Counted from the stretch's first letter, positions 1 to 64,000 are shown. The stretch: 64,000 nucleotides of DNA from an uncultured delta proteobacterium (GCA_963707125.1 CAVPOU010000002.1:21806-85805); one strand, 5' to 3'. The notes: generated from the letters alone by a model not told the origin. Program-made: numbers and translations.

Positions 1-1562
1 TGAGACTGGGCCTTGAAAAAGGGGATGTCGATTCGGATCCCTTCCCATTCCATGTCCATCAGAACCGGGACGAGCTTCATTTCCAGGTTGTAGAAAAGGT
101 CGTCATTCTTGTCAGAGACGAGTTGTTTCTCCATGAGGCGCTTCAACCTCCACGTCACCTCAGCCTTCTCGCAGGAGTATTCCATGGCCCTTGTCACGTC
201 CACTGCAGAAAAAGCGGCCGGGCCCTTGCTCTTTCCCACGACCTCCCCATAAGAGACGACTTTGGTGCCGAGGTGCTGTTGAACCAGGGTGTCCAGATCG
301 TGCTGCTTGAGCCCCGGATTGAGGACATAAGAGGCAATCATCGTGTCAAAATGAATCCCCTTGAGATGGGCCTTGCGACGGCGCAGCGCCAGAGCATCCG
401 CCTTGATATTCTGCCCCACTTTCGCAATGGAGTCGTCTTCCAGGACAGGCTTGAGGATTCCGAGCACCGGAGGAAACCCGAGTTGTTGGGGAACTCCCAG
501 ATAGGAATGGCCCAAAGGCACATAGGCCGCCTTCCCTTCCTCCCACGAAAAGGACATGCCCACCACCTCCGCCCTCAAAGGGTCTTCAGCCGTGGTCTCC
601 AATCGCAAGGAGACCCATCCGTGGTGTCTGATCCTGTCCGCCAGAACACGGAGATCTCCTTCAGAAAGGCACAAGCTGAAATCCTTTTTTCCGGTATCCT
701 CTGGCAGGGCAAACTGGTCCCAGAGATCCCTGAATTCAAGCTCCCGAAAAATCTCGCCGAGTTTCTTCTGATCTGCAGCAGCGATCCTGAGGTCCTCAAG
801 GTGCTCGTCCAAAGGCACGTGGAGATCCAGGGTCACCAGTCTTTTGCTGAGGATGGCATCGTCCCGGGCCTGCGCCAGGTTCTCCTTGAGTTTGGCTTTC
901 TTGATTTCCTGTGCCCTTTCCAGGACCTTTTCCAGACTCCCGAACTGCTTCACCAGGTCGATCGCCGTTTTCTCGCCCACGCCTGGGACACCAGGAATGT
1001 TGTCCGAACTGTCCCCTGAGAGACCCATGACATCGATAATCTGTTCCGGCTGCAGTCCGTACTCTTCTTTGAAACGGTCGTAAGTCGTGAGCCTATCCTT
1101 CATCGTATCCCAGAGCGTGACCGAGGGAGAGACGATCTGCCTGAAATCCTTGTCCCCGGTCACCACGATGATCTTGTAGCCCTGCTCCTCGCCCCTTCTC
1201 GCCAGGGTGCCGATGATGTCATCCGCCTCATAGCCTTCTTTTTCAATCATCGCGAGACCCAGCCCCTCCACGATGGCACGGATATAGGGGAACTGAGCAA
1301 TCAGTTCCTCAGGCGCAGGGGGTCTCGTTGCTTTGTACCCTTCATAGAGCGCATGCCTGAACGTAGGGCCTTTCGCATCAAAGACAACGGCCATGTAAGA
1401 GGGTTTTGTGTCCCGGAGGAGTTTGAGGAGCATTCTGGAAAACCCGAAGATGGCGTTCGTTGGAAGACCTCTGGAGCTTGAGAGGTTTCTCACCGCATGA
1501 AAGGCTCGATGGATGTAAGAGCTCCCATCCACCAGGTAAAGGACTTTTTCTTCTTGGATCAT
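1..1562 (-). CDS. polA: DNA polymerase I, 5' part (runs off the window edge)
   Basis: Not in the ORF track. Manual translation from ATG at 1562 gives MIQEEKVLYLVDGSSYIHRAFHAVRNLSSSRGLPTNAIFGF..., the 5'-3' exonuclease N-terminus; GYEADDIIGTLA follows. Confidence 0.95.
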   Translation of the reverse strand, partial: MIQEEKVLYLVDGSSYIHRAFHAVRNLSSSRGLPTNAIFGFSRMLLKLLRDTKPSYMAVVFDAKGPTFRHALYEGYKATRPPAPEELIAQFPYIRAIVEGLGLAMIEKEGYEADDIIGTLARRGEEQGYKIIVVTGDKDFRQIVSPSVTLWDTMKDRLTTYDRFKEEYGLQPEQIIDVMGLSGDSSDNIPGVPGVGEKTAIDLVKQFGSLEKVLERAQEIKKAKLKENLAQARDDAILSKRLVTLDLHVPLDEHLEDLRIAAADQKKLGEIFRELEFRDLWDQFALPEDTGKKDFSLCLSEGDLRVLADRIRHHGWVSLRLETTAEDPLRAEVVGMSFSWEEGKAAYVPLGHSYLGVPQQLGFPPVLGILKPVLEDDSIAKVGQNIKADALALRRRKAHLKGIHFDTMIASYVLNPGLKQHDLDTLVQQHLGTKVVSYGEVVGKSKGPAAFSAVDVTRAMEYSCEKAEVTWRLKRLMEKQLVSDKNDDLFYNLEMKLVPVLMDMEWEGIRIDIPFFKAQS

Positions 1563-1670
1563 GGTTCCTTCAACCTCTTGGGTCATGAAAGAGAAAAGAC
1601 GCGCAGGCAGGCTTCTTCTGGCGGTAAGGATGCGGCTGGCTGGATTCGAGGTGCCCTTGGCAAGGTCTCC

Positions 1671-2039
1671 TTAACCGACTCGACCCTCGTTCAGGAAATC
1701 GGCCAGATCCTGATCGGCTTCACGAAAGGTCAGCTTGGCCAGAGGGGGTGCGGCCCATCTTGGTCTCAACTCAGGCAGGACCATTCTCTTGCCCTTGGGC
1801 CGTCTTTTGCCGACAGCCGCCGGACAGGTGCTGGAGGTGAACCCGATCCTTGCCCCCTCTTGATCATAAATGATTTCATTAATAAACCAGCCGAGGTGGC
1901 GACCGTTGATGCCGTAAAGGTGATCCTCTTCATAGAGGTAAGCGACCGGATGACCGTCCCAGAGAAAGATGGCTCCGTGATAGTCCGTGGCGATGTAGGC
2001 CACCGTGTCCCCTTTTTTGTCGTACAGAGTCTTTTCCAT
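1671..2039 (-). CDS. Small beta-rich protein, resembles the 4-fold beta-flower family
   Basis: ORF of 122 aa with repeated LYD-x-G-x-VAY / LW-x-G-x-PVAY / YG-x-NG-x-HLGWF units; AGGAG RBS upstream. Family recognised from memory. Confidence 0.65.
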   Translation of the reverse strand: MEKTLYDKKGDTVAYIATDYHGAIFLWDGHPVAYLYEEDHLYGINGRHLGWFINEIIYDQEGARIGFTSSTCPAAVGKRRPKGKRMVLPELRPRWAAPPLAKLTFREADQDLADFLNEGRVG

Positions 2040-2086
2040 GTGACGAACGCTCTCCTGGAACTCTTACCCCGGAGCCGCTCAGTTTC

Positions 2087-2156
2087 AGTAAGGAGTAGGC
2101 AGTAAGCAGTAGGCAGTAGTTCTTGCTGCATACTCCCTACTTCATACTGCTTACTC
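2087..2156. repeat. Heptamer tandem/inverted repeat (AGTARGC family)
   Basis: agtaagg-agtaggc-agtaagc-agtaggc followed by reverse-complement units (tactgc-ttact). Confidence 0.75.
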
Positions 2157-2190
2157 ATTGTTGCCTCCTCCGGGGAAGTTTTAGGGGCAA

Positions 2191-2251
2191 GGAGGCGGTT
2201 GGCGGGATGAGTCCATTTCCGGTTGCGGACTCGCCAGAGACCACACCCCCC
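2191..2251 (-). ncRNA. Structured leader RNA, candidate Na+-I (DUF1646) riboswitch
   Basis: Minus strand GGGGGGUGUGGUCUCUGGCGAGUCCGCAACCGGAAAUGGACUCAUCCCGCCAACCGCCUCC has nested stems (UGGCG/CGCCA, GAGUCC/GGACUC). Class assignment is from recalled consensus only. Confidence 0.45.
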
Positions 2252-2358
2252 AGCCTCGGGCTCAAACAGTCTTTAGTTGCAGCCAACGACCTGCACTTTA
2301 ATAAAAGTTTCAAACACACTTTACCAGGGATCGCGAGGCAAAACAATAGAAAATTCCA

Positions 2359-3921
2359 TCACCTCGCGTACTCCACCGCCCTGGTCTCCCGGATCACCGT
2401 GACTTTGATCTGCCCGGGATAGGTCAACTCCTTTTCAATTTTCTTAGCAATGTCGCGACAGAGAACGAAAGACTGATCATCCCCCACAATTTTCCCCTCC
2501 ACCATGATTCGGATTTCACGACCTGCCTGGATCGCGTAGGACTTGGTCACTCCCTCGAAGGAGGTGGCAATCTTCTCCAGATCTTCCAGCCTCTTCACGT
2601 AGGATTCCAGCATCTCCTGCCGCGCACCCGGCCTGGCCCCGGACAACATGTCCGCTGCTTGAACCAGCACGGCAAGCACCGACTCCGGCGGCATCTCTTC
2701 ATGATGGGCCGCAATCGCGTGAATCACCTGGGGGGCTTCGTTATATTTCTTCGCGAGTTCCGCACCGATCAGGGCATGAGGGCCTTCGACTTCGTGGTCC
2801 ACCGCCTTTCCGATATCGTGGAGCAAGCCCGCTCTCTTGGCCTGCTTGACATTCAGGCCGAGTTCAGAGGCCATGACCCCGCAGAGGAATCCCACCTCTA
2901 TGGAATGAAGAAAGACGTTCTGGGCAAAACTGGTCCGATACTTGAGCCTGCCCACCAGTTTGATGATTTCCGGGTCCATCCCGTGGACTCCCATGTCAAA
3001 GGCCGCCTGCTCGCCCGATTCTTTGATGCCCGCCTCGATCTCCTTGTTCACCTTATCCACCATCTCCTCGATGCGAGCAGGGTGGATTCTACCGTCATCG
3101 ATCAATCGCTCCAGTGCAATTTTTGCCACTTGACGGCGCACCGGGTTGAAACCGGAAAGAATCACCGCTTCCGGCGTATCGTCAATGATCACATCAATTC
3201 CTGTGGCCGCTTCAAGCGCACGAATATTCCGACCCTCTCGCCCGATGATCCGGCCTTTCATTTCTTCGTTGGGCAAGCTCACCACGGACACGGTTTTCTC
3301 CGCCACATAGTCGCCTGCATACCTCTTGATGGCCAGCCCAAGAATTTCCTGGGCCTTTCGCTGGGCCGCCTCCCTGGTTTCGCTCTCGATCCTGCGCATG
3401 AGCTTTGCCGCGTCCGCCTTGGCCTCCTCCTCCAGAGAGCCTATGAGCAGAGCTTTGGCTTCCTCGCTGGAAAGTCCTGCCAGCCTTTCGATCTCCTTTC
3501 TCTGGTTTGCGACCATTTCCTCAAGCTGGGCGTGTTTTGTCTTTATATCCTCTTCAATGGTCTCGATATCTTTTTCTTTTCTAGTGAGTTTCCTCTCCTT
3601 TTGCTCATACTGTTCAATTTTCTTGTCCAGGTTTTCTTCTTTGTGAAAGAGCCTTTTCTCCTGGACCGCCATCTGTTCTTTTTTCTCTTTGGTCTCCCTG
3701 TCGAACTCCAGGTTCATCTGGTAGAGAGTATCCTTGGCCCTGATGGCTGCCTCCCTTTTCAGAGCCTTGGATCTCTTGTGGGCCTCATTGATGATCTTTT
3801 TCGAATAGTTCCTGATAGAGTCATACTGTCTTTCCACCACCCTCTTTCGGGTCCAGAATCCGAAGAGAAGACCCAAAAGAATCCCCACGACAAAGATTCC
3901 TACAATTTGAATCCATGACAT
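2359..3921 (-). CDS. rny: Ribonuclease Y
   Basis: N-terminal TM helix, coiled coil, KH domain ([14 protein letters not shown]), HD domain (LLHDIGK). Confidence 0.97.
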
Positions 3922-4082
3922 ATCTCACCATCCTCTGTATATTGAGATAGCAGCAACCCCTGCGCCGGGTCCATACAGACGTGGAGGTCTGCTGGTTAAA
4001 ACCTGCGTTCCGGGCAGTCCTTGGAGGGACGGCTAAGAGAGGAAAGAGAAATCAGAAGGGAAATAAAGCGACTGAGGGAAAC

Positions 4083-4125
4083 AAAAAAATAAGCCGAGAC
4101 CTCTTGGCCGCAAGGTCAAGAGATC
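4083..4125 (-). terminator. Putative intrinsic terminator after the 6S-position RNA
   Basis: Minus strand hairpin CTCTTGACC-TTGC-GGCCAAGAG followed by a T7 tract. Confidence 0.5.
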
Positions 4126-4337
4126 CCTCACACACAGCCTTTTATCGTCAATGCTTCCCGCAGGGAGCATGTTGCTATGTTCTGAACGATATGTCAAAAG
4201 GCTCGTTTCCATCGTGCCTTACTAATCAACCCGTCCTCTTCTGACCGCCTCTGTTCCCCATTTCTAAGCAGGTCATATGTGTTTCGACGACACCCCCTCT
4301 TCTTCCCTGCTCAAGGGACGGGACAAAAGGGGATCTC
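4120..4337 (-). ncRNA. ssrS: Putative 6S RNA (structured RNA directly downstream of zapA)
   Basis: Canonical zapA-ssrS-rny synteny; terminal stem GAGAUCCC/GGGAUCUC plus internal stems CCCGUCC/GGACGGG and AGCCUUUU/AAAAGGCU. Confidence 0.55.
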
Positions 4338-4629
4338 ATCGTTTTTCAGTAGGTCCTATCACCGAGTCAATCGAGCGAATCAGGGACTGAGTCCGCTGCC
4401 GCAGCTTGGAATGCAGGTCTTCCCTCTCCTTGAGAATCTGGAAATAATCGCCTGCAATATCGAGCGCTGCAAGAATGGCCGTCCTTTTTTCGGACAACCC
4501 CTCAGCGCCCTCTTCAATTTCCTTCAGTTTGTCATTGACGTAATCCGCGATCCTTTGCACCTGCTGCTCGTCGTCTTCACCCTGAACAAGGTACTCGGCA
4601 TTGCGGATTCTGACTTTAACAGGCTCCAT
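4336..4629 (-). CDS. zapA: Cell division protein ZapA
   Basis: MEPVKVRIRNAEY...IADYVNDKL...AILAALDIA; start moved to the internal ATG at 4629. Confidence 0.9.
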   Translation of the reverse strand: MEPVKVRIRNAEYLVQGEDDEQQVQRIADYVNDKLKEIEEGAEGLSEKRTAILAALDIAGDYFQILKEREDLHSKLRQRTQSLIRSIDSVIGPTEKR

Positions 4630-4688
4630 GAAACTCCCTGGGAAAGCCGCTTTTGGCGAAAGCGAAACGCACGGTACACCATGCAATT

Positions 4689-4931
4689 TTAATGAGTTAT
4701 CTCAATTTGCTCAAGCTTCTCCAACAAAGAAAGAACTCTTTGCTTTGCCTTATCCCTTGAGCCCTTCAAATTCTCAAGCTCACTGGTCAGATCAGCAATT
4801 TTTCCCTCCTGAATGTGGAGTTTTTCAAGCATAGATTCTCTTTCTTTCTTGAGCGAGTTAGCGAATTTTATCAGGGAATCCACTTTTGCTTCAAGGACTT
4901 GAAACTGATCCATTTCCTCTGTTTTAAACAT
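4689..4931 (-). CDS. zapB: ZapB-like coiled-coil cell division protein
   Basis: 80 aa coiled coil (LEAKVDSLI...RVLSLLEKLE) directly upstream of zapA. Confidence 0.75.
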   Translation of the reverse strand: MFKTEEMDQFQVLEAKVDSLIKFANSLKKERESMLEKLHIQEGKIADLTSELENLKGSRDKAKQRVLSLLEKLEQIEITH

Positions 4932-5017
4932 GACACCCCTTCACTGACTCCAACGAAATAGCCAGGATCTCTATTCCCGGCACTATGGTTCATACTATCG
5001 TGCAGGGGAGAAAAGTC

Positions 5018-5053
5018 AATAAAAAAGACAAGCTTATGCTTGTCTTTTTTATT
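5018..5053. terminator. Bidirectional intrinsic terminator after atpC
   Basis: Perfect inverted repeat AATAAAAAAGACAAGC-TTAT-GCTTGTCTTTTTTATT. Confidence 0.85.
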
Positions 5054-5081
5054 GTTCCATCCCCACTTGAGGAACTCTATG

Positions 5082-5492
5082 TCACAGGGCCTTCTGAACG
5101 ACTTTCAGCCTCGCCACAGCCCTCCGAAGGGCAGCCTCTGCCCTGGCAAAATCAATTTCTTTGTCTGATCGATCACGGGAAAGCCGCTCCTTGGCCCTTT
5201 CCATGGCTTTCTTGGCTCTCTCCGCGTCGATTTCAGTCACTCTCTCGGCTGCATCCACGAGAATCGCGACTTTGTTCTTGAACACCTCAGCAAAACCCGC
5301 GGTCACGGACAGAACCTCTTTCTCAGAACCGGCGGTGTAGCGCAATTCACCGGGAACAATCCCTGAAAGGAAAGACACATGGCCCGATAAAACGCCGAAT
5401 TCCCCTTCGCTGCCGGGTGCGACCACACTATCCACGTCCTTTTCAAGCACCACCCTGGCGGGCGTCACGATTTCCAGATGGAGTTTATCCAT
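5082..5492 (-). CDS. atpC: ATP synthase F1 epsilon
   Basis: LHLEIVTP...GEFGVLSGH...AEAALRRAVARL. Confidence 0.96.
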   Translation of the reverse strand: MDKLHLEIVTPARVVLEKDVDSVVAPGSEGEFGVLSGHVSFLSGIVPGELRYTAGSEKEVLSVTAGFAEVFKNKVAILVDAAERVTEIDAERAKKAMERAKERLSRDRSDKEIDFARAEAALRRAVARLKVVQKAL

Positions 5493-5510
5493 AACTTACC
5501 CTATCTCTCG

Positions 5511-6953
<1,443 letters not shown>

Positions 6954-7057
6954 TTAAAAAAGCATAGCGCTTAGAGCATAGAGTAAAAAACTTTTCTCGG
7001 TGTTTACCTCTCTGCTCTCAGCTCTTTGCTCTCCGCTATCTTTGCCTTGAACCGTTC

Positions 7058-7933
7058 TCATGCATTTCTCAGCGCTTCGGCACCGCCCACGATATCCATG
7101 AGTTCCGCGGTAATTGCAGCCTGCCTGGCCTTGTTGTAGACCAGCGTCAGACTGCCGATCAGCTCTGAGCAGTTCTTGGTCGCATTGTCCATGGCGGCCA
7201 TGCGCGCCGCGTGCTCGCTCGTCTCCTGCTGGAGAAAGCCGTTCAAAATCTGGACGCTGATGTTCTTGGGAAGCAAATCCACCAGCAGTTGCTCTGAAGA
7301 AGGTTCATAAAGGTAATCCACCCTTCCCCCCTCGGCGCCTTCCTGTTTCGGAGGTTCTATGGGGATCAGTTTCACCAGGGTGGGTTCCTGCTTTGCCATG
7401 CTCACAAAGCGAGAAAAAAGCATGTAGACTTCGTCAACCTCCCCCGCCATGAACCGCTGGATAAAGCCGGCGGTCATCTTGTTCACAAAGGAAATATCCA
7501 CGGTTCCATAGATGTTGGTGTGGGCCGTCGTCACAGGAACCGCCTTTCTCCTGAAGTAATCTCTCCCCTTCTTTCCCACCAGGGTGAGGCGGACTTCCAG
7601 ACCTTTAGTCCCCTGCTCCTTGATCCACTTCTCCGCCTTGAGGATGGAGTTCATGTTGAAACTCCCGCACAGACCCCTGTCGGCCGTGAAGTGAAGGAGC
7701 TCCACCCTGGAGACTTTCTCCCTCTTGCTCAGCAGAGGGTGAATGTCCGGATCGATGTGGCTGGCCAGGTTTCCAAGGACTTCAGAAAACTTCCGGGCAT
7801 AGGGTTCGAAATTTTCCATTTTCGCCTGCGTGCTCCGGAGCCTGGCCGCAGCCACCATGTTCATCGCCCGGGTAATCTGTTTGGTTTTCCTGACTGCGGA
7901 GATCTTCTGCTTGATGTCTCTTAACGTTGCCAT
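7058..7933 (-). CDS. atpG: ATP synthase F1 gamma
   Basis: DRGLCG and NKARQAAITAEL motifs. Confidence 0.98.
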   Translation of the reverse strand: MATLRDIKQKISAVRKTKQITRAMNMVAAARLRSTQAKMENFEPYARKFSEVLGNLASHIDPDIHPLLSKREKVSRVELLHFTADRGLCGSFNMNSILKAEKWIKEQGTKGLEVRLTLVGKKGRDYFRRKAVPVTTAHTNIYGTVDISFVNKMTAGFIQRFMAGEVDEVYMLFSRFVSMAKQEPTLVKLIPIEPPKQEGAEGGRVDYLYEPSSEQLLVDLLPKNISVQILNGFLQQETSEHAARMAAMDNATKNCSELIGSLTLVYNKARQAAITAELMDIVGGAEALRNA

Positions 7934-7949
7934 CGACTCCCCTTGAACT

Positions 7950-9470
7950 CTACGATCTTGAGGCCGACTGGAACATCCCCTTGAACTGGTCCAGAGCCTT
8001 CTTCATTTTCCCTTCCAGCTCATCGCTGATGATCGCTTTTTCCTTGATCTCCTTCAAAATCTCCGGGTGCTTGGTTCCAACGAATTCGAGCATTTGCTTC
8101 TCGTATTCGCTCACGGAATCGGTCGGGACTTCGTCAAGGTATCCGAAGGCTCCGGCAAAAAGGATCATCACCTGCTTTTCTGCGGGCATGGGCTGGTACT
8201 GAGGCTGTTTCAGGATTTCCACCAGCCTGCGCCCCCGATTGAGCTGACGCTGCGTCGACTTGTCCAGGTCGCTTCCGAACTGGGCAAAGGCCTCCAGCTC
8301 TCGGTACTGAGCCATGTCCAAACGAAGGCTGCCGGCAACCTTTCTCATGGCCTTGGTTTGAGCGGATCCTCCCACACGGGACACCGAGAGCCCCACGTTG
8401 ATGGCCGGCCGCATGCCGGAAAAGAAGAGGCCCGGTTCCAGGTACACCTGTCCATCCGTAATGGAAATCACGTTGGTCGGGATGTAGGCGGACACGTCGC
8501 CAGCCTGAGTTTCAATAATGGGAAGAGCAGTCAGCGACCCTCCTCCGAGCGTGTCGTTTAATTTAGCGGCCCTCTCCAGGAGCCGGGAGTGGTTGTAGAA
8601 GATATCGCCGGGGAAGGCTTCTCGTCCCGGCGGCCTCCTCAGGAGCAGAGAAACCTGACGGTAGGCAACCGCTTGCTTGGAGAGGTCATCGTAGATGATC
8701 AGGGCGTGCTTGCCCTTGTCCCTATAATATTCGCCAATGGCGCAGCCGGAATAAGGGGCAATGTACTGCTGGGTGGCAGGGTCACTCGCACAGGCTGCAA
8801 CGACCGTCGTGTACTCCATGGCCCCGTTCCGCCGCAACACATCCACCACCTGGGCCACGGTTGATTTCTTCTGCCCCACCGCCACATAGATGCAGAAAAT
8901 CCCCGAGTCCTTCTGATTGATGATGGCATCCACGCCGATGGCCGTCTTGCCGATCTGCCGGTCTCCGATGATCAGCTCTCTCTGGCCGCGGCCGATAGGA
9001 GTCATGGCGTCGATCGCTTTGATCCCTGTGTACATCGATTCCTTCACCGGCTGACGCGCGATGACGCCTGGGGCGACCATCTCGATTCTTCGGAACTCGG
9101 TGGCATTGATGGGGCCCTTGCCGTCCAGGGGAGTCCCCACGGCATCAATCACACGGCCCAGCACCGGCTGCCCCACAGGGATCTCTGCGATACGGCCCGT
9201 ACGTTTGACCGTGTCCCCTTCCTTGATCTTAGCGTCATCGCCCATGATGGCCACACCGACATTGTCCTCTTCCAGATTAAGGCAGAGACCGTAGATGCTG
9301 CCTGGGAACTCCAGCATCTCCATGGCCATGGCATTCTGCACCCCATGGACCCTCGCCACCCCGTCCCCTACGGACAGGACAATACCGGTCTCGCTCATTT
9401 CGACCTTTTTCTCATAATCCTTAATCTGGCCCCTGATAATCTGACTGATCTCTTCTGCTCTGATTTCCAT
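7950..9470 (-). CDS. atpA: ATP synthase F1 alpha
   Basis: GDRQIGKT and [12 protein letters not shown] motifs. Confidence 0.99.
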
Positions 9471-9475
9471 GCCCT

Positions 9476-10021
9476 TTACTCACCCCTTTTCAGTGATTCT
9501 TTAATCCCTTCCACCTGGGCCTTCACGCTCCCATCGACCACCAGATCACCGATTTTGACGATGATCCCTCCCATAATGCTCTTATCCTGCCGAACATTCA
9601 TTCTAACCTTCTTGGAGGTCATTTGCTCCAAGGCCTTCCCCAGTTTGTTCTCCGCCTCTCCGCTGAGAGGCCTGGGGACGACGACTTCCGCACGAACAAT
9701 GCCGGATACTTCGTCGGTCAGTTGCTCATAATGGGCACTGATCTCTCCCACCGCAGTGATCCGGTTCTTGTCGAGAAGGAGACTCAAGAAATTCCGGATG
9801 GTGTCCGAGTAGCCGCTCCTGCCCAACAGAGCCTTCAGAACTTCCCTTCGATCTTCCAGCTTAAACGCGGGGTTGGAAATGGCCTGATTCAGTTCTCGGC
9901 GGGATGCATAGAAGGCGGAAAAATCCTGAAGCTCTTTGCCATATTCCTGGTGACGGCCCTCTTCCATTCCGAGACTCAGAAGAGCCTTGGCATAGCGTTT
10001 AGAAACTTTCGAGCGTATCAA
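9476..10021 (-). CDS. atpH: ATP synthase delta
   Basis: VSKRYAKAL...[16 protein letters not shown]; operon position. Confidence 0.96.
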
Positions 10022-10623
10022 TGTGTCTTCCCCAGCCTTTCTATAAATTCATTCACCAGGCGGTCCTGGTCCTTGTCCGTCATCTCTCGGGCAATGATCT
10101 CTTCCGCTCTTTGAGCGGCAAGGGCCACCACTTCCTGTTTCAGCTTTTCCTTTGCAGTCTGGATCTCGTACTGGATGCTCACCCCAGCCTGCTCAAGCAT
10201 CTGTTTGGCCCGCTCCCCGGCCTCGGCCAGGATCCTTTCTTTCTCTGCGAGACCGTCCGCCCTGAATTGCTCCAGGATCTCTTTTCGTTCCCCTTCAAAC
10301 GCTTTCAGCTTGCTTTCCAGCTCTTGCGCTTTTCGCTCGGCCGTCTCCCTTTGTCTCTTCAGCTCTTCCAGTTCCTTTTTGATTCCCTCGATCCTGGAGG
10401 AAAAGTATTCCTTGATCGGAAGTTTTCTCAAAACGATGAAGAGAATAATCACGAGGAGAGAAAAATTAATGGCCCGGTAAAGCAGATCGAGAAGATCACC
10501 GCTCCGATCGGCTCCGCCTCCCCCTGCGGCCAAGGCGAAGGAAGAAAGCAAGACACTGACTGCGGCAAAACATCCAACCATGAAGAAGCGTCTTCTTCTG
10601 TTCTTGCGGCGTGTCTCCATCAA
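10018..10623 (-). CDS. atpF: ATP synthase F0 subunit b
   Basis: TM segment (RAINFSLLVIIL) plus long coiled coil; operon position. Confidence 0.92.
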   Translation of the reverse strand: MMETRRKNRRRRFFMVGCFAAVSVLLSSFALAAGGGGADRSGDLLDLLYRAINFSLLVIILFIVLRKLPIKEYFSSRIEGIKKELEELKRQRETAERKAQELESKLKAFEGERKEILEQFRADGLAEKERILAEAGERAKQMLEQAGVSIQYEIQTAKEKLKQEVVALAAQRAEEIIAREMTDKDQDRLVNEFIERLGKTH

Positions 10624-11045
10624 ACGCTCCTCCCCAGGATTTTCTCGGCAAGCTCTTTCGAGAAGAGATGGAGTTCCTTCTCCAGAGCCCCTCTGGCCTC
10701 CAGGAGCTTCTTTTCCATTTCCGTTCTCGCCTGCCCCATCCGTTCTCCAGAAGCTGAAGCCGCCTCTTTCAAGAGCGTCTTTTCCTCTTCCAAACCCTGG
10801 TTTTTCAGGCTTTCCTTCTCCTGATATCCCGTCTTCTTCGCTTTGGCCTTGCTCTCTTCAAGCTCTCCGGCGAAGCGATTCGCGTTACCTTCCAGTTCGT
10901 TCACGGAATTTTGCAGGCCATCGATTTCCGTTTTTCTCTTGCCGAGAATCTGGCGAACCGGTCTGTACAAAATGATGTTCAGGATAAAGAGTAGGAAGAG
11001 AAAATTCGCTAACTGAAGAAAGAGGGTATAATCTGGCATGATCAT
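10620..11045 (-). CDS. ATP synthase F0 subunit b'
   Basis: PDYTLFLQLANFLFLLFILNIILYRP plus coiled coil ending AEKILGRSV. Confidence 0.92.
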   Translation of the reverse strand: MIMPDYTLFLQLANFLFLLFILNIILYRPVRQILGKRKTEIDGLQNSVNELEGNANRFAGELEESKAKAKKTGYQEKESLKNQGLEEEKTLLKEAASASGERMGQARTEMEKKLLEARGALEKELHLFSKELAEKILGRSV

Positions 11046-11074
11046 AGCGCCCTTTCCTCCTTCGTGCTTCGATT

Positions 11075-11239
11075 GTAACTGCTCAGGTCTTTAGGCTGAA
11101 GGCTGAAGACTGAAGGGCAATAATGATCATCCATGACACAATCACCTGCCAACGTATCCAAACGATCTTGGCTTTGTGTGATCGCGCATGTCTTTTCCTT
11201 CAGTCTATCTACCTTCAGTCTATCTACCTGAGTAGTTAC
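11075..11239. mobile_element. MITE-like element with terminal inverted repeats
   Basis: GTAACTGCTCAGG ... CCTGAGTAGTTAC (12/13 inverted match) enclosing GGCTGAA/GACTGAA heptamers and their reverse complements. Confidence 0.55.
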
Positions 11240-11343
11240 CTTCGATTTATAAATCGAAGGACTTAGCGAAGGCTTTTACAAAAACACCAATCCCTTTGTC
11301 AAAGTTTCTTGTTCGGTTCTCCTCTTTTTTTTTGCGGCTTTGT

Positions 11344-11712
11344 CTATTCGGCAGGCTGTGGTTTCTCGTCGTCAGGCGTTTTGATATCCTGCATCCGGCA
11401 ACAGCCTTCGAAAACGACCCCTTCATCCATCACCACAGCCGGAGCCTGGATGTTTCCAAACACTTTTCCAGGAGGGTGGATCTCAATCTTCTCGGCGGCG
11501 AAGAGATTGCCTCGAACCTCCCCGCACACCACCAAATGGGAGACTTGAACATCGGCCTCGATGACCGCGCCATCGCCCACAATCAGGGTGCCGTCCGTCA
11601 GGATCTCTCCTTTGAACCGGCCATCGATCCGAACGGTCCCGGAGAAAGACAGCTTTCCATCGAACTCGGTGTTCTTTCCTAAAAAGGCGTTGATTTCGTC
11701 CCTTCGTTTCAT
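11344..11712 (-). CDS. Bactofilin (polymer-forming cytoskeletal protein)
   Basis: FLGKNTEFDGKLSFSGTVRIDGRFKGEI...EGVVFEGCCRM beta-helix pattern. Confidence 0.93.
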   Translation of the reverse strand: MKRRDEINAFLGKNTEFDGKLSFSGTVRIDGRFKGEILTDGTLIVGDGAVIEADVQVSHLVVCGEVRGNLFAAEKIEIHPPGKVFGNIQAPAVVMDEGVVFEGCCRMQDIKTPDDEKPQPAE

Positions 11713-11789
11713 GTCCTGATCTCCGAGGGGTTAAGCAAGAATGTTTAGCATAGCCCTGGGAAGTTGGCAAGAAAAAATCAGGGGAATGG

Positions 11790-12893
11790 TTACTGGAACA
11801 TAAATCGTCTCATACTGATGTTCATCAGGAGCCCCATGCCGACCATGGTGGAGAGAATCGATGACCCTCCATAGCTGAAGAGCACCAGGGGAATTCCCAC
11901 TACCGGCAGCAATCCCGTGGTCATGCCCACGTTGATGACCGTTTGCCAGAAAACAATCGCCACAACCCCTAGGGCGATAAGGGTCCCAAACTTGTCTTTC
12001 GAATTGAGAGCAATATGGATTCCCCACAAAATCATAAAAAGGTAAAGCAGCAGCAAGCACACGGCGCCCACAAACCCCCACTCCTCCGCAAGAACGGAAA
12101 AAGCAAAGTCCGTGTGCTGCTCCGGCAGGAAATGCAGCCTCGTCTGGGTCCCGTTCAGGAATCCTTTACCCCAGGCCAATCCGGATCCGATGGCGATCTT
12201 GGACTGGTTGATATGGTATCCTGCTCCGAGCGGATCCATTTCCGGGCTGAGAAAGGTCAGGATCCGCCGCTGCTGGTACTCCTTGAGGTGAATCCAGAGA
12301 AAAGGCGCGGCGCACAGACCGGAGAGGGTGAGGACCAGAAGGGATCGCCATTTCATCCTGACAAAAAGAAGAATGGAAAAAGAAACGCCGAGGACCAGAA
12401 GGGCCGTGCCCAGATCCGGTTCTTTCACGATCAGCAGGGCCGGGACGGCGATGAGGAGGGAAGGCTGCCACAAATCCCGGAGTCCGAATTCATTGATGTG
12501 GCTCCGGTCATTGAAAAACTTGGCCAGGCTGATGATGAGCGTGATCTTGACCAGCTCGGAGGGCTGAAAGGAAAAGCCGCCGAAACCCAGCCACCTCTGG
12601 GATCCGGATCGAACGTCCCCGATGAAGGCGACGAGCAGGAGAAGGCCCAGGGAAAAGAAATAAGCAGGATAGGCTAACCGCTCCAGCCCGTGATAATCGA
12701 AGGTGGTCATGAGGAGCATGACCCCGATCCCCAGGAGAAACCAGTAGCTCTGTTTCAAGAAGATCTGGGACCCGCCCGAACCTTTCATCGGGTAGGTGGC
12801 GCTGTAGAGATTGAGCACGCTCAGCATGCCGATGACGATGAGCAGGAGGAGCAGCACCCAGTCGAAATGTTGAAGCAGTCTTCGATCAAACAT
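11790..12893 (-). CDS. rodA: Rod shape-determining SEDS glycosyltransferase RodA
   Basis: QPSELVK, FLPEQHTDF and SYGGSS motifs. Confidence 0.97.
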   Translation of the reverse strand: MFDRRLLQHFDWVLLLLLIVIGMLSVLNLYSATYPMKGSGGSQIFLKQSYWFLLGIGVMLLMTTFDYHGLERLAYPAYFFSLGLLLLVAFIGDVRSGSQRWLGFGGFSFQPSELVKITLIISLAKFFNDRSHINEFGLRDLWQPSLLIAVPALLIVKEPDLGTALLVLGVSFSILLFVRMKWRSLLVLTLSGLCAAPFLWIHLKEYQQRRILTFLSPEMDPLGAGYHINQSKIAIGSGLAWGKGFLNGTQTRLHFLPEQHTDFAFSVLAEEWGFVGAVCLLLLYLFMILWGIHIALNSKDKFGTLIALGVVAIVFWQTVINVGMTTGLLPVVGIPLVLFSYGGSSILSTMVGMGLLMNISMRRFMFQ

Positions 12894-12911
12894 GGTCTTT
12901 CTTCCTAATCT

Positions 12912-14738
12912 TCATGGTCCTTTTCCGTAAAAGGTCTCGAACATTTCTTTTGCCATAGGCGCTGCCGCACTTCCGCCGTGCCCTCCGTTTTCCACGATCA
13001 CCGCCACAGCGATTTCCGGCTTGTCCGCGGATGCGATCGCAACGAACCAGGCATGATCGTTCAAATCCGGAGGCGGTTCTTCCCCTCGCTGGACTGGTTT
13101 TTCCTTGCCCATCGCGACCACCTGGGCCGTCCCTGTCTTGCCGGCCACAATGGCTCCGGTCTTGATTCTTGATCTGGAGCCGGTGCCACCGGGCTCGTTC
13201 ACCGCCCCGATCAGCGCACTCCGGATCAGAGCAAGGTTTTGTTCTTTCACCTTGAGCCGGCCGCTCGCTTCCGGTGTGAACTGATAAACCTGCTTGTCAT
13301 CTTTTCCCACCCACTTCACGACCTTGGGCTGATACAAAATCCCTCCGTTAAAGAAGGCGGAGATAAGCCTGGCCATCTGCAGAGGAGTGACCAGCACGAA
13401 GCTCTGGCCAATGGAAATGGAAATGGTTTCCCCCGGCTGCCAGGGAACCCCGAATCGCTTGAGCTTCCATTCACTGCTCGGAATCAGGCCTTCCCTTTCA
13501 GAACCCAGCTCATAGCCGGAAACCGTTCCCAACCCGCACATCCTCGCATAGTGGTGGATTTTGTCCACGCCCAGTCGTTTTCCCAATTTGTAAAAATACA
13601 CGTCACAGGACTCCACGATGGCTCTATGCAACGCCACCCGACCGTGTCCCTGCTTGCGCCAGCAACGAAACGTGTGCTCGCCGAAAGGGAATTTCCCGTC
13701 GCAGAAGGCCTCTTCGCGAGGATCAAGGCCTTCCTCCAGCCCTGCCAGGGCCATCACCATCTTAAACGTGGACCCAGGCGGGTATTGTCCTGCGACCGCC
13801 CTGTTTTGAAGGGGATGCTCTTTGCTCGTAACGAGCTTCGCCCATTCGGCTCTGTTCAGCCCTTCCAGGAAGAGGTTGGGGTCATAGGCAGGATTGCTCG
13901 CCATGGCAAGGATCTCCCCGGTCATGGGGTGGAGCGCGACAATCGCCCCTTTCTTGTCCTTCAGGCATTTCTCGGCCGCCATCTGCAGTTTCTTGTCTAT
14001 GGTCAGACCAAGGTTCTGCCCGGCAATAGGCGGCCTTCTCGAAATGACGGTCAGCCTGCGTCCCGCCGCGTCCACCTCCACCTGTTCACCGCCCCGGATC
14101 CCATTCAGGTTTTTCTGCCAGACCCGTTCCACCCCGGCCTGTCCGATGAGATCCCCCTGCTTGTTATCGGGATAGTTGCCGCTTGTCAGTTGCGGTTCGC
14201 TGATCTCGCCGAGATACCCGATGAGATGGGAACCCAGCTCCTTGTGGAGATAGTATCTCTGCGGTTTGATCTGGATCATCACGCCGGGCAGGTTGAAGAG
14301 ATGGGCTTCCACGATGGCCAGTTCCTCCCGGGAGAGGTTCTTCTTGATCAACACCGGTCTGAAGCCGTATTTCTGAGCTTCCTTCCCCAGCTTTTCTTCA
14401 AGGTAGTTGGGCTCCATGCCGATCAGGGAGTGGAAGCTCCTGATGAGCTCATCACGATCGTGGATTTCCTCAGGGATGACATAGGCGTCAAACGAGGGGC
14501 GGTTGTCGACAAGGAGCTCTCCGTTGCGATCGAAAACCATTCCCCGGAAAGGCGCCACGTCCTGGAGGCGGATCCGGTTGTTCTCGGACTGGACCCGGTA
14601 GGACGGGCCTTGAATGATCTGGAGAAACCACAGTCTCAACAAGAGCACGGCAAAAACAACGGCCACGAGGAAAGGGAGTTTGCTCAGCCGCTTTCGTAAA
14701 ACCTCTACCGATGCCTGTTCAAAAGCTTGGTTTCTCAA
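12912..14738 (-). CDS. mrdA: Penicillin-binding protein 2
   Basis: STFK, SCD and KTGTAQ transpeptidase motifs; TTG start uncertain. Confidence 0.96.
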   Translation of the reverse strand: MRNQAFEQASVEVLRKRLSKLPFLVAVVFAVLLLRLWFLQIIQGPSYRVQSENNRIRLQDVAPFRGMVFDRNGELLVDNRPSFDAYVIPEEIHDRDELIRSFHSLIGMEPNYLEEKLGKEAQKYGFRPVLIKKNLSREELAIVEAHLFNLPGVMIQIKPQRYYLHKELGSHLIGYLGEISEPQLTSGNYPDNKQGDLIGQAGVERVWQKNLNGIRGGEQVEVDAAGRRLTVISRRPPIAGQNLGLTIDKKLQMAAEKCLKDKKGAIVALHPMTGEILAMASNPAYDPNLFLEGLNRAEWAKLVTSKEHPLQNRAVAGQYPPGSTFKMVMALAGLEEGLDPREEAFCDGKFPFGEHTFRCWRKQGHGRVALHRAIVESCDVYFYKLGKRLGVDKIHHYARMCGLGTVSGYELGSEREGLIPSSEWKLKRFGVPWQPGETISISIGQSFVLVTPLQMARLISAFFNGGILYQPKVVKWVGKDDKQVYQFTPEASGRLKVKEQNLALIRSALIGAVNEPGGTGSRSRIKTGAIVAGKTGTAQVVAMGKEKPVQRGEEPPPDLNDHAWFVAIASADKPEIAVAVIVENGGHGGSAAAPMAKEMFETFYGKGP

Positions 14739-14792
14739 AGGGACGGGGCCTCTCTCAATGAAAATGAAACCGGAGGGACGCGTTTCATCACG

Positions 14793-15284
14793 TTACGCAG
14801 CCTCCTTGGTTTCTCCTGCCGTTGTGCCCTGCAGGACCTTAAGGATATAAAAAATTAAAGGCGCAATCAAGCCCGTGAAGAAAGCCGAGGCTCCGAACCA
14901 GAAAAAAAGCGAGGCCGAAAGAACCACTTCAAAAGCAAACGCATCCAGAAGGCCGACCAAAAAAAGCTCCTTGAAAAAGACGACGAGGCCCACCAGGATG
15001 AACTGCCCCTGGGCGGAGCGCAGATCAAAGAATCGCGCTCCGAGCTCCAGGCACAGAAAGCTGATGACATAGAGGAGAGCAAAGAGCCCCAGGAACCCTG
15101 CCGAGAGGAGATCGATGAGCATGCCCTGGCCAAAGGCAAAGATTGCCGCCCCTGCGCTTCCGGAACGCATGAGAAGGGAGGCGGTGATGACGATCACCAG
15201 ATCAACGTCAAAAAAAAGGGGAGCGATTTCATTCACCACACTCCCTTTGAGAAGGATGTAGATCAGGGAGAGAAGCCAGGCCAC
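14793..15284 (-). CDS. mreD: Rod shape-determining protein MreD
   Basis: Hydrophobic multi-TM ORF between mreC and mrdA; in-frame GTG just after the mreC stop chosen as start. Confidence 0.8.
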   Translation of the reverse strand: MAWLLSLIYILLKGSVVNEIAPLFFDVDLVIVITASLLMRSGSAGAAIFAFGQGMLIDLLSAGFLGLFALLYVISFLCLELGARFFDLRSAQGQFILVGLVVFFKELFLVGLLDAFAFEVVLSASLFFWFGASAFFTGLIAPLIFYILKVLQGTTAGETKEAA

Positions 15285-15295
15285 CCCGTGGAGGA

Positions 15296-16141
15296 CTACT
15301 TGGTTCTTTGGGACGGGCTTGATAGAGGATCCTCCTTTAGCAAAACGAGCACTTCTTCCAGTTTCGAAAAATCTGCAGAGGGTTTGACCCTCACATCCTT
15401 GAAGAACTCCCAGGGCGTGTCCGCAATCTCCAGCACCTCCCCCACAGGCAATCCCTTTGGGAAGATCCGGTCCATTCCGGAGGTGACGATTTTGTCTCCT
15501 ACCACAACATCCGCGGCCCTGGAAACGTAATGGAGTCTGCACAACTGGGAAGGCAGTCCCTTCAGGATGCCCTTCTCCCGAGAGCGCTGGATGAGGCAGT
15601 CCACGGCGCTGTTCTGGTCGATGATCAGCAGAACTTTGGCGTAATTCGGAGAAACCGCCACCAGCCGGCCGATCACACCCCGGGCATCCACCACGGGCAT
15701 GTTGAGCCTCAGCCCGGCATGGGCGCCCTTGTCAATGAGAATGGATTCGAACCACCCGGTGGGATCTCTGCCGATGACCTGTGCGGCCACCACGGGTGAG
15801 CGAATGCTCTCCTTGAACTGGAGGAGCTCTCGGAGCCGGCCGTGGGTGGAAACCAGCTCACGGTAAAGGTCGTTCTGCATCCGGAGATCGTCGGTTTCTC
15901 TTTTGAGGCGGGTATTTTCTTCCCGCAGGTCCACGAAGCTGAAGTATTTAAGCCACGCCCTTTCCACGGTCTCCGAAGACTTCCTGATGAACTTCTGCAG
16001 GGGGGCGGTGATTTCAATAACCACCTGCTCCACAGGAGTCCATGATCGCTGCTTGCCCACGTTGAAGGAGATGAGAACAAGAGCGACGAAGACGAAAACG
16101 ACCCATACCCAGTACGTTCTGATTCGTCTTAAAGGATGCAT
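15296..16141 (-). CDS. mreC: Rod shape-determining protein MreC
   Basis: TM, coiled coil, IVTSGMDRIFPKGLPVG. Confidence 0.96.
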   Translation of the reverse strand: MHPLRRIRTYWVWVVFVFVALVLISFNVGKQRSWTPVEQVVIEITAPLQKFIRKSSETVERAWLKYFSFVDLREENTRLKRETDDLRMQNDLYRELVSTHGRLRELLQFKESIRSPVVAAQVIGRDPTGWFESILIDKGAHAGLRLNMPVVDARGVIGRLVAVSPNYAKVLLIIDQNSAVDCLIQRSREKGILKGLPSQLCRLHYVSRAADVVVGDKIVTSGMDRIFPKGLPVGEVLEIADTPWEFFKDVRVKPSADFSKLEEVLVLLKEDPLSSPSQRTK

Positions 16142-16199
16142 GGGTATCGACTAGCTCCCACGGAAAACGTCACCGCCCAGAGGAGCGGACTTAGAAGGG

Positions 16200-16326
16200 A
16201 CGAAGTCAGAAATCGGATTTGTTTGGGTCATTTGAATTTGAGACATTGGGTATTGCCCTTCGACGTGGCTCAGGGTGGTGAGCAGGTCGAACCATTTCGT
16301 ATTTCGGATTTCGTGCTTCGGATTTA
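16200..16326. repeat. REP-like/heptamer mosaic repeat between mreB and mreC
   Basis: CCCTTCGACGTGGCTCAGGG core plus ATTTCGK heptamers. Confidence 0.55.
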
Positions 16327-16400
16327 AAGCTCGCCTTTCCAGCGGGCAGTGCCAGTGCGTTTTTGACTCATCCCAAGGACCAAGCTTGCTGATGCAAGCA

Positions 16401-17536
<1,136 letters not shown>

Positions 17537-17564
17537 TCAATCAAAAAACGGATAGAATGACACC

Positions 17565-17699
17565 ATGAAAAGAACGTATCAACCAAGCAATATCCGAAGG
17601 GCGCGGACTCATGGATTCAGGGCAAGAATGAGTACACCCGGGGGTATCAAGGTCCTGAAAAGAAGAAGAGCCAAAGGCCGAAAACGTTTGACCGTGTAA
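17565..17699 (+). CDS. rpmH: 50S ribosomal protein L34
   Basis: Manual translation [44 protein letters not shown]; below the ORF-track length cutoff. Confidence 0.98.
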
Positions 17700-17736
17700 C
17701 GGTACCCTAACCTTCTGAAACGAGCTTCGTTATTGA

Positions 17737-18093
17737 ATGCCTGCTTCTGCCTTTTCGAAGACTGAGAGGGTATTGAACCGTAAGGATTTTGTCAATCTAA
17801 ATCGGTTTGGGCAGAGGTTCCGCACGGCACGTTTTACGGTCCTTGTTTCAAGGAACGGGCTGGGCCATTCAAGGCTGGGGATCACGGCCAGCAAGAAGGT
17901 CGGTGGTGCGGTCGTCAGGAACAGGTTAAAGCGGCTCATCCGGGAAGTCTTCAGGCTCCACAAGGGATTTTTCCCTAAAGGCTGCGACACCGTGATATCT
18001 GCAAGAAAGAGCGCCGGCGACCTTGATTTCCGGAAAGTGAGAGAGGAACTCCTTGAGCTTGTCTCAAATTCGACGTTGCATCTACCCTCTTAG
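17737..18093 (+). CDS. rnpA: Ribonuclease P protein component
   Basis: RLGITASKKVGGAVVRNRLKRLIRE. Confidence 0.96.
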   Translation: MPASAFSKTERVLNRKDFVNLNRFGQRFRTARFTVLVSRNGLGHSRLGITASKKVGGAVVRNRLKRLIREVFRLHKGFFPKGCDTVISARKSAGDLDFRKVREELLELVSNSTLHLPS

Positions 18094-18298
18094 GTATATC
18101 CCGATAGGAATGATTGTCGGTTACCAGAAACTCATTTCCCCTTTCCTCTTACCTTCCTGCCGCTTTTACCCGTCGTGCTCGACCTATGCCCGCCTTGCCC
18201 TCAAGGAGTATGGGATTTTAAAGGGAGGCATTATATCCTTGATGAGGATTCTCAGATGCCACCCCTTGCACCCGGGAGGCTATGACCCGCTTCATTAA
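18053..18298 (+). CDS. yidD: Membrane protein insertion efficiency factor YidD
   Basis: CRFYPSCS...RILRCHP...GGYDP; start uncertain. Confidence 0.93.
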   Translation: MSLSQIRRCIYPLRYIPIGMIVGYQKLISPFLLPSCRFYPSCSTYARLALKEYGILKGGIISLMRILRCHPLHPGGYDPLH

Positions 18299-18352
18299 CC
18301 GGGTATGCCTCCGCCGCCTATGAGAAAAATTATCTAGGGTCAGGGAGTATCC

Positions 18353-19999
18353 ATGGAAAAGAAAACTATTCTGGCATTCGTCTTGTCTCTCGCCGTTCTG
18401 ATTGCCTGGTCTGTCCTCTTCGCACCAAAGCCGGCGCAGAAAACAGAACCTTCGACAAAAGAAGAGACGGTCCAGTCTCAACCCGCTCCGACCGCCTCGC
18501 CTCAACCGGCGCCGGCCGTGCAGAAGATGGAAAGGCCTGCGGGCTCCATGGCTTCGACGGCTGAAGAAAAAGAGGTGGTGGTGGAAACCCCCCTCTACAG
18601 AGCCGTCTTTTCAAGCACAGGGGCTTCGATCAAGAGCTTCAAGCTCAAGAAATACCACTTGACGGCCGACCTGGATTCACCCCTGGTGGATCTCGCTCAC
18701 GGCCAGGCTCCCCTGGTGACCATCCAGTTTGATCCTGCCGGAAAGAAAGACATGAACCCCGTGGTCTATCACGTGGACGAGGATTCTCTGACGATGGAGG
18801 CAGGAGCCTCCCCCAGGGAGCTCACCTTTCGCGCCACCACGTCGGATGGGCTCCTGCTCCAGCAGACCTTTCGCATTGATCCGGACCACTACGCCATCGA
18901 GCATGGTTTAACGGTTTCCAATCCCCTCGAAAAACCTGTGGAAGGAATTCTGAAGGCACGGATCGCGAATCTTCCTCCCAAGGAATCGACCAGTTACTAC
19001 TCCTTCATCGGAATCACTCTTCTCCTGAACAACAAGTACGTGGAGATTGCATCCACAGACCTCAAGAATGAGAAAAGCCTGTCCGGCCTGATCGCATGGA
19101 TTTCCTATCAGGAAGATTATTTCATGACCGCCTTTGTTCCTGAGGCGGAGTCTCAAAGCAACTTCCTGGGCCGCACGCTTGCTTCCGGCGTCCTGGAAGG
19201 GACCTGGAGTGCTGCTCTGCAGCCCATTCCTACAGGGAATCAGTTCTCCACCCGCTCGACGTTGTACATGGGACCGCGGGACCTGGACATTCTCAAGGTC
19301 ATCGGGAGAAAGCTGGATCTCGCCATTGATTTCGGCTGGACCGATATTATCGCCAAGCCCCTGCTCTACTTGCTCCGCTTTTTTAACCAGTACACGGGGA
19401 ATTACGGAATCGCCATCATTCTTCTCACTATCCTCATCAAAATCCTTTTCTGGCCCCTGACCCACAAGAGCTACAAGTCCATGAAGGAGATGCAGAAAAT
19501 ACAGCCCCTCATGGCGAAGATCAGGGAGAAGTACAAGGATAACAAAGAGATGATGAACAAGGAAATGATGTCTCTTTACAAAACTTACAAAGTGAACCCC
19601 ATGGGAGGATGCCTTCCCATGGTCATCCAGATCCCTGTTTTCTTTGCCCTGTTCAGGATCTTGGGCAACTCGATCGAACTCAGGCATGCTCCGTTCGTGC
19701 TGTGGATCAATGATCTTTCCGCGCCTGACCGGCTGTTCCACCTGCCCTTTACGATTCCTTACATGACGCCGCCTTCGGGCATTCCGGTGCTGACCCTGCT
19801 CATGGGTGCCTCCATGTTCATTCAGCAAAAAATGACTCCAACGCCCGGTGATCCGATGCAGGCCAAGATCATGCTCCTCATGCCCGTGATTTTTACATTC
19901 ATGTTCATCAACTTCCCCTCTGGCCTCGTACTCTACTGGCTGGTCAATAACGTCCTGTCCATTGGGCAGCAATACCGCATTATCAAGCGAGCTGCTTAG
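18353..19999 (+). CDS. yidC: Membrane protein insertase YidC
   Basis: GNYGIAII, GGCLPMVIQIPVF, PSGLVLYW. Confidence 0.97.
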   Translation: MEKKTILAFVLSLAVLIAWSVLFAPKPAQKTEPSTKEETVQSQPAPTASPQPAPAVQKMERPAGSMASTAEEKEVVVETPLYRAVFSSTGASIKSFKLKKYHLTADLDSPLVDLAHGQAPLVTIQFDPAGKKDMNPVVYHVDEDSLTMEAGASPRELTFRATTSDGLLLQQTFRIDPDHYAIEHGLTVSNPLEKPVEGILKARIANLPPKESTSYYSFIGITLLLNNKYVEIASTDLKNEKSLSGLIAWISYQEDYFMTAFVPEAESQSNFLGRTLASGVLEGTWSAALQPIPTGNQFSTRSTLYMGPRDLDILKVIGRKLDLAIDFGWTDIIAKPLLYLLRFFNQYTGNYGIAIILLTILIKILFWPLTHKSYKSMKEMQKIQPLMAKIREKYKDNKEMMNKEMMSLYKTYKVNPMGGCLPMVIQIPVFFALFRILGNSIELRHAPFVLWINDLSAPDRLFHLPFTIPYMTPPSGIPVLTLLMGASMFIQQKMTPTPGDPMQAKIMLLMPVIFTFMFINFPSGLVLYWLVNNVLSIGQQYRIIKRAA

Positions 20000-20015
20000 C
20001 AACTGGAGGACCATC

Positions 20016-20699
20016 ATGGACACTTATGAATTCGAAGGAAAAACCACTGAAGAAGCGATTCAGAATGCGGCCCGTGAACTCAACCTTCCTGTGGAAGAAC
20101 TCAATATTGATGTCATCGAGCCTGGGTCTGCAGGCATTTTTGGTCTGGTGGGACGCCGAAAGGCCAAGGTCAAAGTCACCCTGAAGACGCCCTCCGAACT
20201 CGAAGAGGAGGAAGAAGCGCCCAGAGAGAGAAAAGAGGAACCGCAAGAAGACGACGTGAATTTCGCCAAACGAACCCTGGAAGAGATTCTTGCCCTCATC
20301 CCGGTGGAAGCAACGATCACCGCAACCCGCGGGGAGGCCAGAATCAACCTGAGGATACAGGGCGATCGTTCCGGCCTCCTCATCGGCCGAAAAGGGAAGA
20401 CGCTCGATGCCCTGCAGTTTCTTGTGAACAAGATGGTCAGCAAAGCTCTGGACAAGAAGATCGACGTGGTGATTGATTCTGAGAACTACCGCCGGAGAAG
20501 AGAAGACTCTCTGACTCAGCTGGCGCTGAAAATGGGCGACAAGGCGAAAAAGATCAAGAAGCCGGTCACCACCAATCCGCTGAATCCGCATGACCGGAGA
20601 CTCATCCATCTGGCTCTGAAGAACGATGAGCACCTGGAAACGAGGAGCCGAGGGGAGGGACTGCTGAAGCGGGTCGTGATTATCCCCAAAGGCAACTGA
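20016..20699 (+). CDS. jag: Jag/EloR RNA-binding protein (KH + R3H)
   Basis: LLIGRKGKTLDALQ and DRRLIH motifs; GGAGG RBS before ATG 20016. Confidence 0.94.
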   Translation: MDTYEFEGKTTEEAIQNAARELNLPVEELNIDVIEPGSAGIFGLVGRRKAKVKVTLKTPSELEEEEEAPRERKEEPQEDDVNFAKRTLEEILALIPVEATITATRGEARINLRIQGDRSGLLIGRKGKTLDALQFLVNKMVSKALDKKIDVVIDSENYRRRREDSLTQLALKMGDKAKKIKKPVTTNPLNPHDRRLIHLALKNDEHLETRSRGEGLLKRVVIIPKGN

Positions 20700-20830
20700 G
20701 GGATTTATCATTTAACCTTTCTCATTGTTCATTGAGCCAAAACCCAATGACTCTCTTTCGATGATCAAGGCTCAATGACCAATGCTCAATGAGCAATGAT
20801 ACACCCTGCACCCTGTACCGGTTTTTCCCT

Positions 20831-22222
20831 ATGTTCCCCAATGCTTCCAACGAAGATACCATTGCTGCCGTTGCCACGCCTGCGGGGCAGGCAGGGATTG
20901 GTATCGTCCGCATGAGCGGCCCTGAAGCCCGAAAAATCGCCGAGAAAATTTTCAGACCCAGGAACCCGGTGGACTCCTTTCAGAGCCACCGGCTTTATTT
21001 AGGCCACCTGATCGATCCGGCTTCCGGAGCGCCGATCGACGAGGTCCTCGTCTCTTTCATGGCAGCGCCCCACACCTACACCCGCGAGGAGGTGGTGGAG
21101 ATCAACTCCCACAGTGGACCCCTTCTCCTGGAGCAGATTCTGAAGGTCCTTCTCGGGGAAGGGGCCCGTCTGGCAAAACCCGGAGAATTCACCTTCCGCT
21201 CCTTCATGAACGGCAGAATGGACCTCACCCAGGCTGAAGCGATCATGGATCTCATCAATGCCCAATCCGAAAGAGGGCTCCAGCTCGCCTCGAACCAGAT
21301 CCATGGCCGGCTTCGTGCTGAAATTGAAAGGCTGAGGCAAAAGGCCGTGGACATCCTGGCTCACATCGAGGTGGCCATTGACTTTCCCGAAGAGGAATTC
21401 AGCCTTTTGCACCGGGAGGAAACCGCCGGCCGCGTGCAAAAAGATCTTCTCGACCCTGTGTCCCGAATCCTCTCCGGGTATGAGGAGAGGAAGCTGTGGA
21501 TGGAGGGCGTCAAAACCGTGATTGTCGGCCGCGTCAATGCCGGGAAGTCAAGCCTCCTGAACCGTCTCCTCAACGAGGAGAAAGCCATGGTCACTCCCAT
21601 CCCCGGCACCACGAGGGATATCATTGAATCCACGATTCACATGGAGGGCATCCCCCTTCATTTGATGGATACCGCCGGATTCAGGAAAGTGAGGGGCAAG
21701 TTGGAGCAGATCGGCATTCATCGAGCAGAGCAGAAAATGAAAGAAGCAGACCTCGTCTTGCTTGTGATCGATCAGAGCCGCCCTCTTCACCCTGAGGACC
21801 TGGACCTCCTTGCCAGAGTTCGAAACAAGAGAGCTGTGGTGGTGCTCAACAAGATCGACCTCCCGGCCAGAGTGAACGGGGAAGCTCTTGAAACCATGGC
21901 CGTTGGGCTCCCTCGAGTGAGGATCTCGGCTTTGAAAGGAGAAGGCATCGAGGAGCTGCGAAAAGCGATCCGAGACGTGATCACCTCCGGGATCGACACC
22001 ACGGATCTCGGTGTCGCCCCGAGCCTGAGGCACAAGGAGGCGCTGGACCGCGCGTCCGGGCACTTCGAAAACACTGTTTCAAATCTCAGAGAGGGCCTGC
22101 CTTTTGAGATCATCGCTGCGGATCTTCAAGAGGGTCTCGAATCCTTGGGCGAGATCATCGGAGAGACAACCAACGAAGAAGTTCTTGACCGGATCTTCAG
22201 CCAGTTCTGCATTGGGAAGTGA
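20831..22222 (+). CDS. mnmE: tRNA modification GTPase MnmE
   Basis: DTIAAVAT, GRVNAGKSS, DTAG, NKID, C-terminal FCIGK. Confidence 0.97.
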   Translation: MFPNASNEDTIAAVATPAGQAGIGIVRMSGPEARKIAEKIFRPRNPVDSFQSHRLYLGHLIDPASGAPIDEVLVSFMAAPHTYTREEVVEINSHSGPLLLEQILKVLLGEGARLAKPGEFTFRSFMNGRMDLTQAEAIMDLINAQSERGLQLASNQIHGRLRAEIERLRQKAVDILAHIEVAIDFPEEEFSLLHREETAGRVQKDLLDPVSRILSGYEERKLWMEGVKTVIVGRVNAGKSSLLNRLLNEEKAMVTPIPGTTRDIIESTIHMEGIPLHLMDTAGFRKVRGKLEQIGIHRAEQKMKEADLVLLVIDQSRPLHPEDLDLLARVRNKRAVVVLNKIDLPARVNGEALETMAVGLPRVRISALKGEGIEELRKAIRDVITSGIDTTDLGVAPSLRHKEALDRASGHFENTVSNLREGLPFEIIAADLQEGLESLGEIIGETTNEEVLDRIFSQFCIGK

Positions 22223-22224
22223 AA

Positions 22225-23508
22225 TCAGCTGGCGAAGTAGTCTTTCACCGTCTTGATAGCGCAGAACTTTCCGCACATGGTGCACACATCTCCTTCGGTG
22301 GGCGGATTTTCTTCCCTCAGTCTGCGCGCCTTCCTGGGGTCGATGGCAAGGGCCATCTGTGCTTCCCAGTCCAGGTTCTTCCTTGCCACGGACATCTTTC
22401 GATCCCTTTCAACGGCCAGGGGATGCCCTCTCGCAATGTCCGCCGCATGGGCCGCAATTCTTGTGACAATGACCCCTTCTCTCACGTCCTCCACAGAGGG
22501 CAGACACAGATGCTCCGCCGGGGTCACGTAGCAGAGGAAATCGGCTCCCGCTTCCCCGGCGACCGCGCCGCCGATCGCGCAGGCAACATGATCGTGGCCT
22601 GCAGCGATGTCCGTGACCAGAGGGCCGAGCACATAAAACGGCGCGTGATGACACAGCTGCTTCTGGATCAACACATTCGCCTTGATTTGACTCAGGGGCA
22701 CATGCCCGGGGCCCTCAATCATCACCTGCACGTCTTTCTGCCACGCCCGCTTGGTCAGGTGCCCCAGGGTCATGAGCTCATGAATCTGGGCCCTGTCTGT
22801 CGCATCCGCCAGGCAACCCGGCCGCAGGCCGTCCCCCAGGCTCAAGGTCACGTCATACTTCTTGGCAATGGAAAGAAGACGATCGAAGCCTTCGTAGAGA
22901 GGATTCTCCCTGTTGTGATGGAGCATCCAGGTAGTGAGAAATGCGCCCCCGCGGCTCACAATGTCCGTCACCCTGCCCTGGCTCTTGAGCATTTCAAGGG
23001 CGGCTCTTGTTAGACCGCAGTGCACGGTGATGAAATCAACGCCGTCCGCAGCCTGCTCTTCGATCACCTCGAAGATCCTGTCAACGCTGAGATGAATCAG
23101 TGCTCCCTGAAGGTTGACCGCCTCCACGACCGCCTGGTAGATCGGGACGGTTCCCACGGGGACCGTCGATCGCTCAATCACCTTTCTTCGGCACAGGGAG
23201 ATGTCGCCTCCGGTGGAAAGATCCATCACGCTGTCTGCGCCCGCTTCAAGAGCCACATCCACTTTGGCCAGCTCATCTTCCAGGACAGCCCTGTCCGCTG
23301 AAGTTCCGATGTTGGCATTGACCTTGATGAACAACCCTTCGCCTATGCCGCAGGGATCAAGCCCCTTGTGGTTTACGTTCGCTGGAATCACCACCCTCCC
23401 CTCGGCGATTTTGTCTCGAAGCCTCAGAGGGTCCACTTGCTCTTTTTCAGCGACCCTCTTCATTTCGGGTGTGACGATCCCTGCCCTTGCCTTTGCTAAC
23501 TGTGTCAT
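22225..23508 (-). CDS. thiC: Phosphomethylpyrimidine synthase ThiC (short form)
   Basis: KVNANIGTS, MIEGPGH, CTMCGKFC; adjacent to thiD. Confidence 0.92.
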   Translation of the reverse strand: MTQLAKARAGIVTPEMKRVAEKEQVDPLRLRDKIAEGRVVIPANVNHKGLDPCGIGEGLFIKVNANIGTSADRAVLEDELAKVDVALEAGADSVMDLSTGGDISLCRRKVIERSTVPVGTVPIYQAVVEAVNLQGALIHLSVDRIFEVIEEQAADGVDFITVHCGLTRAALEMLKSQGRVTDIVSRGGAFLTTWMLHHNRENPLYEGFDRLLSIAKKYDVTLSLGDGLRPGCLADATDRAQIHELMTLGHLTKRAWQKDVQVMIEGPGHVPLSQIKANVLIQKQLCHHAPFYVLGPLVTDIAAGHDHVACAIGGAVAGEAGADFLCYVTPAEHLCLPSVEDVREGVIVTRIAAHAADIARGHPLAVERDRKMSVARKNLDWEAQMALAIDPRKARRLREENPPTEGDVCTMCGKFCAIKTVKDYFAS

Positions 23509-23528
23509 CTGTTCCTCTTCTTAATTCT

Positions 23529-24323
23529 TTACTTTAATCCTTCAAACCTGTGGGCCGAATAGGGCGCCACGACTCCTGCGCCGGGACCAACGGAGTATCC
23601 TCCTCGAATCGCCTTTCGGACCATGTCATGAGCCGACTGCACGGCCTCCCTCAACTCCTCTCCCATGGCCAGAAACGTGGCCAGAGCGCTTGAAAACACA
23701 CATCCTGTCCCGTGAGTGGAGCTTGACGCAATTTTCTTTCCAGGGAAAATCGTCACTTCCTTCCCGTCAAAGAGGACGTCTGCGCTCTCCCGTTTCAAGT
23801 GCCCGCCCTTGATCACTACCCGAGGGCCCATACGGAAAATCTCAAGGGCCGCTCTCTCCATTTCCTTCAAGGTCCTGACTCTTTTCCCGGTCAAGAGCTC
23901 GGCTTCGTGAAGATTGGGAGTCACCACGGTCGCCAGCGGCAGGAGCCTTTCTCTCAGCACCCGAACCGCATCGGGTTCCAGTAAGAGTATGCCAGTGGAC
24001 GCCCGGAGCACAGGATCGACCACCACCGGTGAGAGCCCATAACTCGCGATCATCCGGCTGACCGCTTTCACAGCCGCCGAGGTGAACACCATTCCCACTT
24101 TCACGGCGTCAGGAGGCCTGTCCTCAACAATAGCCTTGATCTGGCGGGTGATAAAACCCGGTGGAACAGGATGAATGGCCGATACCCCTAGAGAGTTCTG
24201 CGCAGTCAGTGCAGTGATGACCGTGAGAGCATGAGCCCCTAGGCTTGTGATGGTCTTGATGTCCGCCTGTATCCCGGCTCCGCCCCCTGAATCAGAACCT
24301 GCAATGGAGAGGACACACTTCAT
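23529..24323 (-). CDS. thiD: HMP/HMP-P kinase ThiD
   Basis: IAGSDSGGGAGIQADIKT and THGTGC. Confidence 0.95.
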   Translation of the reverse strand: MKCVLSIAGSDSGGGAGIQADIKTITSLGAHALTVITALTAQNSLGVSAIHPVPPGFITRQIKAIVEDRPPDAVKVGMVFTSAAVKAVSRMIASYGLSPVVVDPVLRASTGILLLEPDAVRVLRERLLPLATVVTPNLHEAELLTGKRVRTLKEMERAALEIFRMGPRVVIKGGHLKRESADVLFDGKEVTIFPGKKIASSSTHGTGCVFSSALATFLAMGEELREAVQSAHDMVRKAIRGGYSVGPGAGVVAPYSAHRFEGLK

Positions 24324-24407
24324 TCCGAAACACAACCTTTCATACTAAAAAGGTAGCAACCACCTCTGCCGGTGTCAACGAAAATATCCTGGCTGATCTT
24401 GACGTGA

Positions 24408-24530
24408 TCCAACCATGGGCTTTTCTCACTGAATCCCGTTTCCCTGACCATCCTTCTTACCCTGCTCGTCCTTGCTCTCTTTGTTGCGGAAGTGGATCTC
24501 TTCGAAATCGTGGAGCTGAAAACCTATAGC
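24408..24530 (+). pseudogene. Possible N-terminal remnant of a CHASE2-domain membrane signalling gene
   Basis: One frame reads ...LFSLNPVSLTILLTLLVLALFVAEVDLFEIVELKTY and then runs into the 3' end of the opposing gene; no in-frame start. Confidence 0.4.
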
Positions 24531-25270
24531 AGCCCTTTCGCTTTGTAATAAATCAACTTCTGGTACTCTATGATGACATCGCGGACATACCTGCGCGTTT
24601 TCCACCAGTCTTCCGGCCTGAATTTGGAATAGGGCGTCGGCATGACCGTGATGCGGACCTCCGTGTCCGGAATCGTCCTCCTGAAGGTCAGCCAAGCGCG
24701 CCTCGAATGGGACGGAGAGGTGACCAGGATGAGGGAACGGTACTTCTTGTCCCTGATGATGGCTCCGACCCTCTCCGCTTCCTGGAACGTGCTCTCCACC
24801 GGTTCGTCATTTCCGATCACCGCCGATTCCGGAACACCCAAGCCCTTGAGGATCATCGCCACCCGGTCTCTGCTCTCGGGATAGGCGACTCCCTTTTGCT
24901 TGAGCATTTCCAAACCATCCGGGATGGGTTCTCGGGCGATAAAGACCATCGGTGCGAATCCTCTCGCAAAAAGATCGGCGCTTGCGATGCTCCTCTCCAC
25001 ATCACCGCCTGCCAGACAGACAATGAGCTCCGACTTCTCGAGGGGATGTTGCACAACGAGATATTTCCCGAGCTGGGTGAGGATAGGGGCGTGAAAGTAA
25101 GACAGGAGAACATAGAAAATGACCGCGATGAAGAAAACCCACTTGAAGACACCCAGGCTGGTGGATGGAGCAGTCTCAGGCTCAATAGGCTTTGCATCGG
25201 GCATTTTGGTTCTGTCGTCGACCTGCTCACCCGCCGTGTGGTTCGGTTTCGGCCAAAGACTCAAACCCAT
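24524..25270 (-). CDS. YdcF/DUF218 (ElyC/SanA-like) membrane protein
   Basis: TM, then VCLAGG, ESTFQEA and LVTSPSHSRRA; GAGGAGG RBS. Confidence 0.85.
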   Translation of the reverse strand: MGLSLWPKPNHTAGEQVDDRTKMPDAKPIEPETAPSTSLGVFKWVFFIAVIFYVLLSYFHAPILTQLGKYLVVQHPLEKSELIVCLAGGDVERSIASADLFARGFAPMVFIAREPIPDGLEMLKQKGVAYPESRDRVAMILKGLGVPESAVIGNDEPVESTFQEAERVGAIIRDKKYRSLILVTSPSHSRRAWLTFRRTIPDTEVRITVMPTPYSKFRPEDWWKTRRYVRDVIIEYQKLIYYKAKGLL

Positions 25271-25302
25271 CGGATACCTCCTCGTCAACACTCCATTGCC
25301 TG

Positions 25303-25752
25303 TCAGAAAGCCTTTTCACTGTCCAGTAGCATGGTCACAGGGCCGTCGTTAACGAGATGGACCTCCATCATCGCCTGAAATTCCCCGGTCGCCACCTTGA
25401 GCCCTTTTTCCCGGATCAGCCCTGTGAAGTGATCGTAGAGCATTCTGGCTTTCTCAGGCGGCGCAGCCCGCGTGAAGGAAGGCCTTCGCCCTTTGAGGCA
25501 GTCTCCCCACAGCGTAAACTGGGACACCACCAGGATCCCTCCTCCCATTTCCAGGACCGAGCGGTTCATGAGTCCCTGCTCATCGGAAAAGATTCTCAGG
25601 TGAATGATCTTTCCGGCCAGAACCTCGCAGTCTTTCTCGGAGTCACTGTGTCCCACGCCCAGGAAAACAAGGAGCCCGGTCCCGATCTCTCCAACCGTTC
25701 TTCCTTCCACATCCACCTTCGCACTCTTTACTCGCTGAACAACCGCTCTCAT
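25303..25752 (-). CDS. dtd: D-aminoacyl-tRNA deacylase
   Basis: [25 protein letters not shown]. Confidence 0.97.
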
Positions 25753-25846
25753 AATCTGCCTCTTGCCCTTTCAATTTTGAGCTTTGTCATCCTGCGATTC
25801 GTAGTATACCTTTGCTTGTGGAAATCTCTCTTTGGGTTCTTAAACG

Positions 25847-27196
25847 ATGAAGCACACTTTAATGCTCATCAATCCCTGGATTTACGACTTTGCCGCTTAC
25901 GATCTCTGGTCGAAGCCCCTTGGTCTTCTTTACCTGGCAGGGTATCTCCGGGGTTGCGGATTCAACATTCACCTGATCGACTGCCTGGATGTTCATCATC
26001 CGGCGTTGGAAAAAAGTGCTCAACCGGTTCGGCGCCCTTATGGAACCGGTAGGTTCCTCAGGGAAAAAGCTCCCAGACCTTCGGCTCTCAAGCATGTTCC
26101 AAGATCTTATAGCCGATACGGGATTCCAAAACAACTCTTTGTGAACGCCCTGAGGGAAGCCAAGCAACCTGACGCCATTCTCGTGACCTCTCTGATGACC
26201 TATTGGTATCCCGGCGTTAGAGAAGCGATTGCCGTGGCTCGTGAGGTTCATCCTCGGACTCCGATCCTCCTCGGCGGTATTTACGCCCGTCTCTGCGAAG
26301 GGCACGCGACCGCAACGTCCGGCGCAGACCGGGTCGTCACAGGGATCTCCCTTCAACGCATGGCAAAACTTCTTGATGAACTTCTTGACTTCGGCATGGT
26401 GGGAGAAAACGATCCCCCGTCCTCGGAGGGACTTCCCTTTCCTGCTTTCGACCTGCTCCACGGCCTGGATTATGTTCCGCTCTTAACATCGACCGGGTGC
26501 CCGCACCGGTGTGAATACTGTGCGAGCCATTTCTTGAACCCTCGATTCTTCAGGCACGATCCTCATCATGTTCTGGAGGAAATTCTGCTCCGGCACAGGG
26601 AGCATGGAATACGGGACTTCGCCTTTTATGACGATGCCCTGCTCGTGGGTTTTGAAAAGCACCTGGGCCTTTTGCTGGATGAACTTGTGAAACAGAACCT
26701 CGGCCTTCGGTTCCACACTCCCAACGCACTTCATGTAAAGGAACTCTCCCCTGAAGCGGCGGAGCTTCTCCGGCGCGCCGGGTTCAAAACCATACGGCTT
26801 GGATTTGAGACATCGGACATGGCCATGCACCGACTCCTCGACCGGAAGCTTTCGGAAGGGGATTTTGAAAGGGCGGTGCGTTGTCTGCTCAAGGCGGGAT
26901 TTTCAAAAGAGCAGGTTGGCGCCTATGTCCTGGCAGGCCTACCGGGACAGTCTGTAGGGTCCGTGAAAGAAAGCGTGGAATTCGTGAGCAGGGTCGGAGC
27001 CATGCCTTATCTGGCCGAATATTCCCCCATCCCTCACACTCCCCTGTGGGAGAAAGCCGTTGCTTCTTCCCAATATGATCTTGCCTCGGAACCTCTTTTC
27101 CACAACAACACTCTTCTTCCCTGCTGGAGCGAAGAGCAGAGAAAGGAGTTTATGCAGGTGAAAGCAAGAGTCCGGGAGATCAGAAGAAGTGCCTAA
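25847..27196 (+). CDS. B12-binding-domain radical SAM protein
   Basis: CPHRCEYC (CxxxCxxC) after an N-terminal cobalamin-binding-like domain (KPLGLLYLA, LLGGIYA). Confidence 0.88.
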   Translation: MKHTLMLINPWIYDFAAYDLWSKPLGLLYLAGYLRGCGFNIHLIDCLDVHHPALEKSAQPVRRPYGTGRFLREKAPRPSALKHVPRSYSRYGIPKQLFVNALREAKQPDAILVTSLMTYWYPGVREAIAVAREVHPRTPILLGGIYARLCEGHATATSGADRVVTGISLQRMAKLLDELLDFGMVGENDPPSSEGLPFPAFDLLHGLDYVPLLTSTGCPHRCEYCASHFLNPRFFRHDPHHVLEEILLRHREHGIRDFAFYDDALLVGFEKHLGLLLDELVKQNLGLRFHTPNALHVKELSPEAAELLRRAGFKTIRLGFETSDMAMHRLLDRKLSEGDFERAVRCLLKAGFSKEQVGAYVLAGLPGQSVGSVKESVEFVSRVGAMPYLAEYSPIPHTPLWEKAVASSQYDLASEPLFHNNTLLPCWSEEQRKEFMQVKARVREIRRSA

Positions 27197-27199
27197 CCG

Positions 27200-27372
27200 A
27201 GAGGTGAAAGGTACGAGGATAAAGGTGCAAGGAAAGAAAGGGAGACGACCAGCAATCCGCGACCAGGTTCCGACGACGCACAACTGACAATGGACAACGG
27301 ACGACAAGCAATCTGCCACATCCAACTTGCAACTGGCGTTCTGCAACGGACAACGGACTACGGACAACGGTC
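27200..27372. repeat. Heptamer tandem repeats (AGGTRMA and CAACGGA families) between convergent genes
   Basis: aggtgaa-aggtacg-aggataa-aggtgca and caactga-caatgga-caacgga...ctacgga-caacgg. Confidence 0.7.
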
Positions 27373-28120
27373 ATTTTCTGTTCATCAGGCTTGCGGCATA
27401 GCCTGCTCCGAATCCATTGTCAATGTTGACCACCGTCACGCCCGAAGCGCATGAATTCAGCATGCCCAGAAGCGCGGCAATACCCTGGAAGCTCGCCCCG
27501 TAGCCGACGCTCGTAGGGACAGCGATCACCGGTTTATCCACGAGGCCTCCGACAACGCTGGGCAAGGCTCCCTCCATGCCGGCCACCACGATAATGACCG
27601 ATGCTTTAAAAAGCTTTTCCCTGTGAGCGAGCAACCTGTGCAGACCGGAAACGCCCAGATCATAAAGGGTGTCCACCTCGTTTCCCATGAAGCGCGCCGT
27701 GACAGCCGCTTCCTCCGCTACGGGGATATCCGACGTTCCGGCACTGATGACAAGGAGGGTTCCCTTTCCCCTGCTCTCAGGGGTGTGCTTCATCAGAGTG
27801 AGCACTCGTGATCTTGGGTAATAGCCGGCTTCGGGATATCTCGTCTTGATCTTCTCTGCTTTTTCCGCCGACAAACGGGTGATCAGGATGTTCTCCTCCT
27901 GGGCGACCATCCTCTCTACGATCGCAAGAATATCCTCAACCTCTTTGCCCTCTCCGAAGATCACCTCGGAAGCGCCCCTGCGGATGCTCCGATGATGATC
28001 GATGCAGGCCACGTCGATATCTTCAAAGGGAAGGTCCCTGAGCCGGGCGACGGCCTCATCCACCGACATCTCCCCTGCCTTCACCTTTCCCAGAAGTTCT
28101 TTGATTTTCTGCTGGTCCAA
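27371..28120 (-). CDS. larB: Nickel-pincer cofactor biosynthesis protein LarB (AIR carboxylase-like)
   Basis: [37 protein letters not shown]. Confidence 0.93.
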
Positions 28121-28182
28121 GTTCCTGCCCTTTTATTCTCTTTTCTGACGGCCTCGAAAAAAGCCGGAAAACGCCGTTTTTC

Positions 28183-28251
28183 GTCATTCCGGCGGAAGCC
28201 GGAATCCAGGAGAAACAAGCGGTTCTGGACCCCGGCTTGCGCCGGGGTGAC
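28183..28251. repeat. REP-like palindrome doublet
   Basis: GTCATTCCGGCGGAAGCCGGAATCCAG ... CTGGACCCCGGCTTGCGCCGGGGTGAC; the first 27-mer is identical at 36748-36774. Confidence 0.85.
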
Positions 28252-28294
28252 GGCTTTGGAGAAGCGGGACAGATGGGCGTTTTTCATCAGCCTG

Positions 28295-28651
28295 CTAAAG
28301 AAGACCGGTCTCTTTGAGATAGGACATAGATTGCTGCCCTATGTTCGTCACTTTGCTCAGGGCCCTGGACAGATGAATCAAGGCCTCTTCCCCTATCCCG
28401 GAATCAAACATCACAAGCGCTTTGTTCAGAAAGCGCTCAACTTCATTCCACTCCTCATGCCCTGTGACAACCCTGGCTAGACCGACCTCGTGACCAAGCA
28501 TGCTCAAATCCATATAAATGATTCTCGATGCCCCCCGCTTCTCTTCTTCCGGCAAGTTCTTGAGAAGCTCCAGGCTGCCGGCAATCATAATCAGCCCGGC
28601 TTTGATCTTCTCGCTCTGAGAAAAAGCCATGATGGCTTCGTTGGATTTCAT
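28295..28651 (-). CDS. Hypothetical all-helical protein
   Basis: ORF with GGAGG upstream and protein-like composition; no family recognised. Confidence 0.7.
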   Translation of the reverse strand: MKSNEAIMAFSQSEKIKAGLIMIAGSLELLKNLPEEEKRGASRIIYMDLSMLGHEVGLARVVTGHEEWNEVERFLNKALVMFDSGIGEEALIHLSRALSKVTNIGQQSMSYLKETGLL

Positions 28652-28726
28652 TCCAGCTTTACGACCTCCTGCTTTCAATCAATCCTGCGTGAGGAACCCA
28701 AACTCGGTCTGCGGGTGGAAGCGGGT

Positions 28727-29290
28727 TTAGAGTTGGCAAGCCTTGATCATCTCACACACTTCCTGAAAAACGTCCGTCAACCGCAGGATGCCGACGATTT
28801 CCTTGCCGTCCTTCGTGACCAGCAAAGACTGGTGTCGGCCGACGACGAGTTGATGAAGCGCCTGGTCCAGGGTGGCCTCCTCCGGAACGTATTCCCCTTC
28901 CGTGGGAGTATACATGATATCTTTCACTTTGATGTGAGGGGCTCTTCGGCAAACGTCTTCCAGCGGTTTCTTCCACAGGTCGTACTTGTCCACCATGGAT
29001 TTAATGAATTCCGTACTGAAACCCGTATGGGAGATCCCCGTGAAGTCTCCCATTTTCTTGTAACCTCCTTCAAGACCCTTGATCACATCAAGCTGACTGA
29101 GTTTGCCCACCACGCGCCTGCTCTTGTCGAGGACAAGAATCGCTCGGTGCTTGTAACGGTCCTGTTGTCGGAACTTCTTCTGCGCTTCTTCCAGGGCCAG
29201 CACCGCTGCATGTAGGCTGGCGTCATCGCTCACCGTAGCATACTCCTCAAGGGGCACCATCAGATCTTTGACTTTCCTGGTCTTCATCAC
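28727..29290 (-). CDS. CBS-domain pair protein
   Basis: KVKDLMVP / KVKDIMYTP and VVGKLSQLD / IVGILRLTD. Confidence 0.9.
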   Translation of the reverse strand: MMKTRKVKDLMVPLEEYATVSDDASLHAAVLALEEAQKKFRQQDRYKHRAILVLDKSRRVVGKLSQLDVIKGLEGGYKKMGDFTGISHTGFSTEFIKSMVDKYDLWKKPLEDVCRRAPHIKVKDIMYTPTEGEYVPEEATLDQALHQLVVGRHQSLLVTKDGKEIVGILRLTDVFQEVCEMIKACQL

Positions 29291-29504
29291 TCAGTCCTCC
29301 TGTGTTTTTCTTGACCTTTGAAACCTTTCTCCAAGAGCCTGGAAACACCGCTCTAAGGCCGGCTGCCTTTCGGCCTCCAATAAGAACCATTAATGCCCGG
29401 CTGTCCAAGAATGCTTCATGAAGGGAAGGGAATGAAGTATTCAAAAGACTATAGGAAAAAGGCCGCGGAGTGTCAAGACACCGAAGAATCCAGACATCAA
29501 GACC

Positions 29505-29630
29505 CTGCAAGTCGCAAATGCTCAAAATGCTCAAATGTCAAAGGAATGCCAAAGACAATGATGTACTTTTGACATTTGAGTTTTGGATTTGACTTGGACT
29601 TCGAACTGTTGACATTTGACATTTCAGATC
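29505..29630. repeat. CAAATGT/ACATTTG palindromic tandem repeat
   Basis: caaatgtcaaaggaatg ... gacatttgacattt; a related copy lies at 53615-53730. Confidence 0.7.
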
Positions 29631-29693
29631 CTTGGCTCGAAGAGAGATGGGACCTTCTCATCGGCTTATAACGCGTGGGTATCAACGACGTGC

Positions 29694-30674
29694 TTATTCA
29701 GGCCTGAAAGATCTCCCGAGTCCCGCAGGCGCTGATCCGCTCAATACCCGCAAAAAGCCGCGAAGCCAGGGAGATCCCCGGATCGAAGTTCGTGCCGAGC
29801 TTTGTTGCGCAAGGTGCATGACAATGAGGGTGAAGATCATGAGCGGAAAAGGAGCCACCTGAAAAACCTGGGCAGGCACTGAAGGCCACCAGCCCTGGAA
29901 ATGGATTCCCATGATCTGGAGAAAAGCGAAGAGATAGGCTCCCAGAGCCGTCTTGACAGGATGCCAGCCTCCAAAGATGACGATCGCCAGGGCAATCCAT
30001 CCCGTCCCCTCGGCCCCCTGAGGCCGTCCCCAACCGGTCTTGGTGCACAAAGAGAACGTGGCCCCTGCAAGACCTACCAACAGGCCTCCGACCACCGTAT
30101 GCCAGAACTGAATCGCCCGCGTGTTTGTGCCTCTGGCGTAGGCCGCTTCCGGGTGTTCACCAATTGCCCTGAGGCGAAGCCCCATGGGTGTTTTGTAAAG
30201 GTACCACCAGGCAAGAGGAATCAGGAGCATGCTCAGGTAGGCGGGAAGACTTTGATGGAAGAAGATGGGTCCAAGAACCGGAAGATCCTGAAGCCACGGT
30301 ATCGGGTTCATGCCGGCTTGAGGGCCATAAAGTCTCGAATAGGGGTTCCCAAGAAAATAGGCAAGGTCCCTGGCCGTAAGGGTGAGAACAAATCCCACAG
30401 CCACCTGAGACTGGCCGAGGAAGATGCTGAAAAACCCCACGAGTCCTGCCATCACCGCTCCCACAAGGGCGCCACCCGCAAATCCAAGAAAAAGGTTGTG
30501 ACTTTGATAGGCAATGGCAAAGGCAACCATGGCGCTCAACAGAATGGAGCCATCAAGGCTAAGATTGATGACCCCTCCTTTTTCGGAGATCGTCTCTCCC
30601 AAAACGGCTAGGACAATAGGCGCAGCGCCGGCCACAATGGAAGCCAGCAGAACGGTCAGATCAAGGTCGGTCAT
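29694..30674 (-). CDS. Nucleoside/sugar ABC transporter permease
   Basis: GETISEKGGVINL, GLRLRAIGE, GWIALAIVIFGGW. Confidence 0.9.
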   Translation of the reverse strand: MTDLDLTVLLASIVAGAAPIVLAVLGETISEKGGVINLSLDGSILLSAMVAFAIAYQSHNLFLGFAGGALVGAVMAGLVGFFSIFLGQSQVAVGFVLTLTARDLAYFLGNPYSRLYGPQAGMNPIPWLQDLPVLGPIFFHQSLPAYLSMLLIPLAWWYLYKTPMGLRLRAIGEHPEAAYARGTNTRAIQFWHTVVGGLLVGLAGATFSLCTKTGWGRPQGAEGTGWIALAIVIFGGWHPVKTALGAYLFAFLQIMGIHFQGWWPSVPAQVFQVAPFPLMIFTLIVMHLAQQSSARTSIRGSPWLRGFLRVLSGSAPAGLGRSFRPE

Positions 30675-31702
30675 TTCTCAGTCCATACACCAGAAGGGTT
30701 GTCAGCACCAAGGCTCCCTGGATGATCCCGCTCAATGAGGAATCCAGCTTCAATACGATGGGAAGCTGAATACTTCCCACATTCAGGCACGCAAAAAAGA
30801 AGGCAATCCAAGGCGATCCCCAGACTCGATAATTGGCGAGCATCACCACCAGAAGCGCGAGATAGCCGTAATTGCTGGAGATGACAGGGATGAGTCGGTG
30901 ATACACTCCTGTGACCTGGAAAGCTCCGGCTAAGCCTGCACACCCTCCGGCCAGCCCCATGGCAAAGATAAAGTAGATGTTCGGGTTAAGGCCGTGAAGA
31001 TACGCCGCCTTTGGATTGCTCCCAATACCTTTGAGGGCCAGCCCGAGCCTTGTGCGGTTGAGCACCCAGGTTGCAGCCATCAAAGCCAGCACCGCCAGCA
31101 CCAGGCCCGCGGGTGAAAGCCTAGAGGAGAGGAACGTCGGAAGCCACAGGGACTCAGGGAAGAGCTCTGTCCCGCTCATGGAAGCAACGCCGGGCCGCTT
31201 CCACGGACCGAAGATGAGCCATAGGGTAATTCCCTGCGCTACGAAATTGAGCCCCAGCCCGCCAAAGATCTCGTTGACGCCCCCCTTGGTCTTGAGGAAA
31301 CCGGCCAGGATAGCCCAGACACTCCCTCCCAGCATCCCTCCTGCGAACGCCAGGACGATCACGAAAAAGGGGGAGCCGCTCTCCAGACCGAACCTGAGCA
31401 CTGACGGTAGAGGCGATGGCACCGGCCACCACCTGTCCTTCCACTCCGATATTCCACAACCCGACGCGAAAGCTGTAGAGAAGCCCACAGGCGCACAACG
31501 TGAGAGGAATCCAGACGGTCAGCACCTGTGCCAACTTGCTCCAAGATCCAAGGGCGCCTACAAAGAGATGATAGAAGGCAGGCCAGGGAGGAGCGCCTGC
31601 AACAAGGAGAACAAGGCTGGTCAGGCAAAAGACACCCCCTGTGATGAAGAGGCCCCTGATGAGAAGCTCTTTGGGAAGGCTGTTTTCCGGGAACAGGAGC
31701 AT
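30661..31702 (-). pseudogene. Nucleoside ABC transporter permease with a one-base insertion frameshift near 31403
   Basis: The N-half (..GLWNIGVEGQVVAGAIAST) and C-half (VLRFG..GVNEI..) lie in different frames; one extra base. Confidence 0.8.
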
Positions 31703-31704
31703 GG

Positions 31705-33168
31705 TTATCCTTTGCCTGCGATGGCCTTCGCAAGCTCTTCCATGGTCGTATCGCAGGTCCTGACGTCTTTCACCACGACCCCGTTGAAAAATACGAGAAC
31801 CCGATCGGCCATTTGAAAGATCTCGTCCAGCTCTGCAGAAGAAAAAACAATGCTCGTTCCCTCGTCCGCATAGGCCATCAGCTTTTCCCACACCCACTGG
31901 ACCGAATCCATATCGAGACCCCGCGTTGGGTGCTCCAGGAGCAGGAGCGAAGGATTTGCCGGAAGGAGGGCAAGGAGGAGTCGCTGCTGATTTCCCCCTG
32001 AAAGGGATTCCGCCACAGAGAGAGGGCTTCCCCTGATTCTGAATCGCTCGATCCCCTGCTCGGCCCTCCTCTGGGCGTTGGGCCAGTGGATCATCATCGC
32101 TCCTTCCTGGTGAAGAGCGTAGTGCTCCATGATAGTCAGACCGGGCATCAAGCCTTCTTCAAGACGGCCCGCGGGCAAGAAGGTGACCCTCCTGGCTCTG
32201 TAAGCATGATGATCCTTGCCTGTCATGTCTTTCTCAGCCACCCGGATCTTTCCTGTTTCAGGCCTCTCAAGCCCTGCGGCTAGGCGCAAAAACAAGCCCT
32301 GCCCGCTGCCCTCCAGCCCTGCCAGCCCGACCACTTCTCCCTGCCGGACGGCCACATGGCAGGGGCTTAGCCCGGCTCTTCCCCCAGAGGCCGATACCCC
32401 TTCCATGTCAAGAGTCATGACTCCCTCTTCTGTCCGTCTTTCGAAACAGGGAGGTGGAGGAAGTTCATTCCCGAACATCCACCCCAGAAGTCTTTTGCTT
32501 TCAAAAGGCAGGCCCATTTCACCTTCCACCTTCCCCCGCCGCAAAACCGTGATACGATTACAAAGGGCTTCCACGTCATCGAGTTTGTGAGAAACGAGGA
32601 GGATGGTTTTTCCTTCCCCGGCGAGTTTACGGAGAGCACTGAAGAGGGCTTGCTTTTGGAGGCTTGATATTCCCGTGGTGGGTTCATCCAGAATCAGGAC
32701 TTCCACCCCCAGGGCAAGAAGCCTGATCAGTTCGAGCTGCTGCCGCTCTCCCACCGTGAGCCGCTCTGCGGGCGCCGCGGGATCGAGATGAAAGCCGAAG
32801 TGACCGGCCATTTCGTTGAGACGGCCACGATAAGCCTCCTCTCTGGAAATGAGCCCATGGTCAAGCCCCATCATAAAATTCTCCAGAACCGTGAGCGGCG
32901 GGAAATCGAGGGGATCCTGGTAGAGCATGCCGATGCCCAGGCGAGTAGCCTGTGAAGGATGATCGTACTCCACAGGCCGACCATTGAGGAGGATGGTGCC
33001 GGAGGTCTTGACCGTGTATCCTGCAAGAACTTTCATGAGGGTGCTTTTGCCCGCACCGTTTTCACCCAGGATTCCGTGGATGGACCCCTCGGAGATTTCA
33101 AGGTCGATCCCGTCGTTGGCATTCACCTTCCCATACTGTTTGCGAATGTCCCGGAGCGTAATCCTCAT
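31705..33168 (-). CDS. Nucleoside ABC transporter ATP-binding protein (two NBDs)
   Basis: GENGAGKST, ILDEPT, LSGGNQQ. Confidence 0.94.
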   Translation of the reverse strand: MRITLRDIRKQYGKVNANDGIDLEISEGSIHGILGENGAGKSTLMKVLAGYTVKTSGTILLNGRPVEYDHPSQATRLGIGMLYQDPLDFPPLTVLENFMMGLDHGLISREEAYRGRLNEMAGHFGFHLDPAAPAERLTVGERQQLELIRLLALGVEVLILDEPTTGISSLQKQALFSALRKLAGEGKTILLVSHKLDDVEALCNRITVLRRGKVEGEMGLPFESKRLLGWMFGNELPPPPCFERRTEEGVMTLDMEGVSASGGRAGLSPCHVAVRQGEVVGLAGLEGSGQGLFLRLAAGLERPETGKIRVAEKDMTGKDHHAYRARRVTFLPAGRLEEGLMPGLTIMEHYALHQEGAMMIHWPNAQRRAEQGIERFRIRGSPLSVAESLSGGNQQRLLLALLPANPSLLLLEHPTRGLDMDSVQWVWEKLMAYADEGTSIVFSSAELDEIFQMADRVLVFFNGVVVKDVRTCDTTMEELAKAIAGKG

Positions 33169-33223
33169 GAGACTCTTTTCTTGTGTGAGATGAAAAGCGG
33201 TTCTCTCTGATTAAGATTGGTGG

Positions 33224-33412
33224 CACGGACAAGCCGATCAGGCTTGTCCGTGATCTCCTCCGTGGCTTTGCTCAGGAAATGAGGCACAGCGGCGCATAGA
33301 TTCTCTCGCGGCCCTCAGCGGTCATTCCCGCGAAGCCTGTCCCCGCGCTGGCGGGGAGCGGGAATCCAGAGAATCATGAGAAACCCTGGATGCCCGCCTC
33401 CGCGGGCATGAC
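33224..33412. repeat. Palindrome plus REP-like doublet
   Basis: CACGGACAAGCC-GATCA-GGCTTGTCCGTG and GTCATTCCCGCG...GGAATCCAG...CTGGATGCCCGCCTCCGCGGGCATGAC. Confidence 0.75.
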
Positions 33413-33480
33413 GGAGGGGGGCTGTTTTCATGCTTCCAGGGTGTCTAATCTCTTACTGCTTACTGCCTACTTCTTACTGC

Positions 33481-34668
33481 TTACTTCTTCGCCTTGCTCT
33501 CCCCAGCCATTCCTTTGAGGAGCTGCTCCATGTACCAGATCTGTTTGTCCGTTGCTACTTCCCCTGCTTTCAGGAAAGGCTTTCCGTCCTGGTAATCGAG
33601 AGGCCCCTTAAAGAGCTGGACCTTTCCGCTTCCAAGGTCCTTGATGAATGCGTCCAGCGAAGCCTGCGCGGGTTTTGAAAGGGCGCCTCCTGCAAGGAAT
33701 CCTACGGCGCTGGTGTCAGGATTGTTGATGTCCTTCCAGTCCGGCCCGTTCCAGAGCCACTCTTGTTTGAATTTGCCCTCCATGGCATCCTTGATAAAAT
33801 GAACGTACGCCGGCCCCCAGTTGAAGTACGGAACACCCAGGCAGGCGTCCATGGCGCCCTCGCACGCTCCCTTGTAGTCATACGGAATGGCCCAGACCTG
33901 CTTTTTCTCCTGTCTCTTTTGCCGCGCCACCACCAGAGCTTCCGTGGTGTCAATCCCCGAGATCACCACATCGTAGCCCGTGTTGTGAAAGTTTTGCGCC
34001 ACCTGGGTGGGATCTGCCGTAACGCCTGGGATATTGAACCAGAACCCGATCCACGTCACCTGGAAAGCAAGCGTCTTGGGGTCTTTTTTAAGGACGTTTT
34101 CCCACGCATAACGGGCTCCGAGATAAGCGGAAGCAGCGAGCCTTCGAGTCTCTTCATTGACCAGCGGTCCAAGGTAGCCGATCTTTCCTGTCTGGGTAGT
34201 GAGAGCCGCTGCAAACCCGGCTATCATCTTTCCATATTCCATGCGGCCCATGACATTGGCCAGGTTTTTCGAGGCTTTCCCGGTCAGGACATCATCCCCG
34301 GACACATGGAGAAAATAGGTGTTTGGATGAAGCTTGGCCGCTTCTCTTGCCCCGTCTTTCATATCATCCGAATTGGCAATGATGAGCTTTGCCCCTTTTC
34401 CAACGAGATCGTCGACAAGCTGGGGAATGGTGACTCCCGGTCTGTCCGCCGGGTTGACCTTGTCAATGTAAATCATCTTGGTCCCCGGGACCTTTTTCTC
34501 AACATAAAGACCTGCATCGTAATGGGCCTGACTCCACCCGTGGTCATTGTAAGGCCCTACCAGGAGCACTCCGAAGATAAAAGGCTTGTTTGTTGTCTGA
34601 GCATTGACCGGGTTCATCATCAGCAGTCCGCCCAAAACAAGTGCGATCAAAAAGAACTTTTTCCTCAT
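33481..34668 (-). CDS. BMP-family (PnrA-like) ABC substrate-binding protein
   Basis: Signal peptide, VGPYNDHGWSQAH, TGKIGYLG. Confidence 0.9.
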   Translation of the reverse strand: MRKKFFLIALVLGGLLMMNPVNAQTTNKPFIFGVLLVGPYNDHGWSQAHYDAGLYVEKKVPGTKMIYIDKVNPADRPGVTIPQLVDDLVGKGAKLIIANSDDMKDGAREAAKLHPNTYFLHVSGDDVLTGKASKNLANVMGRMEYGKMIAGFAAALTTQTGKIGYLGPLVNEETRRLAASAYLGARYAWENVLKKDPKTLAFQVTWIGFWFNIPGVTADPTQVAQNFHNTGYDVVISGIDTTEALVVARQKRQEKKQVWAIPYDYKGACEGAMDACLGVPYFNWGPAYVHFIKDAMEGKFKQEWLWNGPDWKDINNPDTSAVGFLAGGALSKPAQASLDAFIKDLGSGKVQLFKGPLDYQDGKPFLKAGEVATDKQIWYMEQLLKGMAGESKAKK

Positions 34669-34744
34669 GGTCTTTTCCCTCCTGTTGTGTCATGTCACGT
34701 TTTCCGTTATCTGTTAACCCTTGTGCTTCGCGGGTTGCCTTTTC

Positions 34745-34990
34745 AGTAACGAGTGACAAGTTACAAGTGACGAGTCGTGATTTCTTGGTTCTTCTCTTGT
34801 CACTTGTGACTTGTCACTCGTCACTGCTTTTTTCAACTTTGGGCACTTCTTAACACTAAATCAAAACCAATCACGAAACCACGAAAATTGGAAAGCACGA
34901 AAAAAAGAATGTTCGATTTTCCCTTCGTATTTTTATCCTTTCGTCGTTTTCCGGTTTTACTGATCACTGATGACTGCTGACTGATCACTG
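34745..34990. repeat. Three stacked short-period palindromic repeats
   Basis: AGTGACR/YGTCACT array (34745-34826), CACGAAA/TTTCGT array (34871-34950), ACTGATC array (34959-34990). Confidence 0.7.
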
Positions 34991-35241
34991 GGTATTATGG
35001 ATTTTGACGTGGGATAGGTGGTGCCGATCACCTGGTCATGCTTGAAGAGGTCTCCGCTTTCGGCCAGCATTTCGAGTTTAAGGGCCGCGTTGAGGAAATA
35101 GATCTGGTTGGGCTTGAAATCAGAGATCCGCTTGAGAAGTCCATTTTTCTCGAAAAAAGACTTCGTGTACGCAATTCGCACATCCAGGTCATCGGGAATC
35201 AGGATGTGGAGATTCTTGTCCACTTTGATCTCGATCATCAC
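34957..35241 (-). CDS. Small hypothetical protein
   Basis: AGGAAG RBS before GTG/ATG; no family recognised; the tail is repeat-encoded. Confidence 0.55.
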   Translation of the reverse strand: MMIEIKVDKNLHILIPDDLDVRIAYTKSFFEKNGLLKRISDFKPNQIYFLNAALKLEMLAESGDLFKHDQVIGTTYPTSKSIIPSDQSAVISDQ

Positions 35242-35394
35242 TGATCTTCCTTTCCCGGTCATTCATCCTGATTGAGACTATGAAATCCCCCTCAAAACCT
35301 CAACCATTTTTTTCTCTAACCCTTGACCCTGATTGCAAGGTTACGCTAGACTCTTAGCCTGTGACTTCTCCGCAAGTTGCGTAGAAGCTCAAAA

Positions 35395-35503
35395 GCGAAC
35401 CGCAGAATATCGAATAACGAATAACGAACGCCGAAGGAAACAAGAGAAGAGATTTAACTTCGTGATTCGAAATTCCTTGTTCGACATTCGACATTCGAGT
35501 TTC
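35395..35503. repeat. CGAATAW/ATTCGAC palindromic heptamer repeat
   Basis: agaatat-cgaataa-cgaataa-cgaacgc ... ttcgaca-ttcgaca-ttcga. Confidence 0.7.
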
Positions 35504-35589
35504 GGGATTCTATTTTGGTTGCGGCCAAAGGCCTGCATCAGGATAAAAGCGGTTTAAACTGACTGATCTCTGTGACTGTCGAGGTTTCT

Positions 35590-36708
35590 ATGCGAGCAAC
35601 GTTTCAACGTGTAACCCTGAGTCTGATTCTTTTCGTTTTCATAACTTCCCCATGCGCAGCTGCACAGGAAGGAGTCCCCCCTGTCTTTAACGCTTTCCCT
35701 TCTCCTAAAACAGTGACTCTCTGCGGAGAACGCATGCCTCTTGAAAACCCGGATGTCTTCGAGATGCTGGACCGGGAGTTCACCGTGATGGTATGGGATC
35801 ACGCCCGGGTCTTCATGCTGCTCAAGCGGGCGGCTAGGTATTTCCCTTTCATTGAAAAAGCCCTCCGTGATGCAGGCATGCCCGATGACCTCAAGTATCT
35901 TGCGGTCGCTGAAAGCTCTCTCATTCCCTATGCCCGGTCAACCTCAGGAGCACTCGGACATTGGCAATTCATACCGGAGACCGGTCAAAGGAAGGGGCTT
36001 CGAAAAGACCACAGTGTGGATGAACGAATGGCCCTTGAACGCTCGACAGAGGCGGCAATCCTTTACCTGACGCAGTTGAAGGAAATGTTCGGGTCTTGGA
36101 CGCTGGCCATGGCCGCTTACAATTGCGGAGAAAACCGACTGCAAAAGGAAATCGGGGAACAAAAGGTGGCGGACTACTATAGACTCAATCTGCCTACGGA
36201 AACGGAGAGATATATCTTTCGCATCGCTGCCATCAAAATCATCCTTGAAAATCCGCGTCGCTACGGCTATATCCTGCCCGAAGACCAGCTGTACAAGCCC
36301 CTGAAATTTGACACCGTGACCGTGAGCATCAGTTCCTCCGTCCACATCACGGATCTGGCTCAAGCCATTGGAATGGACTTCAAGGTGATCAAAGAACTCA
36401 ACCCGGAGTTTCTGGGCTATCATCTGCCGACAGGTCAATACAGTCTCAGAGTTCCGGCTGGTTCAGGACGCAATGCCCTTGCCGCTCTGGCCAATCTAAA
36501 CAATGGGGCCCCTGTGGCAGCTCGGCCCAACAACAACCATACGGCTCCGGCGAATCATTCAGCACAGGGTTTTTACGTGGTCCAACCGGGAGACACCTTG
36601 ACCAGGATCTCGACTGTCACAGGGGTGCCCGTGGAACGGCTCAAAGCGCTCAACGGAATCCAGGACTCCCACATTGAGGTGGGACAGAAGCTAAGGCTGA
36701 CCCCATGA
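35590..36708 (+). CDS. Lytic transglycosylase (SLT) with LysM domain, MltD-like
   Basis: YLAVAES, GHWQFIPETG, AAYNCG, C-terminal YVVQPGDTL. Confidence 0.92.
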   Translation: MRATFQRVTLSLILFVFITSPCAAAQEGVPPVFNAFPSPKTVTLCGERMPLENPDVFEMLDREFTVMVWDHARVFMLLKRAARYFPFIEKALRDAGMPDDLKYLAVAESSLIPYARSTSGALGHWQFIPETGQRKGLRKDHSVDERMALERSTEAAILYLTQLKEMFGSWTLAMAAYNCGENRLQKEIGEQKVADYYRLNLPTETERYIFRIAAIKIILENPRRYGYILPEDQLYKPLKFDTVTVSISSSVHITDLAQAIGMDFKVIKELNPEFLGYHLPTGQYSLRVPAGSGRNALAALANLNNGAPVAARPNNNHTAPANHSAQGFYVVQPGDTLTRISTVTGVPVERLKALNGIQDSHIEVGQKLRLTP

Positions 36709-36747
36709 AGAAGCATAGAGCAGAGAGCGACACAAACTCTGTGTCCC

Positions 36748-36774
36748 GTCATTCCGGCGGAAGCCGGAATCCAG
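36748..36774. repeat. REP-like palindrome (single copy)
   Basis: Identical to 28183-28209. Confidence 0.8.
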
Positions 36775-36790
36775 CGTTTTCGGGCGCTCG

Positions 36791-37789
36791 ATGAATCCAC
36801 GCATAGAAAAATTCATGTTCCGCGATCTGCACCCCCGCGTTTCCATGGGCACGGCCAGTGACCGGTATGCAGGATGGCTGGGGCAGATCTATTCCCCGGA
36901 TCGGTTCGGAGGGAAGATCTCGAAAAGATCCAAGACAGTGGGAGGCCAGACCGTCACTGAGGAGCTCCTGCCCGTGGAAAGCGTGCAAGAGTATTTTCAG
37001 CATTTCTCGATTCTGGAACTGGATTTCACTTTCTACAGTCTGCTTCTGGACGACCATTCGAATCCTACCCCAACCTATCGCGTCCTCGAGACATACCGGA
37101 AACATCTCAAAGACGCGGATCGCCTCGTTCTAAAAGTTCCCCAAACGATTTTCGCCCAGAAATTATGGAAAGGGGGAAAGTTCGCTGAGAATCCTGGGTA
37201 TCTGAACACGGAGATCTTCATTCAGAAATTCTACACGCCCGCCATGGAATTGCTGGGCCCAACCCTCCAGGGATTCATATTTGAGCAGGAGTATCAGGCC
37301 AAGAAGGAACGGCCCTCTCCGGATCAGTTCGCCTCTGCTCTGGACCGGTTCTTTGAAAGGATTCCGGGGGATGATCGCTACCACGTGGAATTGAGGACCG
37401 AAGCGCTTCTCTCTAAAGACTACTTTCAGGTTCTTGATAAGCATGGGATCGGCCAGGTTCTCTCTCACTGGACCTGGCTGCCTTCGCTTCGCAAGCAGTT
37501 CTCAAAAGGATCCGGCCGATTCTTCAATGCGGGAAAGAAGACGGTCATCCGGTTGATGACGCCGATTGGAATGCGCTATGAGGAAGCATACCTCAAGGCG
37601 TTCCCTTTCGACAAAATGGTTGAGGGGATGATGAGTCCTCGCATGCCCGAAGAGACCGCAGAGATCATGCTTGCGGCTGTGAAAGAGGACGTGCAGGCGA
37701 ATGTCATTATCAACAACCGGGCAGGAGGCAATGCACCGCTCATCGCCCAGAAGGTGGCAGAGAAATTCATACAGGACAGCAAGCAGTAG
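36791..37789 (+). CDS. DUF72-family protein
   Basis: MGTASDRYAGW, ELDFTFY, VLKVP, HVELR, INNRAGGNAP. Confidence 0.85.
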   Translation: MNPRIEKFMFRDLHPRVSMGTASDRYAGWLGQIYSPDRFGGKISKRSKTVGGQTVTEELLPVESVQEYFQHFSILELDFTFYSLLLDDHSNPTPTYRVLETYRKHLKDADRLVLKVPQTIFAQKLWKGGKFAENPGYLNTEIFIQKFYTPAMELLGPTLQGFIFEQEYQAKKERPSPDQFASALDRFFERIPGDDRYHVELRTEALLSKDYFQVLDKHGIGQVLSHWTWLPSLRKQFSKGSGRFFNAGKKTVIRLMTPIGMRYEEAYLKAFPFDKMVEGMMSPRMPEETAEIMLAAVKEDVQANVIINNRAGGNAPLIAQKVAEKFIQDSKQ

Positions 37790-37866
37790 GTGAGTATGCA
37801 GTAAGCACCAAGGACCACTCCCCACCGCCTTTTCCTTTCTGCTTACTCCTTACTGCCTACTGCGTA

Positions 37867-38787
37867 CTATTTTCCTACCGGAAACAGCCAAGCTTTAAAA
37901 CGATCATCCTTGCCGGCAACAATATCGCTCATCGAGGCGGAGAGCTTTCGGGTCACCGGTCCCGGGACCTCTTCAAGGATCCTGTCTTCAATCTGGCGAA
38001 TGGCAAGGGCTTTGATGGGTGTGCCGGAATACAAAATCTCCTCCGCCTCCAAAAACAGCTCCGGCCTCAGCCTTCCCTCGAAAGTCGGGATGCCTGTTGC
38101 CTGGGCCACCTGAAGAAGGGACTTACGAGAGATGCTCGCGAGGATGGTTCCGAGACCTGGGGCCATGAGCACGCCTCCCTTGACCAGGAAGACGGACTCC
38201 GTGCCTCCCTCTGCGATGAATCCCTGCGTGTCCAGCATGATGGCATTGTCAAAACCCCGTTTTTTTGCTTCGGCCCTTGCCATCATCCCGTTGAGGTAAT
38301 TGGCGGCCGCTTTGGCTTCCACAGGCACGGTCTCAGGATCGAGCTTGCGCCATTTGGAAACGCAAGCGCTGACCCCGCGATCAAAGGGGAACTTGAGGCC
38401 CCCTAGATCTTCCAGGGGATCAACCACAAAGATGGAGAGGTCGAGCATTTTCTGAGGCGGCAGAATCTCAAAGGCGATCTGGGAATAATAGCAGATGATC
38501 TTGATGAAGCCTTGCCGGACGCCGTTTCGCCGGACAGAATCCAGTACGGCCTCCTGAATGGCCTGCTTGGTGCCGGGGAGTTCCATGTCCAGAAGTCCTG
38601 CGCTTCTGAAGAGCCGGTCCATGTGTTCATCCAGCCGGAAAACCGCAGGCCCGAGCCGTGTGTCATGAAGGCTCAGAACTTCAAAGATCGCAGAGCCGCG
38701 GCCAAAGGAATGACACATCAGATGCGCTTTTGCCTGATTCCAGGCCACAAACTCGCCGTTAAGAAACACCATCCTGTCTTCGAGCAT
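37867..38787 (-). CDS. ilvE: Class IV PLP aminotransferase (branched-chain amino acid aminotransferase-like)
   Basis: FRLDEHMDRL, AKAAANY, IAEGGTESVF; GGAGG RBS. Confidence 0.85.
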   Translation of the reverse strand: MLEDRMVFLNGEFVAWNQAKAHLMCHSFGRGSAIFEVLSLHDTRLGPAVFRLDEHMDRLFRSAGLLDMELPGTKQAIQEAVLDSVRRNGVRQGFIKIICYYSQIAFEILPPQKMLDLSIFVVDPLEDLGGLKFPFDRGVSACVSKWRKLDPETVPVEAKAAANYLNGMMARAEAKKRGFDNAIMLDTQGFIAEGGTESVFLVKGGVLMAPGLGTILASISRKSLLQVAQATGIPTFEGRLRPELFLEAEEILYSGTPIKALAIRQIEDRILEEVPGPVTRKLSASMSDIVAGKDDRFKAWLFPVGK

Positions 38788-39103
38788 GAAAACCTCCTCC
38801 CAATAAGGGGAACCTGAAAAAACAAACAATGGCAACAAGTTCAGAGATGCACTATAAGGTAAAGGGAAGAGGGAGTCAACCCTGAGCGGCTCTGCTTACC
38901 CCTTTTTCCGAGCGTTTCTTCAGCGCGGTCGAAGGGTCAAGGCGCGAACCCGAGGAAAACTCCCTTTTCCCTTGAAAAGAGAATGGCCTTTGTGTTATCG
39001 AATGGGATAATACGTGGTGGTTTTCTAGGGATGTCTAAGGCGGGGGTCCTCCTGATGGGATCTCATAAAAAGACACGCTTTATCAAGAAAGGGGGAACAG
39101 TGA

Positions 39104-40117
39104 ATGAAGGCTTTTAGATTGGTTGTAGCGGTTCTGTTGCTCCTTGGGGCAGCGGGTGCGGCTGTCGCAGGGACCCTGGATGAAGTGAAGGCGAGAGGGG
39201 TTCTCGTTGCGGGAGTGAACGGCCAGGTCTTTGGATTTGGCATGCCTGACGAGAAAGGCGTCTGGAAGGGCCTTGACGTGGACACCGCAAAAGCGATTTC
39301 TGCAGCGGTCTTCGGAGATGCCAACAAAGTCAAGTACGTAGCGGTCACCGCGGTTCAGCGACTGCCGGCCCTTCAGTCCAAAGAGGTTGACGTGCTGTGC
39401 CGAAATACCACGGCGACTCTGACCCGGGAAACGACAAACGGCCTGAACTTCGCTCACGTCAACTATTACGACGGCCAGGGATTTATGGTTCATAAAAAGC
39501 TAAACCTCAAAAGCGCCAAACAGCTCGGCGGCGCAACGGTATGCGTTCTGCCAGGAACCACCACGGAGATGAATGCAGCCGACTATTTCAGGAAGAATGG
39601 AATGGCATGGAAACCCGTGGTCATCGAGCAGAACGTGGAATTGAACAAAGCCTTCTTTGGGGGCCGGTGTGACTCCCTCACATCCGATGTGTCCCAGTTG
39701 GCCGCCCACCGCTCCGTTGCTCCGAACCCTGAAGAATATGTCATTCTGCCGGAGATTATTTCCAAGGAACCTCTGGCTCCGGTGGTTCGTCACGGAGACG
39801 ATCAATGGTATGACATCGTCAACTGGACCGTTATGGCCATGATCGAGGCAGAGGAAATGGGGATCACTTCCCAGAACGTGGACGAGATGCTCAAAAGCAC
39901 AGATCCCAATATCCAGCGCCTTCTCGGCGTCACACCGGGCATGGGTAAAGCGCTCGGCCTTGACGAAAAATGGGCCTACAACATCATCAAGCAGGTCGGA
40001 AACTACGGTGAAGTGTTTGAGCGGAGCGTCGGCAAAAATACTCCCCTTAAGCTAGAACGGGGCTTGAACGAACTCTGGACAAAAGGCGGGCTGATGTACG
40101 CTTTGCCGATCCGATAA
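39104..40117 (+). CDS. aapJ: General L-amino acid ABC transporter substrate-binding protein
   Basis: Signal peptide, YYDGQGF, ISKEPL, VGNYGEVFER. Confidence 0.93.
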   Translation: MKAFRLVVAVLLLLGAAGAAVAGTLDEVKARGVLVAGVNGQVFGFGMPDEKGVWKGLDVDTAKAISAAVFGDANKVKYVAVTAVQRLPALQSKEVDVLCRNTTATLTRETTNGLNFAHVNYYDGQGFMVHKKLNLKSAKQLGGATVCVLPGTTTEMNAADYFRKNGMAWKPVVIEQNVELNKAFFGGRCDSLTSDVSQLAAHRSVAPNPEEYVILPEIISKEPLAPVVRHGDDQWYDIVNWTVMAMIEAEEMGITSQNVDEMLKSTDPNIQRLLGVTPGMGKALGLDEKWAYNIIKQVGNYGEVFERSVGKNTPLKLERGLNELWTKGGLMYALPIR

Positions 40118-40129
40118 ATACACTCTAAG

Positions 40130-40157
40130 GGTGCCCCGACAAGGGGCACCTTTGTTT
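40130..40157 (+). terminator. Intra-operon hairpin/terminator after aapJ
   Basis: GGTGCCCC-GACAA-GGGGCACC-TTTGTTT. Confidence 0.7.
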
Positions 40158-40327
40158 AAAGAGTACCAATCCGCTCATCCACTAGGCATGCGGACCCCCT
40201 TACACCTGCCCTTGACTCAGATTCGAGGGAAAGGGCAAGGGTGCGGGTATGAATTCTGAAGCCCTGAATCCGAGGCACGGACTCCAGAACGCAAGTCTTC
40301 GACCAGTCCCTCATTCCGGTAAAGGAA

Positions 40328-41512
40328 ATGACAGGCCCCAAGGACAGTTCTTTTGCAGAAAAGGTTCCTTTCTGGCTTGACCCTAACAAAAGGGCCATCA
40401 TTTTCCAGCTCCTCTCCATCGGTGTTGTTGGGCTGATCATCTACTATCTCGTCTCCAACACCCTCGTCAATCTTCAGAAGCAGTCCATCGCCACAGGGTT
40501 CGGTTTTCTCAAGAAAGAGGCTGCTTTCGAAATCGGGGAATCTTTGATCCCCTATTCCGCAGCCAATACTTACACCCGCGCTCTGCTGGTGGGCGCCCTC
40601 AATACCATTAAGGTCGCGTTTGTTGGTGTCGTCATCACCATCCTCATGGGGACAATTATCGGAGTGGCAAGGCTTTCCACCAACTGGCTTGTGGCAAAGC
40701 TTTCCGCCATCTACATTGAAGTCATGCAGGACCTTCCTATTCTTCTCCAGCTCGTGTTCTGGTATGCCATTTTCTACGAGAGCCTGCCTCCCCCAAGCGA
40801 TGCCCTTTGCCCGGGAGCGGGCATCTATCTTTGCAACCGGGGTGTTGCGTTCACCATTCCCGAAGCACATCCGGCTCATCTTTACATGTTTTTTGCCTTT
40901 CTAGCAGGCTGTGTGGGGGCCTATTTCATTCGGCGATGGGCAAAGAAGAGGCAGGAGAGGACCGGCCAGTATTTTCCCGTCTTTCGTGTGTCCCTGGTAT
41001 TGCTCATAGGGCTCCCTCTCATCGTGTGGCTCGCAGCAGGCTCTCCCATAAAAATGGATGCGCCGAAACTGACGGGGTTTAACTTTGAGGGAGGTCTGAC
41101 CGTAAGCCCCGAGTTCATGGCGCTTTTACTGGGCCTTGTCCTGTACACGTCCGCTTTTGTCGCAGAAGTGGTTCGCGCAGGAATCCAGTCGGTCAGCAAA
41201 GGGCAGAGAGAGGCGGCCATGTCCATCGGCCTCAGGCCGACCCTGGTGCTCAACCTGGTCATCTTGCCCCAGGCTTTGCGGGTCATTGTTCCGCCCCTGA
41301 CGAGCCAGATGCTTAACCTGACTAAAAACAGCTCCCTGGCTGTGGCCATAGGATATCCGGACTTCGTTTCGGTCGCCAACACAACCATAAACCAGACAGG
41401 CCAGTCCATTGAAGGCGTTGCCCTCATTATGGCTGTCTATCTTGTCTTCAGCCTCTCGACCTCCGCTTTCATGAACTGGTACAACAAGCGCGTGGCCCTA
41501 GTGGAAAGATAG
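40328..41512 (+). CDS. aapQ: Amino acid ABC transporter permease
   Basis: AEVVRAGIQSVSKGQREAA, KNSSLAVAIGYPD. Confidence 0.92.
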   Translation: MTGPKDSSFAEKVPFWLDPNKRAIIFQLLSIGVVGLIIYYLVSNTLVNLQKQSIATGFGFLKKEAAFEIGESLIPYSAANTYTRALLVGALNTIKVAFVGVVITILMGTIIGVARLSTNWLVAKLSAIYIEVMQDLPILLQLVFWYAIFYESLPPPSDALCPGAGIYLCNRGVAFTIPEAHPAHLYMFFAFLAGCVGAYFIRRWAKKRQERTGQYFPVFRVSLVLLIGLPLIVWLAAGSPIKMDAPKLTGFNFEGGLTVSPEFMALLLGLVLYTSAFVAEVVRAGIQSVSKGQREAAMSIGLRPTLVLNLVILPQALRVIVPPLTSQMLNLTKNSSLAVAIGYPDFVSVANTTINQTGQSIEGVALIMAVYLVFSLSTSAFMNWYNKRVALVER

Positions 41513-41564
41513 GCCAAGAGGTTAAAGGATAAAGGTCAAAGGTATACGGAAAACAAAAGAAGAG

Positions 41565-42659
41565 ATGGACACACTTACTAAAACCATAGACGCCGACCAT
41601 ACAAGACCTCCGGTGACCAGTGTCGGCGTTATCGGGTGGATTAGAGCGAACCTCTTTAACAGTGTCTTCAACTCTATTCTCAGCCTTGTGACCCTCTTCC
41701 TCCTCGGTAAAGTCGTGCCTCCTCTCGTCCGGTGGGCTTTTATCGACAGTGTCTGGGTTAGCAGCGGCCAGGCCTGCAAACAGGCAGCCGGCGCCTGCTG
41801 GTCCATCATTTCTTCAAACTTCCGCTTTATCCTGTTCGGGTTTTATCCTCAAGAACTGCAGTGGCGTCCCCTCGTGGCGATGCTCATCCTGTTTGGTCTT
41901 TTCTTTTACAGCAGAGACAGAACACACTGGAAAAAGTCGCTCGGCTATGCATGGATCGTGGGGTTGATTTTGATGGGGCTCCTCATGACGGGTGGGATCT
42001 TCGGACTCACGCACGTTGAAAGCACGCAGTGGAGCGGTTTGCCCCTCACCCTCCTGCTCGCCGTGTTCGGCCTGACCGCCGCTTATCCCCTGGGAGTGAT
42101 TTTGGCCCTCGGCCGCCGTTCGAAAATGCCTGCCGTCAAAATCATGTCTATCCTCTACATCGAGCTCATCCGCGGCGTCCCCCTGATAAGTCTTCTCTTC
42201 ATGTCTTCCATCATCTTTCCTCTGTTCTTGCCGGAAGGCGTTACCATCAATAAGATCCTGCGAGCGCAGGTGGCGATCATCCTTTTTACTGCCGCCTATA
42301 TTGCCGAGGTGGTACGTGGAGGGCTGCAGGGTATCTCCAGGGGTCAATACGAAGCGGCAGAGTCGTTGGGTTTGAACTACCTTCTCACCATGAGGCTGAT
42401 CATCCTTCCACAGGCCCTGAAGATTGTGATTCCGCCCTCCGTGAGCATCCTCATCTCCGCATTCAAGGATACGTCTCTTGTGGTGATCATTGCGCTCTTT
42501 GATATACTCCGGACCACCCAGACCGTGCTCTCCAACCCGGAATGGATGGGATTTAGCCGTGAAGCCTATCTTTTCATCGGGCTCCTGTACTTCTTAGGCT
42601 GTTTTTCCATGTCCAACTACAGCAGAAAATTGGAAAAGGAGCTTTCAACGGGACGATAA
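41565..42659 (+). CDS. aapM: Amino acid ABC transporter permease
   Basis: IRGVPLIS, AEVVRGGLQ..GQYEAA, FKDTSL. Confidence 0.92.
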   Translation: MDTLTKTIDADHTRPPVTSVGVIGWIRANLFNSVFNSILSLVTLFLLGKVVPPLVRWAFIDSVWVSSGQACKQAAGACWSIISSNFRFILFGFYPQELQWRPLVAMLILFGLFFYSRDRTHWKKSLGYAWIVGLILMGLLMTGGIFGLTHVESTQWSGLPLTLLLAVFGLTAAYPLGVILALGRRSKMPAVKIMSILYIELIRGVPLISLLFMSSIIFPLFLPEGVTINKILRAQVAIILFTAAYIAEVVRGGLQGISRGQYEAAESLGLNYLLTMRLIILPQALKIVIPPSVSILISAFKDTSLVVIIALFDILRTTQTVLSNPEWMGFSREAYLFIGLLYFLGCFSMSNYSRKLEKELSTGR

Positions 42660-42678
42660 GTTTTTGTGAGAGGTGTTT

Positions 42679-43455
42679 ATGAGCGAGGAACTGGCGAAGA
42701 AAGAGGAAAGGAATCCATCGAGCGAAGCGATGATAGAATTCATCGATGTGCATAAGTGGTTTGGTGAGTTCCATGTGCTTCAGGGAATTGACCTAACGGT
42801 TCAAAAGCAGGAGCGGATCGTCATCTGCGGTCCCTCTGGCTCGGGGAAATCCACGCTGATCCGGTGCATTAATCGCCTGGAAGAGCATCAGAAGGGACGG
42901 ATCATTGTGGATGGTATCGAGCTGACCAACAATATTAAGAACATCGAGAAAATCCGAGCAGAAGTGGGCATGGTGTTCCAGCACTTCAACCTTTTTCCTC
43001 ATCTCAACATCGTGGACAATTTAATCCTCGGTCCTTTGTGGGTTCGAAAAGTCCCCAAGAAACAGGCGGAAGAGGCGGCCATGCATTGCCTGGAAAAGGT
43101 CCACATCGCCGAGCAAGCGAAGAAATATCCCGGTCAACTGTCCGGTGGACAGCAGCAGCGAGTGGCCATTGCCCGAAGTCTCTGCATGAACCCGAAGGTC
43201 ATGCTCTTTGATGAGCCGACCTCCGCCCTTGACCCGGAGATGATCAAAGAAGTGCTCGACGTCATGATCGAACTTGCAAAGGAAGGCATGACCATGATCG
43301 TGGTGACCCACGAGATGGGTTTTGCCAAGAGCGTTGCCCACAGAGTTCTGTTCATGGACTATGGGAAGATCGTGGAAGGAAACACGCCTGAGGACTTCTT
43401 CAGTCATCCCCAGCTCGAGAGAACCAAGCTATTCCTGAGCCAGATCCTCCACTGA
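42679..43455 (+). CDS. aapP: Amino acid ABC transporter ATP-binding protein
   Basis: [25 protein letters not shown]. Confidence 0.95.
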
Positions 43456-43456
43456 G

Positions 43457-44374
43457 CTAATATCTTCGATACAGCCAATCACCAAGAGGAACAAGCACCC
43501 CTGCCGTTGCCGCACCAGCAAACACATCCACCGCGTAGTGGTATCTGCAGTAGACCGTGGCGAAACTCAGAGCAACCGTCGCCGCAAGGATCAGATGCCG
43601 AACTCGCGGCAGATACTTCCACGAAAAAAAGAGCGTGCACAGGGCTGCCGCCACGTGGCTGCTCGGAAATGCGGCCCCGCCTGATTCAAAGGTCCTGTAA
43701 AGAATCTTCATCCAATTAAAGAACGGACCGGATGTAATGCCCGGCGGAAATTCAAGGGGGTAGTATGGGAGTTGTTGCTGGTCCAAATACCTTGGGATCT
43801 CCATAAAAAATGCAGGCGGTCCAGCCACAGGGAGGAAGATGAAGGCGAGAAAGCACACATAGAACACAAAAGAGAGCACGGCCAAGTAATGCCAAAACGG
43901 TTCTCTGCCCTGGAAATAAAGTGCCAGTCCCACCCCCGCGATCATCACGTAATATGAAAAGTAGCTCATGTAGAAGAATTCGCTGACCACCGGATGAGGA
44001 AAAGCGTTCATGAGCACTACTGCAGGCTGAAAGCCGAAGATCCGCTCTTCAAGGGCGATGAAAGCAGGGTCCAGGTACCTGTCCACGAACATGAGATTCA
44101 ATTGCTCAGATTCCCGGTACAGGAACAAATAAAGAATCAGCGGGTAAAAGTGTCGGAAAAAGGAGAAAAACCGGTTTTCTGGCCGGCGTGCGCTCCCGAG
44201 GATAAAGGCGTGAATGACCAAAATGCCTGCCCCGTGGGCCAGAAGGAGCGTTTGAAAATTAGGAACACTTTCGTTGTGAAAGAAGAGGATCAGCGCTCCC
44301 ACCAGCAGCAGGTAGGTCTGGGTGGCGTAATCGACGAAACGGTAGCTCCGGGTTATGCCGGCCCATGGGGTCAT
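43457..44374 (-). CDS. PAP2-superfamily multi-TM lipid phosphotransferase/phosphatase (Aur1/IPC-synthase-like)
   Basis: AAFPSSH and RYHYAVD catalytic motifs, FLPVAGP, several TM helices. Confidence 0.8.
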   Translation of the reverse strand: MTPWAGITRSYRFVDYATQTYLLLVGALILFFHNESVPNFQTLLLAHGAGILVIHAFILGSARRPENRFFSFFRHFYPLILYLFLYRESEQLNLMFVDRYLDPAFIALEERIFGFQPAVVLMNAFPHPVVSEFFYMSYFSYYVMIAGVGLALYFQGREPFWHYLAVLSFVFYVCFLAFIFLPVAGPPAFFMEIPRYLDQQQLPYYPLEFPPGITSGPFFNWMKILYRTFESGGAAFPSSHVAAALCTLFFSWKYLPRVRHLILAATVALSFATVYCRYHYAVDVFAGAATAGVLVPLGDWLYRRY

Positions 44375-44376
44375 GC

Positions 44377-45360
44377 CTAAACCCACCCTTCCCTGCGGTA
44401 CCAGTCCAGCGTCTGCGTGATGCCCTCCCTCAGGGAGGTAGGGGCCGTGAAGCCGAGGTCGTTCCTGATCCGATCAGTAGTGCAAACCCAGCCGGGCGCA
44501 AGGAGTTCTGGGAGCTTTTGCCGGCTCAGGATGTTCGGCCGGCCCGTCATCCGGGACAGGATTTCCTGGATCACGCAGGCCAGATACAGGGCCGAACGGG
44601 GGATAGGGAGGCGCAGTGGGCGACACCGCAGCTGGCTGGCAATCTCCTGCATGAACTCTGCGTCGGTGCACGGGGGTTCTGCAGCCACATGGTAGGTTCC
44701 ACCGGCGCCTCGCTCGTTCCGCAGTGAGCAGAGGACCGCAGCCGCCACATCCGGCCCGTAAACCATGTTAAGATGCCGCTTGGCGCCAGAGACCAGAGGC
44801 ATGACGCGCCGTTTCACTTTTTGAAACAGAGCCAGAAATTCGGTATCTCTCGGTCCGTACACCGCTGCGGGCCGCAGGATGGTCCAGGGCACGCTGCAGC
44901 GCTGCCGGACCTCGATTTCGCCGAGCCATTTGCTTTGCCCGTAAACGGAAACCGGGCGCGGCTCACCGGCTTCCACGGCCGGGCTGCCTAAGACACCCGG
45001 CCCGCTGACGGCCAGGCTGGAGATGTAAACCAGATGTCGCACGGATTCACAGCACGCGTTGGCGGCCATGACGATGTTGCCGGTCCCCGCCTGGTTGACC
45101 CGGTAGAAGTCGGATGAGCGCAGGGCCTTGATTTTGCCGGCACAGTGGATGACCGCTTCCACCCCGCGCATGGCCTTTGTCAGAAGGGGCACATCGTCAA
45201 GAGAGCCGTAATGGACGGTCACTTCCGGAACGTGACGGGAAACAAAGCGGGTGTTGCTCGTGCGCTGCAACAGGATGGAGACCTCGTGGTGCCCGGCACG
45301 CAACGAATCGAGCACATGACTTCCCACGAACCCGCTCGCGCCCGTCAGGAAAACTTTCAT
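44377..45360 (-). CDS. NAD-dependent epimerase/dehydratase (extended SDR), candidate ceramide reductase CerR
   Basis: TGASGFVG, YGQSK, RPAAVYGP; operon context. Confidence 0.8.
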   Translation of the reverse strand: MKVFLTGASGFVGSHVLDSLRAGHHEVSILLQRTSNTRFVSRHVPEVTVHYGSLDDVPLLTKAMRGVEAVIHCAGKIKALRSSDFYRVNQAGTGNIVMAANACCESVRHLVYISSLAVSGPGVLGSPAVEAGEPRPVSVYGQSKWLGEIEVRQRCSVPWTILRPAAVYGPRDTEFLALFQKVKRRVMPLVSGAKRHLNMVYGPDVAAAVLCSLRNERGAGGTYHVAAEPPCTDAEFMQEIASQLRCRPLRLPIPRSALYLACVIQEILSRMTGRPNILSRQKLPELLAPGWVCTTDRIRNDLGFTAPTSLREGITQTLDWYRREGWV

Positions 45361-46475
45361 AGCGCTTTCTCGTAAATGCGGTAGACTTTCCCGATTTGTG
45401 CGCCCATGCGCTCAAGGGGTCTGCGCATCAGCACGTTGTCTTCCAGTATCCACGACATCTCGCCTGTCCGGTATCCCCTGGATAGTCCCTTCTCAAAGCT
45501 CTCGTGAATGAGCAGCACTTCAATGCCGCTCAGCCGGTATTCGGCAGCCACTCCCAGCAACAGCGTTCGCACTCTCCCTATGGTCTTGCGGCCGAAGAGT
45601 AAGTGCAGGAATCCGAAGGGAAACAGCCGGCCGTGCATCTTTTTCAGCAGGACGTTGTAATCCGGAAGGCTCACGGAAAAAGCCACAGGCTTCCCCTCCT
45701 TCTCCGCGATCAGGACCACCGAGGGGTCTACAATGGGCTTGAGTTCCCGGGCAGAGTAACGGAATTCGTCTTCCGTTACTGGGATGAATCCCCAGTTTTG
45801 CGACCACGCAGCATTGTAAATCCTGAATATCTCGGCCAGGTCTTCTTCAAAGCGGCGCATGTTGATGGAACGGATTACGATCTGTTTGCGCTCCTGGATG
45901 CGTCGTCTAAGACGCACGAGATAGTCCGGGATGCTCCCCTGGTATGCGTACTCGTAGGCCAGAAGATTTCTTACCTTGCTGTAGCCCAGTCGGGTCATAA
46001 AATCGGGGTAATAAGGCTTGGTGTAAGGCATCATCAAGGCTGGCAAACGGTCGAACCCCTGGACCAGAAAGCCGCATTCCTCATTGGTCGAAAAATTGAA
46101 AGGCCCCCGGATAACCTTCATGCCCCGGTCCCGAAGGGCGTTTTCAGCCGCCGTCATCAGGGCCGATGCAACCGCCTGATCGTCAACGCATTCGAAAAAT
46201 CCGAAAAAACCGACCTTCTCACCGGCATGGTCGTTGTGGCGCTCATTGATGTGGGCTGTGACCCGCCCCACGACCTCGCCCTTTTCGCCGCGTGCCAGAA
46301 AATAAGTGACATCCGTAAACTGAAAAATGGGGTTGGACGGCCTGAAGAATTTCTTGCGTTCGTAAAGAAGGTGGGGCACAAAAAAGGGATCCCGGCTGTA
46401 GTGCCGGAGCGGAAAACGCATAAAGGCATCCATATCCCGCTTGGATTCAGCCGGCTTTACGAAAACCTGCGTCAT
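45357..46475 (-). CDS. Tandem GNAT acyltransferase, candidate bacterial ceramide synthase bCerS
   Basis: GFFGFFEC, IRGPFNFSTNEECG, MMPYTKPYY, AWSQNWGF, EMSWILEDN. Confidence 0.8.
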   Translation of the reverse strand: MTQVFVKPAESKRDMDAFMRFPLRHYSRDPFFVPHLLYERKKFFRPSNPIFQFTDVTYFLARGEKGEVVGRVTAHINERHNDHAGEKVGFFGFFECVDDQAVASALMTAAENALRDRGMKVIRGPFNFSTNEECGFLVQGFDRLPALMMPYTKPYYPDFMTRLGYSKVRNLLAYEYAYQGSIPDYLVRLRRRIQERKQIVIRSINMRRFEEDLAEIFRIYNAAWSQNWGFIPVTEDEFRYSARELKPIVDPSVVLIAEKEGKPVAFSVSLPDYNVLLKKMHGRLFPFGFLHLLFGRKTIGRVRTLLLGVAAEYRLSGIEVLLIHESFEKGLSRGYRTGEMSWILEDNVLMRRPLERMGAQIGKVYRIYEKAL

Positions 46476-46482
46476 CGAACCT

Positions 46483-46543
46483 CCCTCATCCCCCTCACCC
46501 TTCTCCTCTCCCCCGTCGCGGGGGAGAGGGCGGGTGAGGGGGC
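46483..46543. repeat. CCCCTCACCC...GGGAGAGGG REP-like palindrome
   Basis: CCCCTCACCC-TT-CTCCTCTCCCCCG-TCG-CGGGGGAGAGGG-CGGGTGAGGGG. Confidence 0.75.
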
Positions 46544-46575
46544 ATCCTGATTTGGAAGGAATAGGTGCGTTCGTA

Positions 46576-47823
46576 TCAGATCAGACCGAGCTCCTTGCCG
46601 ACTTTTTTCAACTTTTCAAGCGCGGTCTGTATCTGATCTTCCGTGTGGGTGGCCATCAGGCTGATGCGGATGAGGCATTTGTTCGGCGGAACGCCCGGAG
46701 GCAGAACAGCATTGACAAAAACGCCTTCCTGGTGAAGCCGCATGGCCATCAGCAAGGTTTTCTCGTCTTCATAGCAGAAAACAGGCAGGATAGGGGTTTG
46801 ACTGGCACCCAGGTCAAAACCGAGCCCCAGCAACCCCTCTTTCATCAAGCGCGTATTGTGCCAGAGGCGTTCAATCCGCTCAGGTTCCCGCTGCATGATC
46901 TTCAGGGCCTCCAGGACGGCGGCGGCATTGGCCGGCGTCATGCTGGCGCTGAAAATAAGGCTGCGGGAATGGTGTTTCAAGTATCTAATGGTGTCTGCAT
47001 CAGAGGCGATGAATCCGCCAAGGGAAGCAAGTGATTTGCTGAAGGTTCCCATAAGGATGTGGACGCGATCAGTGAGTCCGAAATGATCGCACGTGCCGCG
47101 CCCGTTGTTCCCCATCACGCCGATGCCGTGAGCGTCATCAACCATGACGGCGGCACGATAGGTTTCCGCAAGCGATACAATGTGCTCAAGCGGCGCGATG
47201 TCCCCAGACATGCTGAAAACCCCGTCCACAACAATGAGCTTGCCGGCAGCAGGATCGATTTTTCTCAGGCAGTTTTCAAGGCCGGCCATGTCATTGTGGT
47301 TGTAGCGCATGAAGGTGCCCAGGGACAGCAGACACCCGTCCATAATGCTGGCATGGTCCTCCTTGTCGGCGACGACGTATTCGCCGCGCCCCACCATGGT
47401 ACTGATGGTGCCGAAGTTTGCCTGAAAACCGGTCGAATAAAGGAGCACCGATTCCTTCCCAACGAACCTGGCCAGAGCCTCCTCCAGCTCCAGATGGATG
47501 TCCAACGTGCCGTTCAGGAAGCGCGATCCTGCACAGCCTGAACCGTATTTATCCACGGCTGTGTGAACGGCCTGCTTGATTTCCGGGTGATTGGTTAAGC
47601 CCAAATAACTGTTGGACCCCAGCATCAGCACCTTCTGCCCTTCGATGATCACTTCGGTGTCCTGGGCAGAAGAGATGGGTCTGAAATACGGATAGAGTCC
47701 CAGAGCCTGGATTTCTCTGCTCCTGGTAAAGTTTCTTCCTTTTTTCAATAATGGCGGTTCAGTCTGTTCGCTATCTTTCATACCACCGAGATCCTCACAG
47801 ACTATCTTCTCGGATACGGCCAT
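46576..47823 (-). CDS. spt: Serine palmitoyltransferase (alpha-oxoamine synthase family)
   Basis: [37 protein letters not shown] lysine in GTFSKS; neighbours match the ceramide pathway. Confidence 0.82.
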
Positions 47824-48304
47824 CTCCCCCTCTTCAAATCGCTATTGGACATCGAGCGTTGACCTATGTGAACCATTAGGAAATCAATGGGTTCTTATTA
47901 GAGAAATATTGGCCCCGTGTCAAGAATGATCTTAAAATCAAGCCGTTAAAGTGAGAATCGCGTTTCTGTCCTTGTTTCCCCTACTCCACCGCGTAGAGTT
48001 CGACCAGCCCCCTTGTTCAAGCAAGCCACGATCTCTTCCCTCTGCGATACGCTTTCCTAGATACCCTATTGTGTGCTATCATGCCGCATCGCTATGGCTC
48101 GGTTGCACTCGTCGCTTCCAATTCTTGAAAGACTTCGTCTGGCGCTTCTACGGCCCAGAAAGCCAAAGATCTCTTTTTGCGCGCCATGCAGGGATTCCAC
48201 TTCGCTTTTGAAGGCTTTGAATTGACAATGAAATCATTATCCTTACTTTCTTGCGGAATTCACAGACTATCCGCTCGCAACCTCGATATCAGGGAGTTTC
48301 ATTT

Positions 48305-50653
48305 ATGAGTCCCCAGCTTGCAGATTACCCGTTTCGTTGCGTGTTCAGTTTGAGACCCCTTATCGAGTTCTGGCGTCGAAACATTGCCGCCAATCCCGAA
48401 TATGGGAGTTGCCTGGCAGAAAGCCTTGAAGCAAAGCTTCAAAGAGCCCCTGAACTCCTTGAACCCATAGAAGATCTCACCGTTTTGGACCAGCACCAGG
48501 ACCTGCTCAAAAGCTTGATGAGTTTGGTTTTTCCTCCGGCCTTCTGGAAGACAGACCTGGTGGGCGCCTTTGTGCCTTTCATCCTCCTGCCGGTTTACAC
48601 CTCTCCCTCATTCAAGCGCCTCATTCTAAAGGACGACGGCTCTTTCAAGGGCACGCCTCTCATGGGACAAGAAAATTTCTTCGTGGGTCGTATCCTTATG
48701 GCCTACTTCCTGATTCTCGAGCGTCACTACGGGATTCGCCGGGAAATAGACCCCCCGATCATCCAGGTGGTTCCGGATCCGGACACGGGACTGGATCTTT
48801 ACTTCAGAATAAGACCCAACATGAGGTTTATTGAAGTGCACCCGAGAGGCAAACTCAAAGAGCTCACCGAACAAGAGCGCGCAAGAATTCTCCAGAATAT
48901 GACAAACCCGGCTGTCCTTCGGGAAATTCTGCCGCCTGAGAACTTTGAATTCAGCGGCTTCGGTTCTCTTTACGTATTCGATGTGACCCAGTCTGAAATC
49001 ATCTCAGCACTGGAGAGAAGCCTTATCGATCAGGAATCCATCTTCTCCCAGAGCGGTTTTCAGCTTCTCCAGCAAAAGCTTCGCACCCTGTTTCGCTGTC
49101 CCAGTCTCGTCGCCGGCCTCGCGGCGATCAAGGGCGATCAGGTTATGCTCTTGAATGTGGGATGCGATCTTTCCGACAGTTCCGTTTTTTCAGGGTCCCT
49201 GCACCTGCCCCTTAGCGAATTTGAAGGATCCTTCTATGAACGGGCATTCACGGAAAACAGGATTCTCATTATCCGGGATCTCAAGGAAAAGACGCTCCGG
49301 ACAAAAGCTGAGGAAGCCGTTTTCCAGGGCGGCGCCAGATCGCTTCTCATTGCGCCTCTGACCTACCAGGGAAGCATGATCGGCACCCTTGACATTACCT
49401 CACCGAACCCCGGGGAATTCGGCCCCGAGGACCTGATGCTGATGAACCAGATCATTCCAATCTTCGCACTGGCCGTCAAAAGAGCGCTGGACGAGACGGA
49501 CCACCATATCCAGGGCGTTATCAAGCAGAAATGTACCGCCGTGCATCCCGCAGTGGAATGGCGCTTCCACGAGGCGGCATTTCATCATCTGGACAGAATC
49601 AGAATGGGACAGGTGTCTGATCTTGAACCGATCGTCTTTAGAGATGTTTACCCTCTCTATGCCATCTCTGACATTCGCGGGTCTTCCGAAGAACGAAACC
49701 GGGCCGTGCGGAGTGATTTAGAAGAGCAACTGGGTTTGGCTCTCAGGGTGATCCAACTGGCAAGCGAGGCAAGATCGATGCCTATTCTTGAAGAGCTCGG
49801 CCACCGCCTGGGAAGGCAACTGGAGCGGCTGCGCGGAGGCTTGAGCTCCGGAGATGAAGCCTCCGTCATCAAGATGCTTAAGACAGATGTTGAACCCCTC
49901 TTTGTCCCTTTTCAGGATTTCAGCCCGCAAGTCCGCGTGGCCATTGAAGGGTATCAGTCCGCTCTCGATGCCAGGTTGGGTACCGTCTATCGCAAGCGCA
50001 GGGAATTCGAAGAGAGCGTGTCGCTTCTCAATAAACGGATCTCCCTTTATCTGGACCGGGAACAGGTTGAAGCCCAGTCGGTGTTTCCCCACTACTTTGA
50101 GAAGCACCAGACCGACGGGGTGGATTACCTCATCTACGTGGGTGCCAGCCTTGTCGAAAAAGGGGTGTTCAATGAACTGTATCTCGAAAATCTCAGACTC
50201 TGGCAACTGATGGTCTCCTGCGGCATCGCATGGCATACTGTGCAATTGAAGACCGAGCTCAAAGTGCCGCTTGAAACGGCTCACCTTATCCTGGTCAATC
50301 ACACGCCCCTTTCTATTCGATTCCGATTTGATGAAAAGCGGTTTGATGTGGACGGTGCCTATGACGTAAGGCAGGAGATCATCAAATCACGGATTGATAA
50401 AGCCATGGTGAAGGGCAGCCCAGAGCGCCTTACCCAGCCGGGCAAAATCGCGGTGATCTACTCTCAGCCCCAGGAAGGAAGGGAGATACGCCGCTACATC
50501 GATTTTCTTCGATCTCAGGGTTTCCTCAAAGGAGACACAGAAGCATTAGACGTGGAAGAGCTTCCCGGTGTGCAAGGGCTCAAAGCATTGCGCGTCGAAA
50601 TCGACCTCAAATCCCCCGTCATCTCAGAGCGCACAGCCCGAATGTCAAAGTGA
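48305..50653 (+). CDS. Large GAF-domain protein with uncharacterised C-terminal domain
   Basis: GAF signature RSLLIAPL..IGTLDITS..F; AGGGAG RBS before ATG 48305. Confidence 0.85.
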   Translation: MSPQLADYPFRCVFSLRPLIEFWRRNIAANPEYGSCLAESLEAKLQRAPELLEPIEDLTVLDQHQDLLKSLMSLVFPPAFWKTDLVGAFVPFILLPVYTSPSFKRLILKDDGSFKGTPLMGQENFFVGRILMAYFLILERHYGIRREIDPPIIQVVPDPDTGLDLYFRIRPNMRFIEVHPRGKLKELTEQERARILQNMTNPAVLREILPPENFEFSGFGSLYVFDVTQSEIISALERSLIDQESIFSQSGFQLLQQKLRTLFRCPSLVAGLAAIKGDQVMLLNVGCDLSDSSVFSGSLHLPLSEFEGSFYERAFTENRILIIRDLKEKTLRTKAEEAVFQGGARSLLIAPLTYQGSMIGTLDITSPNPGEFGPEDLMLMNQIIPIFALAVKRALDETDHHIQGVIKQKCTAVHPAVEWRFHEAAFHHLDRIRMGQVSDLEPIVFRDVYPLYAISDIRGSSEERNRAVRSDLEEQLGLALRVIQLASEARSMPILEELGHRLGRQLERLRGGLSSGDEASVIKMLKTDVEPLFVPFQDFSPQVRVAIEGYQSALDARLGTVYRKRREFEESVSLLNKRISLYLDREQVEAQSVFPHYFEKHQTDGVDYLIYVGASLVEKGVFNELYLENLRLWQLMVSCGIAWHTVQLKTELKVPLETAHLILVNHTPLSIRFRFDEKRFDVDGAYDVRQEIIKSRIDKAMVKGSPERLTQPGKIAVIYSQPQEGREIRRYIDFLRSQGFLKGDTEALDVEELPGVQGLKALRVEIDLKSPVISERTARMSK

Positions 50654-50654
50654 A

Positions 50655-50770
50655 CGAGTCAAGGGACAAAGGGTCAAAGTAGCAAAGGCACAGAGCAGAA
50701 AAAACATTCAGTTCTATCCCTTTGTCCCTCTGTTCCTCTGTGCCTTTGTCCCTTTGAACCTTTGTGCCTG
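50655..50770. repeat. Octamer palindromic repeat (CAAAGGGW/CCTTTGTS)
   Basis: caagggacaaagggtcaaag ... ccctttgtccctctgttcctctgtgcctttgtccctttg. Confidence 0.7.
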
Positions 50771-50773
50771 CGA

Positions 50774-51538
50774 CTACATTCCTTTCATCTTCGCGATATC
50801 CAGATCCTCGATCACGGTGATGCCTTTGGCCTTCATCTCATCAAGAGCCTTTGCTGAGGTCTCCGGCGCCACGCCCTTGCTCAAATTCTTGACCATGATG
50901 ACCTTGTAACCGGCAGCCGCCGCATCTATGGCCGTCGCTTTCACACAGTAGTCTGTCGCGATGCCGTAGACCACCACCTTCTTAATGCCGGCCTTCTTCA
51001 GGATCTTGTCCATATCGGTCTTTTTCCCGCCGTCATCCTGAAAACCGGAGTAGCTGTCATACTGGGCATCCATCCCCTTCTTGACCGTAGCTTTGAAGAG
51101 CTTCTTGTCCAGCAGAATCTCCGCCCCGGGGGTGTTCTGCACGCAGTGGGGCGGCCACAGAACCTGGTCTTTTCCATGAAGCTTGATCACGTCAAAAGGC
51201 TTCTTCCCCTGGTGATTGGCGGCAAAGGAAGCATGGGTCGCAGGATGCCAATCCTGGGTCGCGTAGATGGGGAACCCGGCCGCTTTCAGCTTGGCTGTGG
51301 CATCTGCCACTGACTTGACGTAGGCGTCGTCGGTTCCCTCAACGGCCAGAGAACCTTTCTTGGCTTTAGTGAAATCCCCCTGAAGATCAACGACAATGAT
51401 CGCCGTGTCCACTGCCTTCTTGGTTGCTGCCTTGGCCGGTTCCTTGGCTTGCTTGGTTGTCTGCGCCATAGCCATCCCTCCAAAAGCCAGCGTAACGAAC
51501 AATACTCCGATCAGCACCTTGAATCCCCATTTCTTCAT
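50774..51538 (-). CDS. pncA: Nicotinamidase/pyrazinamidase with N-terminal signal peptide
   Basis: VVDLQGDF, TQDWHP, LWPPHCVQ, SYSGF, GIATDYCV. Confidence 0.9.
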   Translation of the reverse strand: MKKWGFKVLIGVLFVTLAFGGMAMAQTTKQAKEPAKAATKKAVDTAIIVVDLQGDFTKAKKGSLAVEGTDDAYVKSVADATAKLKAAGFPIYATQDWHPATHASFAANHQGKKPFDVIKLHGKDQVLWPPHCVQNTPGAEILLDKKLFKATVKKGMDAQYDSYSGFQDDGGKKTDMDKILKKAGIKKVVVYGIATDYCVKATAIDAAAAGYKVIMVKNLSKGVAPETSAKALDEMKAKGITVIEDLDIAKMKGM

Positions 51539-51723
51539 AAGCCACCTCCATTTTAAGAGTTAGACGAAGTATCCCCAAAACCAGAAGGAACTGATTGGTT
51601 CTCTCAGCGGTTTTATACTCCTCCGAAAAAGGGAAAGTCAACCTGTTCAAATTGTATCGGAATGACCCTTAGGATCTCATGTTGGTCAGGTGCACACCGG
51701 AGAGGGCGAAGAAGCCCTAACCG

Positions 51724-52020
51724 CTACTCTTCGCGGGCCATGGTGATGGCGCCCTTGGGACAGATGAAGGCGCAGATACCGCAGCCCTTGCAAAAATCGT
51801 AATCGATCTCAATGTGGCCGGTCTTCTCATTTCTGGTGATGCAGAGATCAGGGCAAAAATAGCGGCACAGGTCGCAGCTGCGGCAGAAATTATTCCCAAG
51901 GCACCGGCTCGCCTCCATGACCGCTGTCTCCTCATCAAGACCCGGTTTGACATGGTCAAGTTCTTCGGCGTGCTGCTCTTCACCCCGGCGCCTGATTTTC
52001 AATTCACATGGTTCAGCCAT
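51724..52020 (-). CDS. 2x[4Fe-4S] ferredoxin-like protein
   Basis: CRSCDLCRYFCP and CKGCGICAFICP; preceded by EASRCL. Confidence 0.88.
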   Translation of the reverse strand: MAEPCELKIRRRGEEQHAEELDHVKPGLDEETAVMEASRCLGNNFCRSCDLCRYFCPDLCITRNEKTGHIEIDYDFCKGCGICAFICPKGAITMAREE

Positions 52021-52036
52021 CCCGGCTTCCTTCGTT

Positions 52037-52154
52037 TCACCGCAAAGTCGCAAAGGACGCAAAGAAAATATTTTTCAGAGCTTCACTCTGTCCGATCGGT
52101 ATCTCCCGATCGGACAGAGAAAAACTCTTTGCGCTCTCTGCGTCTCTGCGGTGA
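52037..52154. repeat. Nonamer palindromic element
   Basis: TCACCGCAAAGTCGCAAAG ... CTCTGCGTCTCTGCGGTGA with an internal hairpin CTCTGTCCGATCGG/CCGATCGGACAGAG. Confidence 0.8.
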
Positions 52155-52155
52155 G

Positions 52156-53559
52156 TTATCTGTTTTTTGATTCCAAGTACCGGTCCACGGCCTGGGCGGC
52201 TTTCTTGCCGCTGGCCATGGCTTCCACCACCGTGCTTGCTCCGGTGACAAAGTCCCCTGCGGCGAACACCCCGTCCGCATTGGCTTGCAGGGTCTCTCGA
52301 TCGATAGACAGTACTTTGCTGCCTGATGCAAGACCGTTCACCACCGGCTCATAGTCCGGCTGCTGGCCGACAGCGGAAATAATCGTACCGGCTTCGATCA
52401 CGAACTCCGATCCTTCCACCGGCACAGGTCTTTTCCTTCCGGACTGATCCGCGTCCCGGAGCTCCGTCTTGATACATTGAAGCCCCTTTACCTTTTCTCC
52501 TGAGACCAGCATTTTCTTTGGAGCGGTGAGAAACTCTATTTTGATCCCCTCTCTAAGGGCATCGTTGATCTCTTCCCGGTCTGCAGGCATCTCTTCGAGG
52601 CTTCGTCTGTAAAGGATGGTCACCCTTGCTCCGCTTTTTCGAAGAGCAGAACGGGCCGTATCCACCGCGGCATTTCCGCCCCCGATCACTAGAACCCTGT
52701 TGCCCAGAGCGACGTCCCTCTGATCGCTGCATGCTTTCAGAAAATCGAGACAGTCCAGATACCCTCGATGATGATCCTCATTTTCAATGTTCATTTTCAG
52801 ACTTTTCTGAGTCCCTGTTGCGAGGATCACCGCATCCGCACCATCCTTCCGAAAGCCCGAGATCTTCACTTCAGAGCCGAAGTGCATCCCTGTTTTAATC
52901 GTGACGCCCATTTTTCTGATGTAGTCGATATCTCTTTGCAGGATCTCCCTGGGCAGCCGAAATGCAGGTATGGCCCACGCCAGCAACCCACCCGCTTCCC
53001 GGTAGGACTCGATGATCTCAACCTGATAGCCCATCCTCGCAAGCTCATGGCCGGCTGCCAGGCCCGCAGGCCCCGAACCTACAATTACCACCTTTTTCCC
53101 TTTGGGTTTGCCAACGCTAGGCGGGTTGAGCCGGCCATCATCGTAATCCGTGACAAATCTCTTCAAAGACCTGATCGACAGGGGATCATCCACTCGACCC
53201 CTGGTGCAAGCGCTCTCGCAGGGGTGATGGCACACATACCCGCAGACCGATGGAAGCGGATTCGCTTCCCTGATCAGTTCGATAGCTTCGCCATATCGCC
53301 CTTCTGCAATGAGCCTCATGTAGCCGCGCACATCCTGCCGTACCGGGCAGGTTGCCTGGCAAATTGGAAGGTCGAAGACCTTTGTGACGTTGATCTTCGG
53401 CTCTGTATCTGAACTGGAATACAGTTTTCCCCTGAGGCTCTCCCCTTCATACCTGAAGTCAGGGATCGCCTCTGCCGGACAAGCCTTGAGGCAGACTCCG
53501 CACGTCTCACAGCGGTTGTAATCAATTACGGGTTTGTGGGTTCTTCCCTCGACGGCCAA
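52156..53559 (-). CDS. GltD/NfnB-like FAD/NAD(P) Fe-S oxidoreductase with N-terminal ferredoxin motif
   Basis: CETCGVCLKACP, CQATCP, CGYVCHHPCE, GSGPAG, IGGGNAAVD. Confidence 0.9.
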   Translation of the reverse strand: MAVEGRTHKPVIDYNRCETCGVCLKACPAEAIPDFRYEGESLRGKLYSSSDTEPKINVTKVFDLPICQATCPVRQDVRGYMRLIAEGRYGEAIELIREANPLPSVCGYVCHHPCESACTRGRVDDPLSIRSLKRFVTDYDDGRLNPPSVGKPKGKKVVIVGSGPAGLAAGHELARMGYQVEIIESYREAGGLLAWAIPAFRLPREILQRDIDYIRKMGVTIKTGMHFGSEVKISGFRKDGADAVILATGTQKSLKMNIENEDHHRGYLDCLDFLKACSDQRDVALGNRVLVIGGGNAAVDTARSALRKSGARVTILYRRSLEEMPADREEINDALREGIKIEFLTAPKKMLVSGEKVKGLQCIKTELRDADQSGRKRPVPVEGSEFVIEAGTIISAVGQQPDYEPVVNGLASGSKVLSIDRETLQANADGVFAAGDFVTGASTVVEAMASGKKAAQAVDRYLESKNR

Positions 53560-53668
53560 AGCTTAGCGCTCCTCCTTTTCATTCGAAGGGCTTGCTGAAC
53601 TATTATTGAAATCGCGCAAATTCAAATTTCAAAATCCAAATGTCAAAGGAATGTCAAATCCCAAAATC

Positions 53669-54298
53669 CTAAAGTTCCATCTTTGATCTTTGGATTTGAT
53701 TTGACATTTGGACTTTAGCATTTGGCATTGCCCTCTGCTTACTGCCTTCTGCCTGCTGCTTACTTTCCTTTCCCAGACGATATCCCAGCTCAAGGGCCTT
53801 GATATTCAGGTCCCTGAAGCGGGCAGACACATTCTCGGTGATCGCCGCGATCAGAGCTTCTTTGGTGACCATTCCTGTAATCGCTGCAAAGGCTCCCAGG
53901 ATAACGATGTTCGCCGACTGCTTCTGGTCGAGCTCTTTGATTGCCTGAGAAGTGGCCGGGATACCGATTTGTATCACTTTCTCCAGGGTTCGAGGTGCAA
54001 CCATCTCGTCGTCATAGATAATGACTGCCCCTTCAGCCAGTTCCTCAGTGTACTGGTTGTAAGCCGTCTGAGCCATGGTGACCAGTACATCGGCCTCAAT
54101 CACGTGGGGAAACACGATCTGCCCGTCTGAAATGACGACATCCGAGCGTGCGGAACCGCCCCTGGCCTGAGCCCCGTAAGAGCTTGCACCGGCCACCCAT
54201 TTCCCGTCCTTGGTGGCGGCATATCCCAGGATCGTGCCTGCCAGCACCACACCCTGGCCCCCGAATCCGCTAATTCTGACCTGCCTGGGCTCACCCAT
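53669..54298 (-). CDS. 2-oxoacid:ferredoxin oxidoreductase gamma subunit
   Basis: SGFGGQGVV, SYGAQARGG. Confidence 0.93.
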   Translation of the reverse strand: MGEPRQVRISGFGGQGVVLAGTILGYAATKDGKWVAGASSYGAQARGGSARSDVVISDGQIVFPHVIEADVLVTMAQTAYNQYTEELAEGAVIIYDDEMVAPRTLEKVIQIGIPATSQAIKELDQKQSANIVILGAFAAITGMVTKEALIAAITENVSARFRDLNIKALELGYRLGKESKQQAEGSKQRAMPNAKVQMSNQIQRSKMEL

Positions 54299-55052
54299 GC
54301 ATGAATTCCCCCGTGACGATCTTGTCCTTCAAGGCCTCTCCACTCAAGCGTTCGACCTCTTCCACGGGAATGCACGACTCCATCAGCGTCTTCAGCATGT
54401 CCGTCGGGGCGTCGTATCGGTTCCTTCTTCCAAACTGTGTCGGGCAGGGAGACAGCACTTCGACAAACGTGAACCCCTTTGTGCCCAGGGCTTTTTTTAT
54501 CGCTTCCTTCAAAGAAACCACTTGAGTCACGGAATAACGGGCCACATAAGAGGCTCCTGCAGCCTGCACGAGCTTGCACAGATCAAAGGGCCGGTAAATG
54601 TTGCCCTCGATGCTCGTGGCCGTCGAAGCTCCGAGGGGGGTGGTCGAAGCCACCTGGCCGCCCGTCATGCCGTAGATCATGTTGTTGGCACAGATCACGG
54701 TCATATCAATATCTCTTCTTGCCGCATGGATGAGATGGTTGCCTCCGATGGAGGTGAGATCCCCGTCCCCGCTGATCACCACCACCTTAAGCTCAGGATT
54801 GAACATCTTTGCGCCTGTTGCAAAGGCAATGGCCCGGCCATGAAGGGTGTGAAGGGTGTCTGCATTGAAGTTAGGGCTTGGAATCCAAGCGGCGCATCCG
54901 ATGCCCGAGACGAACAGCATCCTCTCCATGGGCAAATGGAGCTCATCGATTGCTCGGAGAATGGCGTTCATCAGGATTCCGTGCCCGCACCCGGGACAGA
55001 AAGGAGTTGATTTCACATCCGAACGCAAATAGGCTTCCAGGTCTCTTGCCAT
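54291..55052 (-). CDS. 2-oxoacid:ferredoxin oxidoreductase beta subunit (TPP-binding)
   Basis: FCPGCGHG, SGIGC, GDGD...NN, YGMTGGQ. Confidence 0.95.
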   Translation of the reverse strand: MARDLEAYLRSDVKSTPFCPGCGHGILMNAILRAIDELHLPMERMLFVSGIGCAAWIPSPNFNADTLHTLHGRAIAFATGAKMFNPELKVVVISGDGDLTSIGGNHLIHAARRDIDMTVICANNMIYGMTGGQVASTTPLGASTATSIEGNIYRPFDLCKLVQAAGASYVARYSVTQVVSLKEAIKKALGTKGFTFVEVLSPCPTQFGRRNRYDAPTDMLKTLMESCIPVEEVERLSGEALKDKIVTGEFMHG

Positions 55053-56194
55053 TACAATAGACTCCTCACTTGTTCCATGATTTTGTGAGGGTGAATGATC
55101 TCTCCATCGATCTGACAGTAGGAAACGACCTCACACTCGGCATACTTCAGAATCTCGCCGGCGATCTGCCCTCGGTTCATTTCAGGGACAAATATCTTTC
55201 TGGCTTTTTTCCCCACCTCGCGAATGGCCTGGTCTGCGAAGGGCCAGATGGTTTTCAGCCTCAAGAGACCGACCTTTTTTTCTTCTTTGCGAAGTCTCTC
55301 TGTGGCGAACAAGGCGCTTCTTGCCGTAAAGCCGTAGGCAATCACCACGACATCCGCATCATCAGGGTAATAAGCCTCTGTTTGAATGATGTTTTCCCGG
55401 TGCTTCAGGATTTTATTGTTGATCCGGACCACGAGTTTTTCATGGGCTTTCCCATCATCCGTCTTCCGGATTCCTGCATCATTGTGGGTCGAACCAGTGA
55501 CCAGAAGGTTTTCCCCCTCTCCGAAAGACGGCATGGGCGGCACACCGTCATCTTCCGGGGTCCCGAAAGGGGGAGCCCCTTTCTTCTTGATCCGGTTCAC
55601 GACCTTCACCCTGGGTTTCACATCCATTCTTTCCCTCAGGTGACCGACGGCTTCCTCAGCCATGAGAAAGACAGGAACCCGGTACTGCTCTGCCAGGTTG
55701 AAGGCCTCGATCGCCTGGTCGTACATTTCCTGCACAGACCATGGGGAAAGGGCGATGACCTGATAATCCCCGTGAGAGCCCCACTTGGCCTGCATGTGAT
55801 CGCCGCTTCCCACTCTCGTGGCCTGGCCTGTTCCAGGCCCTGCCCTCTGAACATCCACGATCACTAAAGGGGTCTCTGTAAATGCCGCGTACCCGATCGC
55901 CTCCTGCATGAGACTGAAGCCGGGTCCAGACGTGGCCGTCATAGCCTTGGCTCCGGCCCACACTGCGCCGATGACGGAGCAGATGGACCCGATCTCATCT
56001 TCCATCTGCATGAACACCCCGCCCACCTCTTTGAGCCGGACGGCGATCCGCTCCATGATCTCGCTTGAAGGCGTGATGGGGTATCCCCCATAGTACCGGC
56101 ACCCGGCGGCAATCGCCCCTTCGGTCGCCGCCTCGTTCCCGGAAAAGTAATAACTCCCCGCAGGGAGTGTGCTCCCTATTTCGTGAACGCTCAT
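55052..56194 (-). CDS. 2-oxoacid:ferredoxin oxidoreductase alpha subunit
   Basis: GYPITPSSE, QMEDE, TATSGPG. Confidence 0.95.
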   Translation of the reverse strand: MSVHEIGSTLPAGSYYFSGNEAATEGAIAAGCRYYGGYPITPSSEIMERIAVRLKEVGGVFMQMEDEIGSICSVIGAVWAGAKAMTATSGPGFSLMQEAIGYAAFTETPLVIVDVQRAGPGTGQATRVGSGDHMQAKWGSHGDYQVIALSPWSVQEMYDQAIEAFNLAEQYRVPVFLMAEEAVGHLRERMDVKPRVKVVNRIKKKGAPPFGTPEDDGVPPMPSFGEGENLLVTGSTHNDAGIRKTDDGKAHEKLVVRINNKILKHRENIIQTEAYYPDDADVVVIAYGFTARSALFATERLRKEEKKVGLLRLKTIWPFADQAIREVGKKARKIFVPEMNRGQIAGEILKYAECEVVSYCQIDGEIIHPHKIMEQVRSLL

Positions 56195-56322
56195 AAATTG
56201 ATTGGTTATTCCTTTTTGATTCCAGCAACCATAGGAAAAAGTTGCCATCCAGTCAAGAAAGAAACAGGGCAGAAAATAGGTCCATTCCTCGAATCAGATC
56301 AGATGAATCCGCCGTCACTCAG

Positions 56323-57138
56323 CTAGAACCTGAAAGTAAACCGTGAACTTGCCTTGTGCACAACCTGCCCGAACTCCCTGGTCCAATGCATTTCTTCCTC
56401 TGACAAGGGACCCTTTTCCCGAAGGTGATGAAGATTCGCTTGGAGCTGCTGACGGTTCTTGGGGCCTGTGAGCACCAAATCCACGTGGGGATTGGACAGA
56501 CAGAAGCGATAGCAATCCCCTGCCGTCATGACGGGTCCATTCCACCCTTTTGGGCGCTTGAGCAGACCGCCCCACCGCGTGGCTGTGTACGTAACAATTG
56601 CCGGCCGGCGTTTGGCGAGATAGGGGAAGATGTCCTGTTCGGCCCCTGAATGAGCAGCATTGTACCGGATCATCAGCATGTCCAGCGGGGAATCTGCTGC
56701 GAGTTTGCCCGCCCGCCTCCTGTCGTGAATGCTCGCCCCAATGGCACGGACCATGCCTGACTCCCGAAGGGAGATTAGCGCATCGATCGTGGACGGAGTC
56801 CAGGCACTCGCCCGGCCAAGCCAGAACAACTGAAAGATGTCAATATAGTCCGTCCCGAGTTTCTTAAGCAAGCGTTCGCAGGCGCGCCTGACACTTCCGC
56901 CAAAATATGCGGTGGTCGGCCCGCAAGCCAGGACAAGGGATTCCCGGTCACGCTTCAAGGCCTCTTTGAGCGACTTCGTCACCTTTCGCGCGTTGGGAGT
57001 CCAAAAGACATAGTTGACCCCTTGTTCCAGCGCCCATTCCAAATCCGCTCCGTCAACGCCGTAGTTGGTCGCTAAACCGAGCCGGAACACCCTCTTCCTA
57101 AAGGCGGGAACATCCCGATGCAGAAAATCATCGCTCAT
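56323..57138 (-). CDS. Aldo/keto reductase
   Basis: LKKLGTDYIDIFQL, GMVRAIGASIH, IRYNAAH. Confidence 0.88.
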   Translation of the reverse strand: MSDDFLHRDVPAFRKRVFRLGLATNYGVDGADLEWALEQGVNYVFWTPNARKVTKSLKEALKRDRESLVLACGPTTAYFGGSVRRACERLLKKLGTDYIDIFQLFWLGRASAWTPSTIDALISLRESGMVRAIGASIHDRRRAGKLAADSPLDMLMIRYNAAHSGAEQDIFPYLAKRRPAIVTYTATRWGGLLKRPKGWNGPVMTAGDCYRFCLSNPHVDLVLTGPKNRQQLQANLHHLREKGPLSEEEMHWTREFGQVVHKASSRFTFRF

Positions 57139-57304
57139 GAGTCGGAACCCTTTCCCTCCGAGGCATAGTCCCCCTTCCTGTGCCTTTCATTTTCCGAATA
57201 ACTTAGAGACATCGATACCGCGCTTAAGATACATGAATATTCGTTTCAGACCAAGACAAAAGCTTTCTTATCGGATCGCTCATTTGAAGCCAACTCTTTC
57301 TTGA

Positions 57305-57420
57305 GATTTGATTTTGCAATAGGAAGTGTTTCGCCCTCTGGATTATTTGAAATCATAGCCGTTCGATCAGGCCGGTTGGTGTCTTCTTATAAATATCGTC
57401 ATGGAGAGCGGCCTGGTGGT
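57305..57420. repeat. Cassette-boundary element, copy D (most degenerate)
   Basis: TTTGAAATCATA (57346-57357) is identical to 63922-63933, followed by GATCA..CCGG..TATCGT..GAGAGCG..TGGTGG as in copies C and A. Confidence 0.5.
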
Positions 57421-57592
57421 TTTCCAGCGAGTTCTTCGTATCGTTAATCGCTCGCTCTAAGGGGTGCTCGAAATGATAGGTTAGCGTCTGTAATCATTTT
57501 CTTTACAATAAGCAAACCAAGAGGTTTCCAGGAGGCATGGACAAACTACGTTGCGGATGGAATCCCCTCGCTTGCGACTCGTTACTCGCCAC

Positions 57593-59167
57593 TCATCGCT
57601 GTATAAGTCCCGACACAACCGTGTTGTTCGTCTCATCTGTTTCAACAAGGGCGTTGGCCGCATCCAGGATCCCTATGATGTAAACACTTGAACGGTCATA
57701 CGGGGCTTTGAGTGTCAGGTTCACATCCACATATCCACCGGGTGTTATGCTCGACACTGTGCTTTTTCCGAGAAACAGATCCGTTTTCTGAAAGGCGGAA
57801 TCAGCAGACTGGTAAACGCAGAGGATTGAGCCCGGAGCAACCTGGTTTCCGAGATTCTTGATTCTGATTTTCCCTTTGAATGTGCGGGCCCACCATTTAG
57901 TGGATCGATTCAGGGAAAGCCACTGGCCTGCAAGGTCCACCCCGGAAGCGGTATTGTTCACTGCGACAGCAGCCGCACCGTTCACCGCGACAGAGCACTG
58001 ATCCAACGCACTCAGGCCTCCTGAGTCGGTCACGGTCAGACGGAACACAAGGCTGCTGCTCGCTCCACCTGTATCAGCCAAAAATCGGGGTTGAGCTGAC
58101 TCCGGATTGTCAAGCGTAACAGGCGCCCCTGCTGTCTGAAGCCAGGAGTAGGCAAGAATTCCTCCATCCGGATCTGTTGAACCGATACCGTTCAGGGTCA
58201 CACTCACGCCCTGATTCACGTTCTGATCGGGACCTGCATTCGCTGCGGGTGGCTGGTTCACCGACACCACGTTGACGATGCAGGTATCTCGTGCCTGAAG
58301 GCCACCCGAATCCGTAACCGTTAACTGGAACATCAGGCTCTCGCCAGCCTCGCCGACATTCGGCGCCACGAAGGTGGGTTCAGCGACAGAAGGGCTGCTC
58401 AATCCTACAGGAGTTCCGCTTACCTGGGTCCACTCGTAAGAGAGTGCAAAGCTGTCCGAATCACTCGAGTTTGAGCCTTTCAAACTCACCATCGTTCCTT
58501 CATTCACACTCAGATCAGTCCCTGCATTCGCTGCGGGAGGCTGATTGATCCAGAGCACATTCACCAGACATGTGTCCGCTGACTGCAGCCCGCCCGAATC
58601 CGTGACCGTAAGTTGAAAGCCGAGTGTTTCCCCATTAGGACCCACATTCTGAGGCATAAACGTTGTCTGAGCCGCAGAAGGATTGCTGAGGGTTACGGGG
58701 GTGCCCGAAACTTGGTACCAGGAGTAAGTCAGGGCTCCTCCTTCGGGGTCTGTGGAGTTGGAGCCGCTCAATGTAACGAGAGTCCCTTCATTCCCATTTT
58801 GGTCCGGGCCTGCATTGGCCAGAGGCGGCTGATTGGAAGTGGAGAGGGCGGCACTCACCTCGTTAGAGAAGTCACTTTCTATGTTTGCCGTATTCACAGC
58901 GGTTGCAGCGAAGTAATAGGTCCGGCCCTGCTCAAGTCCTGTAACCAAGCAGCTTGTGGAGTTCCCTACCTCCATGAAATAACCGTAATTCCTGCTCCCT
59001 AACCCGTAGTACACTCTGTATCCGGCCACATCCGGCTCTGTGTTCGGATCCCACGCCAGATTCACTTCGCCGGCATGGACCGCGGATGGACTGAAGAATG
59101 CACAGAGGAGAAGAAAAGAACCTCTGAGGAAAAGACACCGGAAACAGGATGTTCTTAGGAAAGACAT
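57593..59167 (-). CDS. Secreted surface protein: FN3 + three PKD/REJ-like Ig repeats + CARDB-like domain
   Basis: Signal peptide, LAWDPN..GYRVYYG..YYFAATA, three NQPPxANAGxD..YxWxQ..FxLTVTDSGGL repeats, IKNLGN..ETDETNN; AGGAGG RBS. Confidence 0.9.
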   Translation of the reverse strand: MSFLRTSCFRCLFLRGSFLLLCAFFSPSAVHAGEVNLAWDPNTEPDVAGYRVYYGLGSRNYGYFMEVGNSTSCLVTGLEQGRTYYFAATAVNTANIESDFSNEVSAALSTSNQPPLANAGPDQNGNEGTLVTLSGSNSTDPEGGALTYSWYQVSGTPVTLSNPSAAQTTFMPQNVGPNGETLGFQLTVTDSGGLQSADTCLVNVLWINQPPAANAGTDLSVNEGTMVSLKGSNSSDSDSFALSYEWTQVSGTPVGLSSPSVAEPTFVAPNVGEAGESLMFQLTVTDSGGLQARDTCIVNVVSVNQPPAANAGPDQNVNQGVSVTLNGIGSTDPDGGILAYSWLQTAGAPVTLDNPESAQPRFLADTGGASSSLVFRLTVTDSGGLSALDQCSVAVNGAAAVAVNNTASGVDLAGQWLSLNRSTKWWARTFKGKIRIKNLGNQVAPGSILCVYQSADSAFQKTDLFLGKSTVSSITPGGYVDVNLTLKAPYDRSSVYIIGILDAANALVETDETNNTVVSGLIQR

Positions 59168-59221
59168 ATTGGCACCTCCTGGATAGTAGACCGTGCAGGA
59201 ATCAGCACCCAGGAAGGTGCT

Positions 59222-59316
59222 CCACCGCCCGGCAGCCTCCCAACCCTATCCCTCAGGGACTTAGGCCGATGGCTTTGCGTCCCGCTCTTTCGAACGGTTT
59301 GCTTTTTTTAAGCGTT
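59222..59316 (-). ncRNA. GEMM-I cyclic dinucleotide riboswitch (c-di-GMP-I family, A20 variant)
   Basis: AAGCAAACCGUUCGAAAGAGCGGGACGCAAAGCCAUCGGCCUAA...GGCUGCCG matches the GEMM-I consensus and lies in the 5' UTR of the surface-protein gene. Confidence 0.9.
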
Positions 59317-59408
59317 CAATTTGAGATGATGCTTTAGAGCCTGGAATTCCCTTTCATCCAAAACTTAGAGTAAAGACATGGGGGGTGCTAATGGCTAGTG
59401 GTTATGAA

Positions 59409-59424
59409 AGCAAGAGGTGTGCCG
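59409..59424 (-). promoter_or_regulatory. Sigma54 (-24/-12) promoter
   Basis: CGGCAC-ACCTC-TTGCT upstream of the riboswitch. Confidence 0.7.
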
Positions 59425-59797
59425 TATGCGCTATGATGAAAAAGACATCGGGAATGTTCTTTGATTGTTAAGAGATACACTCAGACGCCATATTAGGCCC
59501 TTCATCTATGGCGCCCTTGGTGTTCAGAAAAAGAATCCATGGGTGAAAAAATGTAGACACACGCGGGTTCTTTTTGTCATCAGCCGATCCTGTCTCACAA
59601 CCGCCCAGGTCGACTCAGATTGTCACCACTTTTTAACTCTGCTGAGAAGCAGGGTATTGGGTGAGGAGTTCCCGGAAAAAATTGTTACTGCGGCCGAATG
59701 GTGGTCTGATCGCCGTCGTTGCGATCTCGATATTTGGGGGTCAGTTGATTGGGTTTGACCTTTGATTGTAAGCAATTGAGAAAAAGTGGTAGCGGCA

Positions 59798-61189
<1,392 letters not shown>

Positions 61190-61246
61190 TCATCTCCTTT
61201 TCTCGAGGATATCGAACCAATACTAGAGTGTACGATGCTATAGAAA

Positions 61247-61262
61247 AGCAATATCAGTACCA
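61247..61262 (-). promoter_or_regulatory. Sigma54 (-24/-12) promoter
   Basis: TGGTAC-TGATA-TTGCT. Confidence 0.65.
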
Positions 61263-61385
61263 AACATGATTCTGGTTAAAAGAAGCCTTTTTTGTTTAAT
61301 AAATCCATAGTGTTAGCAAAAGCCTGTTTAATTCCAGTCTCTTCCAGTGACCGTGTCTCTAGCGTGCAAAAAACAACACGTGATG

Positions 61386-61401
61386 TGTGAAACAGATCAC
61401 A
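61386..61401. promoter_or_regulatory. CRP-type palindromic operator
   Basis: TGTGA-AACAGA-TCACA, a perfect TGTGA-N6-TCACA. Confidence 0.5.
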
Positions 61402-61403
61402 GA

Positions 61404-61540
61404 TGCTCGGGGCCTGGGTTACCCCAGGACTACGCAACACTCGGTTCCGGCTGTCAGCACACTTTGCCGGGTAGGACTGTTTACCTACAGGGTCTCACAA
61501 AGGAGTTTCAACTCCCTAATGGAGGCTTCGCCTGGCGCAC
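61404..61540 (-). mobile_element. Truncated group II intron, 5' end/domain I fragment
   Basis: Begins GTGCGCCAGGCGAAGCC; hairpins GGAGT-TGAA-ACTCC and CCTGGG-GTAA-CCCAGG; GCCGGAACCGAGTGTTGCGT; no RT ORF or domain V seen. Confidence 0.72.
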
Positions 61541-61680
61541 ACTTCCCAATTTGAATCGAAATCTGAGTATACCCTCGAAAGTCCGGGTTTCAGATCAACC
61601 GCTTGAATGGAGGTTGCGTATCGTAGTGTTGGCTTTTGAATTGGGGTCAGAGGCGCGTGATTACCAAGCCGAGTCATAAT
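61541..61680. repeat. Cassette-boundary element, copy B
   Basis: Shares TCAGATCA and TGCGTATCGTAGT with copy C, and a 24/29 match (61650-61678) with copy A. Confidence 0.7.
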
Positions 61681-61942
61681 GTCGGCTGAAAGGAAAACTC
61701 GTGGCGATATACAACCTCATCTCAAGGGCACATCATGTTGGGGGCCAGAGGATTTCGGTGGACGGGGGTGTTCCGGGCTGGTACGGTCCGCTGGGAACGC
61801 AAGTGGGAGCATTCTTTCTATTTCATGTGGGTATCACTTGCCGTAGGAAGGAAAGCGAGAAAGAGGTATGCTGTCAATATCACAAACTGTGTGATATCTA
61901 CTCTTCCTGTGATATATGTTGAGTCATCCTTTCATATCCGAT

Positions 61943-63319
61943 TCAATCTAAAAGAAGTTGCAGCCAAGGCATAACCCGCGTTCTCTTGCTATGCTTGATT
62001 AGAAACGCTTCGATATCAAGCCATATGTCATTAGTAGTTATATGACCGATCCCAGGATACAAAACGAATTTAGCTGAACTGCCAATAGATTGGTAAATAT
62101 CCTCGGCAACAATCCATCGTTCTTGTATTGTCTCACCAAGAAAATGCAATTCCGTACTGACATCCTGACTGTCCCAGTTATCATCCTTGTCCCCCAGATA
62201 TAAGAAAAGTGGAACTTTGTTGAACTCGCTCAGGTTGAATGGTGTACCAGTAACGACATCAAGATCTGAGATACCCAGATCGTATGTCATGTTGTGACCC
62301 CACCATGTTGCCACAGGTGCTATCGGCCATCCCCCAGGTGAACCAATGGCCGCCGCCATGATTCTTTCAGGATGAATCGCAGAAAAGCGACTGACGAATG
62401 CCCCTGATGCTGAAAAGCCAATCATGAAAAACTTTTTGTTCGACTTAATCCCCTTCCCTGCAAGTCTCTCGATTGCATCATCGACCATGGCAATCAACTG
62501 CAAATCAATCCGAACCAAGTTTTCTCTTTGAGTCAGCAATGCCGTCCTGTCCAGCGCCTGTGTATATAGATCCTCATAACGCGGGAAAATCGGGACAAGG
62601 AGTGGTGCCTTCAATACATAGGCAAATGGGGACCGTATATTGAGAAATGACTCTGCCCTTCCCTCATGAAAAGCAAAGTCATCAGACGGGACACCCGAAT
62701 TGTTCGGTTCGACCAACAGCAGGGCGGAACTTCTGGCAGTTTCTGGAACGTAGAGTAAGTAAGGCCAGTGGAAGCCTTTTTCCGGTTGTGCGGCAATTTT
62801 TTGATAGTTGATAGATTCTATCCAAAAGGTTAAATTGTATTCTTCCGCAAAATTACCTTCGGTGTCCCGGATATTTTCATACCCCGGCAAATTTATCATT
62901 ATCATAACTTTAGTGTGCGGGACAAATGGATAATGGACATCCTGTCGTGGCAAATAAAGGGTTTTGCCATCTTCAGACCAGTAGTTTGTGAAGAAAGAAC
63001 TAGACCAGTTGGATGTGGATACTGACCGGTACGCAGTATTCATAGGTTTGTTGAATGTTATAGATACCAGATCAGCAGTCTGGCTGACACCGGTCGCTCC
63101 GTTTACTGGATTCGCGGAGATTGCGACAGGTGATGCTGTAGCGAGTCCAACATGAACCAATATGAAGAAGAAAATAAGGCATAGGGTCAAATGGAAAAAA
63201 CCCTCAGGATAGTCATTATTTCTTTTATCATTCTCTATCCTCAAAGTTTTTGAGTTACATTTTCTTAACATATTTGAAATCCCCTCAATCATGCATGAAA
63301 ACGCATGGTCGGTTCTCAT
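61943..63319 (-). CDS. Secreted alpha/beta hydrolase with N-terminal Ig-like (Big_5-type) domain
   Basis: Hydrophobic signal, PVNGATGV..ITFNKPM, nucleophile GFSASG, YPGIGH; AT-rich; the true start probably lies downstream of 63319. Confidence 0.8.
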   Translation of the reverse strand: MRTDHAFSCMIEGISNMLRKCNSKTLRIENDKRNNDYPEGFFHLTLCLIFFFILVHVGLATASPVAISANPVNGATGVSQTADLVSITFNKPMNTAYRSVSTSNWSSSFFTNYWSEDGKTLYLPRQDVHYPFVPHTKVMIMINLPGYENIRDTEGNFAEEYNLTFWIESINYQKIAAQPEKGFHWPYLLYVPETARSSALLLVEPNNSGVPSDDFAFHEGRAESFLNIRSPFAYVLKAPLLVPIFPRYEDLYTQALDRTALLTQRENLVRIDLQLIAMVDDAIERLAGKGIKSNKKFFMIGFSASGAFVSRFSAIHPERIMAAAIGSPGGWPIAPVATWWGHNMTYDLGISDLDVVTGTPFNLSEFNKVPLFLYLGDKDDNWDSQDVSTELHFLGETIQERWIVAEDIYQSIGSSAKFVLYPGIGHITTNDIWLDIEAFLIKHSKRTRVMPWLQLLLD

Positions 63320-63882
63320 TTAATCCAGTCGTCCCTGAAAAACCGTAATTCTATCTGAATTTATTAGTAATTATTGAGAATATGTGCTATCAAAATTGCA
63401 GGTTTTTCGGCAACAACCATCCAAAACCTTGCAATTTTTGAGAGCATGAAACCCAAGAAATCTCCCCACTACCGATCGGCAAAAGGATTTGTTCCGGTTT
63501 GAGCTTTGCGGTAAGGTGATAAGAACTTGCTTCAGATGGGTGGGAGTATAAGGGGATTTGGCCTTGTGTGTCAAGGGAGAAGTCGGCTCATCATGCTGAG
63601 GTCCGGTGGATCGAGATGAGCGAGGGCATCCGAGCTGGTATGGTGTGCCGTGAACGTAAGGAGGCGCAAGCCCGAGATTTAATTAGAGACGGCGTTTTGA
63701 GCGAAAAAGGACGAAGATTACCTTCCAGGCTGCATGTCGGTTTCCGGGCTTATGGCAGAGGTCTGGCGCGTATATGGGGTCGCCCTAGAACGAGCGATTA
63801 CTGATCCAAGTCCGTTGAGATCCGAGCGATCATCCACTAACGATTACCCAATTCATCCTATTGCGTGGACAGGAACGGGGCT

Positions 63883-63985
63883 GGTTACGATTTCGAAATT
63901 GAACCGGGACCTGAGCCTGCCTTTGAAATCATAATCCTCAGATCACCCGGCTAAACGGAACCATGCGTATCGTAGTTGTAAGGCT
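63883..63985. repeat. Cassette-boundary element, copy C
   Basis: Imperfect palindrome TACGAT..CCGGGACCTGAG..CTCAGATCACCCGG..ATCGTA. Confidence 0.7.
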
Positions 63986-64000
63986 CAGATCTCACAGGTG

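Follow-up and report, generated by a model that had tools for sequence, protein, structure and literature searches.

The stretch from 57300 to 64000 of a 64,000-nucleotide sequence (the window) raises the question of what the repeats that separate its gene units are, and how they relate to the turnover of the genes between them. The window lies on contig C2 of a sediment bacterium, the genome under study (G000), which has G001 and G002 among its congeners. A previous sequence-only reading had described four copies (D, A, B and C, from left to right) of a palindromic element and proposed that they are recombination sites of an integron-like gene-capture array. The features on which our analysis is based are the following.

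57346..57455, plus strand: D, a possible decayed remnant of module mod2 (12-mer common to C, CGTATCGTTA motif 92 nt further on)
57593..59167, minus strand: gene for a secreted FN3/PKD/Ig-repeat protein, 524 aa (Pfam K319L-like_PKD 9e-54, PKD_4, fn3)
59228..59313, minus strand: c-di-GMP-I riboswitch aptamer, leader of the PKD gene (Rfam RF01051)
59409..59424, minus strand: sigma-54-like -24/-12 match, 1 mismatch, upstream of the riboswitch
59798..59898, plus strand: copy A, mod1 joined directly to E3, without mod2 (family profile, alignment)
59879..60931, minus strand: gene for an MreB-like paralogue (Pfam MreB_Mbl, 472 bits)
61021..61263, minus strand: small open reading frame (ORF) upstream of the mreB-like gene (limits as listed)
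61247..61262, minus strand: sigma-54-like match, 1 mismatch
61517..61683, plus strand: copy B, mod1-2 (61517-61643) and E3 (61599-61683) (profile matches)
61727..61811, plus strand: X-piece, in which the E3 leader is fused to the first 85 nt of module X (sequence comparison)
61943..63319, minus strand: gene for a secreted protein with a Big_5 Ig-like domain (Pfam 3.1e-5) and an alpha/beta-hydrolase-like part (GFSASG motif)
63507..63590, minus strand: predicted promoter core and conserved leader, directed at the hydrolase gene (11/12 hexamer matches)
63590..63855, plus strand: module X, conserved and non-coding, upstream of the promoter core (20 aligned copies)
63851..63993, plus strand: copy C, mod1-2 (family profile)

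The proposed relatedness of A, B and C was upheld, as none of 300 dinucleotide shuffles reached the local alignment scores of A with B (z 11.5) or of B with C (z 12.7), and a single one of 300 matched that of A with C (z 5.4). Searching the window with the family profile recovered C at E 1e-39, B at E 7e-26 and A, through its first 31 nt, at E 0.0013; judged by sequence, these three are genuine pieces of one modular non-coding spacer family. The inclusion of D fared less well: its alignments with A and B are at chance level (z 0.0 and -1.1), it stands out only against C (z 4.7, 2 of 300 shuffles), and the family profile misses it, the closest match being 57430-57457 with E 9.7. Since its 12-mer at 57346 and its CGTATCGTTA motif at 57437 are mod2 landmarks in collinear order, D may at best be a decayed remnant of a family copy. 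All copies lie on the plus strand and each interval holds one minus-strand gene unit, as had been described. The term palindromic suits the short inverted termini of A but is otherwise weak, and whichever strand of A, B or C is folded, stability is unremarkable (z -0.84 to +0.86, RNA parameters). The contig ends 2 nt past the window, within copy C.

A profile scan of the genome, the check that the sequence-only reading had asked for, found further copies that are not confined to the window. These follow a fixed module order, namely mod1-2, E3, a leader, a near-consensus sigma-70-type promoter core and X, with modules of 30-270 nt combined into whole repeats that are mosaics of 100-700 nt; G000 holds 25 matches to mod1-2 (17 in the first round), 30 to E3 and 48 to the promoter core, and the alignment of X comprises 20 copies from G000 together with loci of G001, G002, G017 and G019. 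The copies are clustered: 29 of the 50 blocks obtained by merging mod1-2 and E3 matches lie within 4 kb of another, compared with 3.9 +/- 2.7 blocks (maximum 12) in 500 random placements, and on C2 and C12 blocks reach the end of the contig. Within clusters the strand agreement of mod1-2/E3 matches is nearly complete, the co-oriented blocks have 1-3 genes between them, and the genes next to clustered spacers are accessory, mostly encoding secreted proteins. We regard the family as one of genus-restricted, modular intergenic spacers.

The modules also have a preferred placement relative to genes. In 15 of 17 cases mod1-2 and the gene to its 5' side are on opposite strands, which places mod1-2 upstream of that gene's start, at a distance of 77 to 930 nt. 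On the 3' side of E3 the gene runs towards E3 in 18 of 21 cases, and convergent gene pairs enclose 12 of the 21 copies; E3, which is located at gene 3' ends, has stop codons in all three frames. A terminator hairpin in E3 is not evident, the 3 terminator-like sites of the region all lying outside modules. The overlap of copy A with the end of the mreB-like gene was verified: the stop codon (59879-59881) is supplied by the E3 end, as a 1-nt deletion in the frame, relative to G002 and paralogues, results in 8 extra codons that run into E3.

The promoter core has the hexamers TTGACA and TATACT 18 nt apart (63574-63545) and is 76-99% identical over 60-100 nt within G000. It occurs in other genera at 74-89% identity, and in L025, L030 and L031 the leader leads directly into a ribosome-binding site and ATG. 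The genes behind the matches are unrelated to each other; an ORF lies downstream in 45 of 48 cases, modestly above random positions (802 of 1000), and 24 of the 48 cores have an ORF in the opposite direction. From sequence and position we infer a promoter role and a gene-end role for the modules. The hydrolase gene is preceded by the predicted sigma-70-type promoter, and the other two units by the riboswitch or sigma-54-like sites. Concerning the sigma54 promoters claimed earlier, two sites with one mismatch each are present, but matches of this type do not exceed chance (23 in the window with up to 2 mismatches, 30.7 expected). The riboswitch scores 72.6 bits (gathering score 35, E 3.7e-13, full model 1-87), and c-di-GMP riboswitch genes are present in two arrays.

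Comparison of gene order in relatives evidences turnover, the locus being different in all three congeners: synteny with G001 and G002 is limited to core genes and the aldo-keto reductase, and in G002 this place is occupied by different genes, among them one for an IS256-type transposase, that lie between mod1-2/E3 copies. Of the units in the window, the last two are indeed AT-richer (GC 0.45-0.49 over 60000-64000, against 0.50-0.57 over 48000-57000). A PKD unit with 77% identity is found elsewhere in G002, matching 57590-59424, and homology ends at 59424. The mreB unit (59884-61525) has a 95% identical counterpart at G002:C16:266787-268428, a locus in which 1.5 kb on each side showed no modules; relative to G002, both ends of the unit break at module edges. 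Read by eye, an AAGGAG-like site precedes the probable start of its small ORF at 61187. The hydrolase-like protein weakly matches PDB 9o7u, poly(aspartic acid) hydrolase-1 (E 6.8e-4), and a homology search did not find its unit in G001 or G002. The corresponding block (61727-63512) is 98-100% identical to a copy on C18, a 99% duplicate whose left border is the X-piece. Identity to C18 is 38-48% up to 61726 and 96-100% over 61818-63417, with edge bins of 87% and 94%, and amounts to 79-85% over 63513-63810 once an insertion sequence (IS) with a 9-bp duplication was removed. An alpha/beta-hydrolase unit common to G002 and C14 of G000 (95%) again has both ends at module edges, and a related-strain contig diverges at 59833, the mod1/E3 joint. 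Breakpoints are thus found at module edges, repeatedly at the inverted terminus word GGTTAYGAYTT and its complement, yet at several different positions, with no single crossover point. No joint that skips or circularises a unit is among the records listed from four runs, two records with extra letters being explained by other copies. As the repeats are clustered and co-oriented and the locus varies between congeners, neither the genome-wide scatter nor the identical gene order that would have counted against a link with variable genes was observed. The genome is flexible where members of this family occur.

The reported lack of a recombinase in the window extends to the whole of contig C2, which has no match to a tyrosine, Y1 or Y2 enzyme. 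For IntI (NCBIfam TIGR02249, cut-off 265 bits) the genome gives 14 matches, the best with 86 bits and none on C2. An Xer-like tyrosine recombinase pseudogene occurs in two G000 copies, both with a frameshift ahead of the catalytic tyrosine, with an E3-like stretch behind the gene and with a mod1-2 copy or compact form within ~1.5 kb; the recombinase of G017:C23 has the same layout and keeps the catalytic-tyrosine region, with one internal TGA. G002, the congener with the best assembly, has no homologue of this recombinase at E 1e-10, despite its many modules, and none of its 10 PF00589 matches is on array stretches, the nearest being on C25, ~16 kb away from an isolated E3 match. Y2 enzymes are represented in G000 by only 2 IS91-type fragments, beside modules, with no intact gene; G002 has intact two-gene IS91-type elements, 3 with a full and 1 with a partial recombinase. 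Among the 8 Y1_Tnp matches, C18:144520 is ~280 nt from E3 and a broken copy on C17 is beside a promoter core, the remaining ones not being near modules.

We favour, with a probability of about one half, the interpretation that the modules are portable intergenic spacers which carry expression signals and double as homology patches. A full spacer, read in gene sense (minus here), would comprise the stop of gene n, E3, mod2, mod1, X, a near-consensus sigma-70-type promoter, a conserved leader and the start of gene n+1. Such spacers would supply a gene-end element and a strong promoter to genes arriving in the flexible genome and, since they resemble each other, could serve as homology patches between which general or illegitimate recombination would swap, duplicate or delete gene units, producing a cassette-like look without a dedicated integrase. 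The recombinase pseudogenes and Y2 fragments beside some modules suggest a dead mobile element as the ancestor of part of the family. A site-specific process would likewise be compatible with the tight clustering and with the recurrence of breakpoints at short inverted termini, and the 13-nt identity at the E3/mreB joint exceeds what simple homology patches predict.

The integron-like capture array of the sequence-only reading was not supported by this analysis. That the canonical attC order is absent, as it had conceded, was borne out by 0 RYYYAAC...GTTRRRY pairs in the four spacers (cores 55-150 nt apart, both strands; 0.43 expected in shuffles), and to this are added the absence of IntI above the cut-off, the fold stability that is unremarkable under RNA parameters, units with predicted promoters of their own or a riboswitch, breakpoints at varied positions and no nearby recombinase in G002. 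A dedicated non-canonical analogue, in which module termini are the recombination sites and an Xer-like tyrosine recombinase or a two-gene IS91-type element replaces IntI and attC, would account for the clustered, co-oriented blocks, the turnover between congeners, the unit boundaries at or inside short inverted termini, the compact forms made of two termini alone (C4 728593 and C15 479207-479236) and the position of both recombinase pseudogenes. We nevertheless regard it as quite unlikely, as the points raised against the integron apply to it as well, both G000 recombinase copies are frameshifted, module-rich G002 has no homologue of the enzyme and its PF00589 matches are off the arrays, and the four runs list no skipping or circularising joint. 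Somewhat easier to accept, although still unlikely, is a debris origin: the modules would be inert remains of an element that was once mobile, as a MITE-like derivative of it or as the non-coding ends of a recombinase-plus-Y2-transposase element, and would persist under passive shuffling, devoid of present function. The decayed MITEs suggested earlier are partly apt in this respect: 5 copies of 28 to 196 nt have 11-nt inverted termini, internal deletions are variable (A without mod2, B without the promoter part), recombinase pseudogenes and Y2 fragments adjoin modules, and intact two-gene IS91-type elements exist in G002. However, only these 5 copies have both termini, their length is not uniform and no target-site duplications were seen beside them; modules are within ~1.5 kb of 0 of 10 Y2 transposase loci in relatives, the G002 element has no nucleotide similarity to G000, and the fixed orientation to genes and the cross-genus conservation of the promoter core argue for selection.

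Two further proposals were weighed. That the modules are putative binding-site arrays for a transcription factor or nucleoid protein, co-regulating secreted-protein genes, agrees with GGTTAYGAYTT-type half-site words every ~47 nt in mod1, the 3' part of X and E3, with the position of mod1-2 upstream of gene starts, with the riboswitch genes in two arrays and with a LuxR-type regulator gene that adjoins the compact copy on C4. It appears improbable given that E3 is at gene 3' ends and not upstream, that distances to starts vary so widely, and that comparison with G002 is unfavourable at three loci: upstream of the C26 gene for a GGDEF protein, homology ends before the module is reached, the flanks at C15 are on different G002 contigs with the downstream gene not found in G002, and at C14 the G002 contig breaks at the module. 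A structured non-coding RNA, abundant and containing the modules as parts, is very hard to sustain, as is the repeated structured RNA of the sequence-only reading: RNAalifold with RIBOSUM does prefer the plus strand of X (-51.6 against -33.2, 17 sequences), but the consensus fold of 20 X copies has only -5.07 kcal/mol with 2 of 23 pairs compensatory, single folds are unremarkable as above, and no Rfam match other than the riboswitch appears at E up to 1. The summed contig depth of three RNA libraries peaks at 61446-61913 and 63318-64000, although this depth is strandless, sums copies and other organisms and may include DNA.

Interpreted as portable spacers, the modules can be compared with several known systems. 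In IS91/ISCR-type rolling-circle architecture a tyrosine recombinase gene is upstream of a Y2 transposase gene, and ISCR elements have outward promoters and pick up neighbouring genes. Recombinase and Y2 genes in this order are present in G002, and G000 has pseudogene or fragment forms next to its modules; however, G000 has no intact Y2 (HUH) transposase gene with the repeats as ends, and intact elements in relatives have no modules in their flanks. BIMEs, composed of REP units, are known rearrangement sites. As described in PMC2817692, they too are non-coding intergenic mosaics of modules in varying combinations, located between genes or at gene 3' ends and containing short inverted repeats. 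Our modules differ in having 30-270 nt, not the 20-40 nt of the palindromes, and tens of copies (25 to 48 per module) where hundreds (>100) are expected, in the lack of alternating orientation and of a clear RAYT link (8 Y1 matches, only 1-2 near a module), and in having the predicted promoter as part of the unit. With integrons and CALIN, the latter being attC clusters lacking an integrase, they share, according to Cury et al. 2016 (PMC4889954), co-oriented repeat runs 1-4 kb apart (here with a second block at most 4 kb away for 29 of 50), one or a few accessory genes in between, turnover and, for CALIN, a missing nearby integrase. In contrast, IntI and the R''/R' core order are lacking here, hairpin stability is unremarkable under RNA parameters, the repeats are 100-700 nt mosaics, and the units carry their own predicted promoters or a riboswitch, whereas integron cassettes rarely contain promoters according to that paper. 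The putative mobile promoters of Nijveen, Matus-Garcia and van Passel (2012, PMC3575422) likewise are similar non-coding sequences before unrelated genes, within a genome and across genera, with no known mobility and no Rfam match. They are defined by >=80% identity over >=50 nt before non-homologous genes, a definition that covers the promoter core. Unlike the putative mobile promoters, the core is here one module of a longer ordered spacer which would also mark the end of the preceding gene, and the spacers are arranged in clustered, co-oriented runs within a variable locus.

The sequence-only reading had described four copies of a palindromic element, D, A, B and C, alternating with three minus-strand gene units (FN3/PKD, mreB and secreted hydrolase). 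Judged by pairwise local alignment against 300 dinucleotide shuffles, A, B and C are indeed related, as the A-B (z 11.5) and B-C (z 12.7) alignments were equalled by none of the 300 shuffles and that of A with C (z 5.4) by only one. Copy D presents a distinct scenario, aligning to C with z 4.7 (2 of 300 shuffles as good) and to A (z 0.0) and B (z −1.1) at chance level. A profile built from the genome-wide copies detects C (E 1e-39) and B (E 7e-26) in the window, and A through its first 31 nt (E 0.0013); D goes undetected, the closest match being 57430-57457 at E 9.7. D contains two landmarks of the mod2 module in the correct order, at 57346 a 12-mer that C also has and at 57437 a CGTATCGTTA motif, and may at most be a decayed copy. 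Folded with RNA parameters, both strands of A, B and C stay at z −0.84 to +0.86, so that "palindromic" applies to the short inverted termini alone. The window corresponds to G000:C2:21806-85805, and contig C2 ends 2 nt past its last base, which places copy C on an assembly break and makes the sequence after 64000 unreadable.

Repeat copies and modules in the window

57346-57455, copy D, possibly decayed
59798-59898, plus strand, copy A, the mod1 module fused straight to E3
61517-61683, plus strand, copy B, mod1-2 with E3; 3' of it the leader runs directly into the first 85 nt of X
63507-63590, promoter core, reading on the minus strand
63590-63855, module X, after the promoter core in plus-strand order
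63851-63993, plus strand, copy C, mod1-2 truncated by the contig end

Comparison of the copies across the genome reveals that A, B and C are parts of a dispersed mosaic, with the modules ordered on the plus strand as mod1-2 (~130 nt, equal to copy C), E3 (~65-80 nt, beginning CGTATCGTWA and terminating in GATTAGCAACTCAAGTCATAAC), leader, promoter core and X. Profile searches of the source genome (G000) returned 25 matches to mod1-2 and 30 to E3, both at E≤0.01, and 48 to the promoter core at E≤0.001. A 628-nt query comprising promoter core, X and mod1-2 matches 15 of 41 genomes, the source included, the promoter core being its most widely matched part; X is matched in G000, its congeners G001 and G002 and the relatives G017, G019 and G020, and the mod1-2 part in G001. 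Copy B as sole query at E 1e-5 matches 3 of the 61 genomes of the family, namely G000, G002 and, weakly, G007. The family is not in Rfam: a search of 55000-64000 at E≤1 and of five further loci rich in modules at the gathering score yielded two c-di-GMP riboswitches and no module match. Words of the GGTTAYGAYTT type recur every ~47 nt, two to four in succession, at C12 29147-29240, C4 731636-731720 and window 63790-63910, a series whose sequence looks like an array of protein-binding sites.

The modules keep a fixed orientation relative to genes, as counted over 17 mod1-2 matches at E≤1e-5 and 22 E3 matches. The gene on the 5' side of mod1-2 lies on the opposite strand in 15/17 cases, which puts mod1-2 77-930 nt upstream of its start, and the gene on the 3' side of E3 is oriented towards E3 in 18/21, with gaps ranging from a 19-nt overlap to ~1 kb (<150 nt in 10/18); E3 stands between convergent genes in 12/21. 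Inspection of the first, outer 19 nt of E3 in the sense of the gene reveals TGA, TGA and TAA, that is, stops in three frames (e.g. 59870-59896). In copy A this TAA is the stop of the mreB-like gene, which by comparison with G002 and the paralogues has a 1-nt deletion within 59879-59915 (GG for GGG), shifting the stop 8 codons downstream and into E3; the overlap of copy A with this stop codon, pointed out earlier, is real.

The promoter core reads on the minus strand TTGACA, 18 nt, TATACT, matching 11 of 12 hexamer positions, and is the top site of 57000-64000, directed towards the hydrolase gene. A ~75-nt core of promoter plus leader occurs 48 times in the source genome (63507-63590 and 47 other places), with the 18-nt spacer conserved and the leader terminating in CTTATCACCTCAC. 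It is also found in other genera ahead of unrelated genes, where the conserved part terminates in a short leader; in three of these copies (L025, L030 and L031) unrelated genes begin directly behind the leader with their ribosome-binding site and ATG. Spacer conservation, and the likeness of the leader to the 3' end of 16S rRNA, suggest that the core is not simply a promoter. At 45/48 core sites an ORF of ≥80 aa begins no more than 350 nt downstream (24/48 in the opposite direction), a weak promoter test since random positions already give 80% (802/1000). In contigs from three RNA libraries (X1-X3) the modules have the highest summed depth, and several stretches of genes are left uncovered; as this depth sums copies and organisms, may include DNA and comes from contigs without strand or ends, no conclusion on expression is drawn.

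The array arrangement seen in the window proved to be a general property of this genome. Merging mod1-2 and E3 matches gives 50 blocks, 29 of which have a neighbouring block within 4 kb, against 3.9±2.7 (maximum 12) in 500 trials of random placement. The clusters comprise three blocks on C2, five on C12 reaching the contig end, three at 727-734 kb and five at 472-487 kb of C4, four at 479-489 kb of C15, and several pairs, and strands nearly always agree within a cluster. Secreted or surface proteins, along with small unknowns, predominate among the products of the genes between blocks (PKD, beta-helix, TPR, DUF2202, alpha/beta hydrolase, CAP). Within the window, the identification of the FN3/PKD and MreB-like genes is upheld, as is the higher AT content of the last two units (GC 0.45-0.49 in 60000-64000, 0.50-0.57 upstream). 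The third gene encodes a secreted protein; it contains a Big_5 domain and a GFSASG motif and weakly matches a poly(aspartic acid) hydrolase (PDB 9o7u, E 6.8e-4). A c-di-GMP-I riboswitch (59228-59313, minus strand) precedes the FN3/PKD gene and a c-di-GMP-I-GGC variant (locus L011, 10954-11087, minus strand) a TPR protein gene within the C12 cluster, so that c-di-GMP-controlled genes occur in two repeat clusters. At least six more MreB-like paralogues, with 65-92% DNA identity, are present in the genome (C1 35895-36996; C15 485048-486136 and 332775-333764; C24 53852-54753; C13 101523-102454; window 16527-17416).

Comparison with the congeners shows turnover of the gene units. Synteny with both is limited to 52076-56276 and the aldo-keto reductase gene (56322-57170), and from ~15-30 nt before the reductase start codon the upstream sequence and gene content differ among all three genomes (window 56322-57590, G001:C49 and G002:C19 compared). 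Upstream lie the FN3/PKD, mreB and hydrolase units in the source genome, different genes between mod1-2/E3 copies, an IS256-type transposase among them, in G002, and unrelated genes directly adjoining in G001. At 95% identity, the mreB unit (59884-61525) recurs at G002:C16:266787-268428, where no module was detected within 1.5 kb on either side; a stretch of G002:C24 matches the PKD unit (57590-59424) at 77%, and the hydrolase unit was found in neither congener. An alpha/beta-hydrolase unit of the G002 array has a 95% identical counterpart at G000 C14:16757-18155; the ends of the unit adjoin E3 and mod1. Three more module loci compared with the congeners gave, one each, a conserved gene without module, a contig end inside the module and no synteny.

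The hydrolase block has a second copy on C18, with an IS inside its leader (C18:80264-81656; L018 5514-6569; DDE_Tnp_1 transposase, 9-bp duplication) that was excised before identities were computed.

Identity of the hydrolase block to C18, by window position

up to 61726, 38-48%
61727-61817, edge bin, 87%
61818-63417, 96-100%
63418-63512, edge bin, 94%
63513-63810, 79-85%

Its edges correspond to the leader/X joint and the promoter-leader end. Where the mreB unit ends on its 3' side, G000 and G002 agree over 13 nt of the E3 terminus and diverge beyond, and a 3351-nt contig of a related strain tracks 57000-59833 and departs at the mod1/E3 joint of copy A. Taken together, these comparisons place breakpoints at module edges, without one fixed nucleotide. 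Two records carry extra letters, between 63973 and 59869 and between 59812 and 63852; other copies or strains, rather than circles, explain them best.

The best-supported reading is that the modules are portable intergenic spacers, in which we infer a gene-end element and a strong promoter. The fixed orientation, patchwork identities, varied breakpoints, contig breaks and lack of a working dedicated enzyme all fit this account. On this view the spacers would build up in the flexible genome and provide homology patches, between which units could be swapped, duplicated or deleted. A quite improbable alternative makes the inverted termini (GGTTAYGAYTT and its complement) the crossover points of a dedicated gene-capture system other than IntI/attC. 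Either an Xer-like tyrosine recombinase that has since decayed here, or a two-gene element of recombinase plus Y2, would run the capture, with units bringing or receiving their own promoters. It draws support from the tight clustering of blocks, from the short inverted termini that lie at unit boundaries, and from recombinase remnants. These remnants are two pseudogene copies (C4:248694-249455 and C4:726365-727072, 88% identical), both with a mod1-2 copy or a compact form (the two termini alone) no more than ~1.5 kb away, followed by an E3-like stretch and frameshifted just before the catalytic tyrosine. In G017, a homologue on C23 keeps the catalytic-tyrosine region, with the same E3-like stretch behind and one internal TGA, and another on C384 is an uninterrupted 304-aa recombinase. 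A link of this recombinase to arrays was not borne out: relatives with intact or broken homologues show none on the short contigs examined. G002 has no homologue of the C4 recombinase at E 1e-10, and none of its 10 PF00589 matches lies on an array stretch; three full-length matches and one partial match among them belong to four two-gene elements (C24:539487-541011, C20:18475-19999, C25:17940-19464 and C16:280577-281834), each a 302-aa tyrosine recombinase, partial on C16, followed by a 423-aa Y2 (IS91-type) transposase. Y2 occurs in the source genome as fragments only, adjoining modules, and 1-2 of 8 Y1 transposase matches are close to a module. If capture were nonetheless true, sulfate-reducer-type bacteria would have evolved an integron analogue of their own, a second and independent invention of integron-like gene capture.

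Other origins were rejected. A MITE model is left with just 5 two-ended copies and no target-site duplications, and an IS91 link with 0/10 Y2 transposase loci of relatives flanked by a module. For a structured RNA, neither single-sequence folds nor a 20-sequence consensus fold of X gave a convincing structure; RIBOSUM-scored energies of X were more favourable, but are not comparable with the other folds and were given no weight.

If the modules are portable spacers, the flexible genome of this lineage would be built round reusable elements supplying a strong promoter and a gene end, which would account for where assemblies of these organisms break and point to recently gained secreted proteins (PKD/Ig-repeat, hydrolases) and c-di-GMP-controlled genes. 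The integron-like array proposed in the sequence-only reading is not supported. The best TIGR02249 (IntI) score in the source genome is 86 bits against a cut-off of 265, the RNA-parameter folds of A, B and C are unremarkable, and a plain count finds no inverse-core/core pair in the four spacers, confirming that the canonical attC order is absent; a stricter attC search demanding L-box pairing gave 0 matches in data and shuffles alike and carries no weight. Moreover, integron cassettes seldom carry promoters (PMC4889954), whereas all three units here have their own predicted promoters or riboswitch. The promoter-core module agrees with what has been published as putative mobile promoters (PMC3575422), and portable spacers would offer a concrete, testable case of promoter reuse, hitherto mainly a statistical pattern.
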